A DNA stretch of 64,000 nucleotides, taken from NCBI GenBank assembly GCA_017495115.1, contig JAFEIJ010000045.1, positions 18,884 through 82,883 of the forward strand, given 5' to 3'. Origin of the DNA: Chitinophagaceae bacterium. Its GTDB lineage: Bacteria; Bacteroidota; Bacteroidia; Chitinophagales; JADJOU01. A program made the translations under genes and the position numbers. The notes under the pieces were generated by a model. It did not search any database. It was not told the DNA's origin and saw only the letters and a list, made by a program, of their open reading frames with translations. Shown here one piece after another: positions 1 through 64,000 of this stretch (the stretch's first letter is position 1; each line of letters opens with the position of its first letter).

Positions 1-2
1 TA

Positions 3-719
3 AATCATAGTTTGATAACACCAATGCTCAATGTCGGCCTCTTAACGCCAACTTATATCATAGATCGTACATTAGAATTTATTTTAGAAAATGAAATTCC
101 TTTAAATTCTTCAGAAGGCTTTATTCGACAGGTAATTGGTTGGAGAGAATTTATTCGTGGTGTTTATATTTTAAAAGGAACGGAAGAGCGAACTAAAAAC
201 TTTTGGAATTTTAAACGAAAAATTCCTGAATCATTTTGGAAAGGGACTACAGGGATTTTACCATTTGATGATGTTATTCAAAAAGTATTGAAAACAGGGT
301 ATTGTCATCATATTGAGCGTTTGATGGTTTTGGGAAATTTTATGCTTTTATGCGAATTTGACCCCGATGAAGTGTATCGTTGGTTTATGGAGCTATTTAT
401 TGATGCGTATGATTGGGTTATGGTTCCAAATGTTTATGGAATGAGTCAATTTGCCGATGGTGGCCTTATGGCTACAAAACCTTATATTAGCGGGAGTAAT
501 TACATTTTAAAAATGAGTAATTATTCAAAAGGTAGTTGGCAAGAAGTTTGGGATGGTTTGTTTTGGCGATTTATGGATACGCATCGTGATTTTTTTCTTA
601 AAAATCCAAGACTTTCTATGCTCGTTCATAGTTTTGATAAAATGGATATAGCCAAAAAAGAGCATCATTTAAAAAATTCGAATCAGTATTTATCGGAATT
701 AGACGCATTATTAAAATAA
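3..719 (+). CDS. Cryptochrome/photolyase-family protein, C-terminal part (gene continues upstream of window)
   Basis: Reading frame is open to the left window edge. Motifs GWREFIRGVY, GYCHHIERLMVLGNF and DWVMVPNVYGMSQFADGG are typical of the photolyase-related (COG3046 / FeS-BCP-like) FAD-binding domain. Confidence 0.8.
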   Translation, partial: NHSLITPMLNVGLLTPTYIIDRTLEFILENEIPLNSSEGFIRQVIGWREFIRGVYILKGTEERTKNFWNFKRKIPESFWKGTTGILPFDDVIQKVLKTGYCHHIERLMVLGNFMLLCEFDPDEVYRWFMELFIDAYDWVMVPNVYGMSQFADGGLMATKPYISGSNYILKMSNYSKGSWQEVWDGLFWRFMDTHRDFFLKNPRLSMLVHSFDKMDIAKKEHHLKNSNQYLSELDALLK

Positions 720-1019
720 CTATATTCGGATCATCTGCGGATCAATCCAATATTTTGTTGGGCTATCTGTAATATAAATATCAAGATTTTCGCCTTTAAA
801 AAACTGCATTTTGCTGTTCTTTTTAAGAATGAACCCATTAAAATGCTTTAATGAATCTATTTTTACATGGATTTTGTAATCTTTAATGACATAATTTTTG
901 ATTGACGAATCGTTTGAAGAAATCTTTAATTTTAGTTCATCATCTATAAAAATATGAACTTCATTTTTGCAAGAAATGGCAAAAAATAATAAAAAAAACA
1001 AAATTGATTTAAGGAACAT
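720..1019 (-). CDS. Small hypothetical lipoprotein
   Basis: 99-aa ORF with a hydrophobic N-terminus ending in a lipobox-like AISC. It overlaps the upstream gene's stop by 11 nt, suggesting one operon. No recognisable family. Confidence 0.45.
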   Translation of the reverse strand: MFLKSILFFLLFFAISCKNEVHIFIDDELKLKISSNDSSIKNYVIKDYKIHVKIDSLKHFNGFILKKNSKMQFFKGENLDIYITDSPTKYWIDPQMIRI

Positions 1020-1608
1020 AATATAACAAACCTAGTGTTAATCCAAAATGATTATAGCCAAAAGATAGCGTCTCTTGTTTTCTTGTGATGTCCGAAAGTC
1101 CTAAATTCATTTGTAATTCAGAAAATACTTCAAAGGCTTTTATCCGATAATGTACTCCTGTGCCCGCAATTAAGCTATAAAAATTCTTATGTAAATGCTG
1201 TGGGGCAAATAATTCGTTTTTATTGATTTTAGTTTGAATTGCATATCCAATTTGTGGACCAGCAAAAATAGTCCAAGTGATATTGTCATGATGCATTCTT
1301 AATTTGCCTAACGCCTCTAAAGCAAGGTAATTCATTTCGAATGTCGCTTTTTGAGCATTGCCAATTTCAAAATTTCTTTGAACATAAGAGCCCCCCATAA
1401 CAACGGAGAAAAACGCATGTAGCCGATGTTCGATAAAAACCGTTGCGTTTTGAGTATAAGCTGCAGCGGTTTGTTGAGGTTGATTAAATGCAGGTGCGCC
1501 AAGAGCTCCAAAATATTTAACTCCAAAAGCCATACTTTCTTGAGATTTTAAAGATTCAAACGCAAAAAGGTTCAAAAGTAAAAGTAAATAAAGGGGATAT
1601 TTTTTCAA
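1009..1608 (-). CDS. Outer-membrane beta-barrel (porin-family) protein
   Basis: Alternating hydrophobic/aromatic beta-strand pattern with a C-terminal LGLLYYVP. A TTG at 1608 gives a clean signal peptide (KKYPLYLLLLLNLFAFESLKSQ); the longest ORF extends to 1680. Confidence 0.55.
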   Translation of the reverse strand: MKKYPLYLLLLLNLFAFESLKSQESMAFGVKYFGALGAPAFNQPQQTAAAYTQNATVFIEHRLHAFFSVVMGGSYVQRNFEIGNAQKATFEMNYLALEALGKLRMHHDNITWTIFAGPQIGYAIQTKINKNELFAPQHLHKNFYSLIAGTGVHYRIKAFEVFSELQMNLGLSDITRKQETLSFGYNHFGLTLGLLYYVP

Positions 1609-1718
1609 AATATTTGGAGGTTTTTTGTAACGTGCAAATTTACTTAAAATCGATAAACTTTTGTCAAAAAAAAAGGACAATGGAAAATAAAATGTATATA
1701 CTCAAAGTTAAATTTTAA

Positions 1719-2630
1719 TTGAATTTTAGCGTAATTTGCATTGCATTTAAAAGCGATAAGATTAAAAAAGTGTATAAAAATAAACTGCATTATATTTTTT
1801 CATTAATTGAAGATGAAGGTTTATATGAGATTTTAAAATCTCAATTACACGAAATCTCTTTTATCGACCATTCAGAAATTTTAGAAGAAATAGCGTATTT
1901 TAGTTCATATAATTTTAAAAGTAAGGGTCTCGCCCGATTAGAATCTGAAATTAAGCTTGAGCTTTATTTAGATAAACTTACCGATGAAATTTTCGGGAAT
2001 CAAATGAAATTAAGTCAATTTATTATTGAATTGAATGGCTTGATATTTAATAATTCCGATCAAAATCAATTTATTCAAGATTGTATAGATAAATGGGCGT
2101 TAAAAGTTTCTGACAAGATTCATTATACGTCAAGTTCAAGTGAGATTTATCAAATAATGGATAAGTATATTGCCCAATCCTTTGTTGTAGAATATAATTA
2201 TTCGATGTCGCACGATGATTTTTGTCAGATTTTTAAAACACAAAAAATTAGTGAATACGCACTTTCCGTTTTGTATTTAATGATTTCAGAAAAATTAGAT
2301 TTACCGATATTTGGGTTGCCTCATAAAGAAAAATTGCTTTTGTGCATGGCAAAAAGTCATTGTAATAATAGTGAATTAGTATATCAAGAAGATATAAAGT
2401 TCTACTTTAATCCTGGGCCAAATGGCTTACTTTTCACGCTTCAAGATTTAGAATTGATTTTTAAAGCAAATGACGCTCAAGTGGCTATGCGTGAAAAATT
2501 ACCAAAGTCCAATCGGATTATTGTTCAAAATTGGTTGTTGAAATTGCATCAAGAAAATGAAATCCTGACCAAAAATGAGGTTCTAATGCCTATGTTTAGT
2601 GAATTTATAAAAATGTTGAAAAACGTTTGA
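1719..2630 (+). CDS. Hypothetical protein (303 aa)
   Basis: Long ORF in an otherwise uncovered region with codon usage like its neighbours. No confident family assignment, and the TTG start is uncertain. Confidence 0.5.
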   Translation: MNFSVICIAFKSDKIKKVYKNKLHYIFSLIEDEGLYEILKSQLHEISFIDHSEILEEIAYFSSYNFKSKGLARLESEIKLELYLDKLTDEIFGNQMKLSQFIIELNGLIFNNSDQNQFIQDCIDKWALKVSDKIHYTSSSSEIYQIMDKYIAQSFVVEYNYSMSHDDFCQIFKTQKISEYALSVLYLMISEKLDLPIFGLPHKEKLLLCMAKSHCNNSELVYQEDIKFYFNPGPNGLLFTLQDLELIFKANDAQVAMREKLPKSNRIIVQNWLLKLHQENEILTKNEVLMPMFSEFIKMLKNV

Positions 2631-2697
2631 TAACTTCTTGTTATTTATTGTGAAAAAATGTTTAAAATTGCATTAGAATTAATAATGTATATTTTAG

Positions 2698-3498
2698 ATG
2701 CAGTATCTGTCGATTCTTAGTGAAATTAAGGCATTCAACGAGTTTTTGGGTGGTAAATGGCGTTTGATTATTTTAGATCAATTGTTTGCAAACCCGATTC
2801 GTTTTAGAGATTTACAAAAGAATATTGATGGAATTACACCTCGAATGCTCACCAAAGAATTACGAATCCTAGAAAAATTTGAGCTTGTTGAAAAAATAGT
2901 TTATCGAGAGGTGCCACCTCGTGTAGAATATTCATTAACGGATAAAGGCGTTCGTTTATTCCCTTTATTAGAAAGTATTAAACTGATTGGGTCTGAATTT
3001 TTAAAAGAAATTGAAGCCAATCCGGGTTTAATTGCGCAGCCTAAACTACTAAAAGTTAAGAAAACAGAAGCTTTAAGAGTTTTGAAACCTGAACCAAAAG
3101 TTGAAAATACATTTTCAGATGACTTAGGAAATCAATTTGTAAAAATTGATGTAAATAATCTAGAACCAATTAAAGAAGATATACCGCTTCGTAATGTTTC
3201 ACTTTCAACTAAAAAACGTATTGAGGATCTACATATCGAAGAAATTGATATTTTTAAAGAAGATATACAAGAAAATACATTTTTAGATTCCGTTTCAGAA
3301 GATGCAATTGAATTTTCTTTTGAATCCGATTTTATAAAAATAGATGAAGTAAATGAAAATGAAGCATCTATCATTTCTGAAGTAGTATTGCCTCAAATTT
3401 CTTCTCAAAACCAAGAGGCTTCTTCACAAGAAGAAAAACAAGAGTCCAAGCAAGATGCCAAACAAAAAGTAACAACGGTTCAGTTGTCTTTATTTTAA
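2698..3498 (+). CDS. HxlR-family winged-helix transcriptional regulator with long acidic C-terminal extension
   Basis: The N-terminal ~100 aa (WRLIILDQL...RFRDLQKNIDGITPRMLTKELRILEKFELV...PPRVEYSLTDKG) match the HxlR-type HTH. The remaining ~160 aa are E/D/S/Q-rich low complexity. Confidence 0.75.
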   Translation: MQYLSILSEIKAFNEFLGGKWRLIILDQLFANPIRFRDLQKNIDGITPRMLTKELRILEKFELVEKIVYREVPPRVEYSLTDKGVRLFPLLESIKLIGSEFLKEIEANPGLIAQPKLLKVKKTEALRVLKPEPKVENTFSDDLGNQFVKIDVNNLEPIKEDIPLRNVSLSTKKRIEDLHIEEIDIFKEDIQENTFLDSVSEDAIEFSFESDFIKIDEVNENEASIISEVVLPQISSQNQEASSQEEKQESKQDAKQKVTTVQLSLF

Positions 3499-3740
3499 TT
3501 AATTTATTTTCTTTGCTATTTTTTTCAACTACCGTACATACAAACAACATAGTCCAATTTTCATTTCTCTTGATTGTTCTATTTGCTTGTTATGACGGCA
3601 TTTACCACTCTAAACTTATTTAATAGTTTGGACTATTTTATAAGTAAGATTGGTATAACAATTCCTTTTGTAAATTAAAGTTGTTTATGGAATGAAATAT
3701 TCAAGGCTTTATACTCCGTTAATATTTAAAATTTGGGATA

Positions 3741-3771
3741 AAAAAAAGCCTTGTTGAAAATCAACAAGGCT
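3741..3771 (-). terminator. Rho-independent terminator downstream of the lipoprotein/TonB-receptor operon
   Basis: Perfect 11-bp stem AGCCTTGTTGA/TCAACAAGGCT with a 3-nt loop, followed on the minus strand by an 8-T run. Confidence 0.75.
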
Positions 3772-3819
3772 CCTGAAATAAAAAACGTATTTTTATAAAA
3801 AAATCCGGTTTTTTCTTAA

Positions 3820-4941
3820 TTATTTATTTTTAATAAATGTCGCCCACGTAGGTAAAGCTTCGCTTGGTCCAGCTCCTTCAGTTACTGTAAATCCAGTGCC
3901 TAAAGTTTTATTAGTTACATCGTCAAATTTAACATTCGTTACTTTGTTGTCTGCAGCTGGTGTGTTTGAACCTAAAGAAACACCATCTTTATAACCTTTT
4001 ACTAATAAATTAGTGATTGTAGATTTAGTTCCTACTCTCAATAATACACCTTCTTTTTGAGTTCCTGCAAATCCGCTACCTCTTCCAATTAATACTACAT
4101 TTTCTACTGTTGGATTAGAAACTGGAGTCGCAGCAGGATCTTTAGAATTGTTATCTGCTTCAATACCTCTACTATCATTTGAAGCATTTTGATTTTTGTT
4201 TACAGAGTACAAATTAGTTAATTTTCCTGTATAACCATTAGCCCAATCAAAGTTATCGTCATCATTATTAAATGCATAAAGATTAGAACAGTTAACAGAT
4301 CCACCAAACCACTCATAAGCGTCGTCATTAGACCAGCTTGACTCTAAATTTTCAACAACTGTCCCACTTCCTACACCGTAAAATGTAACTCCGTTAAATT
4401 CTCTTTCATCATTAATTTTTGAACCAGTATATTCTAATACGATGTACTTATATACTCCAGAGTTGTCTGAATTATTTGATCCGCCATAAGTTAACCCAGC
4501 AACCTCAGTTTGAGCGGTTCCGCCTGCTGTAGCAGCAGCATTAGTAGCCGCATTACCACAAATAATTAAACCACCCCATCCACCTGGAGCTTTTTCAGTA
4601 GCTGTCATGATAATTGGATTTGCAGAAGTTCCTTGAGCATCCATTTTAGCACCTGGTTTTACGGCAATATATAATTTTGTTTTATCTGCAGTTGAAGATT
4701 GTGCAATAATAGTTACACCTGGTTTAATTGTTAAAGTAGCACCTGCTTCAACGATTAATGCATCGGTTAACTTGTAAATACCTGCCTCTAAAGTACGGTT
4801 TGCAGTAATTGTACCTTTTAATTCACCTTGTTCGGTAGTGTTGGTAGCTACACTTTCATTTTTTTTACAAGATGTAAAAGTTGCTAATCCTAGAACAATT
4901 AAAGTTAAAAGGATTGATTGTAATGTGATTGTTTTTTTCAT
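3820..4941 (-). CDS. Surface lipoprotein of unknown function, partner of the adjacent TonB-dependent receptor
   Basis: Signal peptide with lipobox (LATFTSC). The Gly/Asn/Thr-rich repetitive beta sequence includes a WGGLIICG motif. It lies 33 nt downstream of the receptor gene on the same strand. Confidence 0.6.
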   Translation of the reverse strand: MKKTITLQSILLTLIVLGLATFTSCKKNESVATNTTEQGELKGTITANRTLEAGIYKLTDALIVEAGATLTIKPGVTIIAQSSTADKTKLYIAVKPGAKMDAQGTSANPIIMTATEKAPGGWGGLIICGNAATNAAATAGGTAQTEVAGLTYGGSNNSDNSGVYKYIVLEYTGSKINDEREFNGVTFYGVGSGTVVENLESSWSNDDAYEWFGGSVNCSNLYAFNNDDDNFDWANGYTGKLTNLYSVNKNQNASNDSRGIEADNNSKDPAATPVSNPTVENVVLIGRGSGFAGTQKEGVLLRVGTKSTITNLLVKGYKDGVSLGSNTPAADNKVTNVKFDDVTNKTLGTGFTVTEGAGPSEALPTWATFIKNK

Positions 4942-4974
4942 TTTTTTTAATTTTTTTTGTGTTTAATAATTTTT

Positions 4975-7818
4975 TTATTTTATGATGTTATATGAATAAC
5001 CAATACTGAAATCGATACCTCTTCTAAAAGATGAAGCGGTAAGGTGCATGTTATTTTGATTTAAATATCTGTCAATATCAGGATTTAAAATATTCCTTAC
5101 ATTTAAACTGATATTTGATTTTTCAGATATTTTTAATTTTGATATGAAATCTAATGTGATAAATCCTTTTTCATAAATATTGTTCATTGAATAAACGCCA
5201 AGTGAATAAACTTTATCCATGAAATAGTTGGCTACTATAGTAAATGTTGGTTCCAGTTTTTTGTATTTAAACTTATAAGAAATGTCTGCATTTAGAATTA
5301 AAGGTGAAGCTCCTGTTAATTGTGAACTTGTAAATGTAAATGGCATTTCAATTCTAGGATCTTTAGCGGCATTCTCATTAGCTACTTTATCTTTATTTAA
5401 ATCTTGATGTGTGTATAATACCGATAAATTAACTCCTGTACTCAATTGCGATTTAAATGCCTTTTCAGTTTCAAATTGATCGAAAATATTCTTTTTAACT
5501 TCAACTTCCGCTCCAAAAACGATAGCTTGATCTCCTGTATTTGCGTAAGAAAAGTCTCCAGTAGCAACCGTAGCAACCATAGCTTTGTTAATTGGATTTT
5601 GGATTATTTTACCAAATGCTGTGATGGAGTATAGTTCATTTTTAGTTGGAAAAATTTCATATTTAAAATCTAAATTATAATTTGTAGAAAGGTATAAATG
5701 TGGATTACCAAAAGAGTTATTAGTGCTTATATCCTCATATAAAAATGGTGCAAGTTCTTTAAATTGAGGTAGTGTATACGTTTTACTAGCACCAAATTTA
5801 AAGTTAGATTTATCATTTATTGCATATTTAGCGAAAACATATGGTAATATTTCAAAATCAGATCGATTGACATCTCCACTAGGAACCGCAGCTACATTAT
5901 ATGAAATGTTTTGATTAATCATTTCAAGCTTTGAACCAAAACTTAATGAAAACTTATCGTTTAACTTTAAATCCAATCCAAGCGTTGTAGCAAAAATTTG
6001 AATATTTCCGCTATACGTTGAAGGAGCCACTTCTCCATTATTTTCTCTTTGTCCTCTTATATCAAATGCCCCAGCATTAAATGAATCTTTACCAAACATG
6101 GTTTGATCTATGTTATTTTCATTGACATTGTTAGAATTTTGAGCAGCGGTTTTAACCGAGTAATTATATTGTAAAGCTGAAAAATCTCTTGTTTTGTCCG
6201 TAAACTCAAATCCAAAATTGAACTTTGGAGCATTTGGATTGGTAGATTCATTTTCTTTTTTACCTAAAGTCAATTTTCCATTAGCTCTAGCAGAAATCAC
6301 TTCATCACTAAAATCTTGATAGTAAATATTACTTGCACCAACATTTGGGCTTAATATTCTGTAATTATTAGCTTCACCTCTATTAAATTCGTTAAAATAT
6401 AGTGTTTTTCTATAAGGTTGATTTGAATTTAATGTATTATATGCTACGCCCCAGTCGATTTCTAATCGATCTAAAATCTTATGATTTCCTAAAAGTTGAT
6501 TGATCAACAAACTATTATTGTCTTGTGTACTTCGCTCAACATAGATATCGTTTCCATTAAAATTATGTCTTCCAAGATAACTAGAAACCACATCAGAAGA
6601 GGTGTTCGACCAAATTGAATTAAATCGTAATTTATGATTTTGATCTATTAATAACGTAGCATTCAACATTGCATTTTGTGATGCAGTTAGTGCAGTTTGT
6701 GTTTTATTGGTACCTACTAGAATTTCTCCATCGGATCTAAAATCATTAGAAACCCCTTCGTTTTGAGTAAATTTATTAGCATGGTTAAACGTTCCAAAAA
6801 CGCCTAATACCGTTTTATTGTTTTTAAATTTATAGCTTGTCCCTCCTGTAAATCCAAATTCATTGTTAATTCTTGGAAGATTTCGTTTTTCTTTTTTCCA
6901 TTGGATTCTTTCGTCATATGCTGCTGTATATCGATACCCTGTTGGATTATAAATAACATTATTCCCCTCTGTGACGTTAATTTTTGTGTCAGGATTATCA
7001 TTGTTTTTCAAAAATCCAAAAACATTCATTCCCGATCCATAATTATCATTGCTTACCGCTTGTGAATTCATTCCCATTCCAACATTTACCGTAAGAAATG
7101 GTTTGCTTAAATATTCCTTTGTATTTATATTTACAGCTGCGCCACCAAAATCTCCAGACAAGCTTCCGTTAAAAGTTTTACTAACCGAAACAGATTGTAT
7201 AATATCTGTAGAGAAAATATCTAAAGAAATATTCTTAAATTCTGGATTGTTAGAAGACATATACAATCCATTTAAAGTTGTACTATTATATCGATCTCCT
7301 AAACCTCTAACAAAAATGCTACCATTATCTCCACCTTCTGATTTCGTTACTCCAGCCATTTTAGTAACTGCAGCCGCCGCATCACCTGCTCCTTTTTTAC
7401 TCATTTCTTCGGCACCAATCTTTTCTTGAATCACAACCGCTTGTTTTTGTTCAAGTAAAATCGCTTGTTCCGACTCTTTATTTTTAACACCTCTAATTAT
7501 CGCACCTTTTACTTTTTTAGCTTCGGCTTCAAGCGTTATATTTTCAATAATTTCTTGACCTTCCGTTATTTGGATATTTTTGGTAATGGTTTTGTAATTT
7601 AAGTTACTAAAAACAACTTGGAAATTACCTGATTGTGGAAATTTGATTTGATAATTTCCTTGCAAATCTGTTTTTGCTCCTAAAGCTTGATTTGTTACTT
7701 TAACAAAAGTAAATGCAATTGGATTTCCTTCACTATCTTTGACGTTTCCTTTTAAAACTTGAGCACTACTATTTTTAAATGCGATTAGTAATAAAAGTGG
7801 TAAAATTAATTTTTTCAT
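4975..7818 (-). CDS. TonB-dependent receptor with N-terminal carboxypeptidase-regulatory-like domain
   Basis: 947 aa with a signal peptide and a CarboxypepD_reg-like N-terminus (LKGNVKDSEGNPIAFTFVKV). The plug motif SIFVRGLGDRYNSTTLNG is followed by a long beta-barrel. Confidence 0.85.
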   Translation of the reverse strand: MKKLILPLLLLIAFKNSSAQVLKGNVKDSEGNPIAFTFVKVTNQALGAKTDLQGNYQIKFPQSGNFQVVFSNLNYKTITKNIQITEGQEIIENITLEAEAKKVKGAIIRGVKNKESEQAILLEQKQAVVIQEKIGAEEMSKKGAGDAAAAVTKMAGVTKSEGGDNGSIFVRGLGDRYNSTTLNGLYMSSNNPEFKNISLDIFSTDIIQSVSVSKTFNGSLSGDFGGAAVNINTKEYLSKPFLTVNVGMGMNSQAVSNDNYGSGMNVFGFLKNNDNPDTKINVTEGNNVIYNPTGYRYTAAYDERIQWKKEKRNLPRINNEFGFTGGTSYKFKNNKTVLGVFGTFNHANKFTQNEGVSNDFRSDGEILVGTNKTQTALTASQNAMLNATLLIDQNHKLRFNSIWSNTSSDVVSSYLGRHNFNGNDIYVERSTQDNNSLLINQLLGNHKILDRLEIDWGVAYNTLNSNQPYRKTLYFNEFNRGEANNYRILSPNVGASNIYYQDFSDEVISARANGKLTLGKKENESTNPNAPKFNFGFEFTDKTRDFSALQYNYSVKTAAQNSNNVNENNIDQTMFGKDSFNAGAFDIRGQRENNGEVAPSTYSGNIQIFATTLGLDLKLNDKFSLSFGSKLEMINQNISYNVAAVPSGDVNRSDFEILPYVFAKYAINDKSNFKFGASKTYTLPQFKELAPFLYEDISTNNSFGNPHLYLSTNYNLDFKYEIFPTKNELYSITAFGKIIQNPINKAMVATVATGDFSYANTGDQAIVFGAEVEVKKNIFDQFETEKAFKSQLSTGVNLSVLYTHQDLNKDKVANENAAKDPRIEMPFTFTSSQLTGASPLILNADISYKFKYKKLEPTFTIVANYFMDKVYSLGVYSMNNIYEKGFITLDFISKLKISEKSNISLNVRNILNPDIDRYLNQNNMHLTASSFRRGIDFSIGYSYNIIK

Positions 7819-8015
7819 TTTTTTGAGATTAAATACATTTTTTTATTTCGAGTACAAAACTAAAGGGTATTCTTTCGATGCGATTTTAAGGGTTGGTTAA
7901 GAAAATCTCTTATTGTTAATTCGATGTAATTTAAATATTAAGACAATGTTAAATATTTGTTTAAGTAATTGTAATTCAATGTTTTAAAAATATTTTTGAT
8001 TTAACATCAATCTTT

Positions 8016-8023
8016 TATATTTG
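8016..8023 (+). promoter_or_regulatory. Bacteroidota -7 promoter box (TAnnTTTG) upstream of kdsC
   Basis: TATATTTG lies 35 nt before the ATG, with a TTG 17 nt upstream at 7996-7998. Confidence 0.45.
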
Positions 8024-8057
8024 CTAAATATTATTTAAAAAATAAATCTAAATTGGT

Positions 8058-8546
8058 ATGGATTTTCATAAAATAAAATGGTTGTTTACCGATGTTGACG
8101 GCGTCCTAACGGATTGTGGTGTCTACTATTCTTCAGAGGGTGAAGAGTTAAAAAGATTTTCTTTAAGAGATGGCATGGGGGCCGAACGGTTAAGAAAATT
8201 TACGCCGATTCAAATAGCCATTATGACTGGAGAAAATAGTGGTCCTGTGAGTCGAAGAGCCGAGAAATTGAAAATTGATACGGTCTTTTTGGGTGTAAAA
8301 GACAAGGTAAAAGTAATGGAAGAATTTCTTAAATCAAATCATTTGAACTATGATGAAATTGCATATATCGGTGATGATTTAAATGATTTTGATGTGATTT
8401 CAAAAGTTGGAATCTCTGCTTGTCCAAATGATGCGGTAGATCCAATAAAAGAAATCGTTGATTTTATAGCTCCAAATAAAGGTGGCTTTGGTGCGTTTCG
8501 AGATTTTTGTGAATGGATTATTAAAAGTCGGAATTCTGAAAACTAA
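8058..8546 (+). CDS. kdsC: 3-deoxy-D-manno-octulosonate-8-phosphate phosphatase (HAD-IIIA, KdsC family)
   Basis: HAD motifs DVDGVLTD and GDDLND are present, and the 162-aa size and overall pattern are typical of KdsC. Confidence 0.8.
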   Translation: MDFHKIKWLFTDVDGVLTDCGVYYSSEGEELKRFSLRDGMGAERLRKFTPIQIAIMTGENSGPVSRRAEKLKIDTVFLGVKDKVKVMEEFLKSNHLNYDEIAYIGDDLNDFDVISKVGISACPNDAVDPIKEIVDFIAPNKGGFGAFRDFCEWIIKSRNSEN

Positions 8547-8590
8547 TGTCAATGTTAATAACTTTGATTAAACAAAAAATGGATTTCATT

Positions 8591-8598
8591 TACTTTTG
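8591..8598 (+). promoter_or_regulatory. -7 promoter box (TAnnTTTG) upstream of uvrD-like helicase
   Basis: TACTTTTG lies 27 nt before the ATG. Confidence 0.4.
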
Positions 8599-8624
8599 TA
8601 TCATTTCCTACTAAAAATTAGAAG

Positions 8625-10892
8625 ATGCATTTTTTAGATGAACTAAACGCAATTCAATACGAAGCAGTTACTGAAATTCATGGCCCAATTATGATTAATG
8701 CCGGTCCAGGTTCTGGTAAAACGCGTGTTTTGACCTATCGAATAGCATTTATGATGGAGCAAGGTATTGAGCCATTTAATATCTTGGCGCTTACGTTTAC
8801 GAATAAAAGTAGTAAGGAAATGCGCGAACGTATCGAAAAGATTGTAGGAAGCAAAGCAAGAAGTCTTTTTATGGGCACGTTTCACAGTGTTTTTGCTCGA
8901 ATATTAAGAACAAAAGCAGAGGCTTTGGGGTACACCAATAATTTTACAATATACGATACCGATGATGCCAAAAGTGTTTTAAAATCTATCGTTAAAGATT
9001 TTGCTTTAAATGATTCGATTTATAAACCAAATGTTCTTTATAATCGTATTTCTAATTTAAAAAATAATCTAGTCAATTACAATATATATTCTAAAAATCA
9101 AGAGTTGATTTATGAAGATGAGGAAGCACATCGGCCTAAATTTGGTGAAGTTTTTAAAGAATATACAAAAAGATGTATGAAAAATAATGCCATGGATTTT
9201 GATGATTTACTCATTAAATTCTATGAATTAATTCTGCGATTTCCAGAAACACTTTATGAATTTCAACATAAGTTTCAATATATACTCATCGATGAGTTTC
9301 AGGATACCAATCGAGCGCAGTATATGATTGTAAAAAAAATTGCAGATGTGCATCAGAATATCTGTGTGGTTGGTGATGATAGCCAAAGTATTTATGCCTT
9401 TAGAGGCGCAAGTATTGATAATATTTTAAACTTTAAAAAAGATTATCCTGATTTAAAAGTTTTTAAATTAGAGCAAAATTATAGAAGTTCTCAAATTATT
9501 GTAAATGCAGCCAATGCGCTTATAAAACATAATAAAAATCAAATTGAAAAAACCATTTGGACCGAAAATGAAAAAGGTCAAGAAATCGCCGTAATGCGTG
9601 CTTTTTCAGATAATGATGAAGGAAAAATGGTGGTGGATAAAATTTTAGAACAATCTTTAACAAAGCAAATTAAGTATCAAGATATTGCCATTTTATATCG
9701 AACAAATAATCAATCGAGAAGCTTTGAAGAGGCGCTTCGTAGAAAAAATATTCCTTACATTATTTATGGAGGGCTGTCTTTTTATCAAAGAAAAGAAGTA
9801 AAAGATCTTTTGGCTTATTTAAAAGTAACGGTAAATCCTTATGAAGAAGAATCGCTCAAACGAATTATAAATTATCCAATTCGTGGGATAGGAGATACAA
9901 GTGTTAATAAAATGCTTTTGTTTGCAAGGCAAGAAAACAAACAATTATGGGACGTAGTATGTGAAATCGAAAAATACAAAGAGCATTTTCAAGCACGAGC
10001 TATTAATACGATTACAGAATTTAGAATGATGATTCAATCCTTTCATTTGCAGCAAGATATGAATGCACATGAATTGGCACATCACATCGCTAAAACTTCT
10101 AAAATTATTGGGGAATTATATGCCGATAAAAGTGTTGAAGGAATTAGTCGCTTTGAGAACTTGCAGGAATTAATCAATAGTATAAAAGAATTTGTTGAAA
10201 ATGATGAAGTTATAGAAAATCAAGAATTAGAATCGGATAAATCACTAGGTAGTTTTTTACAATCTGTTACGCTTTTGACGGATCAAGATAAAAACAAAGA
10301 TAATGAAGAATGTATAAAATTGATGACCATTCATGCTTCTAAAGGTTTGGAGTTTAAAAGTGTATTTCTTGTTGGTATGGAAGAAAGGCTTTTCCCGAGT
10401 GAACGTTCATCGTATTCCCTTGAAGACTTAGAAGAGGAACGCCGTTTATTCTATGTAGCGGTAACCCGAGCCGAACGATTTCTTACGATGAGTTTTTCAA
10501 CGTCAAGGTACAAATTTGGCAAAATAGATATGTGCGAACCTTCACGATTTTTATCTGAATTGCCTAAAGAGATTTTAGATATTCAATTTACAACTTCAGA
10601 GCAAAATGAAACGAATTCAAATCCATCCAATCCAATTCATAAGAATTATCAAAGAAATAATCAATTAATCAATACAATAAAGTCTACGAATAATATTCAG
10701 AAAATACCGACTGATTTTAAACCGGATCATCCTGATAAACTTGAAGTTGGAATGCGCGTAATGCATCAAAATTTTGGTGAAGGAAATATCGTAGGCATTG
10801 ATGGAGATGCCGATAAAAAAGTAGCTAGTATTATGTTTGGAGGAACGGAAAGACGTATAATGCTCAAATTTGCAAAATTGCAGATTCTATAA
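8625..10892 (+). CDS. uvrD: ATP-dependent DNA helicase, UvrD/PcrA/Rep family
   Basis: Superfamily 1 helicase motifs are present: GPGSGKT, DEFQDTN, VGDDSQSIYAFRGA, QNYRSS, TIHASKGLEF and LFYVAVTRAE. Confidence 0.9.
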   Translation: MHFLDELNAIQYEAVTEIHGPIMINAGPGSGKTRVLTYRIAFMMEQGIEPFNILALTFTNKSSKEMRERIEKIVGSKARSLFMGTFHSVFARILRTKAEALGYTNNFTIYDTDDAKSVLKSIVKDFALNDSIYKPNVLYNRISNLKNNLVNYNIYSKNQELIYEDEEAHRPKFGEVFKEYTKRCMKNNAMDFDDLLIKFYELILRFPETLYEFQHKFQYILIDEFQDTNRAQYMIVKKIADVHQNICVVGDDSQSIYAFRGASIDNILNFKKDYPDLKVFKLEQNYRSSQIIVNAANALIKHNKNQIEKTIWTENEKGQEIAVMRAFSDNDEGKMVVDKILEQSLTKQIKYQDIAILYRTNNQSRSFEEALRRKNIPYIIYGGLSFYQRKEVKDLLAYLKVTVNPYEEESLKRIINYPIRGIGDTSVNKMLLFARQENKQLWDVVCEIEKYKEHFQARAINTITEFRMMIQSFHLQQDMNAHELAHHIAKTSKIIGELYADKSVEGISRFENLQELINSIKEFVENDEVIENQELESDKSLGSFLQSVTLLTDQDKNKDNEECIKLMTIHASKGLEFKSVFLVGMEERLFPSERSSYSLEDLEEERRLFYVAVTRAERFLTMSFSTSRYKFGKIDMCEPSRFLSELPKEILDIQFTTSEQNETNSNPSNPIHKNYQRNNQLINTIKSTNNIQKIPTDFKPDHPDKLEVGMRVMHQNFGEGNIVGIDGDADKKVASIMFGGTERRIMLKFAKLQIL

Positions 10893-10895
10893 TTT

Positions 10896-12158
10896 TTACA
10901 CACCTTTTATCCAAGACGATGGATTTTGTTTATTACTAAAATGCCATATTTGAATATGTGTAAATGCATAGCCTAAATCGCTACTGTATGCACATTTGCC
11001 AATGTTTTGCCTTGCATTCACCTCGCTACCTATTGAAACATTGACGCTACTCAAATGCGAATACAAAGTAAAATAATCGCCATGTTTTACCAATACGCTG
11101 GTTTCATAATTTGGCATATCAAAAATTTGAACCACTTTGCCATTATACATGCATAAAACATCGGCATTGTTTGAAGTTTTAATATCAATACCATTGTTTT
11201 CTATTATCAATTCAGGAGCTATGGGATGCGGTTGACGACCAAATCGTGAAACGACAACACCTGTTTTAACAGGGAGCGGCAGAGATCCTTTACTACCTAG
11301 AAAGCTAGAACTTAATACGGCATTATGCGAGTTCGCATAAATTTCCTCAACGGAAGATGGTTTTTTTGCCGATGGATTATTTTTTCTTTTCTCTTCTATT
11401 TCTCTTTGTTTGGCAATATCTCGTTCCCTTTGTTTACGGATTTCTTCCTCGATAACTTGCTTAATTCTATTATTTACATTAATCGCAGCTCTATTTTTCT
11501 CTGCAATTTTCTTTTTTAAATCTTCAAGTTCCGCGCCTATATTTTTAACCATCATATCGCGTTTACTTTTTTCCACTTCAAGTGCTACTTGATTTTGTTT
11601 ATTCGATTCCACGACATTGGCTTTCTCTACTTTCGATTTCTTGAGTTCTTCAACCCGCTCTTGCATTCTTCCAATAATATTTTCTAAAATTTTAGTTTGT
11701 TTTTTTGTGTAGTTCGTATATTTTCGAATATATTTTATTCGATTCCATGCTTCTCTAAAGTTTGAAGATTCCAATAAAAATGCTAATTTGTTCGTATAAT
11801 TATTTTCCAAATTTTTATACTGCCATAAAATGAGTTTGGTATACTCTTTTTTATATAATTCGGCATCTTTTTTATTTTTATCAACTTCTTGTTCCCGATA
11901 TCCAAGTTCTTTTTGTATAATTTGAAGTTGGTTTTCGGTGTTTTGAATCAGTTTTTTTCGAGTTTCAATTTTTTGATTAAAAACCTCTATTTCTTTTAAA
12001 CTGATATTTTGTAGTGCTTTTCTTTTTTTAATATCTGCTTCAAGTTGTCTAATTTCATTTTGTAGTGCTTTATATTCTTTTTGTAACTTTTGTTTTTGAG
12101 ATTGACCAAAAGTTACATTTATTATAAAAATTAAAAAAAGTAGGTGTAAGAATTTCAT
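10896..12158 (-). CDS. EnvC-like murein hydrolase activator (coiled coil + degenerate LytM/M23 domain)
   Basis: Signal peptide, then ~250 aa of K/E-rich coiled coil, then a C-terminal M23 fold (VKHGDYFTLYSHLSS). The metal ligands are not conserved: NNGIDI replaces HxGxD, and there is no HLH. Confidence 0.75.
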   Translation of the reverse strand: MKFLHLLFLIFIINVTFGQSQKQKLQKEYKALQNEIRQLEADIKKRKALQNISLKEIEVFNQKIETRKKLIQNTENQLQIIQKELGYREQEVDKNKKDAELYKKEYTKLILWQYKNLENNYTNKLAFLLESSNFREAWNRIKYIRKYTNYTKKQTKILENIIGRMQERVEELKKSKVEKANVVESNKQNQVALEVEKSKRDMMVKNIGAELEDLKKKIAEKNRAAINVNNRIKQVIEEEIRKQRERDIAKQREIEEKRKNNPSAKKPSSVEEIYANSHNAVLSSSFLGSKGSLPLPVKTGVVVSRFGRQPHPIAPELIIENNGIDIKTSNNADVLCMYNGKVVQIFDMPNYETSVLVKHGDYFTLYSHLSSVNVSIGSEVNARQNIGKCAYSSDLGYAFTHIQIWHFSNKQNPSSWIKGV

Positions 12159-12823
12159 TATCTAGAAAAAGGCATATTTTGAGGGTTATTTAATTCAATT
12201 TTTTCAATATTAAAAATAATTTCCAAAGGATTTTCATTTTGCTTTACGATTTTTAATCTTCTATTGTAAGCCCAATTTTCTTTGTAATTAGGTATTGGTT
12301 TAAATGTTTCAATAAATCCTTCACAAAAGTTAAGAGACTCTTTGTTTAAAATCTGAAAGCTTTTTATTTGATTCTTAGTATCAAAAATAAATTTTCGATG
12401 AGTAAATGAATCCTCAGCAACGGATAAAGTGTCTTCAATTTCTTTACTTTTAAATATTTCGTTGACTTTGGTTTTATCACAATTAAAAAAAATATACTTA
12501 AAGTCATTGAAAGAAAGAGGAAAAGGAATATATTGATTTTCCGACTTAATATCCATCGCTTCAAAAATATTATCAATTTTATTTTTCAAAAAAATAGAAT
12601 CTTTCATAATTAATAATCGGCCTCCTTCAATTCCCATAAAACCGGTAAAAGACATCCAAATACTATCTTTAAGATTAGAACGAATTTGCGTCGAATATGT
12701 TTCTTTTTGATCCATATACGACACGGTCATTTCAGCTTTCATTTTTATAAAATAAATAGAATCATTTCCAAAAATTGTATTTTGAAAGGAAATTAAAATT
12801 AGTAAAATGAATAACTTATTCAT
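12158..12823 (-). CDS. DUF4292-like (LolB-like fold) outer-membrane lipoprotein
   Basis: 221 aa with a signal peptide. It sits between the TPR protein and the M23/EnvC-like gene, the position DUF4292 occupies in Flavobacteriia as I recall. The call rests on context and general pattern only. Confidence 0.55.
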   Translation of the reverse strand: MNKLFILLILISFQNTIFGNDSIYFIKMKAEMTVSYMDQKETYSTQIRSNLKDSIWMSFTGFMGIEGGRLLIMKDSIFLKNKIDNIFEAMDIKSENQYIPFPLSFNDFKYIFFNCDKTKVNEIFKSKEIEDTLSVAEDSFTHRKFIFDTKNQIKSFQILNKESLNFCEGFIETFKPIPNYKENWAYNRRLKIVKQNENPLEIIFNIEKIELNNPQNMPFSR

Positions 12824-14546
12824 TCGATTCTATATATTTTTTTTCTGTGATTTTTTGCTTTAATACTTTATTACTATTTCCCGCATCCATCGATTTTTGC
12901 CAATAAATAACGGCCTTTTCGATATTACCTACTTTTGATAAAATATCTCCATAGTGTTCATAGATTGTTTTTTTATCTTCTTTTTCAATTTCTACAGCCT
13001 TTTCTTGATAAAGAAGTGCTTCTTGATATTGTCCAAGTTGAAAACAAATCCAAGCATAGGTGTCTAAAAACGATCCATTGTCGGGAGCAATATCTAAAGT
13101 TTTTCGACTCATTTTTTTAGCACGTTCTAATTGGTTTTTTCTTAAAGAAAGGTAATAGGCATAATTATTGAGTGTAAATGGATTATTCGGTTCTAATTTA
13201 ATGGCATTTTCATAGGCCTCATCCATTTCTTTATACTTTTTCTGTTTATGAAAAAGTTCACCTAAAGAATTGTATATTTGTGCTTCGAGCTTTGGATTGT
13301 CTCCTGCAAAACGAATTGCTTTTCTTAAACTTTTTTCGGAAATATTATATTGTTCAATTTGAAGATTAGCGATTCCATTAAAATAATGAACCAAAGGATT
13401 TGCAGGGAAATATTCTATTGCCGATTGTGAGCTATCCGCTAATTCTTTATATTTAGATAATGAGAATAATGTAGAAAATAGATTCTGCCATACTTCAAAA
13501 ATATCATTTCGATATTTTAAAGAGTTTTTATATGCTAAAGAGGCCTTTTCATTGTTTTCATTTAAAAAATGGAAATCACCTAAGATAGAATGCGATTTTG
13601 CGTCATTTGGATGAAAATCGGCGAGTTTCTCGGCTAAAAAAATGTAAAAACTTTTTTGAGACGGGTCTAATTTAGAAAAATTCATTAATCCATAACCAAG
13701 ATATGCAATTTTAGAATCCAATTCGATTTCCTTATTTTCAATTAATTTAATACTCGTATTTTTAAAAGCTAGAGTATCATTTTGTTTTAGGTAATAATTG
13801 CTCAAATAAATTAAAGCTTTTGGATTGGACGGTTCTATTAATAAAATATTTTGGAACGTTTTAAGAGCCAGTTCTTTTTTTAGATTATTGTCATAAAATT
13901 CGGCTAAAGTAACTTGATGCCTCATTTCGGTTGGATCTAAAATGATTAGTTTTTTTATTTCATTTTCAGCATTATTAAAGTCATTAAGCCTTAAATAAAT
14001 TTGATGTTTTTGAATATGAAGCATTTCGTGAGTAAGTCCTTTTTTTTCTGCTTGATTTAATACTTCAAGCGCTTTTTTATAATTTTCGGATTTAATCAGA
14101 ATATAGCTGAATTGCAAAATAGATTCAAGATCATTTGGCGCATTTTTAATAATTTGCTCATATAATTTGCTGGCTTTATCTACATCGCCACTTCTTGTAT
14201 AAAGCTCTACCAGGTACTCTTTAAACCAAGCATTATTGTCGTCAATAGAAACCGCCTTTTCTGCTAATTTGATTCCTTCGCTATATTTTTCTAATGAAAT
14301 ACAAATTTGTGATGCTTCAAAATGTGCGGCCGCATTTTGTGGTTGCTCTACGATAACTTTTTGCATCTTTTCCAATGCTTTTTCAAAGTTGCCTAAATTC
14401 TTTTCTTTCATGGCATCGATATACAATTCGGTAGCCTGAATTTCTTTTTCCGAAATTTTAATATCTTTAGTTGATGTTTTATTTTGGCTTAAAACGAAGT
14501 TTAAACAAATTATAAATTGTAAAAAAATAAGAGCGAAATATTTCAT
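12816..14546 (-). CDS. Tetratricopeptide-repeat protein (secreted)
   Basis: 576 aa with a signal peptide and many 34-aa TPR-like repeats (A..Y....L....NP.A patterns). Confidence 0.8.
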   Translation of the reverse strand: MKYFALIFLQFIICLNFVLSQNKTSTKDIKISEKEIQATELYIDAMKEKNLGNFEKALEKMQKVIVEQPQNAAAHFEASQICISLEKYSEGIKLAEKAVSIDDNNAWFKEYLVELYTRSGDVDKASKLYEQIIKNAPNDLESILQFSYILIKSENYKKALEVLNQAEKKGLTHEMLHIQKHQIYLRLNDFNNAENEIKKLIILDPTEMRHQVTLAEFYDNNLKKELALKTFQNILLIEPSNPKALIYLSNYYLKQNDTLAFKNTSIKLIENKEIELDSKIAYLGYGLMNFSKLDPSQKSFYIFLAEKLADFHPNDAKSHSILGDFHFLNENNEKASLAYKNSLKYRNDIFEVWQNLFSTLFSLSKYKELADSSQSAIEYFPANPLVHYFNGIANLQIEQYNISEKSLRKAIRFAGDNPKLEAQIYNSLGELFHKQKKYKEMDEAYENAIKLEPNNPFTLNNYAYYLSLRKNQLERAKKMSRKTLDIAPDNGSFLDTYAWICFQLGQYQEALLYQEKAVEIEKEDKKTIYEHYGDILSKVGNIEKAVIYWQKSMDAGNSNKVLKQKITEKKYIESNE

Positions 14547-14576
14547 TATAGGGCTTCGTTTAATTTTTTAATAAAC

Positions 14577-15575
14577 TTATTGTATTTGACTATAATCGCC
14601 CAAGCTGTATTCTTCGGGCTTTCCTATTAAAACGGCTTTAGAGCCAATCATCGTATTTGAAAGTATTTTATTAACAATTTTTGTGCTATCTTGAATCAAA
14701 GCATCTTTGATTACACAATCTTCAATAATAGAATCTTTACCAATAGATACATAAGGTCCTACAATTGCATTTTTGATTACAACATGTTCATCTACAAAAC
14801 AAGGCGGAATAATTTGACTGTTAATGATTTGAGCAGAAGCACTAATTTTGTTAGCATCTTTAATAAGTACTTCACGATTGGATTCGACCGTAGCATTTTT
14901 ATTGCCACAATCCAACCATTGGTTCACCGTTCCTGGACGCATTTTAAGCCCTTCAATACGCATATTTTCTAAAACTGTTGTCAATTGGTATTCGCCTTTA
15001 TCCATTATATTTTTCTCGATAATATGCGAAATATCTTTTCTGAGCTTAGCGCCATCTTTGAAGTAATAAATTCCAATTATGGCTAAATCCGATACAAATG
15101 TCGTAGGTTTTTCTACAAAGCCATTGATAAGTCCTTTTTGGTCTAGAGCAATAACACCAAAAGCACTAGGATCTTCAATTTGTTTTACCCAAATTACAGC
15201 ATTACTTTCTTGGTCTAATCTAAAATCAGCTTCAAACATCGTATCCGCAAAACCTACTATTAAAGGTCCTTGGAGCGTGTCTTGCGCGCAAAAAATGGCG
15301 TGGGCTGTACCTAGAGGTTCTTCTTGATAAAAAATATGGCCAGTTGTATTATACTTTTCTGCTATTGCCAAAAGTTCTTTTTCAATTGTCGTTCCAAAAT
15401 CGTTTCGAATTATAAAACTGATTCCGTCTATTTTTTGATCTACGGTTTTGCAAATATTACTTACCAAACGCTCTACAATCGATTGCCCTGCAATTTTTAG
15501 CATTGGTTTTGGTACTGTTAAAGTATGTGGCCTTAATCGGCTCCCCCAACCTGCCATTGGAATAATAATCCTCAT
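14577..15575 (-). CDS. Sugar-phosphate nucleotidyltransferase with C-terminal left-handed beta-helix
   Basis: The N-terminal motif IIPMAGWGSRLRP...PKPML indicates an NTP-transferase fold. The C-terminal region carries hexapeptide-like repeats. Confidence 0.8.
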   Translation of the reverse strand: MRIIIPMAGWGSRLRPHTLTVPKPMLKIAGQSIVERLVSNICKTVDQKIDGISFIIRNDFGTTIEKELLAIAEKYNTTGHIFYQEEPLGTAHAIFCAQDTLQGPLIVGFADTMFEADFRLDQESNAVIWVKQIEDPSAFGVIALDQKGLINGFVEKPTTFVSDLAIIGIYYFKDGAKLRKDISHIIEKNIMDKGEYQLTTVLENMRIEGLKMRPGTVNQWLDCGNKNATVESNREVLIKDANKISASAQIINSQIIPPCFVDEHVVIKNAIVGPYVSIGKDSIIEDCVIKDALIQDSTKIVNKILSNTMIGSKAVLIGKPEEYSLGDYSQIQ

Positions 15576-15605
15576 GCTACTTATTTTATTTATTTTTTTT
15601 TAAAA

Positions 15606-16037
15606 CTATTTACCTGTACTTCCAAATCCTCCCGCACCTCGTTCTGAATCTGACAATTGAGATACATGTTCCCACGAAATGGATTCATATTTTTGAATGA
15701 CCATTTGAGCAATTCGATCTCCAGATTCGATTTTAAAAGGTTCGTTAGATAAATTAATTAAAATGACTTTGATTTCACCTCGATAATCGCTATCAATAGT
15801 TCCTGGCGTGTTTGGTACGGATATTCCATATTTTAATGCCATTCCACTTCTAGGGCGAACTTGTGCTTCATATCCTATCGGCAATTCTATAAATAAACCT
15901 GTAGGGACGGCCAAGCGCTCCATTGGTTTAATCGTAATAGATTCAGGTATAAATGCTCTTAAATCCATTCCTGCAGCACCGGCGGTTTCATAGGCAGGTA
16001 ATGGATTATTGGAATTATTTACAATTTTAACTTGCAT
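15606..16037 (-). CDS. dut: dUTP diphosphatase
   Basis: Motifs [24 protein letters not shown] and the C-terminal [10 protein letters not shown] are present. Confidence 0.92.
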
Positions 16038-16099
16038 ATTTTAATCTTAAAATTCTACAAATATAAAAAAACTTGACTAACAACTTCATTAAATTTGCT

Positions 16100-16107
16100 T
16101 ACATTTG
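16100..16107 (+). promoter_or_regulatory. -7 promoter box (TAnnTTTG) upstream of nadE
   Basis: TACATTTG lies 53 nt before the ATG. A second match, TAAATTTG, sits at 16090-16097. Confidence 0.4.
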
Positions 16108-16160
16108 TAGCTATTTAACAATTCTTGGATTTAACAAAGATATAGAAACTTTTTGTCGTT

Positions 16161-17792
16161 ATGAAAATAGCCATTTCTCAACAAAATTACATACTCGGTC
16201 ATTTTGATTTTAATATCAATAAAATTATTGTTGCAATTCAAAATGCAATAAAAGATCGTGCCGATTTAATAGTTTTTAGTGAACTGGCGATTTCGGGTTA
16301 TCCTCCTACGGATTTTTTAGAAATAAATGATTTTGTAAATAAAGGAATTGAAAAATTAAATCAATTGCTACCGTTTTCTAAAAATATTGCCATTTTGGTA
16401 GGTTTGCCAACAGTAAATCCAACAATTGAAGGAAAAGATTTATTTAATTCTGCGGCATTTTTATATAACGGAGAAATAAAAAAAATCATTAATAAAACGC
16501 TACTTCCAACTTATGATATTTTTGATGAATATCGATTTTTTGAACCTAATAATACTTTTGAATGTATCGAATTTAATGGTGAAAAAATTGCAGTAACCAT
16601 TTGTGAAGATATATGGAATATCGACAACGCCAATCCAATGTATTCGATATGTCCGATGGATATTTTAATAAAAGAAAATCCATCGCTGATGATAAACTTA
16701 TCGGCATCGCCATTTTCATACCAACATGCGGATATTCGTCAAGAAATTGTTCGTGACAATTGTAAAAAATACAATTTGCCAATGATTTATTGTAATAGCG
16801 TAGGAGCGCAAACCGAAGTTATTTTTGATGGCGGTTCTATGGCTTGTGATGCTGAAGGAAATACCATTTGTAGTTTAAAATATTTTGAAGAAGATTATGC
16901 TATAATTGATTTAAAAGATAAAAATCAATCGTTACATCAAAGTGAACATTGGGGGCGTTATGAACGTAAATACAATGCTTTAGTTTTAGGAATTCGAGAT
17001 TTTTTTCAAAAGTCTGGATTTCAAAAAGCCATTTTAGGCCTTTCGGGTGGAATTGATTCTGCGCTAACTTTAGCAATAGCTGTTGACGCGCTTGGGGCTG
17101 AAAATGTCTTAAGTGTCTTGATGCCTTCGGAATATAGTAGCTCGCATTCGGTAGATGATGCGTTGCAAATTTGTAAAAATTTAGGCAGCCCATATGAAAT
17201 TGTTTCAATCAAAGAAAGTTATCAAACGATGCTTGATACTTTAGCTCCAGTTTTTAATGGCGCACCTTTTAATGTGGCAGAAGAAAATATTCAAGCCCGT
17301 ATTCGTGGAATGATTTTAATGGCCATTTCAAATAAAAAAGGACATATTTTATTGAATACATCAAATAAGAGTGAAATGGCGGTTGGCTACGGAACGCTAT
17401 ATGGAGATATGTGCGGCGCTTTATCCGTTTTAGGAGATTTGTATAAAACCGAAGTCTATGAAATGAGCCGATATATCAATCGTAATCAAGAAATTATCCC
17501 TGTTAATACTATTGAAAAAGCACCAAGTGCCGAGCTAAGACCAAATCAAAAAGATCAGGATTCGTTGCCTCCTTATGAAATATTAGATGCAATTTTATTT
17601 GAGTATATCGAAAACCAGCAAAGCCCAGCCAATATAATTGATAAAGGATATGAAAGTGATTTAGTGTATCGAATTTTATCTATGGTTAATAGAAATGAGT
17701 TTAAACGCTTTCAAGCGCCACCCATCTTAAGAGTTTCGAGCAAAGCATTTGGTTTTGGCCGGAGAATGCCTTTAGTGGGTAAATATTTGTAG
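16161..17792 (+). CDS. nadE: Glutamine-dependent NAD+ synthetase
   Basis: An N-terminal CN-hydrolase domain (FSELAISGYPP, TICEDIW) is fused to a C-terminal NAD synthetase domain (GLSGGIDSA, SNKSEMAVGYGTLYGD). Confidence 0.92.
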   Translation: MKIAISQQNYILGHFDFNINKIIVAIQNAIKDRADLIVFSELAISGYPPTDFLEINDFVNKGIEKLNQLLPFSKNIAILVGLPTVNPTIEGKDLFNSAAFLYNGEIKKIINKTLLPTYDIFDEYRFFEPNNTFECIEFNGEKIAVTICEDIWNIDNANPMYSICPMDILIKENPSLMINLSASPFSYQHADIRQEIVRDNCKKYNLPMIYCNSVGAQTEVIFDGGSMACDAEGNTICSLKYFEEDYAIIDLKDKNQSLHQSEHWGRYERKYNALVLGIRDFFQKSGFQKAILGLSGGIDSALTLAIAVDALGAENVLSVLMPSEYSSSHSVDDALQICKNLGSPYEIVSIKESYQTMLDTLAPVFNGAPFNVAEENIQARIRGMILMAISNKKGHILLNTSNKSEMAVGYGTLYGDMCGALSVLGDLYKTEVYEMSRYINRNQEIIPVNTIEKAPSAELRPNQKDQDSLPPYEILDAILFEYIENQQSPANIIDKGYESDLVYRILSMVNRNEFKRFQAPPILRVSSKAFGFGRRMPLVGKYL

Positions 17793-17810
17793 CATTTTAC
17801 TAAAATCCAT

Positions 17811-17843
17811 AAAAAAAGCCTACATCAAATGTAGGCTTTTTTA
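17811..17843. terminator. Bidirectional rho-independent terminator between nadE and sucD
   Basis: The stem AGCCTACAT/ATGTAGGCT has a 3-nt loop and is flanked by an A-run on one side and a T-run on the other. Confidence 0.75.
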
Positions 17844-17860
17844 TGAAGAAAAAATATATT

Positions 17861-18733
17861 TTATTTTAACAAATTTGCCATTGTGATTCCGATTTCAGCA
17901 GGACTATCTACAACCGTTAATCCACATTCTCTCATAATAGCCATTTTTGCTGCAGCCGTGTCATCTTTGCCGCCAACGATGGCTCCAGCGTGCCCCATTG
18001 TTCGTCCAGCTGGTGCTGTTTGACCCGCAATAAATCCAACAACTGGTTTTTTATTTCCATTGGCTTTGATCCATCGGCTAGCTTCTGCTTCCATGCCGCC
18101 GCCAATTTCTCCAATCATTACAATAGCATCAGTCTCTGGATCGTTCATAAATAACTCAACCGCTTCTTTAGTCGTAGTTCCAATAATTGGATCACCACCA
18201 ATACCGATCGCTGTAGAAACGCCTAAGCCTGCTTTTACTATTTGATCTGCCGCTTCATAAGTAAGTGTTCCTGATTTAGAAACAATACCAATTCTTCCTT
18301 TTTTAAATACAAAACCTGGCATAATACCAACTTTAGCCTCTTCTGGTGTAATAACACCCGGGCAGTTAGGGCCGATTAAACGCGTATTTGAAGCTTCTAC
18401 TGCTGCTTTTACTTTTACCATATCTTGAACAGGAATACCTTCTGTAATACAAACTACGGTTTCTATACCCGCAGCAACCGCTTCTAAAACACTATCCGCA
18501 GCAAATGCTGGTGGAACAAAAATTATGGAAACGTTGCAACCTGTAGCTTTTCTTGCATCTTCTACAGTATTAAAAACAGGAAGATTTAAATGTTGCTGAC
18601 CACCTTTGCCTGGAGTTACTCCACCTACAACGGGTGTTCCGTATTCAATCATTTGTTCTGCATGAAAAGTTCCTTCTTTTCCGGTAAAACCTTGAACGAT
18701 TATTTTAGAATTTTTATTAACGATAACTGACAT
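17861..18733 (-). CDS. sucD: Succinate--CoA ligase (ADP-forming) subunit alpha
   Basis: Full-length match to the SucD pattern: [12 protein letters not shown], the SKSGTLTYE region, and the MGHAGAI phosphohistidine loop. Confidence 0.95.
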
Positions 18734-18821
18734 AAAGTATATGATTTTGTAATTTAGGCAAAGATAATTTTTTTTGTGAAACTCGTTTGAAATATTTATT
18801 TTTTTTGAAGAAATGTATATC

Positions 18822-19775
18822 TTACATCATCGAATAAATGATATCTTTTACCGAAACGCCATCGGCTTCGGCTTGATAATTTTTAAAAATACGATGGTCT
18901 AGAACGGCAATGGCTACCTCTTTTACATCTTCAATGTCTGGAGTATATTTTCCCTTTGAAATCGCAACACATTTAGCGCCAAGTATTAAGTTTTGCGATG
19001 CTCTTGGTCCAGCACCCCACGAAATATATTTTTTCACCATTTCAGGAGCCGAAGGATTGTTTGGTCGTGTATTGGAAACCAATCGAACCGCATATTCAAA
19101 AACATTATCGGTAACCGGAATCCGTTGCACTAAATTTTGTATTTCTATGATTTCTTCAATATTCATTATTTTATTGAGTTCATAATCTTGAGGTTGTGTG
19201 GTGCTTTTTACAATATGTAATTCTTCTTCAAAATTTGGATAATCTAAATAAAGACTAAACATAAAACGATCTAATTGCGCTTCGGGTAGGGGATACGTTC
19301 CTTCTTGTTCTATTGGATTTTGAGTAGCCATAACAAAGAATGGCGCAGGAAGTGTGTATGTCGTACCGGCTACTGTAATTCGTTTTTCTTGCATTGCCTC
19401 TAAAAGGGCACTCTGTGTTTTTGGAGGCGTTCGGTTGATCTCATCGGCTAAAATCATATTGGCAAACATAGGACCAGGTGAAAAAATAAATTGTTTGTCT
19501 TTATCCAAAATCTCGGTTCCTACAATATCCGTTGGCATTAAATCAGGAGTAAATTGAATTCTTTTAAACGATAAATCTAAAACTTGAGAAATTGTACTCA
19601 CTAATTTTGTTTTTGCTAAACCCGGAACTCCGATGAGCAAACAATGTCCTCCACAAAACAAAGAAATTAAGGTTTGATGAATGACCTCGTGTTGCCCAAT
19701 GATTTGTTTGCCTATTTCTTTTTTTAAAAGAGCAAATTTTTCTTGAAATTGATCTACCGCTAATACGTCATTCAT
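18822..19775 (-). CDS. MoxR-family AAA+ ATPase
   Basis: Walker A GVPGLAKT and Walker B ILADEINR are present. [20 protein letters not shown] is diagnostic of the MoxR/RavA group. Confidence 0.9.
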
Positions 19776-19801
19776 AATTTTATAAAATAAAAATTAATTA
19801 A

Positions 19802-21121
19802 TTAAAGTTTCATGCTTTTAAGCTCTGCGCAGTTCAAAAACTCAGGAGCTATTTTGATATGTAATAAATGTTTGTAGTTATTAAACCATATTTCGCTTTC
19901 TTCGTTTCTAAATGATTCCATGTTCATTTGTTTGATTCTGGAATAATCTGTTTCGATACTGGCTTTATGCGGCGGTATTTCTTTCATTAAACGTACGATA
20001 CGATATCCAACTTTACCAGTTGGTGAAACATATTCCATAGCATCTGTAATTTCGCCAACGTTCATTTTGTTGATATATTGAGCTAAATCAGGTTCTAATT
20101 CTCCAATTTCAAAATACGAAGATTGTGTTTTGAAATTATATACAATACCACCATTTTGTTTAAAAACATCATCATCCGAATATAATTCGACCGCCTTTTC
20201 AAAATTAATTCGACTGCCTTTAAGTTTGGTACTTATCGAATCCGCTAATTTTTTAGTAACTGAAAAATCCATGTCATCCGATTTTGGCGTAATTAATACG
20301 TGTCGAACACGAACTCGATCCATTTTCTTATCTAAAACCTCTAAAACATGATAACCATAGCGTGTTTCAAAAACATCCGAAAGTCCGCCAATTGGTGTAG
20401 CGTAAGCTGCTTGCTCAAACTCAGGAACCATTTCACCTTGATTGATCCATCCTAATTCACCACCTCTTGAAGCCGTTCCTTGGTCATCCGAGTATAAAAT
20501 CGCTTGTGTGCCTAAATCCGCTTCTTTGGACATTAATTTTTTTTGAATTTCTAATGCTTTTTCTCGAGCTTTACGTTTGTTTTCTCGCGTAATTTTAGGG
20601 AAAAATATAATTTGTTGCATTTGAATTTCAGCATTAAAATATGGAATGCTGTCTTTTGGAATGGTGCTAAAAAAGTTTTTAACTTGCTTTGGAGAAGGCT
20701 CTTCGCCCGCAAACAGTTTGTTGCGAGTTCTTTCGGCTCTTAATTTTTGAGTAACATCATCTCTGAATAAAACTTTTAACTCCGTAATGGTTTTTTCATA
20801 ATATTTCTCCAATTTGTCTTGTGTTCCAAATACCGACACAAAATACGCCATCCTTCGTTCCATTTCATTATCCACTTCCTCGTCGCTAACCATAATACTG
20901 TCTTTTTCTGCTTTGGCAACCAACATTTTTTCTATAATCATTTTTTTGAGCATCGCACAATCTGTGATACAAGAGTCTTTTTCAGTTATTTTTTGAGCGC
21001 TAACATCGGATAAAAGTATAATTTGATCATTAACAATAGCCGCCGTTTTATCTAAAACAATTTGCTGTGCGCTTAGGTGGGTAAATAGTAATGTTAATAT
21101 TAAAAAAGGGGTAAACTTCAT
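19802..21121 (-). CDS. SurA-like periplasmic peptidyl-prolyl isomerase (parvulin type)
   Basis: Signal peptide, a SurA N-terminal-like region, and a parvulin domain (GGELGWINQGEMVPEFEQAAY...YGYHVLEV). Confidence 0.8.
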   Translation of the reverse strand: MKFTPFLILTLLFTHLSAQQIVLDKTAAIVNDQIILLSDVSAQKITEKDSCITDCAMLKKMIIEKMLVAKAEKDSIMVSDEEVDNEMERRMAYFVSVFGTQDKLEKYYEKTITELKVLFRDDVTQKLRAERTRNKLFAGEEPSPKQVKNFFSTIPKDSIPYFNAEIQMQQIIFFPKITRENKRKAREKALEIQKKLMSKEADLGTQAILYSDDQGTASRGGELGWINQGEMVPEFEQAAYATPIGGLSDVFETRYGYHVLEVLDKKMDRVRVRHVLITPKSDDMDFSVTKKLADSISTKLKGSRINFEKAVELYSDDDVFKQNGGIVYNFKTQSSYFEIGELEPDLAQYINKMNVGEITDAMEYVSPTGKVGYRIVRLMKEIPPHKASIETDYSRIKQMNMESFRNEESEIWFNNYKHLLHIKIAPEFLNCAELKSMKL

Positions 21122-21131
21122 GCGTACTGAA

Positions 21132-23066
21132 TTAGTTGTTTTTATATAATTTATTAATTTCTGCTTGATTCCGTTTGATTGGATATTTTTTTCTTAAAGA
21201 TTGCATCCATGAATCTTCAAGTTCCTTTTGATAATCATTAGCTACGCGCCCTTTGATTTCATCATAAGGTTTAATTGAAGGGGTTAAAATGTCATTAATT
21301 TTAATGATTACATATTCATTGTCATCATTGATTTGTATTGGAGTTCTAGAATTTTGTTCCCATTTGATTTGATCTAAAAAGGGGTTTTCTGATTGTTCAT
21401 ACGTTTGCTCAATCAAATAAAATGCATTAGAATCTAACGATTTTTTCAAAATGGCTTGAATAGATTTTGGGGCTTGGTTGTTTTGTAATTTTTTATAAAT
21501 ATCTTCGGCAACAGCTTTTTTAGAAGTTCTGAATTCTTCCACTTTTGCTCGTAATTTATATTTGTAATTTTCTTTATTTTTTGAATAAAAATTTTGCAAA
21601 GCCAAAGTGTCTTGAATTGCTTTGCGCCAAATGTCGCGTTCCATTAATTCAAAAATCAATAACCCATCTTGATATTCTTCGAGAAGCGATTTAAATTCTG
21701 CATTTTCTTTTTGTAAAATATCTTTTGCCGCTTCATTAATTTTCTTTTCTTTAAAATTGTTATAAATAGCTGAAATAAAGCTTTTTGTATTTTTGCTTGT
21801 ATTCGCTGCAAAATTTGTATTTAAAAACTTAGCAAAGTCTTGCGCTTTATATTCTTTCAGATTTACTTGAAACAATACTGGATTTTCTTTTGGAGACCAT
21901 TTCCAGCCTTTTTGAGCAAAGAAAGTGTCATTAATTTGAGAAATTAACTTTTGAAAAATTTCAGGATTTTCTTTAAAGCTTACTTTTTCATTAATTCTTG
22001 ATTGTGTCTTTTGTCTTATTGAAACCACGCGTTCGTCTTTTTCTATTTTATATCGAATCATTGATAACATTTCCTCTTTAGAAGATTCGGGAATCATAGA
22101 GTCAAAACGAACGATATGCCAGCCAAAAGCACTTTTGAATGGTTTAGAAAACTGACCTTTAGTTTTTAGTTGGTATGCGGCTTCTTCAAATTCGGGTACC
22201 ATTTGATTAATTCCAAAAGGAGGTAATTGGCCATTGGTTTTTTTAGTAGTTTGGTCTTCGGAATATTGGTTTACGGCTTCTTCAAAGGTTTTTTGTTTCT
22301 TAATAATAGATTGATACGCTTCGTTGATTTTCTTTTCAGCTAATTTTTTCTTTTGAGCGTCTTCGTTTTCATCTTTTGTATAAATATGAGAAACGATAAT
22401 TGGTCGTCTCGCTGCTCTTCTTTTTATAGGCATTACGATGTGGTATCCATTGGTTGTTCTAAAGATTGGAGAAGCTTTGCCAAGTGGCGTATTATAAACC
22501 GCTTCTTCGAAAACCGGGAACGTCATAAATATACTTATAAAACCAATATTTCCATAATTTGTTTTTGAATTAGGATCTTCTGAAAATTCAGAAGCATTTT
22601 TTTTGAAATCTTCAAAATTTTGAATGGAAGCAGCTATTTTCTTGATTTTTTCAAATGCAACCAAACTGTCTTCATTTGTAGCGCTACATTTTATATGGAT
22701 ATGATAAACTTCCATATCTTCTTTACTGCGCTCATATTGGTTCGCAATAAATTGCTCTATTTGACTTTTATCTGTAAAATGATTTTGTATCCATTGAGAC
22801 ACATAGCTTTCCATTTCGGTTTGTAAATTAGGAAGCGTGTCTAATTTTTGGAGTTTGGCTTCTACTTTTTTAAGTAAAAATGTCTCATAAAGACGAATAT
22901 ATTCATCTACATCATTTTTTGAATACGTTGGGTTTTGATTATTTTTTTTGTAACCCTTATGAAACGCTTCTACGGTAAAGCTTTCTTTTTCTACGGTAAA
23001 TAAATTTTGAGCATTCGTAGAGAAATGAATTATCAAGGCAAAAATTGAAAATACAAACTGCTTCAT
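21132..23066 (-). CDS. PpiD/SurA-like peptidyl-prolyl isomerase with two parvulin domains
   Basis: Signal peptide and two parvulin-like segments (GNIGFI...FPVFEEAVY...NGYHIV and GQLPPFGINQMVPEFEEAAY...FGWHIV). Confidence 0.75.
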   Translation of the reverse strand: MKQFVFSIFALIIHFSTNAQNLFTVEKESFTVEAFHKGYKKNNQNPTYSKNDVDEYIRLYETFLLKKVEAKLQKLDTLPNLQTEMESYVSQWIQNHFTDKSQIEQFIANQYERSKEDMEVYHIHIKCSATNEDSLVAFEKIKKIAASIQNFEDFKKNASEFSEDPNSKTNYGNIGFISIFMTFPVFEEAVYNTPLGKASPIFRTTNGYHIVMPIKRRAARRPIIVSHIYTKDENEDAQKKKLAEKKINEAYQSIIKKQKTFEEAVNQYSEDQTTKKTNGQLPPFGINQMVPEFEEAAYQLKTKGQFSKPFKSAFGWHIVRFDSMIPESSKEEMLSMIRYKIEKDERVVSIRQKTQSRINEKVSFKENPEIFQKLISQINDTFFAQKGWKWSPKENPVLFQVNLKEYKAQDFAKFLNTNFAANTSKNTKSFISAIYNNFKEKKINEAAKDILQKENAEFKSLLEEYQDGLLIFELMERDIWRKAIQDTLALQNFYSKNKENYKYKLRAKVEEFRTSKKAVAEDIYKKLQNNQAPKSIQAILKKSLDSNAFYLIEQTYEQSENPFLDQIKWEQNSRTPIQINDDNEYVIIKINDILTPSIKPYDEIKGRVANDYQKELEDSWMQSLRKKYPIKRNQAEINKLYKNN

Positions 23067-23174
23067 TGCTGAATTTTTATTTAAATATTGAAAAAATAAT
23101 ATATAACGGACAAAAATATCTAAATTTAATTTATTGTAATCATTAAATATTTCTAAATTTTTTGGTAATTGGAA

Positions 23175-24740
23175 TTAATTCGACTTTATGATTTTTTTCC
23201 AATATGTTTTTTTACCAACTTGAATATTTAAAAAATATAAACCAGGACTGTAGTCTCGTAAATCAATCCATAAGTATTGGCTTTTTGATTGCGAATAATA
23301 TATTTTTGAAGGGTTTGCATGTAAAAAACGGTATAGCGAAATTTCAACAATTGTATCTTGATTCGTATTATTAGTTTCAACGATTAGATAATCTTTTGTT
23401 GGATTTGGATAGATATTGAATGATGAGCTTGTAATCGTGTCGGTGTTAATTTTAGGGATTCCAAAGCCAATATCAAAATTTGGATGATTAAAATTTGTAG
23501 ATATTCGATATAGCCAATCTTTTAATTCATAAGGCTTTAAAGTAGGATTTGATTGCCACATACAAGCCAAAAGTCCTGTAATAATTGGAGCTGAAAAAGA
23601 GGTGCCATTTGCAAAATAATACCCTGAACTGTCCCATAGACACAAGGTTCGAACACCAACGGCACATACATTTGGTTTTAAAGTTGGATTTGCGGTAAAT
23701 CCTCTAGAACTAAATGGGGCGACATTTTCGTTGATATCAATAGCTCCAACGGCTACAACATCTTTTGCGTCGGCAGGTGCAGATAAATATTTCCATGGTC
23801 TATTTCCTTGATTTCCTGCTGAATTTACAACGATGATACCTTTTTCAGAAGCAATTTGAGCTGCTTTTGTGGAAATTGAAGTTTTGCCATCCAAACTTGA
23901 CGGATTATAATTAAATTGAGGATCATCAAATTCGGTATAACCAAGAGAAGAGTTGATTAAGTGCACGCCTATACTGTCTGCTTTTTCTGCAGCTAAGGCC
24001 CAATGATATTCTTCGATAGGACTTTCAAAACTTGGATTTTCAGTAGCAAATAAATAATACGTGGCGTCAGGAGCAGCTCCAATTATGGTATCTTTGATAA
24101 AACTTGCCATACATCCTAAAACAGCAGTTCCGTGAAAATCGCCTTCAAATAATGAACTAGAATTATTATAATCAAAAACAGGGATAATTCGATTTTGAGA
24201 TTGAGCCTCATTAAAACATTTTAGTTGATTTGCATTTTTAAATCCTGCATCAAATACGGCAATTTTTATACCAGCCCCTTTAAGGTTTTTTTTATGTAAA
24301 TAGTTAAAGTTGTGGATGTTTAATTGATCCCATGTGTCTCCATATTCCTTTTTTTCAAATTGAATATCGAGTTTGCTTTGCTTGGTTTTCTTTATATTTT
24401 GATCATGAATTTTTACAATCGATTTTACAAATGAAAGTTTTAATAATTGATTAAATTGTGTTTCATTTAAAATAACTATTGCTCCAAAAAGCCATCTCGA
24501 CCATTTGAGATTCGGCTGAATACTTTCTATTTTTCTTTTTATATCTTTAGGAATATCATAATCAAGTGCATCAATAGGAACTTGATATGCTATTTTTTTT
24601 TGAAATGCTTCTTCTGAAATTGCAAGTTTTTCTATAGCTCGATAATCTTCTTTTATTGAAACAAAATAGGTATTTTGTGCAAAAATAGTAATGCCAAAAA
24701 ATAAAAAAAAAATTGTAGATAAGATTTTGAACACAAGCAA
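23175..24740 (-). CDS. Secreted S8 subtilisin-family peptidase with T9SS C-terminal sorting domain
   Basis: The catalytic triad contexts are AVFDAGF (Asp), HGTAVLG (His) and GTSFSAP (Ser). The C-terminal FNIYPNPTKDYLIV...GLYFLNIQ matches the Por secretion tail pattern. Confidence 0.8.
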   Translation of the reverse strand: MLVFKILSTIFFLFFGITIFAQNTYFVSIKEDYRAIEKLAISEEAFQKKIAYQVPIDALDYDIPKDIKRKIESIQPNLKWSRWLFGAIVILNETQFNQLLKLSFVKSIVKIHDQNIKKTKQSKLDIQFEKKEYGDTWDQLNIHNFNYLHKKNLKGAGIKIAVFDAGFKNANQLKCFNEAQSQNRIIPVFDYNNSSSLFEGDFHGTAVLGCMASFIKDTIIGAAPDATYYLFATENPSFESPIEEYHWALAAEKADSIGVHLINSSLGYTEFDDPQFNYNPSSLDGKTSISTKAAQIASEKGIIVVNSAGNQGNRPWKYLSAPADAKDVVAVGAIDINENVAPFSSRGFTANPTLKPNVCAVGVRTLCLWDSSGYYFANGTSFSAPIITGLLACMWQSNPTLKPYELKDWLYRISTNFNHPNFDIGFGIPKINTDTITSSSFNIYPNPTKDYLIVETNNTNQDTIVEISLYRFLHANPSKIYYSQSKSQYLWIDLRDYSPGLYFLNIQVGKKTYWKKIIKSN

Positions 24741-24759
24741 AAATAGTGAAAAATTACTA

Positions 24760-24897
24760 TGTTTTAAGATATTTATCTAGAATCTCATGAATACAATTCG
24801 GTTCAATGGGTTTAATAATGAAATTATCCATCCCAATATCAATATATTTTTGATGTACTCCTTTATAAGCTCTTGCTCTTTGTGCAACAATTGGGAT
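24760..24897 (-). pseudogene. Remnant of a response-regulator receiver domain (C-terminal 46 codons only)
   Basis: The minus-strand translation is IPIVAQRARAYKGVHQKYIDIGMDNFIIKPIEPNCIHEILDKYLKT*. It aligns with the REC beta4-alpha4-beta5-alpha5 consensus (PIIALTAhAmkgd...GMDdyl.KPi....L). An in-frame TAA precedes it directly and no upstream REC sequence remains. Confidence 0.45.
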
Positions 24898-24969
24898 TTA
24901 GTTAATCATTAAGATTAATATCTTTATTGATTAATTAAGGCGCCCCCAAAAACAAAATTAATTAAAGTT

Positions 24970-26580
24970 TTAATTGCTGTTTTTTCTATTCCAAGCGGCT
25001 TCAACGAGTCCTTTAAATAATGGATGTGGATTTTCGGGCGTACTTTTTAATTCAGGATGGAACTGCGCACCAATAAAAAATGGATGATTTTCTAATTCTA
25101 CAATTTCAACTAAATGATTTTCAGGATTAATTCCAGTAGCCTTTAGCCCCTTACTAGTTAATAATTCTAGATATTCATTGTTAAACTCATATCGATGTCG
25201 ATGACGCTCCGAAATCATATTGGTTTTATATAATTTAAAAGCTAAAGAATTTTTATCAATAGAGCAGTCATAAGCACCTAGACGCATGGTGCCGCCTTTT
25301 TGAGTAATATTTTTTTGTTGTTCCATTAAATGGATAACAGGATATTTAGTTTTTTTATTCATCTCAAAAGAATGTGCATCTTCAAGATTCGCTACATTTC
25401 GAGCAAATTCTATAACGGCCATTTGCATACCTAAGCAAATACCTAAAAAAGGAACATTTTGAGTTCTACAATATTTAATGGTTTCAATTTTTCCTATAAT
25501 GGCACGTTCCCCAAATCCTGGTGCTACTAGTATTCCGTCATATTTTGCTAAAATTTCAGAAGCATTGGATTCATTGATGGTTTTACTATGAATCGAATCC
25601 ACTTTTACTTTTATTCCTTTTGCCGCTCCAGCATGAATAAAGGATTCATAAATAGATTTATAAGCATCTTGAAGCTCAACATATTTTCCTACTACGGCAA
25701 TATTTACTTCTTTTTTAGCATTTTTTAAATTACTTAAAAACCGTTTCCATTTTTCTAATTTAGGCTCTTGTTTCGATTTAATTTTTAATTTATCTAGCAC
25801 CACTAAGTCGATTTGTTCTTTAAGCATGTCAAGAGGCACGTCATAAATACTTTCTTTGTCAATAGCTTGAATTACGGCATTTTCGGAAACATTACAAAAA
25901 AGGGCTATTTTTTGTTTCAAATCTCTTGGGATTTCTTTCTCCGTTCTACAGATTAAAACATCAGGTTGGATTCCATTTTCTAATAGTAATTTTACGGAAT
26001 GTTGTGTGGGTTTTGTTTTTAATTCTTTTGCGGCACTCAAATAAGGCAATAAAGTAAGATGACAAACAATTGCATTTTCTTTTCCTTTGTCCCAAATAAA
26101 TTGTCTTACTGCTTCAATATAAGGTAAACTTTCGATATCGCCTACGGTTCCTCCTAATTCGGTTATTATAAAATCATATCTTTTTGTTTCATTTAATAAT
26201 GTAAATCTCCGCTTGATTTCATCTGTAATGTGAGGAATCACTTGAACAGTCTTTCCTAAAAAAGCGCCTTGACGTTCTTTATCTAGAACAGATTGATAAA
26301 TACGGCCTGTCGTAACGTTATTTGCCTGAGACGTATTAATGTTTAAAAAACGCTCATAATGACCTAAGTCCAAATCTGTTTCTGCGCCATCTTCAGTTAC
26401 GTAGCATTCACCATGTTCATATGGATTTAAAGTGCCCGGATCAATATTTAAATAGGGGTCAAATTTTTGAATAGTTACTTCAAAACCTCTATCTTGAAGC
26501 AATTTGGCTAAAGAAGCTGCAAAAATTCCTTTACCTAAAGAACTAGAAACACCTCCAGTTACAAATATATATTTAGTCAT
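24970..26580 (-). CDS. pyrG: CTP synthase
   Basis: The N-terminus is TKYIFVTGGVSSSLGKG. The glutamine amidotransferase domain carries GICLGMQ and HRHRYE. Confidence 0.95.
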   Translation of the reverse strand: MTKYIFVTGGVSSSLGKGIFAASLAKLLQDRGFEVTIQKFDPYLNIDPGTLNPYEHGECYVTEDGAETDLDLGHYERFLNINTSQANNVTTGRIYQSVLDKERQGAFLGKTVQVIPHITDEIKRRFTLLNETKRYDFIITELGGTVGDIESLPYIEAVRQFIWDKGKENAIVCHLTLLPYLSAAKELKTKPTQHSVKLLLENGIQPDVLICRTEKEIPRDLKQKIALFCNVSENAVIQAIDKESIYDVPLDMLKEQIDLVVLDKLKIKSKQEPKLEKWKRFLSNLKNAKKEVNIAVVGKYVELQDAYKSIYESFIHAGAAKGIKVKVDSIHSKTINESNASEILAKYDGILVAPGFGERAIIGKIETIKYCRTQNVPFLGICLGMQMAVIEFARNVANLEDAHSFEMNKKTKYPVIHLMEQQKNITQKGGTMRLGAYDCSIDKNSLAFKLYKTNMISERHRHRYEFNNEYLELLTSKGLKATGINPENHLVEIVELENHPFFIGAQFHPELKSTPENPHPLFKGLVEAAWNRKNSN

Positions 26581-26677
26581 AAAAACGAATCGAAAAATTA
26601 AATATTTGTGGGCAAATGTACAGATAATTTAATTAAACGAATCTAATTTGTTCACTATTTTAGTAAACAAAAAAGCC

Positions 26678-27442
26678 CTATTTTAAAGAAAAAGGATAAG
26701 GATAAACAACGTCGACTAAATGTAATCCATTGGCTGGGGCTAAATTAATATATTGAAGAGGTGTTTGATGAATTAAAGAATCTCTAAAAGATTCAAGAGA
26801 TAATTTGCCTCTTCCTATCATTATTGATGTGCCTACAATACGACGAACCATATTATGTAAAAAACGATTGGCGCTAACTTCATATCTCCAAGCGTGTTCA
26901 TCAAGCTGTATCCATTCGGATGTATAAAGAAGACATTTGGTTTTTTTTGTTTCTTTGTCCAATTTGATTAAAGGTAAAAATTCATCAAATTCAAGAAGGA
27001 TTTTTGCGGCTTCTTGAATTTTTATGAAATCTAAATTATAAAATGGGAATTCGTAACTGTAAAGTTTTAAAAAGGGATTTTTGCGTGTATGTAAAAAATA
27101 GTGATATTTTCTTGAAGTAGCGTCAAATCGGGCATGTGCATTATCTTTGACTGGAATAATTGAATGTATTGAAATGCTTCTAGGAAGTAACGCATTCATT
27201 TTCATTGCAAAATTAGAAGTCAGTTCTTTGGGGCCATCCCAATGTGCGATATAATAATCGGCATGAACGCCCGTATCGGTTCGGCCGCAACCAATTATTT
27301 TTTGTGAAACTCTTGTTAAAACCGTAAGGGCGTTTTCGATTTCTTCTTGAATCGATGGATGATTGGGTTGAAACTGCCAACCACTAAAATTGGTACCATC
27401 GTAACTTAATGTTATAAAATATCGTTGTTGGCTTTGGCTCAT
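26678..27442 (-). CDS. truA: tRNA pseudouridine(38-40) synthase
   Basis: YFITLSYDGTNFSGWQ.Q and the catalytic GCGRTDTGVHA are present. The ATG at 27442 is preferred over the longer ORF start at 27490 because it follows the upstream stop by 4 nt. Confidence 0.9.
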   Translation of the reverse strand: MSQSQQRYFITLSYDGTNFSGWQFQPNHPSIQEEIENALTVLTRVSQKIIGCGRTDTGVHADYYIAHWDGPKELTSNFAMKMNALLPRSISIHSIIPVKDNAHARFDATSRKYHYFLHTRKNPFLKLYSYEFPFYNLDFIKIQEAAKILLEFDEFLPLIKLDKETKKTKCLLYTSEWIQLDEHAWRYEVSANRFLHNMVRRIVGTSIMIGRGKLSLESFRDSLIHQTPLQYINLAPANGLHLVDVVYPYPFSLK

Positions 27443-27446
27443 ATTA

Positions 27447-28844
27447 TTATTTCGTTTCGGTATCAAAAATATCAAAATCTTGCGATTCAAATAGAGGCTT
27501 CCATTCCATTAATATCCTAAGATTTGGGGGCAATAAATTGTTATGACGATTTCCAATGTGTTTTATAATTCCAAAAATCGCATTTTTATATCTAAGAAAA
27601 TAATATCCTTTTTTTTCAATTGATAAATCAAAAATTTCTTTGCTTAAAAATTGTAAGGCTTGAAATTTATTAACTTCTACAATATCTATCTTTTTTTCAT
27701 CCAAGCCTTCAATAGTCGATAAATAATAATTTGGAATAAACCCATTTTTTGATTCTTCTCCAATAGGTATTCCGATTTGTTTGATATATAAGTGTTTCTT
27801 TATTACGGGTAGCATTTTCAGAACAGAATGACTCACCGCATACGTCGATTGTGGCATTGCGTATTCTGAAATATGTTCTAAAAATTCATTTAGAAGATAA
27901 TCTTGAATATATTTTGTTTTAGTGTTGAAAAAACTAGGTTTATAATGCGATTGGATTTCTTCTTCTTTTTTTTGTAATATAGCACAAAAAAAGCCTTCTC
28001 CTTTTACTTTATGAGGATAAAATCCGTAGCCATTAATTTCTTCATTTTTAACTTCTGAAATGCCCCAATTTTCATCAATTTCAATAGAAATAGTATTAAA
28101 CAATAGTCCACTTTTTTTCAACTGCAATAAAAGTTTCTCATTTTCGCCAGGATTAAACGTACACGTGCTGTATATCAAAATGCCACCTGGTTTGAGTGCA
28201 GGCCATACCTCGTTTAAGATGTCGAATTGCCTTAAAGCGCATTTTTCAGTATTTTCAATATTCCACTCTGTTGCAGCTTGCGGGTCTTTACGAAAAAGTC
28301 CCTCGCCCGAACATGGTGCATCTACAGCTATGGCATCAAAAAAATGAATCATTTTACCAAAATCAGACGCATTGTTTTGTGTAACTACCATGTTTGTTTT
28401 TCCCCATTTACTTATATTTTGTTTTAAAGCGGCATTTCTTTTTTCTATAATTTCATTACAAACAAGAAAATCTGTAATTTTGATTAAATTAGAAATAAGT
28501 GTCGATTTGCCGCCTGGAGCGGCGCACAAATCTAAAACGGAATGGAAAGGGTGTCCTTTGAGTTTTAACTGCTCAATAACTTGCTCTAAAAACATACTAC
28601 TCGCCTCTTGAACATAGTAATGTGAAGCCCAAAAGTAGGGATCTAATGTAAAAATAGGTCGCTTTGGTAAAAAATAACCGTTTGAGCTCCAAGGCACTTT
28701 AGGAAAGTTGATTTTTGAAGATTTTGAAGAGTTTAATCGAATTGAAGTTGCCGATGGCTGATTTAAAGCATTCAAAAATTGAGTTGCGTCTTCTTTAAAT
28801 TGCAACTTAATGCGATCTTCAAAAGGAGTTGGCCATTGAGACAT
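27447..28844 (-). CDS. RsmB/RsmF-family RNA cytosine-C5 methyltransferase
   Basis: The SAM-binding motif DLCAAPGGKST and the catalytic motifs DAPCSGEG and YSTCT are present. Confidence 0.8.
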   Translation of the reverse strand: MSQWPTPFEDRIKLQFKEDATQFLNALNQPSATSIRLNSSKSSKINFPKVPWSSNGYFLPKRPIFTLDPYFWASHYYVQEASSMFLEQVIEQLKLKGHPFHSVLDLCAAPGGKSTLISNLIKITDFLVCNEIIEKRNAALKQNISKWGKTNMVVTQNNASDFGKMIHFFDAIAVDAPCSGEGLFRKDPQAATEWNIENTEKCALRQFDILNEVWPALKPGGILIYSTCTFNPGENEKLLLQLKKSGLLFNTISIEIDENWGISEVKNEEINGYGFYPHKVKGEGFFCAILQKKEEEIQSHYKPSFFNTKTKYIQDYLLNEFLEHISEYAMPQSTYAVSHSVLKMLPVIKKHLYIKQIGIPIGEESKNGFIPNYYLSTIEGLDEKKIDIVEVNKFQALQFLSKEIFDLSIEKKGYYFLRYKNAIFGIIKHIGNRHNNLLPPNLRILMEWKPLFESQDFDIFDTETK

Positions 28845-28941
28845 TATATATAAAGGGTATTTGAATTGTAATTAAAATGAAAATATTTCAAATAGTCGAG
28901 TTTTTAAGATGAATATAAAGGTGTATTCCGATATAAAAGAA

Positions 28942-28949
28942 CAAATATA
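28942..28949 (-). promoter_or_regulatory. -7 promoter box (TAnnTTTG), candidate promoter of the rsmF-like/truA operon
   Basis: TATATTTG on the minus strand lies ~98 nt upstream of the ATG at 28844. Confidence 0.3.
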
Positions 28950-28951
28950 AA

Positions 28952-29176
28952 TTATTTAAAAAAAATACAAGGGTTCGTTTTAGAAAAAAAGAAGAATAGG
29001 CGGGATTCAGCTCTAGTTTCAAACTCTTTAAAATAAACAATTTTCCATGGTTTGAAAGCTTTCGTTGAATGAATGTATCCATTATTGTGTCTTAAAATTC
29101 TTTTAGTTAAATCATTTGTTTGTCCGATATAAAAACGGTCAAATTTTTCAGAATAAAGGATATAAGTGAAAAACAT
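28952..29176 (-). pseudogene. GIY-YIG nuclease-family gene, copy A, C-terminally replaced or truncated
   Basis: The first 56 aa match copy B apart from two substitutions (MFFTYILYSEKFDRFYIGQTNDL.KRILRHNNGY.HSTKAFKPWKIVYFKEFETRA). After residue ~58 the conserved helical tail is replaced by the unrelated RLFFFFSKTNPCIFFK. Confidence 0.6.
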
Positions 29177-29199
29177 AGAAAGATAGAATCTACTAAAAA

Positions 29200-29230
29200 C
29201 AAAAAAAGACTTACCGAAGTAAGTCTTTTT
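29200..29230 (-). terminator. Rho-independent terminator (copy A)
   Basis: The stem AGACTTAC/GTAAGTCT closes a CGAA (minus-strand UUCG) tetraloop. A T-run follows on the minus strand, immediately 3' of the tRNA-Leu fragment. Confidence 0.7.
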
Positions 29231-29231
29231 G

Positions 29232-29309
29232 TACCCCGGGCGGGACTTGAACCCGCACGGACATTACTGCCCATCCCGAATTTAATTCGGGACGCGTCTA
29301 CCAATTCCA
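29232..29309 (-). pseudogene. 5'-truncated tRNA-Leu(UAA)-like copy (lacks tRNA nt 1-10)
   Basis: The D-loop, variable arm, T-arm and 3' acceptor strand are identical to the intact tRNA-Leu. The 5' acceptor strand is absent. The anticodon arm is replaced by a different, perfectly paired 6-bp stem (TCCCGA/TCGGGA) around the loop ATTAAAT. Confidence 0.7.
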
Positions 29310-29313
29310 GAGT

Positions 29314-29574
29314 TTAAATAAAAGGATTAATAAAGTCTTTTATTAAGTTTATAATAAAGTCTTTTGATTTTTTATTTTTTAAATATGTTTCGTAATTCAT
29401 GGATTTCGCTCTAGTTTCAAACTCTTTAAAGTAAACAATTTTCCATGGTTTGAAAGCTTTCGTTGAATGAACGTATCCATTATTGTGTCTTAAAATTCTT
29501 TTAATTAAATCATTTGTTTGTCCGATATAAAAACGGTCAAATTTTTCAGAATAAAGGATATAAGTGAAAAACAT
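29314..29574 (-). CDS. GIY-YIG nuclease-family protein (YhbQ/UPF0213-like, 86 aa), copy B, intact
   Basis: The GIY-YIG core reads YILYS...FYIGQTNDL..R...HN, followed by KEFETRAKSMNYETYLK. The ATG lies 23 nt after the terminator hairpin. Confidence 0.75.
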   Translation of the reverse strand: MFFTYILYSEKFDRFYIGQTNDLIKRILRHNNGYVHSTKAFKPWKIVYFKEFETRAKSMNYETYLKNKKSKDFIINLIKDFINPFI

Positions 29575-29705
29575 AGAAAGATAGAATCTACTAAAAACAA
29601 AAAAAGACTTACCGAAGTAAGTCTTTTTGTACCCCGGGCGGGACTTGAACCCGCACGGACATTACTGCCCACAGGATTTTAAGTCCTGCGTGTCTACCAA
29701 TTCCA
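29401..29705. repeat. Direct repeat copy B (within intact GIY-YIG + terminator + tRNA-Leu)
   Basis: This is the partner of 29003-29309; see that entry. Confidence 0.9.
29598..29628 (-). terminator. Rho-independent terminator after tRNA-Leu (copy B)
   Basis: Same hairpin as copy A, followed on the minus strand by TTTTTTTG. Confidence 0.7.
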
Positions 29706-29715
29706 CCACCAGGGT
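29630..29715 (-). tRNA. tRNA-Leu (anticodon UAA), class II with long variable arm
   Basis: Manual cloverleaf. The acceptor ACCCTGG/CCGGGGT contains one G-U pair. The anticodon stem is CAGGA/TCCTG with loop CTTAAAA, and the T-arm is GCGGG-TTCAAGT-CCCGC. The discriminator is A and CCA is not encoded. Confidence 0.85.
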
Positions 29716-29731
29716 ATAGGTGTCTTTTGTG

Positions 29732-29807
29732 TGGAGCGAAAGACGAGATTCGAACTCGCGACCCCAACCTTGGCAAGGTTGTGCTCTACCAGCTGAGCTA
29801 CTTTCGC
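29732..29807 (-). tRNA. tRNA-Gly (anticodon GCC), CCA encoded
   Basis: The sequence is GCGAAAGTAGCTCAGCTGGTAGAGCACAACCTTGCCAAGGTTGGGGTCGCGAGTTCGAATCTCGTCTTTCGCTCCA, which forms a canonical cloverleaf. Confidence 0.9.
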
Positions 29808-29829
29808 ATTTTTTTAACAAAAACGAGTG

Positions 29830-29837
29830 CAAATTTA
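29830..29837 (-). promoter_or_regulatory. -7 promoter box (TAAATTTGcactc) upstream of tRNA-Gly/tRNA-Leu
   Basis: The TAnnTTTG match lies 23 nt upstream of the tRNA-Gly 5' end. Confidence 0.45.
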
Positions 29838-29885
29838 AAAGAAAAAATTAAAATGCAATGTTTTTTTTATTTTACAAAATAATTG

Positions 29886-29956
29886 AGGTCGAGAGCGGAT
29901 TCGAACCGCTGTACAAGCTTTTGCAGAGCTCTGCCTAGCCACTCGGCCACCCGACC
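29886..29956 (-). tRNA. tRNA-Cys (anticodon GCA)
   Basis: The acceptor is GGTCGGG/CTCGACC and the anticodon arm is GAGCT-CTGCAAA-AGCTT. The T-arm is AGCGG-TTCGAAT-CCGCT, the variable loop is short, and CCA is not encoded. Confidence 0.85.
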
Positions 29957-29993
29957 TTAATATTTTAAAAGAACGCTTTTCAAATTAGGAGTG

Positions 29994-30001
29994 CAAATAT
30001 A
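29994..30001 (-). promoter_or_regulatory. -7 promoter box (TATATTTGcactc) upstream of tRNA-Cys
   Basis: The TAnnTTTG match lies ~38 nt upstream of the tRNA-Cys 5' end. Confidence 0.45.
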
Positions 30002-30032
30002 AAACTATTTTTAACTATGCGTAGTTTTTTTT

Positions 30033-30040
30033 TAAATTTG
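30033..30040 (+). promoter_or_regulatory. -7 promoter box (TAAATTTGcactt) upstream of mrdA
   Basis: The TAnnTTTG match lies 30 nt before the ATG, divergent from the tRNA promoter. Confidence 0.45.
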
Positions 30041-30069
30041 CACTTCAATTTTATATATATAATTTAAAA

Positions 30070-31932
30070 ATGCAAGATATTTTTTCTTCACGAAAGCTTT
30101 TTATTCAAGCAGTTATATTAATAGCTTGCATTGTTTTTATATTAAAATTATTTTATCTTCAAGTTATCGACTCTGGGTATCGAGAAAAAAGTAATGAAAA
30201 TGCCATCAAAGAACTCATCGTTTATCCTCCAAGAGGACAAATTTTTGATCGAAATTCTAAATTAATTGTGCATAATGAAAACTTATTTGATATTATGGTT
30301 ACTTATAATGAAGTTCCTAAAAATATTGATTCTATAAGACTTTGCGAGTATCTTGGTATTGATATGGAATATTATCAAGAGCAAATGAAAAAAGCAAAAA
30401 AACAATCGAGATATAAAGAGTTTCAGTTTTTAAAACAAGTCTCTATAGAAACCTATAATCGTTTTCAAGAACATATTCATAAATTTAAAGGATTTTATGG
30501 TCAAAGCCGTTTTATAAGAAATTATCCCGATTCCTCTGCTGCATTAATTCTTGGAGATATTGGAGAAGTGGACAGTTCACAAATTAAGGCTAGCGAGGAT
30601 TACGTTTATCTTAGTGGAGAGTATATTGGGAAAAATGGCTTGGAACAAAGTTATGAAAAATATTTGAGAGGTCAACGTGGAGTTAAAACCGTTATGGTTG
30701 ATGCATTTGGAAGAGTATTAGGTAGTTTTTCGGAAGGGCAATATGATAAAAAATCTAAAGCGGGAGATGATTTGATTTCTACTTTAGATGTTGAATTGCA
30801 AAAGTTTGGTGAAGCATTGCTAACAAATAAAAAAGGAAGCATTGTAGCTATAGAGCCCAATACGGGAGAGATTTTAGCTTTATGTAGCGGGCCAACATAT
30901 GATCCGAATATATTAAAAGGCAAAATTCGGGGTGAAAATTATGCTAAGTTAGTACGAAATAAAAATAAACCATTATTGAATAGAGCTATTCAGGGCGTAT
31001 ATCCACCAGGTTCTATTTTTAAGGCTGCTGTAGCTTTGGTTGCACTTCAAATGCGCGCGATAGATATTAACTTTACGTATTATTGCCCTGGTTATTATCC
31101 TATCGGAGCCAAAAGGCTTAAGTGTTCTCATGGCCATCCAGCATGTAAAAATGTGATGGAGGCGCTTATGCATTCTTGTAATCCTTATTTTTGTCAAACG
31201 TTTAGAAATTCAATTGATGTAGATAATGCTAAATCTATAGCTTTAGATTACAGCAAATGGTATAAAAATATGATGCGTTTTGGGTTGAATCAAAAATTAG
31301 GATTGGATATAAAAAATGAAAAGAAAGGGAATCTTCCGGACACTGGATTTTATAATCGAATGTATAGAAAGTCTTGGAAACCAACTACTATCATTTCACT
31401 TGGAATTGGTCAAGGTGAAGTTTTGATGACACCGCTTCAAATGGCAAATACATATGCAACTATTGCTAATCGAGGTTATTATATCGTTCCTCATCTGGTT
31501 AAAAATATTGTTAAAGATGGTGTAAAGTATAAAAATCCGAGTATAAAAAAAGTCATGGTGCCCATCGAACAAAGTAAATATAATGCCGTAATCGATGGTT
31601 TGGAGCGCGTTGTGGTTTCTGGAACAGCAAGAAGTTCTAAAATAGAAGGGATTTCTTTGTGTGGAAAAACTGGTACTGCTCAAAATCCCCATGGAAATGA
31701 TCACTCTATTTTTGTAGGATTTGCCCCAAAAGATAATCCAAAAATCGTAGTAGCTTGTGTGGTAGAAAATGCAGGAAGTGGTGGTGGTACTGCGGGCCCA
31801 ATTGTGAGCTTAATTTGTGAAAAATATATCAAAAAGAAATTAAGTCCTGCTCGTGAAGCTACATTTCAAATGATAAAAAATCGTCATATTATAAAATTTA
31901 ATTTAGATGAAGACATCGTCGATAGTCAATAA
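30070..31932 (+). CDS. mrdA: Penicillin-binding protein 2 (elongasome transpeptidase)
   Basis: An N-terminal membrane anchor and PBP dimerisation domain precede the transpeptidase motifs. Those motifs are PGSIFK (SxxK), HSCN (SxN) and CGKTGTA (KTG). Confidence 0.9.
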   Translation: MQDIFSSRKLFIQAVILIACIVFILKLFYLQVIDSGYREKSNENAIKELIVYPPRGQIFDRNSKLIVHNENLFDIMVTYNEVPKNIDSIRLCEYLGIDMEYYQEQMKKAKKQSRYKEFQFLKQVSIETYNRFQEHIHKFKGFYGQSRFIRNYPDSSAALILGDIGEVDSSQIKASEDYVYLSGEYIGKNGLEQSYEKYLRGQRGVKTVMVDAFGRVLGSFSEGQYDKKSKAGDDLISTLDVELQKFGEALLTNKKGSIVAIEPNTGEILALCSGPTYDPNILKGKIRGENYAKLVRNKNKPLLNRAIQGVYPPGSIFKAAVALVALQMRAIDINFTYYCPGYYPIGAKRLKCSHGHPACKNVMEALMHSCNPYFCQTFRNSIDVDNAKSIALDYSKWYKNMMRFGLNQKLGLDIKNEKKGNLPDTGFYNRMYRKSWKPTTIISLGIGQGEVLMTPLQMANTYATIANRGYYIVPHLVKNIVKDGVKYKNPSIKKVMVPIEQSKYNAVIDGLERVVVSGTARSSKIEGISLCGKTGTAQNPHGNDHSIFVGFAPKDNPKIVVACVVENAGSGGGTAGPIVSLICEKYIKKKLSPAREATFQMIKNRHIIKFNLDEDIVDSQ

Positions 31933-33175
31933 AATTGATTGGCAATTAACAATTGCATATTTAATTCTTATGTTTTTTGGCTGGATAGCAGTATACTCTG
32001 CTGCTTATAATGCCGATCATCCAAATATATTTGACTTCAAAATGACCTATGGAAAACAATTTGTTTGGATTGTAGTGAGTTTGATTATTGGATTTCTAAT
32101 TATTAATTTAAGTTCTAGGCTTTTTAGTGCTTTTGCAAATGTGTACTATGTGATTACAATACTGCTTCTTATTTTACTATTATTTTTTGGTAAAGAAGTC
32201 AATGGAAATAGGGCATGGTTTGATCTCGGTTTTTTTAGATTGCAACCATCGGAGTTCTCAAAAATATCAACCGCTTTAGTTTTATCTAGTTTATTAAGTA
32301 ATGTAGATTTTAATCTCCAAAAAAAATCAAATATTATTTTATCAGCACTTATCATTTTTGTGCCTTTTGTATTAGTAGCTACTCATGATACAGGTTCTTC
32401 ACTTGTGTTTTTATCCTTTATACTTTTACTTTATCGCTTTGGGCTTTCCGCTTGGATTGTTTATGTAAGTATGTATCTACTTTTTTTATCCATAATTTCT
32501 TTAATTTTTCCTTTTTATTATATTGTAATTGCTATAAGTTTAATTATTATTTCCGTAGTTTTTTATCTTCGAAGACGAAAAGAAATAAGGCAAATTCTTG
32601 CATTTTCAATGCTTTTCATTATTATTTCTGGATTTTATAGTTATTCAATTGATTTTACATTTGATAAATTAAAAAAACATCAACAAGATCGTATTCGGGT
32701 TATGCTCGGTCAGGATCGAGATGACGAAGGGCGTTTATTAAATGTGCATCAAGTCAAACAAAGCACCATCGCTATAGGTGCAGGGCAATTTTTAGGAAAA
32801 GGATTTTTAAATGGTACGCAATCTAAAGGTAGCTTTCTTCCGGCTAAAGACACGGATACAATTTTTTGTACTATAGGTGAAGAGTTTGGATTTGTGGGCT
32901 CTATTTTAGTGATTGCTCTTTATGTTTTTATCATGTTTCGTATTATGCATTTGGCCGAAAAGCAAAAGTCTAAGTTTTCTAAAGTATATGGATATGCTAT
33001 AGTTTGTATTTTTGCCATTCATTTTATAATAAATATTGGAATGACTTTGCGTGTGATGCCTGTAATTGGTATTCCTCTTCCTGCCCTGAGTTATGGCGGA
33101 TCTTCTTTAATTGCATTTACAATTTTGATTTTTTCTTTTATCAAAATGGATAGCGAAAAATGGATATATGCATAA
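31907..33175 (+). CDS. rodA: Rod shape-determining protein RodA (SEDS family)
   Basis: Polytopic membrane protein with SEDS motifs: RLQPSEFSKI, DTGSSLVF, LPAKDTDTIFCTIGEEFGF and IGIPLPALSYGGSS. Confidence 0.9.
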   Translation: MKTSSIVNKIDWQLTIAYLILMFFGWIAVYSAAYNADHPNIFDFKMTYGKQFVWIVVSLIIGFLIINLSSRLFSAFANVYYVITILLLILLLFFGKEVNGNRAWFDLGFFRLQPSEFSKISTALVLSSLLSNVDFNLQKKSNIILSALIIFVPFVLVATHDTGSSLVFLSFILLLYRFGLSAWIVYVSMYLLFLSIISLIFPFYYIVIAISLIIISVVFYLRRRKEIRQILAFSMLFIIISGFYSYSIDFTFDKLKKHQQDRIRVMLGQDRDDEGRLLNVHQVKQSTIAIGAGQFLGKGFLNGTQSKGSFLPAKDTDTIFCTIGEEFGFVGSILVIALYVFIMFRIMHLAEKQKSKFSKVYGYAIVCIFAIHFIINIGMTLRVMPVIGIPLPALSYGGSSLIAFTILIFSFIKMDSEKWIYA

Positions 33176-34016
33176 TTTTATTATATTAACGCGCTCTTTT
33201 TTAGCTGAAATACGCATTTTTAATCTATTAATGATATTTTCGGCACAATGGATTATTGGATATAGCATGCAGTTTGAAGCATTTAATCAATCTTACTATT
33301 CAAGTATTTTTATTATCATTTTTGGAACCATACTCATTACTGCTGCAGGTTATTTGCAAAATAATTTGTTGGATCTTAAATTGGACATGGAGTGTAAAAA
33401 AAAGGAGCGCTTTTTTTTATTGCATTTTGCTAAATCTTCAATAAAAATTATTTTTCTTCTTTATATAATTGGGATTTCTTTGATCGCCTTTTATTCATTT
33501 TCAATAACGAATTATTCCGTTTTATTGATTTCAATTCTTAGCGTTTTACTTTTAAATCTTTATAATCTTTATTTAAAAAAAATTGTATTTATTGGAAATA
33601 TTGCAGTTGCTCTACTTTGTATATTTTCAATCATCATTATTTATAAGATCTTTCCAATTCATGAAGGAAAAATAAATTTCTTTCAAAATCCTGTGTTGTT
33701 ATTTGTTGGTTTTTATTCCTATTTAAGAGAATTTGTGAAAGACTTTGAAGATCAAAAATGTGATGCACAATTTGGATATAAAACATTCCCTATTCTCATC
33801 TCAGAAAAAAATAGCTTTATCTATTTCGCATCGCTATCATTTCTTTTTGTTACGTACCTAATTTTTGATGAATTTAAACTTGAAATTATTGGATTTCTTG
33901 CTGTTTATCATATAATTTTATTATATTTTTTTTATAATAAGGATTATAGTAAAGTAAGTGTACTACTTAAAATATTATTCTTAATTGGTATTGTTTTTAT
34001 TTGGAACGCTTTATAA
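33168..34016 (+). CDS. UbiA-superfamily prenyltransferase (DGGGPS-like motifs)
   Basis: About 8 predicted TM helices. The first Asp-rich motif is NNLLDLKLD (NxxxDxxxD). The second is KDFEDQKCDAQFGYKTFPI (DxxDxxxD...G.KT.PI). The ATG overlaps the rodA stop (ATGCATAA). Confidence 0.6.
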   Translation: MHNFIILTRSFLAEIRIFNLLMIFSAQWIIGYSMQFEAFNQSYYSSIFIIIFGTILITAAGYLQNNLLDLKLDMECKKKERFFLLHFAKSSIKIIFLLYIIGISLIAFYSFSITNYSVLLISILSVLLLNLYNLYLKKIVFIGNIAVALLCIFSIIIIYKIFPIHEGKINFFQNPVLLFVGFYSYLREFVKDFEDQKCDAQFGYKTFPILISEKNSFIYFASLSFLFVTYLIFDEFKLEIIGFLAVYHIILLYFFYNKDYSKVSVLLKILFLIGIVFIWNAL

Positions 34017-34961
34017 AACAGCATTAGCAATTTTTACAATGCTCTCACTTCTGCTCATCGTATAGTAATGTAATGACGGAACTCCTGCCGCTTTTAGCTC
34101 CATACTTTGCGCAATACACCATTCTATTCCTACTTTTTGAATATCTTCATTAGTTTTACATCGTTCCAATTCTTTGGTTAAATCTTCAGGTAAATCCACA
34201 AAGAAATGCGAAGGAATTGAATTGATTTGTCTTTTGAATTCAATAGGTTTAAGTCCTGGAATAATTGGAACATTTATCCCCATTTCTCTACATTTCTCAA
34301 CAAAATTAAAATATTTTTTGTTATCAAAAAACATTTGAGTCACGACATAATCTGCGCCTAAATCTACTTTATGCTTTAGCCATTTTAAGTCGGTATTTAA
34401 GTTTGGCGCCATAAAATGTTTTTCGGGGTATCCTGCTACTCCTATACAAAAATCCGTTTCCATTTCGTTTATTGTTTCTTCATGAAGAAACTTGCCACGA
34501 TTCATATTTGCTACTTGCTCTACCAATTCGCTTGCATAATTGTGAGACTTGTTTTTTTGAATTTGTATATTATTCTTCGTGTCTCCTTTTAAAATCAATA
34601 CATTTTCAATACCTTGATAATACAAAGAAAAAAGAGCGTCTTCGGTTTCTTCTTTAGAGAATCCTACACAAACTAAATGCGGTACGGTTTCTACATCGTA
34701 TTTATATGATATTGCCGCACAAATCCCTACTGTTCCGGGTCTTTTACGCAAAGGCGCTTCTTCAATTAATCCATCGGCTCTTCTTTTATAAATCATCTCT
34801 TCAGGATGGTATGTAACATCTATAAATGCAGGCTTAAATTCCATTAGTGGATCTAATACTTCAAATAAATCATTAATTTTTTTACCCTTCTGTGGAGGTA
34901 AAATTTCTAAAGAAAATTGCGTTTTTCCATTCGCATTTTTAAGTTTATCTACTATTTTCAT
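34011..34961 (-). CDS. metF: Methylenetetrahydrofolate reductase
   Basis: FSLEILPP, FIDVTYH, the GDTKNN region and GADYVVTQMFFD fit the MetF family. Confidence 0.9.
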   Translation of the reverse strand: MKIVDKLKNANGKTQFSLEILPPQKGKKINDLFEVLDPLMEFKPAFIDVTYHPEEMIYKRRADGLIEEAPLRKRPGTVGICAAISYKYDVETVPHLVCVGFSKEETEDALFSLYYQGIENVLILKGDTKNNIQIQKNKSHNYASELVEQVANMNRGKFLHEETINEMETDFCIGVAGYPEKHFMAPNLNTDLKWLKHKVDLGADYVVTQMFFDNKKYFNFVEKCREMGINVPIIPGLKPIEFKRQINSIPSHFFVDLPEDLTKELERCKTNEDIQKVGIEWCIAQSMELKAAGVPSLHYYTMSRSESIVKIANAVL

Positions 34962-35056
34962 TTATCCAAAATATTTGCAAATATAGTTAAATTTAAATTT
35001 TTACACTTTTAATTTGATTAAATCAAACAAACGTTTGGTAAATTAAAAAAATATAG

Positions 35057-35064
35057 TATCTTTG
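35057..35064 (+). promoter_or_regulatory. -7 promoter box (TAnnTTTG) upstream of thiolase gene
   Basis: TATCTTTG lies 23 nt before the ATG at 35087. Confidence 0.45.
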
Positions 35065-35086
35065 TGTCAAAATAAAATTGAAATTT

Positions 35087-36268
35087 ATGAGCCAAAATGC
35101 ATATATAATAAAAGGATTTCGAACAGCAGTAGGAAAAGCGCAAAAAGGTGGCTTTCGTTTTACAAGTCCTGTAGATTTAGCCAGTGAGGTGATTAATCAT
35201 ATTTTAGCGACAACGCCCGAATTAGACCCGAAAGATGTTGATGATTTGATTGTAGGTAATGCGGTGCCCGAAGCAGAGCAAGGTTTGCAAATGGCAAGAT
35301 GGATTTCGGTGCGCTCTAATCTTCCGATGAATGTCAGTGGCGTTACGGTGAATCGATATTGTGGTAGTGGTGTTGAAACTATTGCCATGGCGATTGGTAA
35401 AATTCAAGCGGGTTTTGCGGATATTATTATAGCAGGTGGAACGGAAAGTATGAGTTTGGTACCAACAATGGGTTATAAAACGGTTCCAAATTATGAAATC
35501 GCAAAAGAACATCCTGACTATTTTATTGGTATGGGCTTAACCGCCGAAGAATTGGCGGTAAAATATAATATTAGAAGAGAAGAAGCCGATCAATTTGCGT
35601 ATGAGTCGCATCAAAAAGCAATTCAAGCTATTGCTTCGGGTAAATTTAAGGATGAAATTGTGCCTGTTGAAATTGAAGAAATTTATTTTGATGGCAAAAA
35701 AAGACAAAAGCGAACTTTTTTGGTAGATACCGATGAAGGTCCACGAGCGGATACCAGCTTTGAAGCATTGAGTAAATTGAAACCTGTTTTTAAACAAGGT
35801 GGACAAGTAACCGCAGGAAATGCTTCGCAAACCAGTGATGGTGCAAGTTTTGTTTTAGTGGTTAGTGAACGGAAATTAAAAGAACTAGGATTAACTCCTA
35901 TTGCGCGAATGGCTGCTTATGCTTCTGTTGGGGTAAGCCCAAGATATATGGGAATTGGGCCTGTGGAAGCCATTCCGATGGCATTAAAACAAGCAGGACT
36001 CAAATTAAGTGACCTTCATTTAATTGAGCTAAACGAAGCTTTTGCCACGCAAAGTTTGGCCGTATTGCAAAATATTCCAGATATAGATCGAAGTATTGTG
36101 AACGTCAATGGGGGTGCTATTGCTTTGGGGCATCCATTAGGTTGTAGCGGGGCTAAACTTTCGGTACAATTATTTAATGAACTCAAACGCAGAAATCAAA
36201 AATATGGAATGGTTACCGCTTGCGTAGGTGGCGGACAAGGAGTTGCTGGAATTTATGAAATGTTGTAA
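35087..36268 (+). CDS. Acetyl-CoA C-acyltransferase (thiolase)
   Basis: The active-site Cys context is [12 protein letters not shown] and the C-terminal motifs are NEAFATQ and [17 protein letters not shown]. The ATG at 35087 is preferred to the TTG at 35078 given the promoter position. Confidence 0.9.
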
Positions 36269-36278
36269 TCAACTGAAT

Positions 36279-37202
36279 TTAAACCGCACTTCTATTTTGT
36301 GCTAGTAAAAAAGTAACGGCCATACGAACTGCAACGCCATTTTCTACTTGATCTAAAATAATAGATTGATCGCTGTCGGCTACATCCGTACTAATTTCTA
36401 CACCTCTGTTGATAGGACCTGGGTGCATGATAACGGTATCTTTCCCAAAGGTATCTAACATTTCTTTATTAATTCCAAAATGTTTGGCATATTCGTTTAA
36501 TGATGGAAAATAAGGCGCGTCGGCGCGCTCCATCTGGATTCTTAATACGTTAGCAACATTTGCCCATTCTAAAGTACTTTTCACGTCGTAGCTTACGCTT
36601 ACACCCAATGCTTCAATTCCTTTAGGAATTAAGGTTGGAGGACCGCATAATCTGACGTTTGCGCCTAACTTAGTAAGACAAAAAATATTGGAAAGTGCTA
36701 CTCTCGAATGAATGATATCGCCAATAATTGCTACATTAAGTCCTTTAAACGAATTGAATTTTTCGCGTATCGAAAACGCATCTAAAAGTGCTTGCGTTGG
36801 ATGTTCGTGCGTGCCGTCTCCAGCATTAATGATGCTGGCATCAATGTGTTTTGATAAAAAGATCGGTACACCAGGGCTCGAATGTCGAATCACAACCATA
36901 TCTACTTTCATCGATAAAATATTATGAACCGTGTCTAATAAAGTTTCTCCTTTTTTTACCGAAGAGTTTGATGCTGAAAAGTTGAGGACATCCGCTGAAA
37001 GTCGCTTTTGGGCTAATTCAAAGGATAATTTGGTACGAGTACTGTTTTCAAAAAATAAATTGGCAATAGTAATATCTCTTAAACTAGGAACTTTTTTTAT
37101 CGGGCGGTTTATAATTTCTTTAAACTGAACGGCTTGGTCTAAAATAGTTAAAATTTCTTCGGCCTCTAATGTTTTTATTCCTAATAAATGTTTATGATTC
37201 AT
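36279..37202 (-). CDS. pyrB: Aspartate carbamoyltransferase catalytic subunit
   Basis: FFENSTRTKLSFE, HPTQALLD and MHPGPINRGVE are present. Confidence 0.95.
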   Translation of the reverse strand: MNHKHLLGIKTLEAEEILTILDQAVQFKEIINRPIKKVPSLRDITIANLFFENSTRTKLSFELAQKRLSADVLNFSASNSSVKKGETLLDTVHNILSMKVDMVVIRHSSPGVPIFLSKHIDASIINAGDGTHEHPTQALLDAFSIREKFNSFKGLNVAIIGDIIHSRVALSNIFCLTKLGANVRLCGPPTLIPKGIEALGVSVSYDVKSTLEWANVANVLRIQMERADAPYFPSLNEYAKHFGINKEMLDTFGKDTVIMHPGPINRGVEISTDVADSDQSIILDQVENGVAVRMAVTFLLAQNRSAV

Positions 37203-37205
37203 AAT

Positions 37206-37781
37206 TTAGGGTTCTTGCGATGGGTGATTCGTTTGAGTGAGATATACAATGCTTTCTTCAATTGGATTTTGAAGCGATACATTTACTTTTTCGGAGTCAA
37301 TGGAATCGATTGTTTTTCCAACATATTTAGCTTGAATCGGCATATGACGATGCAATTTTCTATCAATTAATACAAGCAATTCGATGTCGCGAGGTCTTCC
37401 GTAGTCGACTAAAGCATCTAAAGCCGAACGAATACTTCTACCTGTAAAAAGCACATCATCAATCAAAATAATATTTTTATTTTCGATATTATGAGGCATT
37501 TTATTTTCAGAAAGTGTTTGAATAGAGTTTTTTAAATGTAAATCATCGCGATACAACGAGTGGTCTAAAATACCAAAATCAATTTCTTTTTGTAATTTTT
37601 GAGAAATAATTTGATGTAGCATTTTTGCTAAAAGAATTCCTCTTGGTTGAAGACCTACAATAATTGAATTGGAAAAATCATTATGATTTTCAATTAATTG
37701 GTAAGCCAACCGATGAATGGTAAGTTTTAATTGGTTGGAATTTAAAATTATTTTTGGCTCCAATTTTATTGATTTAGCCAT
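37206..37781 (-). CDS. pyrR: Bifunctional pyr operon regulator / uracil phosphoribosyltransferase PyrR
   Basis: The PRPP-binding motif is NIILIDDVLFTGRS. The gene has PyrR length, and its stop lies 3 nt upstream of the pyrB start. Confidence 0.88.
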   Translation of the reverse strand: MAKSIKLEPKIILNSNQLKLTIHRLAYQLIENHNDFSNSIIVGLQPRGILLAKMLHQIISQKLQKEIDFGILDHSLYRDDLHLKNSIQTLSENKMPHNIENKNIILIDDVLFTGRSIRSALDALVDYGRPRDIELLVLIDRKLHRHMPIQAKYVGKTIDSIDSEKVNVSLQNPIEESIVYLTQTNHPSQEP

Positions 37782-38212
37782 TTATTAAAAGGAATTCGAG
37801 ATAAAATCAAAACAAAACTGATTGCGTAAAAAATTAAATTCGTTTTATTACGAAATGCGTCATCTTGATTTTTCTTAATTTTAATATATCCAATAGACAA
37901 AATTACAATTGCAATAATATTTGTAAATGGATGTTCGATAAACATGTTTCGCAAATCGCTATTTCCCATGATTTCTCCCATTCTTCCAAAAATTGTAGTA
38001 CCTCCAAGCACTACCCAGTAGCAAATACCCAATAAAAGTTGAATGTGTGAGGCAATAAATGCGGATTTGGCTAATGTAAATTGTGTATCCGTGTATGCTT
38101 TTTTACTAAAGAATCCAATAACTGCGTATACAATGGATATTAAAGTCGTCACAATAAAAACATATGCAAAAAAGGAGTGTAAATTGGCAAAAAACGATAT
38201 AAAATTATTCAT
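37766..38212 (-). CDS. Hypothetical integral membrane protein (4 predicted TM helices)
   Basis: 148-aa hydrophobic ORF overlapping the pyrR start by 16 nt. No recognised family. Confidence 0.5.
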   Translation of the reverse strand: MNNFISFFANLHSFFAYVFIVTTLISIVYAVIGFFSKKAYTDTQFTLAKSAFIASHIQLLLGICYWVVLGGTTIFGRMGEIMGNSDLRNMFIEHPFTNIIAIVILSIGYIKIKKNQDDAFRNKTNLIFYAISFVLILSRIPFNKWLNQ

Positions 38213-38265
38213 AATTCTTAAATTTAATGTTTACAAAAATAGTTATTTTTTTTAAAAAAAATAAT

Positions 38266-39147
38266 TTAAACAATCTGAACGACTTTTTTACGCGCCAAAA
38301 GCGTGTTATAAAGCAACATCGTTACGGTCATTGGCCCAACGCCTCCAGGAACGGGAGTTATAAAACTCGTTTTTGGTGCAACATCTTCAAAGTCCACATC
38401 ACCTTCCAAATGATATCCTTTCGTAGAATCATCTGAAACTCTTGTAATTCCAACGTCTATAACGATAGCGCCTTCTTTTACCATATCAGCTTTTACCATT
38501 TTTGGTTGCCCTATAGCTACGATTAAAATGTCGGCTTCGCGCATATATTTTTCAATATTTTGAGTATGCGAGTTTAAAATCGTTACCGTACAATTTCCAA
38601 TGGATTTATTTTGACCTAGCATAATACCAATTGGTTTACCAACAATATTACTTCGTCCAACAACCACACATCGTTTTCCTGTTGGGTCTATATTGTTTCT
38701 TTGAATTAATTTTAAGATGCCATAAGGTGTTGCGGGCTTGTAGCTTGGCAAACCTAGAGCCATTAAACCAAAATTTTGTGGTGTAAATCCATCCACATCT
38801 TTTTCAGGATTTATAGTTAAAAGTACTTTATTGGCGTCAATATGTTTTGGAAGCGGAAGTTGCACAATAAATCCATCTACCGAATCATCTACATTTAATC
38901 TTTTGATTAATCGAATCAATTCATCTTCAGATGTTGCGTGGTCTTTTTTGATTAATGTAGATTCAAATCCACATTCTCTACAACTTTTGATTTTGTTATT
39001 TACGTATGTTTGGCTTGCACCATCATTTCCAACTAAAACGGCCACTAAATGAGGAGGTCGTTCTCCTTGTTTAATCATTTCGTCCACGTCGTTTCGAATT
39101 TCGGCTTTGATCGTTTTCGAAAGTGCTAAGCCATCTAATAGTTGCAT
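38266..39147 (-). CDS. folD: Bifunctional methylenetetrahydrofolate dehydrogenase/cyclohydrolase
   Basis: ASQTYV..K, DGFIVQLPLP, VVGRSNIVGKP and PVPGGVGPMT are present. Confidence 0.95.
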   Translation of the reverse strand: MQLLDGLALSKTIKAEIRNDVDEMIKQGERPPHLVAVLVGNDGASQTYVNNKIKSCRECGFESTLIKKDHATSEDELIRLIKRLNVDDSVDGFIVQLPLPKHIDANKVLLTINPEKDVDGFTPQNFGLMALGLPSYKPATPYGILKLIQRNNIDPTGKRCVVVGRSNIVGKPIGIMLGQNKSIGNCTVTILNSHTQNIEKYMREADILIVAIGQPKMVKADMVKEGAIVIDVGITRVSDDSTKGYHLEGDVDFEDVAPKTSFITPVPGGVGPMTVTMLLYNTLLARKKVVQIV

Positions 39148-39247
39148 GATTATAAATTTTAAATGTACAAATATAAATCCAATTTTATTATTTCAAGTCA
39201 ATTTATGACAAACGTTATGAATTTATAATTCAATCAATAGTTTAATA

Positions 39248-40960
39248 TCAATCAATAATTTTAATATCCTTAATCATTAAATCCAGCGTCACTTTCCCAT
39301 TATAATGATTTTCTTGTATCGAATAACAAATATCGATAGAATTCCTTTTTATGTCATCGATTTGGTACCAATCGGCTAATCCAAAACAAATTCCATTAAA
39401 GGTCTTTCCCGATTCGTCTTTAAGATGAAATCGAATATGATTTTTACCTACAATTTTTGTACCGCCTGCATCTTTTAAATTTTTTGTAATAAAAACGGGC
39501 TGCATATTATGAGGGCCAAAAGGTGCCATACGATTTAAAATATTAAAGAAAGACATTGTGACTTCGCTAAAATATAATTCGGCATCAATTTCTATTTCAG
39601 GGATGAGCATCTCATTGGTAATTACCTTTGAAGCTTCATTTTCAAAAGTTTTTACAAATTCGTTAAAATTTGCTTTTGGCATCGAAACACCTGCCGCAAA
39701 ATCATGTCCTCCAAATTGATTGACTAGATGTTCGCAACTTTTTATTCCTTGATAAATACTATATCCTTTAATCGAACGCGCCGAACCGGTTAATACACCA
39801 TCTGTTTCCGAAAAAATAATGGTGGGTCTATAAAATTTTTCAACCAATCGACTGGCTACAATCCCAACAACGCCTTTATGCCAGTCTGGATGATGCAAAA
39901 CGATGGTTTTTTTATCTCCAATATTTAAATCTAATGCAATAGATTCAAGCGCTTCGCTTGTCATTAATTCATCGGTAGCGCGCCTTTTATCGTTAACCAA
40001 ATTTAAAGATTCCGCCATTTTTCGTCCAATAGAAGGATCTTCGGAAATCAAAATTTCTACCGAAGCTTTGGCATGAGCCATTCTTCCTGGTGCATTAATT
40101 CTAGGACCTAACGAGAATACAACATCACTAATTGTAATATTTTTTTCTTCTAGATTTGCCCATTCAATTAAAGATTTTAAACCATTATTTGGGTTTTCAT
40201 TTAGTTTTTTTAAACCAAAATAAGCTAAAATACGATTTTCCTCAATAATTGGTACAATATCTGAAGCAATAGAAACCGCCACTAAGTCAAGCAGTTGGAA
40301 TACTTTTTCTTTTGAGCAATCCCAATGCATGCACAAAGCCTGACAGAGTTTAAATCCAACACCGCAACCACTTAACTCTTTGAATGGATACTGGCAATCT
40401 ACTTGTTTTGGGTCTAAAACTGCAACGGCGTCAGGAATCGTTTCGGAAGGCAAGTGATGGTCGCAGATGATAAAATCGACACCTGCGTTTTTGGCATAGG
40501 CTACTTGTTCAACTGCTGTAACGCCACAATCGAGAGCGATAATTAATGAAAACTGATTTTCTGCGGCAAAATCAATGCCTTTTAATGAAACACCATAACC
40601 TTCTAAATAGCGATCTGGAATGTAAAAATCAATATTTAAGTCAAACTCTCTCAGGAAAGAATACATCAAGGCCACTGAAGTCGTTCCATCGACATCGTAA
40701 TCTCCATAAATGAGAATTTTTTCACCTTGAGCTCTGGCAATTTCAATTCGTTCTACAGCCGTTTGCATTCCTTTCATTAAAAAAGGATCATGCAGTTTAT
40801 CTAAAGTAGGATTGAAGAATTCAGATGCGTTTTGGGAGTCTTCAATGCCTCTTTGAACTAAAATTTGACAAATCTTCTGATGTTTTAATTGTAATTCCTG
40901 CTGTAGTTTAATCGTTTTTTCATGGTTGACATTTTTTAAAGTCCATCTTTTACTTATCAT
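39248..40960 (-). CDS. recJ: Single-stranded-DNA-specific exonuclease RecJ
   Basis: The DHH motifs are GDYDVDGTTS, DCG and ICDHH. The DHHA1 motif is GGHDFAAG. Confidence 0.9.
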   Translation of the reverse strand: MISKRWTLKNVNHEKTIKLQQELQLKHQKICQILVQRGIEDSQNASEFFNPTLDKLHDPFLMKGMQTAVERIEIARAQGEKILIYGDYDVDGTTSVALMYSFLREFDLNIDFYIPDRYLEGYGVSLKGIDFAAENQFSLIIALDCGVTAVEQVAYAKNAGVDFIICDHHLPSETIPDAVAVLDPKQVDCQYPFKELSGCGVGFKLCQALCMHWDCSKEKVFQLLDLVAVSIASDIVPIIEENRILAYFGLKKLNENPNNGLKSLIEWANLEEKNITISDVVFSLGPRINAPGRMAHAKASVEILISEDPSIGRKMAESLNLVNDKRRATDELMTSEALESIALDLNIGDKKTIVLHHPDWHKGVVGIVASRLVEKFYRPTIIFSETDGVLTGSARSIKGYSIYQGIKSCEHLVNQFGGHDFAAGVSMPKANFNEFVKTFENEASKVITNEMLIPEIEIDAELYFSEVTMSFFNILNRMAPFGPHNMQPVFITKNLKDAGGTKIVGKNHIRFHLKDESGKTFNGICFGLADWYQIDDIKRNSIDICYSIQENHYNGKVTLDLMIKDIKIID

Positions 40961-42608
40961 TTAATTTAACTATTTTCTTACTCCATTTTTGCCCACTTGC
41001 ATCTTGAATCAAAATTAGATACATTCCATTAACACTTGTGCTCAAATCAATATCATCTGAGCTTTTTATTGATTTTTCAATTATTGTTTTACCCAACAAG
41101 TCTACAATTTTAACTTCAAAACTATTTTGATTTTCTGATAAAAATCTCATTGTTCCGTTGGTGTTCCAATATATTTCAAAAGGCATTTTTTGTCCATTTT
41201 CAATAATTGAATTCGTATTACAACCTAAAAATCCGCTTTTTGATTCCAAATCTTTAACATATTTGATTACTTTACCTGTATTTAACTTGGCACCACTCAC
41301 AATTTTATTTTTTAAAAATGAAAGCGTATCCGAATTTTGGAGTATCATTTGTTTAATTGATAACAAAGACTCTTTTGGATTTGACTTTATTTTTTCTATA
41401 ATGGGTTCGCAAAAATGCGCATACATCAAAGCAATTGTTCCAGAAACTATGGGTGATGCATAACTATTTTGATTGGATGTAATACTTCCAAACTGATTAT
41501 TTCGGATTGTAGAATAACTAGAAGCATAAGTAGCTAAATCAATAGTATTCGGGCCAAAAGATTGAATTATTGCGGTATTACTTTCATTGATAGACGTAAT
41601 TGGTATTAAATAAGGACTCGAGCAATTCGTAGGTAAATCCCCTAATCCTACTTCAATATTTGCGGTGATATTTTCAGAAGCCGATACACTTAGAATTCCG
41701 TAAGTGCCAAGTGAATCATATATTTGGCACCAAATAGGTTCTTCAGATTCAAAACCTATAGTACCTCCAGATAAATTAGAAACAACGATATAGGCACCTT
41801 CCTTTCCATTTGTTTCAAGGTACTTTTTTTTCATCTTTAAAACGTAATTGTACGACTTGATGATATCGTCAATATTCGATTCTGTTCCTACAATTGGCAG
41901 TACTTTAACATGCCCAGCCACTCCGGCTATTCCGATTTGATTATGAGTTACTGCGGCCGCAATTCCTGAAACCGCCGTGCCGTGAACATTGTGATTGCTC
42001 GGCGCTAAATTTCCATTATTTTCTAATGCATTCCAGCCTAAATAGTCATCAATGGCTCCATTATTGTCATTATCTATGCCATCGTTTGGAATTTCATTTT
42101 TATTTATAAAAAAATCTAAATCAATATGAGAACTATCAAAAGATCTATCAATAACCGCAATGACAATCGTGTCGCCTTTTTTTGTTGTTCGAGAAAAGCC
42201 GTAATCCCAAGCATTTTTAGCACCTATTCCTAAAAAAGTGCCGTTAGGTAGTGGTTTGTAATCCAAATATATTTGCTGAAAAGCCTGTGGGTCGTTTGGT
42301 TCAAAAGCTCTGGTTTTAATCGTTTTTTGAACATGTTTTTGTGTTAAAACAATATTTGGATTTTTCTTTAATATATTTAAAATGCGGGAGGAATCTTCAG
42401 CCGCAATTTTAAAGGAATAAATATTCAATTCTGAGGCAATACAATTAAATTCAATAATTGCAGTAGGTAAGAGATTTTGAATGAAAGTATCATTTACCTT
42501 TTTGTTAGTTTGTATCAATATTTTAAAATCATTTGAATTCGTTGCCAACAAAAACTGACAAAAAGTCCAAAAAAACAAAATAAAAATAGGTTTTTGATGC
42601 GATTTCAT
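40950..42608 (-). CDS. Secreted S8 subtilisin-family peptidase with T9SS C-terminal sorting domain
   Basis: The triad contexts are AVIDRSFD, HGTAVSG and NSYASPIVSG. The C-terminal pattern is VKIVDLLGKTI...NGMYLILIQD...KIVK. Confidence 0.8.
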   Translation of the reverse strand: MKSHQKPIFILFFWTFCQFLLATNSNDFKILIQTNKKVNDTFIQNLLPTAIIEFNCIASELNIYSFKIAAEDSSRILNILKKNPNIVLTQKHVQKTIKTRAFEPNDPQAFQQIYLDYKPLPNGTFLGIGAKNAWDYGFSRTTKKGDTIVIAVIDRSFDSSHIDLDFFINKNEIPNDGIDNDNNGAIDDYLGWNALENNGNLAPSNHNVHGTAVSGIAAAVTHNQIGIAGVAGHVKVLPIVGTESNIDDIIKSYNYVLKMKKKYLETNGKEGAYIVVSNLSGGTIGFESEEPIWCQIYDSLGTYGILSVSASENITANIEVGLGDLPTNCSSPYLIPITSINESNTAIIQSFGPNTIDLATYASSYSTIRNNQFGSITSNQNSYASPIVSGTIALMYAHFCEPIIEKIKSNPKESLLSIKQMILQNSDTLSFLKNKIVSGAKLNTGKVIKYVKDLESKSGFLGCNTNSIIENGQKMPFEIYWNTNGTMRFLSENQNSFEVKIVDLLGKTIIEKSIKSSDDIDLSTSVNGMYLILIQDASGQKWSKKIVKLNDK

Positions 42609-42712
42609 ATTGCAAAGGTAAGATTATTGATTTTATTAAATGTATTTCTTTTAAAATTTTTATTATTTTTAATCAATTTGCTTTTTTTTTATTTATTTTG
42701 TTCTACATAATT

Positions 42713-42720
42713 TATCTTTG
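42713..42720 (+). promoter_or_regulatory. -7 promoter box (TAnnTTTG) upstream of porP/sprF-family gene
   Basis: TATCTTTG lies 28 nt before the TTG start. Confidence 0.45.
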
Positions 42721-42747
42721 TGCGGTATGTAAAACAAATCAATTACT

Positions 42748-43743
42748 TTGAAAGGATTTCATTTTTTTCTTTTTTTAATTTTAAGCAAGATTATTTTTGC
42801 TCAAGATATTCATTTTAGTCATTTTTGGGATGCGATGCAGTTTCAAAATCCATCTAATATTGGCAATTTTGATGGAACGCACCGTTTTACGGCTATTTAT
42901 CGTAATCAATGGAATCAATTTGGAACACCGCTTCAAACCAGTTATGCTGATTGGGCATTTAAAAAAACATATGAAAATCAAGATTACATTTCGGGAGGCA
43001 TTTATGTTTTACAAGATAAATTCGACCTTTTGTTTTACCGACAATATCGAGCTATGGCTACGTTTGCCTACAATAAATTTTTATCAGAAAAAATAAATAT
43101 TGCTGCGGGTGCGCAGTTTGGTTTTAAAAATACGTCGATTAATTACGATCGGCTTTCCTTTGACAGGCAGTGGGATCCGAGCACTGGAGGCTTTGAGCCA
43201 TGGAATCCATCATTCGAAAATTATATCAATGAAAATACCGTTCGCCCTTTACTCAATTTAGGGGTTAGCGCCAATTTTATGATGGGTAATGTTTTAAATA
43301 CCTTAGATGTATCTTTAAATCATGTCAATCAGCCAAAAGATATTTACAATGCGTCCAATTCAAATATTCCAATTAAGTACTCGATCAATTATCATGGATA
43401 TAAACCATTAAGCGAAGATTGGATGCTGATGCCAAAAGTTAGTTTTTTATATACTCAAAATGCCAATGCTTTTTTAACTGGTTTTTTATTAAAGACAAAA
43501 TTAAATCATTTTAATGAATTGTATGGAGGCGCAATGTATCGCTGGGGCGTGGACCGAAATAGTGATGCCATAGTGCCTGTTTTTGGTGTTAAATTAAATC
43601 AGTTCAAGCTCGCTTTATCTATTGACGTAACCACTTCAGGTTTAAATCAAGAGTCCCAAAAAGGTTCTTTAGAGTGTACTTTAGTTTATATTTTAAAACC
43701 GGCACAGTTAAGGTACTTCTCTGTGGATTGTATGCGGTTGTGA
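42748..43743 (+). CDS. PorP/SprF-family type IX secretion system membrane protein
   Basis: Signal peptide followed by QDIHFSHFWDAMQFQNPSNIG, the family-typical N-terminus. The rest is a beta-barrel-like sequence of ~330 aa. Confidence 0.8.
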   Translation: MKGFHFFLFLILSKIIFAQDIHFSHFWDAMQFQNPSNIGNFDGTHRFTAIYRNQWNQFGTPLQTSYADWAFKKTYENQDYISGGIYVLQDKFDLLFYRQYRAMATFAYNKFLSEKINIAAGAQFGFKNTSINYDRLSFDRQWDPSTGGFEPWNPSFENYINENTVRPLLNLGVSANFMMGNVLNTLDVSLNHVNQPKDIYNASNSNIPIKYSINYHGYKPLSEDWMLMPKVSFLYTQNANAFLTGFLLKTKLNHFNELYGGAMYRWGVDRNSDAIVPVFGVKLNQFKLALSIDVTTSGLNQESQKGSLECTLVYILKPAQLRYFSVDCMRL

Positions 43744-43828
43744 TTCGAGAGTTTTTTTAATTTTTCAAAAAGAAACTTAAACTCTTTCTTTTATGTTAAA
43801 TGGTTAAATTATTTATTTTTACCATTTT

Positions 43829-44191
43829 ATGCCATTATTATTTGAAAATAAAAATCAAGAAGAGTTACAACTTCTCAAAGAATGGGCTAAAGTAAGGGCT
43901 TATATGGAAACGCATTTTGGGAAAAAGCCTGATATTCAAGGATTTCTTTATTTGATTGGTGTTAATGAGCTTGGTTTTGTTCGTGAATTTGAAAAAGAAG
44001 AAAAACAGGATTTGATTCATATTGGGTTATGTAAAGTTTTAGAAGGCGAATTTTATGATTTTACCCATACCGATTCAGACGGATGGCCGCATTATACTTG
44101 TATAAAGCCTGTTCCCGAAATGTTTATAAAAATGCAAGAACAAACCTTAAAGTCAAAAATTGTAAACTATTTTAATCAGTATATCTTTTAA
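43829..44191 (+). CDS. Hypothetical cytoplasmic protein (120 aa)
   Basis: ORF with good context, 8 nt upstream of the next gene. No recognised motifs. Confidence 0.5.
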   Translation: MPLLFENKNQEELQLLKEWAKVRAYMETHFGKKPDIQGFLYLIGVNELGFVREFEKEEKQDLIHIGLCKVLEGEFYDFTHTDSDGWPHYTCIKPVPEMFIKMQEQTLKSKIVNYFNQYIF

Positions 44192-44199
44192 TATCCAAC

Positions 44200-45438
44200 A
44201 TGAATCGTTTAATTACAATATCGATATTTTTTATTCTTTATTTCTTATTGGAATGGTATGGATATCAATCGATTAAAACGGTTTTTAAAACTTCGAAATA
44301 CAAAGAAATTGCGACTTATGTCTATTTTGGCATTACGATTTTTTTTCTTTTCCTAATTATTTTTTCGATTTATTCAAGAATAAATAGTGTAACCATTCCA
44401 TTTCAAAATTATCTTTCAGCCATTTTGTTAGGCATTTTAATTGGGAAATTACTTTTATGTATTTTTCTTGGTATTGAGGATCTCGCTAGAGTAATGCGCT
44501 ATGGATTTTCAAAGTACAGTTATTCTCAAACTTCTCCAATTCAAAATATCGACCGAAGTCAGTTTTTAAATAGTCTTTTTTTGATTTTCACATCGTTGCC
44601 TTTAGCTGCTTTTTGTTATGGCGTTTTTAAGACGGCTTATGATTATAAAATTCATCGAAAAAAAATATTTTTTGACAAATTGCCCAAGGCGTTTGATGGG
44701 CTTAGGATTGTTCAAATTTCAGATGTTCACGCGGGCAGTTTAAATGATTATAAAGCATTGAAGAGTGCTGTAGAAAAAATAAATGAACTTGAAGCCGACT
44801 TGTTTTTTTTCACTGGAGATTTGGTTAATAATATTGCAAGTGAATTTACCGAAAAAATAGAGATTTTTAAGAATATAAAAGCCAAAATTGGAAAATTTTC
44901 CATTCTGGGAAATCATGATTATGGTGATTATTATATGTGGAACAGTTCTGATGAAAAAGTTGCAAATTTAGATTTGTTAAAGTCGTATCATAAACAAATT
45001 GATTGGAAACTTTTACTGAACGAACACGTTTCAATTACTAAAAATGAATCTAAAATTGAAATTATTGGCGTTGAAAATTGGAGCGGAAAATTGCGTTTTA
45101 AGCAATATGGTGATTTGAAAATAGCATATGAAGGATTAGAAAAAGAGGCTTTTAAGATTTTATTATCACATGATCCAAGCCATTGGGATATAGAAGTAGC
45201 CGAAACGTATAATGACATAGATTTAACTTTAAGTGGTCATACGCATGGCATGCAGTTTGGTGTCGAAACAAAATGGTTCCGTTTTAGCCCTGTTCAGTTT
45301 GTTTATAAACATTGGGCTGGATTATACCAAAAAGGTAAGCAATATTTATATGTCAATCGAGGGTTTGGATTTATTGGTTATCAAGGTCGTGTTGGAATTC
45401 GCCCCGAAATCACATTGATCGAACTTTATAGTAAATAA
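44200..45438 (+). CDS. Membrane-anchored metallophosphoesterase
   Basis: Four or five N-terminal TM helices precede the calcineurin-like motifs QISDVHAG, TGDLVN, GNHD and SGHTHG. Confidence 0.85.
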   Translation: MNRLITISIFFILYFLLEWYGYQSIKTVFKTSKYKEIATYVYFGITIFFLFLIIFSIYSRINSVTIPFQNYLSAILLGILIGKLLLCIFLGIEDLARVMRYGFSKYSYSQTSPIQNIDRSQFLNSLFLIFTSLPLAAFCYGVFKTAYDYKIHRKKIFFDKLPKAFDGLRIVQISDVHAGSLNDYKALKSAVEKINELEADLFFFTGDLVNNIASEFTEKIEIFKNIKAKIGKFSILGNHDYGDYYMWNSSDEKVANLDLLKSYHKQIDWKLLLNEHVSITKNESKIEIIGVENWSGKLRFKQYGDLKIAYEGLEKEAFKILLSHDPSHWDIEVAETYNDIDLTLSGHTHGMQFGVETKWFRFSPVQFVYKHWAGLYQKGKQYLYVNRGFGFIGYQGRVGIRPEITLIELYSK

Positions 45439-45483
45439 AACCGAAAGGAAATATAAAATAGGTTTATTTAATTAATTCTTTTG

Positions 45484-45491
45484 TATTTTTG
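45484..45491 (+). promoter_or_regulatory. -7 promoter box (TAnnTTTG) upstream of tatA
   Basis: TATTTTTG lies 24 nt before the ATG. Confidence 0.4.
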
Positions 45492-45514
45492 CCAAATCAT
45501 TAAATGAATCAGTT

Positions 45515-45721
45515 ATGTATTTAATAGGATTGCCATCAGGTGGCGAATGGATAATTATACTTTTTGCTATACTACTACTTTTTGGAGGTAAAAAAATTCC
45601 TGAATTAATGCGTGGTGTAGGTAAAGGAATTCGCGAGTTTAATAGCGCTAAAGCGTCTATTTCCGATGAGATTGAAAAAGGAATAAAAGAAGACGAAAAA
45701 GAAAAAGAATACAAAAACTAG
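45515..45721 (+). CDS. tatA: Twin-arginine translocase subunit TatA/E
   Basis: 68 aa with a single TM helix, then FGGKKIPELMRGVGKGIREFNSAK and an acidic tail. Confidence 0.85.
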   Translation: MYLIGLPSGGEWIIILFAILLLFGGKKIPELMRGVGKGIREFNSAKASISDEIEKGIKEDEKEKEYKN

Positions 45722-45729
45722 GATTAATT

Positions 45730-46038
45730 TTGTTAGAAATCATTTATAGTGTTACGGTAAAACCCAATCAAAATATCGAAAAAGATTTTTTGGATTGGTT
45801 GAAAAATGAGCATATTCAGGATGTCGTTGATACTAAATGTTTTGATTCTTCTAGGTTTTATAAACTTTTGGATCAAAACGAACAAGACGGAAGTTCATAT
45901 AACATTCAATATGTTACGACGAGTATGGAACGCTATTTTGATTATATTCATAATTTTTCAAATGAAGTGCGTCAGAAAGGTTTAGAGAAATTTGGAGATC
46001 AATTTGTAGCATTTCGTACGGTTTTAAAATCGGTATAA
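45730..46038 (+). CDS. DUF4286-like small conserved protein
   Basis: 102 aa. The pattern IYSVTVK...WL..EHI..V......YKLL......GSSY..QY.....Y..Y......VRQKGLEKFGDQFVAFRTVL resembles DUF4286 as I recall it. Confidence 0.55.
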   Translation: MLEIIYSVTVKPNQNIEKDFLDWLKNEHIQDVVDTKCFDSSRFYKLLDQNEQDGSSYNIQYVTTSMERYFDYIHNFSNEVRQKGLEKFGDQFVAFRTVLKSV

Positions 46039-46051
46039 ATAAATCATAGAA

Positions 46052-46070
46052 CTGTAAACTTCGTTTACAG
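46052..46070 (+). terminator. Hairpin between DUF4286-like gene and tRNA-Ser (possible terminator, no U-tract)
   Basis: Perfect 8-bp stem CTGTAAAC/GTTTACAG with a 3-nt loop. The following sequence is A/T-rich but has no T-run. Confidence 0.35.
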
Positions 46071-46084
46071 TAAATAATAACCTT

Positions 46085-46172
46085 GGAAAGTTGCAGGAGT
46101 GGTTGAACTGGCTCGCCTGGAAAGCGTGTAAACCTCAAAAGGGTTTCAAGGGTTCGAATCCCTTACTTTCCG
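46085..46172 (+). tRNA. tRNA-Ser (anticodon GGA), class II
   Basis: The acceptor is GGAAAGT/ACTTTCC and the anticodon loop is CTGGAAA. The long variable arm is AAACC-TCAAAA-GGGTTT, the T-arm is AAGGG-TTCGAAT-CCCTT, and the discriminator is G. The anticodon stem has one U-U mismatch. Confidence 0.8.
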
Positions 46173-46174
46173 CT

Positions 46175-46561
46175 TTATTTTATAAACATTTTGATCATGG
46201 GCATTAGATGCTGATAGTCTAATTGGGTAAGAACTCCTTCCAGATCATTTGTTAAGTTTTGTTCTTTTCGTTCTTTTCTGAGCATTATATGCATTTTTTG
46301 AACAAACTCTTGATTTGCTTTAATATATTCTTTTAAGGCATTTTCAAGACTCAAAAAAACTTCATGTTTCATATCAATTGGTTGCGTGAGAAATAATACA
46401 AATGTATTTAATTTCCCCTTAAAAAAATAACTTTTAGCGACTTCTTTAATGGATTTTACACACAAGTTTAAATGGTCTGAATTTTGATATTCATGGATTT
46501 CATATAAAGCTAATTCTATATTTTTATCCAATCGTTTCATCAATATTAATTTATTATTCAA
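46175..46561 (-). CDS. Hypothetical helical protein (128 aa)
   Basis: Last ORF of the clpP-like operon, overlapping the upstream gene by 8 nt. No recognised family. Confidence 0.45.
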   Translation of the reverse strand: MNNKLILMKRLDKNIELALYEIHEYQNSDHLNLCVKSIKEVAKSYFFKGKLNTFVLFLTQPIDMKHEVFLSLENALKEYIKANQEFVQKMHIMLRKERKEQNLTNDLEGVLTQLDYQHLMPMIKMFIK

Positions 46562-47036
46562 TAGTCGTTTTTAGCGTGTAAGGAACTACGAAACTTGAAT
46601 CCGTTATTGAACTTAAAGGTTTGATTTCAACTTTGTAAGTTGTTGATTTTTTAGGTTTTTCGGAAAATGAAGGTGCGCTTGAAATTAAAAAAAAATCTTG
46701 AAAATCCATAGTTTTATTAACATCTACAAATTTGGTTACTTTAGTTTTTCTATAGGTATTCATTTCAAAGCCATCGTTTGGTAGCTCCAACATAACGGAG
46801 AATAATTTCCCGCTATCACAAGTGAATTCGATATTTTTTACATTCCCAAAACTAAGCGTTCCTTTGTAAATTTTTTCGTTTGGATTAGAGGCTTGCATGA
46901 GCGCTTCTACTTCTTCCACACTTAATGAAGGAGCAAGTTCTACAATATTTTCCAGAGGTTTTTCGGAAGTCTTTTTCTCTGAATTACAACCCATTAAAAC
47001 AAAAAAAACAAGAATAGTTAAAAGTTGATTTTTCAT
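46554..47036 (-). CDS. Hypothetical lipoprotein (160 aa)
   Basis: Signal peptide with lipobox (VLMGC). No recognised family. Confidence 0.5.
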   Translation of the reverse strand: MKNQLLTILVFFVLMGCNSEKKTSEKPLENIVELAPSLSVEEVEALMQASNPNEKIYKGTLSFGNVKNIEFTCDSGKLFSVMLELPNDGFEMNTYRKTKVTKFVDVNKTMDFQDFFLISSAPSFSEKPKKSTTYKVEIKPLSSITDSSFVVPYTLKTTIE

Positions 47037-47073
47037 GAGATTTGTTTTAAATTGAATTGTGAAATATTAAAAA

Positions 47074-47610
47074 TTAGGAAACTAAAGTATATATTTCTTT
47101 TAAGTTGCGCCCATATCCATCATAATCTAAGCCATAACCTACTATAAATTGCTCTGGAATTTCAAAGCCAATATAATCAACATTGTATGAGCATTTAAAT
47201 GATGCAGGTTTATATAATAAGGATGCAATTTTAACAGAAGCAGGCTTATATTTTTCTAAAATTTCTAAAAGCTGTTCGAGGGTTTTACCCGTATCAACGA
47301 TATCTTCAAGAATAACGATATGTTGATCTTTTAAATCCATTTGAAGTCCGATTTGCTCTATCACTTTACCTGTAGAAGCAGTACCTTCATAAGATTTAAG
47401 TTTGATAAATTCCACTTGACAAGGTGCATTGAAATTCTTAATAAAATCAGCAACAAAGATAAATGAGCCATTTAAAACGGCCAAAAAAATCGGATTTTTA
47501 GTTTTATAATCTTTCTCAACCATTTTGGACATGTCAAAAACGCGGCTAATAATTTCTTTATCTGAAATAAAAGGTTTGAAAGTTTTGTCTAAAATTTTAA
47601 TTTGATTCAT
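47074..47610 (-). CDS. hpt: Hypoxanthine phosphoribosyltransferase
   Basis: The PRPP motif is VILEDIVDTGKT and the C-terminal motif is FIVGYGLDY. The 178-aa length fits. Confidence 0.9.
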   Translation of the reverse strand: MNQIKILDKTFKPFISDKEIISRVFDMSKMVEKDYKTKNPIFLAVLNGSFIFVADFIKNFNAPCQVEFIKLKSYEGTASTGKVIEQIGLQMDLKDQHIVILEDIVDTGKTLEQLLEILEKYKPASVKIASLLYKPASFKCSYNVDYIGFEIPEQFIVGYGLDYDGYGRNLKEIYTLVS

Positions 47611-47626
47611 AATTAAACGTATATAA

Positions 47627-48007
47627 CTAACTAATTGGATTTAAGGATATCGAATAAATTTTATAACTATTTAAATCTCTTTCGTAATAAAACTTATCTA
47701 AAACACCGTAGATGTTTTTTGATCTAAAATAAGAGGTGTTTAAGGTTTTATCTCCTATTTTTAACCATTGAATGGTATAGCTATCTTCAGTTTGGTGGTA
47801 TTTTAAAATGTAGTCAAGCATTTTTTCTAAAGCTTCATTTTTATCAATAGCTTTAACGGAATGAAAAAGAAAAGATTGTTTATGATTTGGATTTATGGTA
47901 ATTAAATCTAAACATACAATAGACTCATTTTGCTTATAATTAAAGATAAGCTGGCTTACTGGTAGTTCTAAAATCTGAGCAATTTTCTTTTCGATTTCTT
48001 GATCCAT
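47627..48007 (-). CDS. Hypothetical protein (126 aa)
   Basis: ORF beginning 5 nt after the clpP-like stop. No recognised family. Confidence 0.5.
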   Translation of the reverse strand: MDQEIEKKIAQILELPVSQLIFNYKQNESIVCLDLITINPNHKQSFLFHSVKAIDKNEALEKMLDYILKYHQTEDSYTIQWLKIGDKTLNTSYFRSKNIYGVLDKFYYERDLNSYKIYSISLNPIS

Positions 48008-48012
48008 TTGGG

Positions 48013-48633
48013 TTACATTTTTGTAATAATCTCGTCAACAATTCCGTATTCAATGGCTTCTTGAGCGTCTAGCCAATAATCTCTATCAAAATCCTTTAGA
48101 ATTTTTTCAACAGGTTGTCCGCAGTTTTCAGCTAAAATGTCAGCCAATAATTTACGCGTTTTTACGATTTGTTTTGCGGTAATTTCAAGTTCAATAGCTT
48201 GTCCTTGAACACCTCCAATTGACGGCTGATGAATCATGACTCTGCCATTTTTAAAAATTTTACGCTTTCCTTTTACTCCTTGACTCAAAATCATACTACC
48301 CATACTCGCAGCCAAACCCATGCAAATGGTATTGACAGGAGATTGAATCATATTCATAACATCAAGTAATGCTAAACCAGCCGTAACACTTCCACCTGGA
48401 CTACTTATATATAAATCAATTTCTTTTCCAGGCTCGTGTGCGTCCAAAAATAAAACTTTGGAAATGATTTTTTCCATACTTTTATCATCCACAACGCCCC
48501 AAAAATAGACACGACGCTGTTGAAGATAAATCTCTTCCATTCTTTTGTTTAATATACCATGCCCTTCTTTTTCTTCCTTCTCTTCTTTTTCTTCCTCTTC
48601 CTCGTTTTTATTTAAATATTCTAACATCTGCAT
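48013..48633 (-). CDS. clpP: ClpP-family serine protease subunit, atypical N-terminus
   Basis: The ClpP core retains its catalytic contexts GLAASMGS (Ser), MIHQP (His) and FDRDYW (Asp). The N-terminal axial-loop region is replaced by MQMLEYLNKNEEEEEKEEKEEKE. Confidence 0.8.
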   Translation of the reverse strand: MQMLEYLNKNEEEEEKEEKEEKEGHGILNKRMEEIYLQQRRVYFWGVVDDKSMEKIISKVLFLDAHEPGKEIDLYISSPGGSVTAGLALLDVMNMIQSPVNTICMGLAASMGSMILSQGVKGKRKIFKNGRVMIHQPSIGGVQGQAIELEITAKQIVKTRKLLADILAENCGQPVEKILKDFDRDYWLDAQEAIEYGIVDEIITKM

Positions 48634-48757
48634 AATTTTTTATTAGTAAACGGCAAATTTACATATTTAATTATTTATGATAGGTCAAAAAATCCTAAAA
48701 AAAATATTAATAGCCATTATGATTTTAACTTTAGGCAAATAAATTAAATTTTTAAAT

Positions 48758-48765
48758 TACTTTTG
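48758..48765 (+). promoter_or_regulatory. -7 promoter box (TAnnTTTG) upstream of cytochrome c peroxidase gene
   Basis: TACTTTTG lies only 8 nt before the ATG, implying a very short or absent leader. Confidence 0.4.
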
Positions 48766-48772
48766 TATTTGT

Positions 48773-49711
48773 ATGAAGTTTGGTTTTTTTATTATTTTAT
48801 TTATAGTGTCATGTCAGAATCAAGAAATGGTCAATATTTTAATTCCTGAAAATGTTGACATTTTTGATTCAACGCTTTTAAAACCAATTCGAAAAGATCA
48901 AATAGAACTTGGCAAAAAACTATTTTTTGATAAAAGACTTTCTTTAGATTCGTCCATTTCTTGTGCCTCTTGCCATTTTCCCGAACTTGCATTTACCGAC
49001 GGTAAACCAATTAGTGAAGGATATCAAGGTAGAAAAAGTCGGCACAATGCCTCAACACTAATCAACATAGCTTTAAGCCCAACATTTATGTTTGATAATA
49101 GAGCTCAAACACTTGAAACACAATCTTTAATCCCAATTCATGACCCTAATGAAATGAATTTTGACATTTATAAAATATCAAAAAGATTATCAAATGATTT
49201 GTTTTACAAAGAAATATCTAAAAAAGCATTCAATGACAGTCTTTCGCCCTTCGTTATTACACGCTCTTTGGTCGCTTTTATTCGTTCTTTAGTTGTTTTT
49301 GATCGACCTATTGATTCTTTTTATAAAACAAAAGATAAACGTATTTTTTCAAAAACAGCTTGGTTGGGTTATCAGTTATTTATTGGTAAAGCTAATTGTG
49401 TAAAATGTCACGAAGAGCCTTTATATACTAATCATTTATACTATAATTTAAACTTAGAAGATTCGACTTCAACAACTTTTGGTTTATACGGTGCAACGCA
49501 TGATAAAAAAGATATGTACCGTTTTAAAACACCAACATTGCGTTATATTTCAAAAACAGCACCTTATTTTCATAACGGAAAATTTAATACACTTGAGGCC
49601 GTTTTAGATTATAAAATAGATCCAAAAAACAATACTTTCGATTATAAATCTCCTAACTTAAACGATGCTGAAAAAAAAGCGATAGTTGTGTTTTTAAAAG
49701 AAATGTTATAA
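48773..49711 (+). CDS. Di-haem cytochrome c peroxidase (CCP/MauG family)
   Basis: Two haem-binding motifs are present, CASCH and CVKCH, along with the conserved FKTPTLRY segment. Confidence 0.85.
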   Translation: MKFGFFIILFIVSCQNQEMVNILIPENVDIFDSTLLKPIRKDQIELGKKLFFDKRLSLDSSISCASCHFPELAFTDGKPISEGYQGRKSRHNASTLINIALSPTFMFDNRAQTLETQSLIPIHDPNEMNFDIYKISKRLSNDLFYKEISKKAFNDSLSPFVITRSLVAFIRSLVVFDRPIDSFYKTKDKRIFSKTAWLGYQLFIGKANCVKCHEEPLYTNHLYYNLNLEDSTSTTFGLYGATHDKKDMYRFKTPTLRYISKTAPYFHNGKFNTLEAVLDYKIDPKNNTFDYKSPNLNDAEKKAIVVFLKEML

Positions 49712-49764
49712 TTTAATTTTATTCAAAGATTAAAAAAATATAATTATTAAACAAAAGATTTATA

Positions 49765-49772
49765 TATCTTTG
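49765..49772 (+). promoter_or_regulatory. -7 promoter box (TAnnTTTG) upstream of SPOR-like gene
   Basis: TATCTTTG lies 34 nt before the ATG. Confidence 0.4.
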
Positions 49773-49805
49773 TGGTTTTATTTTCTGTTATAATAATAAT
49801 TTTTT

Positions 49806-50789
49806 ATGCAATATATTCGAATTATATTAATTGTTGCAACTTTTTATATAAATAATATTAGTTTTTCTCAGGGTACTTATAACAAGGACAAAACGGTAGA
49901 AGAGCTCGAAAAATACTTGGATAATCCAAAGGCATATTTTGATATGATTCAAAAGCTACGTAAAGAAGCTCGTGAAGCCAGTCAAAATAATTTATCTATT
50001 GCCGAAGAGTATATAAGCCAACTAAATGCTAAAGATAGCTTGATTGAAATGTATAAAAAGAAAGCTAAAAATACAAGAAGCGTTGCAGTGGACAAAACTA
50101 CTAAGCTAACCCCCACTGCAAATGCTTCGCTTACTACCACTGAGGTTGAAAAACCAAAAACAAATGTAGAAGTATTAGTAAACCAAAAAATGCCATATCG
50201 AGTTCAGATTGCAGCATTTAATAATGATAAACTAAAAGCGATGCTTTCTACACCAAAAGCGCTTATGGTTACAAGTTTAGCAAATCGAAATGTATTTGAA
50301 GTTGCGGGTTTTCAAACCGCTGAAGAAGCTTTTGAATTTAGCCAAGAGTTAAGAAGTTCGGATTGGGCAGGTGCATTTGTTTCTAAATATGCAAATGGAG
50401 TTCGAGTAGAAGATTATGATTATTTGAGCGATAAGCCTGATGCCTATAAATATAGAACAACTAAGTTCGGACCTTTTATGAATTCTAAAAATAAAGATAA
50501 GTCTGAAGGTGTAATTTATCCGTCCTCGGAACCTAATGGATATTTAGAGTTAATGGGATTAATGCCTTCTTCAAATAACACGACAAAGCCGGCAACGACA
50601 AAGCCGGATGAAATTAATAAAGAAAATACGGTAAAAAAAGAACCAATAAAAAAAGAAAACACCAATATAAAAGTTAAAGAAAATATTAAGACAAATAATG
50701 AGCCATCGGCTCCGATTCGCCAAACTCCAAAATCAAATACCCGAAAAGATAAATTAGACGAAGCATTTGAGGCAATATTTGGGAGCTAA
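49806..50789 (+). CDS. Secreted protein with central SPOR-like domain and K/T/P-rich tail
   Basis: The signal peptide is followed by YRVQIAAFNN...FEVAGFQTAEEAFEFSQEL, which resembles the SPOR peptidoglycan-binding fold. The C-terminus is low complexity. Confidence 0.55.
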   Translation: MQYIRIILIVATFYINNISFSQGTYNKDKTVEELEKYLDNPKAYFDMIQKLRKEAREASQNNLSIAEEYISQLNAKDSLIEMYKKKAKNTRSVAVDKTTKLTPTANASLTTTEVEKPKTNVEVLVNQKMPYRVQIAAFNNDKLKAMLSTPKALMVTSLANRNVFEVAGFQTAEEAFEFSQELRSSDWAGAFVSKYANGVRVEDYDYLSDKPDAYKYRTTKFGPFMNSKNKDKSEGVIYPSSEPNGYLELMGLMPSSNNTTKPATTKPDEINKENTVKKEPIKKENTNIKVKENIKTNNEPSAPIRQTPKSNTRKDKLDEAFEAIFGS

Positions 50790-50799
50790 TTTTTAGAAA

Positions 50800-51360
50800 A
50801 TGAAATTTTTATTAGTTGGACTTGGTAATATTGGTGAGGAATATAAATATACCCGTCATAATATTGGATTTCTAGTTTTAGATCGAATGGTTAATAAATA
50901 CCAAACCGAATTTAAATCAGGTAAACTTGCAGATACGGCTACTTTTAGGATAAAAAATAAAGTGGTAACGGCGATTAAACCAACAACCTATATGAATCTA
51001 AGCGGAAAAGCCTATAGATATTGGCTTGAGCAACTTGAAGTTCCCGTTGAGCAGTCTATGGCTGTTGTAGATGAACTTGCGCTGCAGTTTGGAACGATTC
51101 GAATAAAAACAAAAGGTAGTAGTGGCGGACATAATGGTTTAGCAAGTATTGAACAAGAGCTGAAAACCACAGCTTATGCTAGACTTCGTTTTGGAATAGG
51201 AAATAGTTTTTCAAAAGGAAAACAGATTGATTATGTTCTCGGAAAATGGAGCGATGAAGAAGTAAAAGCACTTCCTGAATTATTGGATAAAACGATTTTA
51301 GCTATTGAAGAGTCCATTTTGTCAGGATTTTCCAATGCGATGAATAAATTTAACGGTTAA
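50800..51360 (+). CDS. pth: Peptidyl-tRNA hydrolase
   Basis: LVGLGNIGEEY..TRHNIGF, YMNLSG and GGHNGL are present. Confidence 0.92.
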   Translation: MKFLLVGLGNIGEEYKYTRHNIGFLVLDRMVNKYQTEFKSGKLADTATFRIKNKVVTAIKPTTYMNLSGKAYRYWLEQLEVPVEQSMAVVDELALQFGTIRIKTKGSSGGHNGLASIEQELKTTAYARLRFGIGNSFSKGKQIDYVLGKWSDEEVKALPELLDKTILAIEESILSGFSNAMNKFNG

Positions 51361-53137
51361 TTTCTTCGTTATAAGGAAAAACCAAAATTCCGACAGGGAG
51401 ATTTACTGCTTTATTTTCTAAAACGGCATTTTTGGCATCTCGAAGTTTTAATATATTGTAAATAAAACTTAGTAAAAGAATCAATTTTCCGGTAAAGCTA
51501 TAATCCGCCCATATTAAGAGTAATGCAATAAGATAGCCAATTGTAATAAGCGTTTGAAAATGAAAATTCTGAACAATTAAGTTGTAGCAAGCGTCATTTT
51601 TTTGAATTCTTTTTAAGAAAATAAATGGTGCAACGATACTTGAAAAAATACTCAAAGAATACATCAACAATATCGTTTTTTTTGATTCAAATTTTAAAAA
51701 TTTAGATTCAAAGGGGCTATTTACTTCTTTATTTTGAGATAGTAAAGTATTAAGATACTCCGACTTTTTTTCTTCAATTTTAGGATTATCATTTTCTTTT
51801 TCAATAATTTGAAGTAAATCCAAACCTGAAAAATTACCACTGCTCATCATCAGAAAAACCGTTTTACTTGTATCAAATGATTTTAATGTTTTAAGCAAAT
51901 CATTTTTTTCATTTAAATATAAAATGTCGTTGCGATTAAATTCATTTAATATCTCTTCTGAAGTAAACACTTGATTTCCTTTTTGTTCAACGGTTACTTT
52001 ATCCATATAAATAATTGGAATATCTACTTGGCCAAAAGTGTCTTTGTATTGCGGAAGAAAATCTTTATTTAAAGAACTAAACGTATGTAGTTCATAACAT
52101 GCAACGATTTTATAATCCGAGTAGGTATCTGAAACCGCTTTAATGGTTGCTCTAAGTTTGCTAGGAGAGTGCGCAAAATCTCTAAAAATGACACATTCAT
52201 TTGAGTCGTAAATTTTTTCAAGACGTCGTCCTGCGCCACTAAAACTTTGCATGGCTTGATAAAAAAGATGTGAATTGATTTCTAAAGTCCTGCATACACA
52301 ATGCGCCGCTTCCATGTTTTCCATGTTGTGTTTTCCAAAAAAGTCAAATTCATATTTTTTACCTTCAAAGTATATAATATATTTATGATTTTCTATCGAG
52401 AAATCCGGAGATTGATAGCTTTGTTTTTCAACATCATTACGAATTGATAAAACAGTTTCGGCAATTTGCGTGTCATTATAATAGAACAACTTCGCTTGAT
52501 GGTCTAAACTGTGAACTAATTTTTTAAATTGTTCAAAATAAATAGCTTCCGTTTTAAAAACATTGATATGGTCCCATTCAATACCACTTAAAATAGTAAT
52601 ATTTCCTTTATAATTTATAAATTTTGGTTCATTGCTCAAACAGCTTGAAAGATATTCGTCGCCTTCGATAACAATAACAGGCGCATCGGATAATTTTACG
52701 GAATGTTCAAATCCTTTTACCGAGCTCCCTACCAAATAGTCAAACTCAAAATTCAAAGATTTTAAAACATGCATAATCATAGATGTAATACTTGTTTTTC
52801 CATGACTACCCGCAACGACAATTCGTGTTTTATCCATGCTGTTTTTATAAACATACTCTGGAAAAGAATACACTTTGATACCTAATTCCATGGCTCTTGC
52901 CAATTCGGGATTATCGAGCTTGGCATGCATACCTAAAACAATTTCATCAATATCCGTTTGAATATGTTCGGCATGAAAACCTAATTTCGAAGGGAATAAT
53001 CCATTTTTTTCTAAATTAGACTTGGAAGGTTCATTGATTACATCATCCGATCCAGTTACATGATGACCTTTATTTTTGAGTGCTATTGCCATTTGATGCA
53101 TAATGGCACCACCGATGGCTATAAAATGAATTCGCAT
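51350..53137 (-). CDS. mpl: Mpl-type Mur ligase fused to a C-terminal three-helix membrane domain
   Basis: The N-terminal ~450 aa carry MRIHFIAIGGAIM...GSDD, the P-loop GSHGKTS, and the Mur ligase middle and C-terminal domains. The last ~140 aa contain 3 predicted TM helices with a DUF4870-like pattern. Confidence 0.8.
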   Translation of the reverse strand: MRIHFIAIGGAIMHQMAIALKNKGHHVTGSDDVINEPSKSNLEKNGLFPSKLGFHAEHIQTDIDEIVLGMHAKLDNPELARAMELGIKVYSFPEYVYKNSMDKTRIVVAGSHGKTSITSMIMHVLKSLNFEFDYLVGSSVKGFEHSVKLSDAPVIVIEGDEYLSSCLSNEPKFINYKGNITILSGIEWDHINVFKTEAIYFEQFKKLVHSLDHQAKLFYYNDTQIAETVLSIRNDVEKQSYQSPDFSIENHKYIIYFEGKKYEFDFFGKHNMENMEAAHCVCRTLEINSHLFYQAMQSFSGAGRRLEKIYDSNECVIFRDFAHSPSKLRATIKAVSDTYSDYKIVACYELHTFSSLNKDFLPQYKDTFGQVDIPIIYMDKVTVEQKGNQVFTSEEILNEFNRNDILYLNEKNDLLKTLKSFDTSKTVFLMMSSGNFSGLDLLQIIEKENDNPKIEEKKSEYLNTLLSQNKEVNSPFESKFLKFESKKTILLMYSLSIFSSIVAPFIFLKRIQKNDACYNLIVQNFHFQTLITIGYLIALLLIWADYSFTGKLILLLSFIYNILKLRDAKNAVLENKAVNLPVGILVFPYNEEINR

Positions 53138-53344
53138 ATGTTTTAAATGTTAATACAAAAATACAAGATTTAGATTAATTAGTAAAATACTTAAGTGTAA
53201 AATCGTTTTTATAGTCATTACAGCTTGGTTTAAAAACAACAGTAATATAAAAATGTATCTATTTATTGACTGATTTTCAATGCATTTATGGCAATAAAAA
53301 AATATTTATTCAAAAAAAAGCATATTGAATTAAAAAAAATAGTT

Positions 53345-53352
53345 TACTTTTG
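53345..53352 (+). promoter_or_regulatory. -7 promoter box (TAnnTTTG) upstream of rplM-rpsI
   Basis: TACTTTTG lies 50 nt before the GTG start. Confidence 0.5.
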
Positions 53353-53401
53353 CAGTCCTTTTTAAAAAATATTGAATAATTAACCTATAAAAAAATAAAT
53401 C

Positions 53402-53845
53402 GTGAAGCAATTAAGTTATCGAACACAATTTGTTAGCAAATTAGTTCACCAAAAAGAATGGTACATTGTGAATGCAGAAAATCAAACTGTAGGAAGAATT
53501 TGTACTGAAATTGCCAAAATATTAATGGGCAAACATAAACCTTCTTTTACACCAAATGACGACGCTGGAGACTATGTAATCGTTGTTAATAGTAATAAAT
53601 GTGTATTTACAGGTCGTAAATGGAATCAAAAAATATATTTAAGACACACTGGTTATCCAGGTGGACAAAGAATGATTGCGGCTAGAGATTTAAACGTTAA
53701 AAAACCTACTTCTGTAATCGAAACAGCAGTTAAAGGAATGTTACCTAAGTCTAAATTAGGTAGAGCGATGTTTAAAAAATTATTCGTTTACGAAGGTGTT
53801 GCGCATCCGCATACAGCTCAAAAACCAACAGAAATTAAATTTTAA
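53402..53845 (+). CDS. rplM: 50S ribosomal protein L13
   Basis: KEWYIVNAENQTVGR...LMGKHKPSFTP..D.GD.V.V.N and HTGYPGG are present. Confidence 0.95.
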   Translation: MKQLSYRTQFVSKLVHQKEWYIVNAENQTVGRICTEIAKILMGKHKPSFTPNDDAGDYVIVVNSNKCVFTGRKWNQKIYLRHTGYPGGQRMIAARDLNVKKPTSVIETAVKGMLPKSKLGRAMFKKLFVYEGVAHPHTAQKPTEIKF

Positions 53846-53866
53846 TCTCCTTAAATTATATATAAA

Positions 53867-54259
53867 ATGACTAAAACAAATCACATCGCTGTAGGTAGAA
53901 GAAAATCATCTGTAGCTAGAGTTTATATCAAAAAAGGTAGTGGAAATATCACAATCAACGGTAAAGATTATAAAGATTACTTTACAATTAGTTTTTTACA
54001 AGACAATTTAATGAAGCCATTAAAAGTTCTAGAAATGGAAGGTCAATTAGATGTTTTTGTAAATGTTTCTGGTGGAGGTATCAAAGGACAAACGGAAGCT
54101 ATTCGTCTTGGAATCGCTAGAGCTTTAGTTGAAGAAAATCCAGATAACAAACCTGCTTTAAGAAAAGAAAGACTAATGACGCGTGATGCAAGAGTTGTAG
54201 AGCGTAAGAAAACAGGTCTTAGAAAAGCACGTAAACAAGAGCAATTCAGCAAACGTTAA
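53867..54259 (+). CDS. rpsI: 30S ribosomal protein S9
   Basis: GRRKSSVARV, GGG..GQ..A...GIARAL and the C-terminal RK.GL.KARK..QFSKR are present. Confidence 0.95.
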   Translation: MTKTNHIAVGRRKSSVARVYIKKGSGNITINGKDYKDYFTISFLQDNLMKPLKVLEMEGQLDVFVNVSGGGIKGQTEAIRLGIARALVEENPDNKPALRKERLMTRDARVVERKKTGLRKARKQEQFSKR

Positions 54260-54301
54260 TCTTTATTATTATTTATTAATCTTCTAAAAATATACATATC
54301 A

Positions 54302-55132
54302 ATGGCATCAATAGATCAAAAAGCAATGTTAGAAGCAGGTGTTCATTTCGGTCACTTAAAGAAAAAATGGAACCCGAAAATGCTTCCTTACATATTTGCA
54401 GAAAAGAAAGGAATACATGTAATTGACCTAAACAAAACAGCTCAAAAATTAGAGCAAGCAGGTCAAGCCATGAAACATATAGCAAAAAGTGGAAAACAAA
54501 TTTTATTTGTAGCTACTAAAAAACAAGCAAAAGATATCGTTAAAAATGCGGCATTAAGTTGTGGTATGCCTTTCGTAACCGACAGATGGTTGGGTGGTAT
54601 GATGACTAACTTTACTACGATTCGTAAATCAGTAAAGAAAATGCAAAGCATCGATAAAATGTTCAAAGACGGTACGGTGAATAACATTACCAAAAAAGAG
54701 CGTTTAATGCTTTCGCGTCAAAAAGATAAATTAGAAGTTGTATTAGGCGGTATTGCAAATATGATGCGTACACCTGCAGCTGTTTTCGTAGTAGATATTT
54801 TACATGAAGATATCGCGATTCTTGAGAGCAAGCGTTTAGGAATTACTACGTTTGGTTTAGTTGATACCAACTCTGATCCAAATAAAGTACATTTCCCAAT
54901 CCCAGGAAACGATGATAGTTCTAAATCTATTGAGTATATCACTAACTATTTAGTAGAATGTATCAAAGAAGGTTTAGCTGAAAAAGCAACGGCTCCTGCG
55001 GTTGAAAAAGACGGAGAGCACACGCCAGAAGTTAAACAGAGAAAAGCTAAAGTAGAAGCACCTCAAGCAGAAACTCCAGCTACCGAATCTTCGGAAGAGG
55101 TTACGGAGGCTACGGAACCAAATCAAGACTAA
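54302..55132 (+). CDS. rpsB: 30S ribosomal protein S2 (with acidic C-terminal extension)
   Basis: LEAGVHFGH, the WNPKM region, FVATKKQA and RWLGGMMTNF are present. Confidence 0.95.
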   Translation: MASIDQKAMLEAGVHFGHLKKKWNPKMLPYIFAEKKGIHVIDLNKTAQKLEQAGQAMKHIAKSGKQILFVATKKQAKDIVKNAALSCGMPFVTDRWLGGMMTNFTTIRKSVKKMQSIDKMFKDGTVNNITKKERLMLSRQKDKLEVVLGGIANMMRTPAAVFVVDILHEDIAILESKRLGITTFGLVDTNSDPNKVHFPIPGNDDSSKSIEYITNYLVECIKEGLAEKATAPAVEKDGEHTPEVKQRKAKVEAPQAETPATESSEEVTEATEPNQD

Positions 55133-55168
55133 TTAATTTATAAGTTAATCGAAAATAATATTAATAAA

Positions 55169-56005
55169 ATGAGTACAATTACAGCACAAGATGTAAAAAA
55201 ATTGAGAGATACTACCGGAGCCGGTATGATGGATTGTAAAAAAGCGTTGACGGAATCTAATGGTGATTTTGATGCCGCAGTAGATTACTTGAGAAAAAAA
55301 GGAGCTAAAGTTGCGGAATTAAGAGCAGGTAGAGATGCAAATGAAGGTGTGGTTTATATTTTAACAAGTAGCGCAAACAACTTCGGAATTATGGTTCAAG
55401 TAGGTTGTGAAACGGATTTCGTAGCTAAAAATGAATCTTTTATTGAGTTTGTTAAATCTATCGCTACATTGGCTTTAGATAACAAAATCAAAACCACTGA
55501 AGAATTATTGGCTTCTGATTTAAATGGTGTTTCGGTTACAGAGCGTATCAATGAAAAAGTAGGTTCGATTGGTGAAAATATCTCTATTCAAAGTTACCAT
55601 GCTATTGAAGGAACGTATATTGCTACTTATAATCATAACTTTAGAGCGGGTGTTATGGTCGCTTTAAATATGGACGGTAATGATACTGTTGCAGGTATTG
55701 GTAAAGATTTAGCAATGCAAATTGCAGCTATGAAACCCGTAGCAATTGATGAAACAAGTGTAAGTCAAGAGCAAAAAGATCGTGAAAAAGCAATTGCAAG
55801 AGATAAAGCAGCTGCAGAAGGTAAGCCTGAAAATATTTTAGATAAAATTGCAGAAGGTGCTTTAACTAAATTCTACAAAGAGTTTACGCTTTTAAATCAA
55901 GATTATATCAAAGATACGAAGAAAACGATTGCACAAGTTTTAAAAGAAACAAACGCAGATCTAAAAGTTACTTCTTTTGTTAGAACCGAATTAGGAACAA
56001 AATAA
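55169..56005 (+). CDS. tsf: Translation elongation factor Ts
   Basis: The N-terminal UBA-like segment reads VKKLRDTTGAGMMDCKKAL, and the EF-Ts dimerisation core follows. Confidence 0.95.
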   Translation: MSTITAQDVKKLRDTTGAGMMDCKKALTESNGDFDAAVDYLRKKGAKVAELRAGRDANEGVVYILTSSANNFGIMVQVGCETDFVAKNESFIEFVKSIATLALDNKIKTTEELLASDLNGVSVTERINEKVGSIGENISIQSYHAIEGTYIATYNHNFRAGVMVALNMDGNDTVAGIGKDLAMQIAAMKPVAIDETSVSQEQKDREKAIARDKAAAEGKPENILDKIAEGALTKFYKEFTLLNQDYIKDTKKTIAQVLKETNADLKVTSFVRTELGTK

Positions 56006-56030
56006 TAAGAACAACTTTTCTTTATACTAA

Positions 56031-56056
56031 AGTCCACAGTAATGTGGGCTTTTTTT
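56031..56056 (+). terminator. Rho-independent terminator of rpsB-tsf
   Basis: The stem AGTCCACA/TGTGGGCT has a GTAA loop and is followed by TTTTTT. Confidence 0.75.
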
Positions 56057-56123
56057 ATGCAATTAATTTTAAGTAGCAAATATTTTAAATGCAATTTTAT
56101 CTTGTGATTTTTGAAAAAAGTAG

Positions 56124-56131
56124 TAAGTTTG
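56124..56131 (+). promoter_or_regulatory. -7 promoter box (TAnnTTTG) with -33 TTG at 56102-56104
   Basis: TAAGTTTG has a 19-nt spacer to the TTG. It sits within a ~30-bp module repeated at 56962-57003. Confidence 0.45.
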
Positions 56132-56159
56132 AGGGATATTAAGTAGTTAAAAGGCATTT

Positions 56160-56822
56160 ATGAAACAATATTTACAAAACATACTCTTGTTTTCAGCAAT
56201 ATTTTTAATTAGTTGTTCTGCAAGACTAGACTGCCCAGACAAAACTAATTTATTACCTATGTATGGAGGACTTAAAAAATGTGACGAGCAAATTAAAATC
56301 GATAAAGATTTTCTAGCTGACTGTGATAAATATTTTAAGGATAGAGATACAGCAACTCGATACCACATTGATAAAGGTTGGAAATATTTTTATAATAACG
56401 ACTTTGACTCTGCAATGATGAGATTTAATCAAGCGTGGTTACTTGATAGCACAAACGCAGATATTTATTGGGGCTTTGGTAACATACTTGGAAGACAACA
56501 TAAGTTTCAAGAATCCCTCAAGTATTTTGACAAGTCTTTATCATTTAATTCAAAAAATGAAAAAGTATGGCAATCTTCTGCTACAAGTTTCGGACAATTA
56601 TTTTTTCAATCAAAAGACATATCACTACTCAATAAAGCGATTGATAATTTAAAGGAATCTGTTTCTATTAATCCAACAAACGCAGAAGCTTATGGACAGT
56701 TGACGGCTTGTTATTCATATTTTATGCAAAAGGATAGTGCAAGAAAATATTTAGAAATTACAGACAGACTTGACTCAAAAGCAATTAATCCAGAAGTAAG
56801 ACATATGCTGAATGGAAAATAA
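56160..56822 (+). CDS. TPR-repeat lipoprotein
   Basis: The lipobox is FLISC. Three or four TPR-like repeats follow (A...F..A..LD..NA..Y...G; A...Y..L...). Confidence 0.6.
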   Translation: MKQYLQNILLFSAIFLISCSARLDCPDKTNLLPMYGGLKKCDEQIKIDKDFLADCDKYFKDRDTATRYHIDKGWKYFYNNDFDSAMMRFNQAWLLDSTNADIYWGFGNILGRQHKFQESLKYFDKSLSFNSKNEKVWQSSATSFGQLFFQSKDISLLNKAIDNLKESVSINPTNAEAYGQLTACYSYFMQKDSARKYLEITDRLDSKAINPEVRHMLNGK

Positions 56823-56995
56823 AACGGCTTATAATAAAACATATACAAAAGGTAGATTTTCATACTTCGTAAACTGTTTTGCGATTATAGGAAGCTCTCT
56901 TCTCCGAATGAATAGCTATAGTAGGGGCTTGAACTAATGCGAAAATATTAATAAAACTATATTTAATTTTATCTTGATTTTTTTGAAAAAATTGC

Positions 56996-57003
56996 TATAT
57001 TTG
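56996..57003 (+). promoter_or_regulatory. -7 promoter box (TAnnTTTG) with -33 TTG at 56974-56976
   Basis: TATATTTG has a 19-nt spacer. AATTTTATCTTG.ATTTTTTGAAAAAA is shared with the promoter at 56090-56131. Confidence 0.45.
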
Positions 57004-57088
57004 TTCTTATATAAAGTATATATCTGACAGCATTAGCAACAGCATATATAAATCAAAATTATTAACTAATTTAAGTAAACCAATTTTT

Positions 57089-57625
57089 ATGAAAAGAATA
57101 TTATTATTATTACTATCTGTAACTTGCATTGTAAACAGTATATATGGACAAAACGATGAAAAGCTTGACGCTATAATTAAGTTAAATGACGAAATTATTA
57201 CTTGCAAAGTTACTAGCATAACTGAGAAAGAAGTAATTTACTCATTTCAAGGTGAAACTTTATCAAACTCTTTATCAAAAAATCAAATTAAAGAAATTCA
57301 TTTAAGCAATGGAAGAATTCAAAAGTTTTCAGAGTTAATTATTATAAAAGGAGAAGAAGATTGGGAAAAGGTTCAAATTACAAACATTGAATCTGAAATA
57401 TCAGGATTAGTTAAAAAAGGTGATGTTGCAGGAAAGGCAAATGCTGCAACCATATTTAGTTCAGTTGATGATATGAAACTCAAAGCAGAGATGAAAATGA
57501 AGAAACAAGCCGCTTCTATGGGTGCTCATATTATATTTATAAAATCAACTAATTCAACTCAAGCCGCTTATGGAATTAACACTGCAAAGGCAAATATAAG
57601 TGGTGTTGCTTTTGGTTATAAGTAA
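57089..57625 (+). CDS. Secreted protein with C-terminal BhsA/YdgH (DUF1471)-like domain
   Basis: Signal peptide present. The C-terminal DDMKLKAEMKMKKQAASMGAHIIFIKS...ISGVAFGYK parallels the BhsA pattern LEEQLAQKADEMGAKSFRITS...LHGTAVIYK. Confidence 0.5.
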   Translation: MKRILLLLLSVTCIVNSIYGQNDEKLDAIIKLNDEIITCKVTSITEKEVIYSFQGETLSNSLSKNQIKEIHLSNGRIQKFSELIIIKGEEDWEKVQITNIESEISGLVKKGDVAGKANAATIFSSVDDMKLKAEMKMKKQAASMGAHIIFIKSTNSTQAAYGINTAKANISGVAFGYK

Positions 57626-57734
57626 AGTACGAAAATTAAGAAAAAGCCGTCAGATATATACCGTATTTCTGAAAGTCGGGGTGATCGTATTTATGCAAAA
57701 GTAATTAATATTTGAAAAATTGTGCCTTCTCTTA

Positions 57735-57742
57735 TATCTTTG
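57735..57742 (+). promoter_or_regulatory. -7 promoter box (TAnnTTTG) with -33 TTG at 57712-57714
   Basis: TATCTTTG lies 90 nt before the ATG. Confidence 0.4.
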
Positions 57743-57831
57743 TTTGGCGAAACTCGACCTTTAAAGAAATACTCCGGGCGTTAGCCATCAATACAATAAC
57801 GATATATTAAATATTCAAAAATAAATAAAAT

Positions 57832-58437
57832 ATGAAATCAAAATTAAAAATACTCTCGACGTTCTTTGTGGCAACATTTTTATTAAGTTTCGTAACAAAA
57901 AATGAAATTGGACAATGCTATATTTCATTTGATAATGCAACAAATTTGATAGTAACAGACCCTGACAGGCTCCCTGAAACTTCTGAAAAAGTTAGAACTG
58001 TAACAACGGACAACGGAGAAGTAGAAGTGACTCGAATTGACGGCTACAGAGTTTTATATAACAATGAAAATAAAGTGCCTTTTGTTAATTTGAAAATTGA
58101 ACTATCAGAAGAAAAATCCTACGAAAAAGACAAACAAAATCTTCTTGAAAATTTGAAATATGTAAATTCAAATTCACAGAATATGGAAACTAAAGACTTA
58201 ATCGAACTTGAATTTAATGGGTGTAAAATTTATGGGTTTAGTAGAACGACAATTGAAAAAGGAAGTATATTGGGCACGTTTGTTATGTTTCCAGGTAATG
58301 GGGTAACAGTTTATTTCTATTTTAACAATATGAAACAAGAATTCAGAAATTTTGAAAGCGTTGACGATTACAAAAAGCAACGCGATAGATTTATTATCGA
58401 ATATACTAAGCATTTAAAAACGTGTAAAGATAAATAA
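57832..58437 (+). CDS. Hypothetical secreted or membrane-anchored protein (201 aa)
   Basis: N-terminal hydrophobic segment. No recognised family. Confidence 0.5.
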   Translation: MKSKLKILSTFFVATFLLSFVTKNEIGQCYISFDNATNLIVTDPDRLPETSEKVRTVTTDNGEVEVTRIDGYRVLYNNENKVPFVNLKIELSEEKSYEKDKQNLLENLKYVNSNSQNMETKDLIELEFNGCKIYGFSRTTIEKGSILGTFVMFPGNGVTVYFYFNNMKQEFRNFESVDDYKKQRDRFIIEYTKHLKTCKDK

Positions 58438-58541
58438 GTTATACGTCTTGGCTAGCACCTAAATAACCAAATTGTTGAAATTAATATATTTTAAATATAC
58501 GTTGTAATTAAAAAAAAGTTCTTGATGTGGGAACATTTTTG

Positions 58542-58549
58542 TAATTTTG
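58542..58549 (+). promoter_or_regulatory. -7 promoter box (TAnnTTTG) upstream of higB, -33 TTG at 58522-58524
   Basis: TAATTTTG lies 19 nt before the GTG start. Confidence 0.45.
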
Positions 58550-58567
58550 CAAAAATATTAATAGCGC

Positions 58568-58864
58568 GTGGAACGAATTTTTTCTAAAAGTACATTAAGG
58601 GCATTTTGGGAAATTCATGCGGAAGCTGAGCAATATTTAAAAACGTGGTACGAAACGGTGAAAAATGCTGATTGGAAAACACCAACAGATGTAAAGCAGA
58701 CGTATGCAAATGCAAGTATTTTAAAAAATAATCGTATCGTATTTAACATAAAAGGAAATTCTTATAGATTAATTGCGAAGTTTAATTTTGAAAAACAATG
58801 GTTATTTATAAGATTTATCGGAACTCACAATGAATATGATAAAATTGATGCAAACACAATTTAA
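58568..58864 (+). CDS. higB: Type II toxin HigB (RelE/ParE superfamily mRNA interferase)
   Basis: 98 aa. The pattern FSKSTLRAFWE...AEQ.LK.WY..VK.ADW..P.D.K..Y..ASILKNNR.VFNIKGN.YRL......E....FIRF.GTH.EYDKIDA..I matches the HigB_toxin family consensus. Confidence 0.8.
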   Translation: MERIFSKSTLRAFWEIHAEAEQYLKTWYETVKNADWKTPTDVKQTYANASILKNNRIVFNIKGNSYRLIAKFNFEKQWLFIRFIGTHNEYDKIDANTI

Positions 58865-58875
58865 AAATTATTGAA

Positions 58876-59244
58876 ATGAATATTAAACTCATAAAAACAG
58901 AAGCGGATTACCGCAACACATTAGAAAGATTAGACGAAATTTTCGATGCAAAAATTGGAACACAAGAAAGTGATGAAGCCGATATATTAGCCTTATTGAT
59001 AGATGCGTATGAGAAAAAAAATTATGCGATTGAGGCACCAGACCCTATAGAAGCCATAAAAATTAGAATGGAAGAAATGGAACTTAAACAACTTGATTTA
59101 GTTGATATTATTGGAGGGAAGAGCCGTGTATCTGAAGTATTAAATAAAAAAAGAAAACTTACCGTAGAAATGATTCGAAATCTGAAAAATCGTTTAAATT
59201 TGTCAACGGACATTTTAATTACAGATTATAAATTAATAAGATAA
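58876..59244 (+). CDS. higA: Type II antitoxin HigA (XRE-type HTH)
   Basis: 122 aa. The N-terminal IKTEADY...L.RLDEIFDA..GT.E.DE...L..LI..YE is followed by the HTH segment L.Q.DL..IIG.KSRVSEVLN.KR.L. It begins 11 nt downstream of higB. Confidence 0.8.
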   Translation: MNIKLIKTEADYRNTLERLDEIFDAKIGTQESDEADILALLIDAYEKKNYAIEAPDPIEAIKIRMEEMELKQLDLVDIIGGKSRVSEVLNKKRKLTVEMIRNLKNRLNLSTDILITDYKLIR

Positions 59245-59443
59245 AAAAATAGGGACTCTAGCAGCCGTTTCTATATAAGTCCTTTTCCTATCCGAAAGGT
59301 TAAAATCATTTTTCTTTTAATTACAAGCAATGTGAGAAAATGATTTCTTTAAAATTTCAATATTTAGGAATAAAGAAGTAAAACGAAAAGCGATCTTTCT
59401 TCAATATTATTCATTTTTTTATGGGTTACTCTTTATTTAGTTT

Positions 59444-59451
59444 TATATTTG
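59444..59451 (+). promoter_or_regulatory. -7 promoter box (TAnnTTTG) upstream of esterase gene
   Basis: TATATTTG lies 17 nt before the ATG. Confidence 0.4.
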
Positions 59452-59467
59452 TAGCAATTTTATAAAT

Positions 59468-60640
59468 ATGAAAACATCCTTTTTCGTTTTATTTTTAATT
59501 TCAACTTCGAGTTTTTTTGGGCAATGTGATGGCATTCGATATAAAGATGTTATTTTTGACAATGAAAAGAAAACAGTTTTGTTTGGAAACAATACAAAAT
59601 CGAATGGCTTAAATCAAGATTTGTATTTAGATTTATATTTACCTTCGGTAGATACGTTTTCCAAAAGGCCTGTTGTTATATTATGCTTTGGTGGTGGTTT
59701 TGTACAAGGCAGTCGAACCTCGGGTGAGTTGGTTTATTTTGCTAATTATTTTTCAAAATTAGGTTATGTAGTGGCTTCTATAGATTACCGCCTCGATCAA
59801 GTTTTGAATATGGCCGATCCGATTTTATCGTCAAAAGCAGTTGTAAGAGCGGTTCATGATGGTAGAGCCGCGATTCGATTTTTGAAATCAAAACATATGG
59901 AATATCAGTTAGACACCAATTTGTTTTTTATAGGTGGTACTTCTGCGGGTGGTGTTTTATCGTTGACTTTAGCCTATAGTCAATACAATGATTTTGCTCC
60001 AATTTTAAAAAGTGTTATCGATTCTATGGGTGGTTTTGAAGGGACTTCAAATTCGATCCAAGATTATAGTTCTAAAATTAAAGGTGTTTTTCATTTTGCT
60101 GGAGGCATTTCGGACACCGCTCACATAAAATCAAATGAAGTGCCGGCATATCATAATCATAGCGTTCTCGATCCTCTTGTGCCATTTCGTAAAGGATTGC
60201 CCATGGGTGGCACGGCGCCAAATCCGTTGTATGGAAGTTATTGGATGCACCAACGATTAACCAATTTGGGTATTTACTCCGTTTTAGATTCTTTTGAAAA
60301 TGCAAACCATCCGGCTTTTGTCGTTGGTAATACGTTTGATTTTCCAATATTAACAACAACAATTAATAGTTTAAGAAACTTTTTGTTTCGTTTGGTTTGC
60401 CCAAACAATATGATTATTAAAGATATGAAAAAAATAATTTCGGTTTATCCGAATCCCGTTTCAAATTATTTGCGATTGGAGGGTTTTAAAAATGGAGATT
60501 TAATCCAAATTTTTGATATGAAATCCAATTGTGTTTTAACTAAAATCAATAAAGATCAGATAATTGATATGTCGAGATTTGGGAATGGTGTTTATTTATT
60601 GTATGTTAATCATGAAATGATTCAAAAAATTGTAAAGTAA
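59468..60640 (+). CDS. Secreted alpha/beta-hydrolase (carboxylesterase/lipase-like) with T9SS C-terminal sorting domain
   Basis: Signal peptide, an oxyanion-type motif CFGGGF, and the nucleophile elbow GGTSAGG (GxSxG). The C-terminal ISVYPNPVSNYLRL...GVYLLYV matches the Por secretion tail. Confidence 0.75.
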   Translation: MKTSFFVLFLISTSSFFGQCDGIRYKDVIFDNEKKTVLFGNNTKSNGLNQDLYLDLYLPSVDTFSKRPVVILCFGGGFVQGSRTSGELVYFANYFSKLGYVVASIDYRLDQVLNMADPILSSKAVVRAVHDGRAAIRFLKSKHMEYQLDTNLFFIGGTSAGGVLSLTLAYSQYNDFAPILKSVIDSMGGFEGTSNSIQDYSSKIKGVFHFAGGISDTAHIKSNEVPAYHNHSVLDPLVPFRKGLPMGGTAPNPLYGSYWMHQRLTNLGIYSVLDSFENANHPAFVVGNTFDFPILTTTINSLRNFLFRLVCPNNMIIKDMKKIISVYPNPVSNYLRLEGFKNGDLIQIFDMKSNCVLTKINKDQIIDMSRFGNGVYLLYVNHEMIQKIVK

Positions 60641-60647
60641 AAAGACT

Positions 60648-62198
60648 ATGTTAGTTAAAATTTTTGGAAGTGCTGTTTTTGGTGTGGATGCTTCAACGAT
60701 TACGATTGAAGTCAGTGTTGATGGTTCGGGAACAAAATATTTTATGGTAGGATTGCCCGATAATGCCGTAAAAGAAAGCTTGCAACGCATCGAAACGGCT
60801 TTGAAAGAAAGTAACTATAGAATGCCTCGAACCAAAATTGTTATTAATTTAGCGCCTGCAGACATCCGAAAAGAAGGTTCGGCATATGATTTACCCATTG
60901 CGATTGGTATTTTATTGGCAAGTGGGCAAATTGAAGATAAAATTGATGTGAGTAAACATATCATTATGGGTGAATTGTCTTTGGATGGCAGTGTTCAGCC
61001 TATTCGTGGTGCGTTGCCCATTTCTATTCAAGCGCGGAAAGAAAATTATAACGGATTTATTTTACCAAAAAAGAATGAGCGCGAAGCGGCAATTGTAGAC
61101 CAATTAACGGTTTTTGGCGTCCAAACATTGCAAGAAGTTATTGATTTAGTAGAAGGGAAAAGTGAATTAAAACCTACACTTGTAGATACAAGGCAAGAGT
61201 TTGAAGAAAATTTAAAAAATCTACGATATGACTTTACCGATGTAAAAGGTCAGGAAAATATAAAACGAGCTATGGAAATAGCGGCTGCAGGCGGACATAA
61301 TCTCATTTTGATTGGCCCTCCAGGCGCCGGTAAAACGATGCTTGCTAAAAGATTAGGTTCCATTTTACCTCCTTTGAATTTATATGAATCTCTTGAAACA
61401 ACAAAGATTCATTCGGTTGCAGGAATTCTTGAAAACGGAGAGTCTTTGGTTTTTGAACGACCATTTCGTTCCCCGCATCATACGGTTAGTGATGTAGCCC
61501 TTGTTGGTGGCGGAAATCATCCTTCGCCAGGCGAAATTTCGTTGGCGCATAATGGGGTTTTATTTTTGGATGAATTGCCCGAATTTAAAAGAACGGTGCT
61601 TGAAGTTTTGAGGCAACCCATGGAAGACCGAAAAGTTACGATATCAAGAGCGAAGTTTTCAGTGACGTATCCAGCAAGTTTTATGCTCATCGCGAGTATG
61701 AATCCATGTCCTTGTGGCTATTTTAATCACCCCGAAAAAGAGTGTGTTTGTGGACCAGGCGTTGTGCAGCGTTATTTAAATAAAATTTCAGGTCCTCTTT
61801 TAGACAGAATTGATTTACATGTCGAAGTCGTTCCGGTTTCATTTACGGAGTTAACCGATTCAAAGCCCACTGAAAAAAGTGAAAATGTAAGAAAGCGAGT
61901 TATGGAAGCTCGAAAACTTCAAGAGGATCGTTTTAAAAGCATTGAAGGTTTGCATGCCAATGCACAAATGGGAGGCAAAGAGGTGCAAGAAATTTGTATC
62001 ATTTCCGATGCAGGTCGTTCGTTGCTTAAAAAAGCAATGGAGAAATTAAATTTATCGGCTCGAGCCTATGACCGAATTCTTAAAGTTTCTAGAACCATAG
62101 CGGATTTGGATCAAAGCGAAGAAATCAAAATTGAACATTTGGCAGAAGCGATCCATTATCGTAGTTTAGATCGCGAAAATTGGGCAAGTCAAGGGTAG
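60648..62198 (+). CDS. comM: YifB/ComM-family Mg-chelatase-like AAA+ ATPase
   Basis: An N-terminal Lon-protease-like domain is followed by Walker A GPPGAGKT and Walker B GVLFLDELPEF. The zinc-ribbon insert is NPCPCG...CVC, and RAYDRILKVSRTIADL is also present. Confidence 0.9.
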   Translation: MLVKIFGSAVFGVDASTITIEVSVDGSGTKYFMVGLPDNAVKESLQRIETALKESNYRMPRTKIVINLAPADIRKEGSAYDLPIAIGILLASGQIEDKIDVSKHIIMGELSLDGSVQPIRGALPISIQARKENYNGFILPKKNEREAAIVDQLTVFGVQTLQEVIDLVEGKSELKPTLVDTRQEFEENLKNLRYDFTDVKGQENIKRAMEIAAAGGHNLILIGPPGAGKTMLAKRLGSILPPLNLYESLETTKIHSVAGILENGESLVFERPFRSPHHTVSDVALVGGGNHPSPGEISLAHNGVLFLDELPEFKRTVLEVLRQPMEDRKVTISRAKFSVTYPASFMLIASMNPCPCGYFNHPEKECVCGPGVVQRYLNKISGPLLDRIDLHVEVVPVSFTELTDSKPTEKSENVRKRVMEARKLQEDRFKSIEGLHANAQMGGKEVQEICIISDAGRSLLKKAMEKLNLSARAYDRILKVSRTIADLDQSEEIKIEHLAEAIHYRSLDRENWASQG

Positions 62199-62248
62199 CA
62201 TATTTTTTAAAAATAAAGCCTTTTTTTACGATTTTAATAAAAAAAAAT

Positions 62249-62256
62249 TAACTTTG
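62249..62256 (+). promoter_or_regulatory. -7 promoter box (TAnnTTTG) upstream of lpxC/fabZ
   Basis: TAACTTTG lies 37 nt before the ATG. Confidence 0.45.
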
Positions 62257-62292
62257 TACGTTTTATCAAAACCGTTAAGATATTTTTAAAAT

Positions 62293-63690
62293 ATGAATAA
62301 TTTTCAACAAACGATTTCTAATGAAGTTTCGATTCAAGGAAGAGGATTACATACAGGCCAAATTGCAAATATTACTTTAAAGCCAGCGCCCACAAATTCA
62401 GGTATTTGTTTTAAAAGAATAGATTTAGAAGGTCATCCCGTTGTTGAAGCTAAGTGTGATTTTGTTACTAAAAGTGAGCGAAGTACAACTATTGAAAAAA
62501 ATGGAGTTAAGTTGGTGACGATTGAGCATTTATTAGCCGCTTTAACAGGTTTGCAGATTGATAATGTTTTAGTAGAAATTGATAGTGAAGAAGTTCCAAT
62601 TATGGACGGTAGTGCAAAGCCTTTTGTAGGTTTAATTCATAAAGCGGGTATACTAAGACAAGATGCGGTTAGAGATATTTTTAATCTCAAGTCAAATTTA
62701 GTGCTTGAAGATCCAGAAACAGGTTCGAAAATTATTGCCATGCCAAGCGATACGTTTAAAGTAACCGTGATGGTGGATTATAAGTCGCAAATCGTTGGCC
62801 CTCAGCATGCAACTTTAGAGCATATCGATCAATTTGAAGATGAAATATCAAAATGTAGAACGTTTGTATTTTTTCATGAATTAGAAAAATTATATAATGC
62901 CGGTTTGATTAAAGGTGGCGATGTAGATAATGCGATTGTAATGGTTGATAAAATGCCATCGCAAGCGGAAATAGATAACTTGTCTTCGCTTTTTGGCAGA
63001 AATGATGTTGTGGTAAAATCGGAGGGATATTTAAATAATTTAGAACTTTATTACCAAAACGAGCCTGCTCGACATAAGTTATTGGATATTATTGGTGATC
63101 TTACACTTATTGGAATGCCAATTAATGCGCATATTATTGCTACCTATCCAGGTCATAAAATAAATACAGATTTTGCTAAATTATTAAAACAAAAAATAAA
63201 AGAAAGCAAAACAAAAGTAGCGGCACCTGAATATGATCCGAATAAAGAACCTATTTTTGATATCCATGAGATTCAAAAAATGCTTCCACACCGTTATCCA
63301 TTCCTTTTGGTTGATAAAGTTGTCGAATTAACAGATGAATTTGTTATTGGAGTTAAAAATGTAACCGCTAACGAAAATTATTTCCCGGGCCATTTTCCGG
63401 ATAATCACGTGATGCCCGGTGTGCTGCAAATCGAAGCAATGGCGCAGTGTGGCGGAATGCTTGCATTAAGAAGTATTGAAGATACTACCTTATACGATGT
63501 TTATTTCTTAAAAATTGATAAAGCAAAATTTAAACGCAAAGTCGTGCCCGGAGATACTTTGGTTATGAAAGTAGAGCTTATGAGCCCGATTCGTAGAGGC
63601 ATTGTAGAAATGAAAGGTACTATATTCGTTGGGAATCAAATCGCTACAGAAGCTGAAATGATGGCTACAATTATTAAAAAACAAAAATAA
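62293..63690 (+). CDS. lpxC-fabZ: Bifunctional UDP-3-O-acyl-GlcNAc deacetylase / 3-hydroxyacyl-ACP dehydratase (LpxC-FabZ fusion)
   Basis: The LpxC half carries [16 protein letters not shown] and [10 protein letters not shown]. The FabZ half carries [30 protein letters not shown]. This fusion is typical of Bacteroidota. Confidence 0.95.
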
Positions 63691-63719
63691 TATCAACTAA
63701 TCCGAAAAGATATAAATTA

Positions 63720-64000
63720 ATGATACAACCACTTGCTTATATTCATCTTTCCGCTAAAATTGCAGAAAATGTTACTATAGATCCATTTACCACGATATAT
63801 GGAGATGTAGAAATTGGAAAAGGTACCTGGATTGGTCCACATGTAACGATTATGGATGGCGCTCGAATTGGAGAAAATTGTAAAATTTTTCCTGGGGCTG
63901 TAATTTCTGCAGTTCCTCAAGATTTAAAATATAAAGGAGAGCCTACTCAGGTTATCATTGGGGATAATTGCGTGATTCGGGAGTGTGTAACCATAAATAA
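63720..64000 (+). CDS. lpxA: Acyl-ACP--UDP-GlcNAc O-acyltransferase, N-terminal part (runs off window end)
   Basis: The translation is [76 protein letters not shown]. It shows hexapeptide repeats and the LpxA N-terminal pattern, and the frame is open to the window edge. Confidence 0.85.

Follow-up and report, generated by a model that had tools for sequence, protein, structure and literature searches.

The closest characterized system to the locus described here is the Ssn family (CDD cd10448), site-specific single-stranded DNA nucleases that occur with NTS/SRM hairpin repeats (Chenal et al., 2025, PMC11893778). Ssn proteins are single-domain GIY-YIG proteins of about 90-100 aa that cut only single-stranded DNA, upstream of the hairpin, and have no activity on double-stranded DNA or RNA; membership in the family is assigned by cd10448 or by a BLAST E-value below 1e-10 to N. 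meningitidis SsnA (PMC11893778). Their repeats, for which the SRM pattern HGTCWYN(0-2)YYVSBRHN(0-5)WNVSBRGN(0-2)RNCYNB has been published, are dispersed round the genome in tens to hundreds of copies, and the authors proposed REP/RAYT and IS200/IS605 as an analogy (PMC11893778). That paper mentions neither tRNA nor Bacteroidota, and we found no published description of a tRNA-linked GIY-YIG cassette in the searchable literature.

A second relevant system is SegB (PMC13096335), a homing endonuclease of the free-standing GIY-YIG kind whose gene T-even phages carry in their tRNA gene cluster. SegB is phage-encoded, cuts double-stranded DNA within tRNA genes at a loose motif and is associated with many tRNA isotypes; in phage T6 it gives rise to a nuclease- and recombination-dependent tandem amplification of a segment consisting of a tRNA gene and the nuclease gene, and the segB copies in the amplified segment are non-toxic and have truncated C-termini (PMC13096335). 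Here we compare with these and other systems a tRNA-Leu(UAA) locus in a 64-kb stretch of DNA that was analysed as a whole (the window).

Layout of the tRNA-Leu(UAA) locus

All of the features described in this section are on the minus strand of the window, where they run in the order tRNA-Cys, tRNA-Gly, intact tRNA-Leu(UAA), terminator, 86-aa GIY-YIG ORF, 5'-truncated tRNA-Leu, terminator and truncated GIY-YIG ORF. An earlier note, made from the letters of the sequence, had proposed this order together with the coordinates, and all of it was borne out by ARAGORN, Pfam and repeat alignment. The tRNA cluster opens with tRNA-Cys(GCA) at 29885-29956 (ARAGORN; 57 bits to the Rfam tRNA model), followed by tRNA-Gly(GCC) at 29732-29807 (ARAGORN and Rfam). 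The latter is only 16 nt upstream of tRNA-Leu, and the two are therefore probably co-transcribed. The intact tRNA-Leu(UAA) at 29629-29715 (ARAGORN; 58.8 bits to Rfam tRNA) is presumably functional. It is followed at 29601-29628 by an intrinsic-terminator-like hairpin, AAAAAGACTTAC-TTCG-GTAAGTCTTTTT with a T-rich tail, an identical second copy of which is found at 29203-29230.

The scan of 28900-30100 for TAnnTTTG motifs on the minus strand returned only three, which belong with tRNA-Cys (29994-30001), with tRNA-Gly (29830-29837) and with rsmF as its promoter motif (28942-28949). Because all three sit elsewhere, both GIY-YIG ORFs are without a TAnnTTTG promoter of their own, as had been claimed, and an ORF placed in this way would probably be expressed by read-through from the tRNA operon. 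The genes flanking the locus encode PBP2 and an RsmF-type methyltransferase, and we found no integrase or transposase nearby, in agreement with what had been noted before.

The two units form a tandem array at 29003-29671, made up of 271-nt direct repeats (29401-29671 and 29003-29273) with a period of 398 bp. Our alignment reproduced the reported repeat length, period and five differences (98% identity), and all five differences are within the ORF portion. Unit 1 begins in the 3' part of the intact tRNA-Leu(UAA), from the variable arm onward, and the 127 nt of unique sequence between the repeats consist of the ORF C-terminus and nt 11-44 of a pseudo-tRNA. A complete unit thus combines the tRNA-Leu(UAA) 3' part with an intrinsic terminator, a GIY-YIG ORF of about 86 aa and a pseudo-tRNA-Leu bearing the motif CG-TCCCGA-loop-TCGGGA-T. 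The tRNA-proximal unit is intact, whereas the distal unit has been stripped of the ORF C-terminus and the pseudo-tRNA by deletion and is fused to the rsmF promoter region.

The intact ORF (29314-29574) encodes a single-domain, Ssn-like GIY-YIG protein of 86 aa, with residues 1-71 matching Pfam PF01541 (E=4e-15; 56.2 bits against a gathering score of 22.6). The residues Y5, Y16, G18, R26 and H30, which are invariant in the family described below, are all kept, as is E62, which is invariant among full-length members, so that the GIY-YIG catalytic residues are present; N31 is nearly invariant in the family. The AlphaFold2 model predicts one compact domain with the GIY-YIG fold of a three-stranded sheet and helices (pLDDT 95, pTM 0.84), for which the best solved-structure matches in Foldseek were the UPF0213 protein 1zg2, then Slx1 (TM-score 0.6-0.7) and the catalytic domain of I-TevI. 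Neither Pfam nor the model gave any extra domain or DNA-binding domain, and searches of NCBIfam, PADLOC and PHROGs returned no informative match.

The second ORF (28952-29176, 74 aa) has 58 homologous codons followed by unrelated sequence. It diverges after FETRAES and so is without the catalytic Glu, E62. Its match to PF01541 is still above the cut-off of 22.6 (48.3 bits) but covers profile positions 1-60 only, and the replacement of its C-terminus, which had been pointed out before, is consequently seen both in the alignment and in the profile coverage. No pseudo-tRNA is present 3' of this ORF, and there is overlap between its tail and the promoter motif of rsmF. Relatives (P0003-P0006, L002 and L083-L091) have conserved this truncated tail.

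The pseudo-tRNA-Leu of the intact unit, defined by alignment at 29232-29309, runs from tRNA nt 11 to the 3' end and starts 4 nt past the ORF stop codon. It is without the 5' acceptor strand, is identical to the intact tRNA-Leu from the variable arm onward, and has had its anticodon arm swapped out at t27|t45 for a family-specific hairpin with a 6-bp stem, TCCCGA-ATTAAAT-TCGGGA (29274-29292), which is unlike the CAGGA/TCCTG anticodon arm of the intact tRNA. This hairpin is the sole such site in the 64-kb window and is a candidate for the recognition site of the nuclease. ARAGORN, which called the intact tRNA-Leu, called nothing at 29232-29309, and no Rfam family covers the pseudo-tRNA or its hairpin, a tRNA-Sec match of 28 bits being below threshold. 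When folded as single-stranded DNA, the pseudo-tRNA has a predicted energy of -17.8 kcal/mol (z = -3.1). A metagenome scan with its exact sequence returned the same locus only and no new contexts. The existence, start and spacing of this second tRNA-Leu copy were as the earlier note had them, but its interpretation as a plain 3' portion displaced from the host gene did not hold, since the anticodon arm is the family hairpin.

Copy number and the cassette family in the FCB group

Four metagenome assemblies made independently (L084, L086, L093 and L097) also have the two-unit arrangement, as do probably two others (L088 and L091), both of which end at a contig edge. An assembly artefact was rejected on the grounds that independent assemblies share the arrangement. 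Four relatives (L083, L085, L087 and L089) have one unit only. L083 and L087, at a flank identity of 97.6%, have one unit, and the window and L084/L086, at about 95.6%, have two; one- and two-unit alleles coexist among strains 95-98% identical to the window. Copy number is polymorphic in the species group of the window, and the possibility that all relatives share a fixed, identical two-copy state is contradicted by the one-unit relatives. No fully empty site was seen among the relatives, all of which keep at least the truncated copy.

The two copies within each genome share strain-specific SNPs, indicating ongoing recombination or gene conversion; because the copies are homogenized in this way, the repeat SNPs do not decide between insertion and deletion. 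The earlier proposal that the same site had been hit at least twice is doubtful, as repeated hits fit no better than unequal recombination between units. Recombination between the 271-nt repeats alone would change copy number without any nuclease, which counts against the explanation that we prefer below.

A search for related loci with a 9-sequence protein alignment showed that the cassette is one of a large family of tiny GIY-YIG cassettes on the 3' side of tRNA genes. In the FCB group 512 or more loci of this family have been confirmed, and 80 related loci (527 kb) were studied in detail. In these 80, which are from Bacteroidota and related phyla, the ORF of about 80 aa is linked to tRNAs of 17 anticodon classes: 60 have a same-strand tRNA ending no more than 250 nt upstream of the ORF (median about 52 nt), and ten further loci are at contig edges. 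Many loci of the family lie at contig ends, as multi-copy repeats do. Since viral contigs gave one weak match only, we consider that the family is not phage-borne. The Gly-Leu(UAA) tRNA context of the window's cassette is common to many Chitinophagales and Saprospirales, and in a neighbour-joining tree the proteins group by tRNA type across phyla. That the cassette has stayed so long at tRNA-Leu(UAA) in these two orders is as compatible with a domesticated or resident gene as with a selfish one, which also counts against the explanation that we prefer.

In these loci the ORF is followed by a copy of the local tRNA's 3' part, in most of them with 100% identity, and pseudo-tRNAs with the hairpin graft are found on both sides of the functional tRNA. 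There are 138 TCCCG...CGGGA sites in the 527 kb, 134 of them in the 120 kb beside the genes versus four in the 407 kb of distal flanks, a density near the genes that is approximately 110 times that of the flanks. The flanks of the hairpin match the neighbouring tRNA on both sides at t27|t45 in 56 sites, the T arm is replaced in about 29 and the D loop in a few. Such near-complete copies of the neighbouring tRNA, each with one arm precisely replaced by the family hairpin, are at odds with the displaced host fragment suggested earlier and indicate that the pseudo-tRNA is part of the cassette. How one arm of the local tRNA copy comes to be replaced so exactly is left unexplained by our preferred model. 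Of 100 distinct hairpins, 44 have a 'CG' 5' of the stem when read on the tRNA-sense strand and three when read on the other, giving CGTC, as in NTS. Comparison of the hairpin loop with the parent anticodon loop gave a weak signal only (mean longest shared run 3.04 versus 2.74 in shuffles, 13 out of 2000 of which attained the observed value), and we place no weight on it.

Many members of the family form tandem arrays, which reach seven units. L052 has seven units of 336 bp, with units 1 and 2 100% identical and intact ORFs in six of the seven, and L038 has five tRNA-Leu-like genes and six to seven ORF copies. Disrupted copies are tolerated, as in L001 (a stop at codon 5), unit 5 of L052 and the second copy in the window. 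ORF-less pseudo-tRNA units accumulate upstream of the real tRNA, a pile-up that our preferred model also leaves unexplained. Carriers that can be cultured include a Flavobacterium with an array at tRNA-Pro and Chitinophaga pinensis. A compensatory T-stem pair distinguishes the downstream fragment of L005 from its intact tRNA, and in L092 the units are between two convergent serine-recombinase genes, one of which runs into the last pseudo-tRNA; no relatives of these recombinases were found in the window or the 80 loci.

Possible origins of the array

We give a probability of about 0.5 to the reading in which an Ssn-like nuclease cassette linked to a tRNA gene is present as a tandem array of two units, and hairpin-marked tRNA copies drive recombination and so the gain and loss of units, with a nuclease step that we infer. 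In its favour are the layout of the locus, the family-wide linkage to tRNAs with its enriched hairpins and its arrays, the grouping of the proteins by tRNA type, which would fit fidelity to one target, the copy-number polymorphism, the bare GIY-YIG domain with its Ssn-type relatives, and SegB of phage T6 as a precedent for tandem amplification at tRNA genes that is driven by a nuclease and needs recombination. Against it are the mismatch of the hairpins to the SRM pattern, their rarity in the flanks and the equal closeness of the family to UPF0213/YazA. By analogy to SsnA and the NTS hairpins, the protein would bind the hairpin while the tRNA-sense strand is single-stranded, as may be the case in heavy tRNA transcription, replication or DNA uptake, and would nick nearby. 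The break could then be mended by homologous recombination between the tRNA-derived repeats, by which units would be added or lost. After DNA transfer, the conserved tRNA sequence might provide the homology arm by which the cassette is placed at the corresponding tRNA gene of its new host, and the choice of target would therefore be encoded in the pseudo-tRNA and not in the protein.

A bolder version, which we put forward tentatively as possible though rather doubtful, is that the cassette is a new kind of selfish element, for which a tRNA gene is at once the address and the scaffold. The hairpin would be read by a bare GIY-YIG nuclease acting on single strands, and only as an arm of a cloverleaf-folded, single-stranded copy of the neighbouring tRNA gene, and nicking would lead to recombination with the real tRNA gene and hence to amplification, excision and installation at the same, universally conserved tRNA elsewhere, with no transposase or integrase. 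If this is true, the mechanism would be recognizable by its precise grafts, in which the hairpin stands in for the anticodon arm, the T arm or the D loop.

The earlier note favoured a homing-type cassette, in which a classical free-standing homing endonuclease would cut the double-stranded, cassette-free tRNA-Leu allele, repair would copy the cassette in and repeated hits would build the array. We consider this unlikely. It is consistent with the GIY-YIG fold and intact catalytic residues, with the presence/absence polymorphism seen as one- versus two-unit alleles in near-identical strains, and with the precedent of SegB as a GIY-YIG homing gene in a tRNA cluster; the compensatory T-stem pair in L005 also looks as though the two halves came from different functional alleles. 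However, the tested single-domain relatives of the Ssn type cut only single-stranded and not double-stranded DNA (PMC11893778). Moreover, the 86-aa protein has no DNA-binding domain, which the Seg and Tev enzymes need, and it differs from their architecture of an N-terminal GIY-YIG domain joined to a DNA-binding region at the C-terminus, which together come to at least about 200 aa. A double-strand cutter would also keep cutting its own chromosome, as the intact tRNA beside the cassette is unchanged, and the conserved hairpin and arm-replaced pseudo-tRNAs would have no role.

It also seems improbable that the ORF is a resident, domesticated gene, an Ssn-type nuclease with a cellular role such as restricting incoming single-stranded DNA or guarding tRNA loci, which are favoured integration sites, with the arrays and pseudo-tRNAs as by-products of recombination. 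Neisseria SsnA, which modulates transformation and does not transpose, would be a model for such a gene, and the shared Gly-Leu(UAA) context across many Chitinophagales and Saprospirales, the clustering of the proteins by tRNA type, as expected of old paralogues, and the absence of the family from viral contigs all agree with it. Against this, copy number varies between near-identical strains, truncated and disrupted copies are tolerated, many loci are at contig ends in the manner of multi-copy repeats, and the same design recurs at 17 anticodon classes. Up to seven near-identical ORFs have the look of amplification rather than of dosage-tuned housekeeping.

Passive local tandem duplication by unequal crossing-over or replication slippage, with an irrelevant nuclease and a decaying distal copy, is very unlikely. 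The 271-nt direct repeats are well suited to RecA-dependent gain and loss, the copies evolve in concert and the distal copy is truncated, but the replacement of the anticodon arm by a hairpin, the roughly 100-fold enrichment of that hairpin and the recurrence of one architecture at 17 anticodon classes in several phyla would be left unexplained. This explanation is already disfavoured by the family-wide pattern, and the enrichment argues against a chance or compositional hairpin. Finally, there is only a slim chance that the unit is an integrative element that is not autonomous and depends for its movement on an integrase encoded elsewhere, acting in trans, with serial site-specific integration at the tRNA 3' half producing arrays: direct repeats of the tRNA 3' part do flank the ORF, mostly at 100% identity, single insertions have the native terminator after the downstream copy and the L092 units stand between serine-recombinase genes, but the window's flanks have no integrase, the serine recombinases of L092 have no relatives at other loci (in L092 itself, integration of a different mobile element at a tRNA-like att site is the better reading), one integrase family would need to serve 17 tRNA classes, and the distal tRNA copy has, besides a foreign arm, D-arm sequence that precedes the hairpin and lies upstream of where a crossover is supposed.

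These results suggest that Ssn-like genes of the FCB group are tied to tRNA genes and have their hairpins grafted into tRNA copies, which would be a testable setting for Ssn outside Neisseria; they also hint that a 250-nt gene might persist and spread without a transposase by using conserved tRNA sequence as homology. The loci cause trouble in annotation and assembly: they give rise to arrays of pseudo-tRNAs, contigs break at the tRNA genes, and ORFs are called wrongly, with translated tRNA as an N-terminal extension. For biotechnology, the family may be a source of hairpin and enzyme pairs for single-stranded DNA tools.

Comparison with known systems

Among solved structures the best match to the 86-aa protein is the UPF0213 protein 1zg2, and its hhalign probability to YazA of the same family (YazA/YhbQ, BH0048) is 98%; to our knowledge, neither hairpin repeats nor a link to tRNA genes have been reported for UPF0213. 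Slx1 acts selectively on branched DNA structures; it depends on Slx4 and contains a RING domain in addition, whereas the cassette protein is a bare domain.

The tRNA-targeting integrative elements that Williams (2002) is said to have described, and the cis-mobilizable elements for which Pavlovic et al. (2004) reportedly found tandem accretion, resemble the cassette in having an intact tRNA at one end, a tRNA 3' copy at the other and the potential to form arrays. The cassette differs in that it has no integrase, its cargo is a single ORF of about 250 nt, and its distal tRNA copy extends 5' of a plausible crossover and contains a foreign hairpin arm.

REP/RAYT and IS200/IS605 resemble the cassette in that a small nuclease gene is accompanied by hairpin repeats of its own, which act in single-stranded form. 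Their enzymes are HUH Y1 transposases, which form covalent intermediates; GIY-YIG enzymes form none, and any movement of the cassette must therefore rely on host repair or recombination. No HUH Y1 transposase was found at the locus, where GIY-YIG is the only ORF type, and the cassette hairpins stay in tRNA-like scaffolds, whereas REPs disperse.

The likeness to SegB is in the placing of a GIY-YIG gene among tRNA genes and in the intact and truncated copies, which parallel the two copies in the window. SegB is a protein of about 220 aa with a DNA-binding region; the cassette, in contrast, encodes a bare domain of 86 aa, is chromosomal and absent from viral contigs, and is paired with a specific hairpin.

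Like Ssn, the cassette has a single-domain GIY-YIG protein of around 90 aa (86 aa here), flanking hairpins with the core TCCC(C)G...CGGGA and a CGTC-type 5' flank on one strand, and an insertion-sequence-like layout of repeat, gene and repeat. An Azospirillum protein that has four canonical Ssn-related hairpins at its flanks is 32% identical to the 86-aa protein over 84 aa (hhalign probability 98%); as a positive control, the SRM pattern gave four matches there. The hhalign values to this SRM-flanked homologue (E=7e-14) and to UPF0213 YazA (E=3e-13) are a near tie; by sequence the family is as close to UPF0213/YazA as to the Ssn-type protein. The SRM pattern had no matches in the window and two, at chance level, in the 80 loci. 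The cassette hairpin is shorter than that of Ssn, with a stem of 6-7 bp fused directly to GTC (CG-TCCCGA-N4-TCGGGA-T). Unlike the NTS repeats, the cassette hairpins are not dispersed, as seen from the four in the 407 kb of flanks and the one in the window. The cassette further differs from Ssn in that its activity is predicted, in being tied to tRNA genes and forming tandem arrays, and in having its hairpin grafted into copies of the neighbouring tRNA, where it replaces the anticodon, T or D arm.

Organization of the tandem locus

On the minus strand, ARAGORN identified a tRNA-Cys (29956-29885), a tRNA-Gly (29807-29732) and an intact tRNA-Leu(UAA) (29715-29629), which are followed by a 12-bp terminator-like hairpin (29628-29601), an 86-aa ORF with a GIY-YIG domain (29574-29314; Pfam, E=4e-15), a 4-nt spacer (29313-29310), a tRNA-Leu copy that begins at nt 11 of the tRNA (29309-29232), a second copy of the same hairpin (29230-29203) and a 74-aa ORF (29176-28952). 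The locus is flanked by a PBP2 gene and an RsmF-type methyltransferase gene. Every element of the layout described in the earlier note (tRNAs, terminators, both ORFs and the tRNA-Leu copy) was recovered in place, and the repeat it reported was reproduced, with segments 29401-29671 and 29003-29273 differing at 5 of 271 nt at a period of 398 nt. An assembly artefact, which the note had wanted excluded, is ruled out by the presence of the same two-unit layout in independent assemblies.

In a motif scan around the locus, TAnnTTTG on the minus strand belonged only to rsmF, tRNA-Gly/Leu and tRNA-Cys, and therefore neither GIY-YIG ORF has such a promoter of its own, as had been claimed. Expression of the ORFs would instead occur by read-through from the tRNA operon. 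The tRNA-Gly and tRNA-Cys genes have a promoter block in common (29825-29868 and 29989-30032; GAGTGCAAAT(A/T)TAAAA on the plus strand, equal to TAnnTTTGCACTC on the minus strand), and a related inverted copy of this block faces the PBP2 gene.

The GIY-YIG catalytic residues expected by the earlier note are present in the 86-aa ORF when it is properly aligned with the family, as it retains the invariant Tyr, Tyr, Arg and His along with the Glu. The AlphaFold2 model of this protein is a confident single domain (pLDDT 95) whose nearest solved structures are UPF0213 and Slx1. The 74-aa ORF diverges after FETRAES and has lost the Glu.

A tRNA-linked family

The window locus belongs to a widespread family, apparently undescribed as far as we have searched; no description of a tRNA-linked GIY-YIG cassette was found in the searchable literature. 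With each species represented by one genome, a scan gave at least 512 confirmed relatives, of which the best 80 were examined. These 80 come from the Chitinophagales, Saprospiraceae, Flavobacteriales, Bacteroidales, Balneolales, Ignavibacteria, Chlorobiota, Cloacimonadota and Marinimicrobia. At 60 of the 80 loci, the ORF is preceded by a same-strand tRNA whose 3' end is no more than 250 nt away (median about 52 nt); 10 further loci are at contig starts, and 7 have the real tRNA just downstream of the ORF instead. Seventeen anticodon classes are linked to the cassette among these loci, and in the protein tree the family proteins group by tRNA type across phyla.

The ORF is usually followed by a copy of the 3' part of the local tRNA, mostly 100% identical and starting near nt 44-47. 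At the single insertions (L005, L016, L018, L036 and L077), the end of the duplicated segment coincides exactly with the 3' end of the tRNA, and 3' of the downstream tRNA copy lies the native terminator. Tandem arrays occur at 14 of the 80 loci; L052 has seven units of 336 bp (the first two identical, six ORFs intact) and L038 has five tRNA-Leu-like genes alternating with ORFs. Many family loci are found at contig ends, where repeats are expected to fall. Gene callers often run the ORFs through the upstream tRNA (proteins P0012, P0017, P0023 and P0034; also ORFs in L007, L018, L039 and L046), and the resulting false N-terminal extensions are translated tRNA gene, e.g., ...ELVDTQDLKSC...

Hairpins within pseudo-tRNAs

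The truncated tRNA-Leu copy does start at nt 11, but the earlier note missed that it does not reproduce the 5' half of the present tRNA-Leu: its anticodon arm is replaced by a hairpin, TCCCGA-ATTAAAT-TCGGGA, in place of CAGGA-CTTAAAA-TCCTG in the real tRNA-Leu. Neither ARAGORN nor Rfam accepted this pseudo-tRNA as a tRNA. Across the 80 loci, the ORF-adjacent pseudo-tRNA bears the stem TCCCG(A)/(T)CGGGA whatever the tRNA class, and of 138 such sites in 527 kb, 134 are in the 120 kb adjoining the genes versus 4 in the other 407 kb. The hairpin consensus is (A/G)CG-TCCCGA-loop-TCGGGA-T, with the 5' CG on the tRNA-sense strand only, and some lineages have the stem variant TTCCG/CGGAA.

Hairpin placement was read by matching both flanks to the neighbouring tRNA. 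At 56 sites, one flank corresponds to tRNA positions ≤27 and the other to positions ≥45, and these are therefore precise replacements of the anticodon arm. The T arm is replaced at about 29 sites, and the D loop is replaced or interrupted at a few; L012 has a second hairpin within the D loop, with GAA at both sides. In the Leu-linked clade, the tRNA-Leu D arm and the hairpin 5' strand together code for the C-terminus of the ORF product, (E)LVDASR, and the stop codon falls in the hairpin loop. In L005 (4258-4299), a compensatory T-stem pair (G-C to A-T) distinguishes the 3' part of the pseudo-tRNA from the intact tRNA-Leu(CAA) and, because of this, the two halves may come from different functional alleles.

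In L003 (3565-3715), L004 (100-145), L011, L012 (3200-3880), L038 (2438-2750) and L058 (3331-3620), the real tRNA is preceded on its upstream side by arrays of ORF-less pseudo-tRNAs with an intact 5' part and the hairpin. The units in L003, L004, L012, L038 and L058, with a tandem period of about 100-120 bp, each comprise the upstream region and tRNA nt 1-27, then the TCCCGA hairpin, then a 3' part that is degenerate.

Copy number, mechanism and known systems

Contigs 95-98% identical to the window have PBP2, the tRNA cluster, rsmF, truA and pyrG in common synteny. The comparison proposed in the earlier note revealed both one-unit alleles with the truncated ORF only (L083, L085, L087 and L089) and two-unit alleles (L084, L086, L093 and L097), with part of a second copy at the contig end in L088 and L091; no fully empty site was seen among these contigs. 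One unit is present in the closest relatives (97.6%) and two in more distant ones (95.6%). Strain-specific SNPs are common to both copies within one genome, indicating ongoing recombination or conversion.

L093 has a MITE-like insertion of ~127 bp (659-785; ends CCAATCTT...AAGATTGG, TTATA duplicated) inside its second, truncated GIY-YIG copy, which accounts for the alternative N-terminus MYKRYY of proteins P0005 and P0006. In L001, a relative with 78% identity, the GIY-YIG ORF has TAA as its fifth codon (2698-2712), reflecting either pseudogenization or an error in sequencing. In L092 (1-2072), units 94-96% identical to those of the window lie between two convergent serine-recombinase genes (one with a Resolvase domain, the other with Recombinase and zinc ribbon domains), and the larger recombinase ORF extends, in antisense orientation, into the last pseudo-tRNA. 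Probably a different mobile element sits at the array or carries it; the context is uncertain since the scaffold has an N gap.

We propose that the hairpin is where the family protein nicks single-stranded DNA and that the tRNA-derived repeats would then recombine, with units gained or lost; by the same recombination, the cassette could become established at the corresponding tRNA of other genomes. This mechanism leaves unexplained the exact replacement of one arm of a local tRNA copy by the hairpin, and the pile-up of ORF-less units upstream of the real tRNA. Overall, what the earlier note observed stands, and its interpretation as a minimal homing-type cassette is supported in part.

The closest characterized system is the Ssn family, single-domain GIY-YIG proteins of ~94 aa that bind hairpin repeats (NTS, CGTCATTCCCGCG...CGCGGGAATC) and cleave single-stranded DNA upstream of the hairpin, but are inactive on double-stranded DNA and on RNA (PMC11893778). 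Their genes are typically hairpin-flanked, a layout the authors compare to an insertion sequence, and tRNA is nowhere mentioned (PMC11893778). The window protein can be aligned from end to end with an Azospirillum homologue whose gene is flanked by four canonical hairpins, and in profile comparison is equally similar to UPF0213 YazA. Unlike those of Ssn, the hairpins of the window family do not match the published search pattern, nor are they dispersed. Small GIY-YIG genes are also wedged between conserved housekeeping genes: between sufB and sufC in Azospirillum lipoferum p3 (L082, 1379-1887, with four canonical Ssn-related hairpins), between rnc and era in Sphingomonas paeninsulae (L081), and, as yazA, between trmNF and rsmI in B. 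subtilis (L095). A precedent for amplified tRNA-plus-nuclease units is SegB of phage T6, where tandem amplification of such a segment, truncated nuclease copies included, depends on the nuclease and on recombination. We see the family as a variation on the Ssn hairpin-nuclease theme, tied to tRNA genes.
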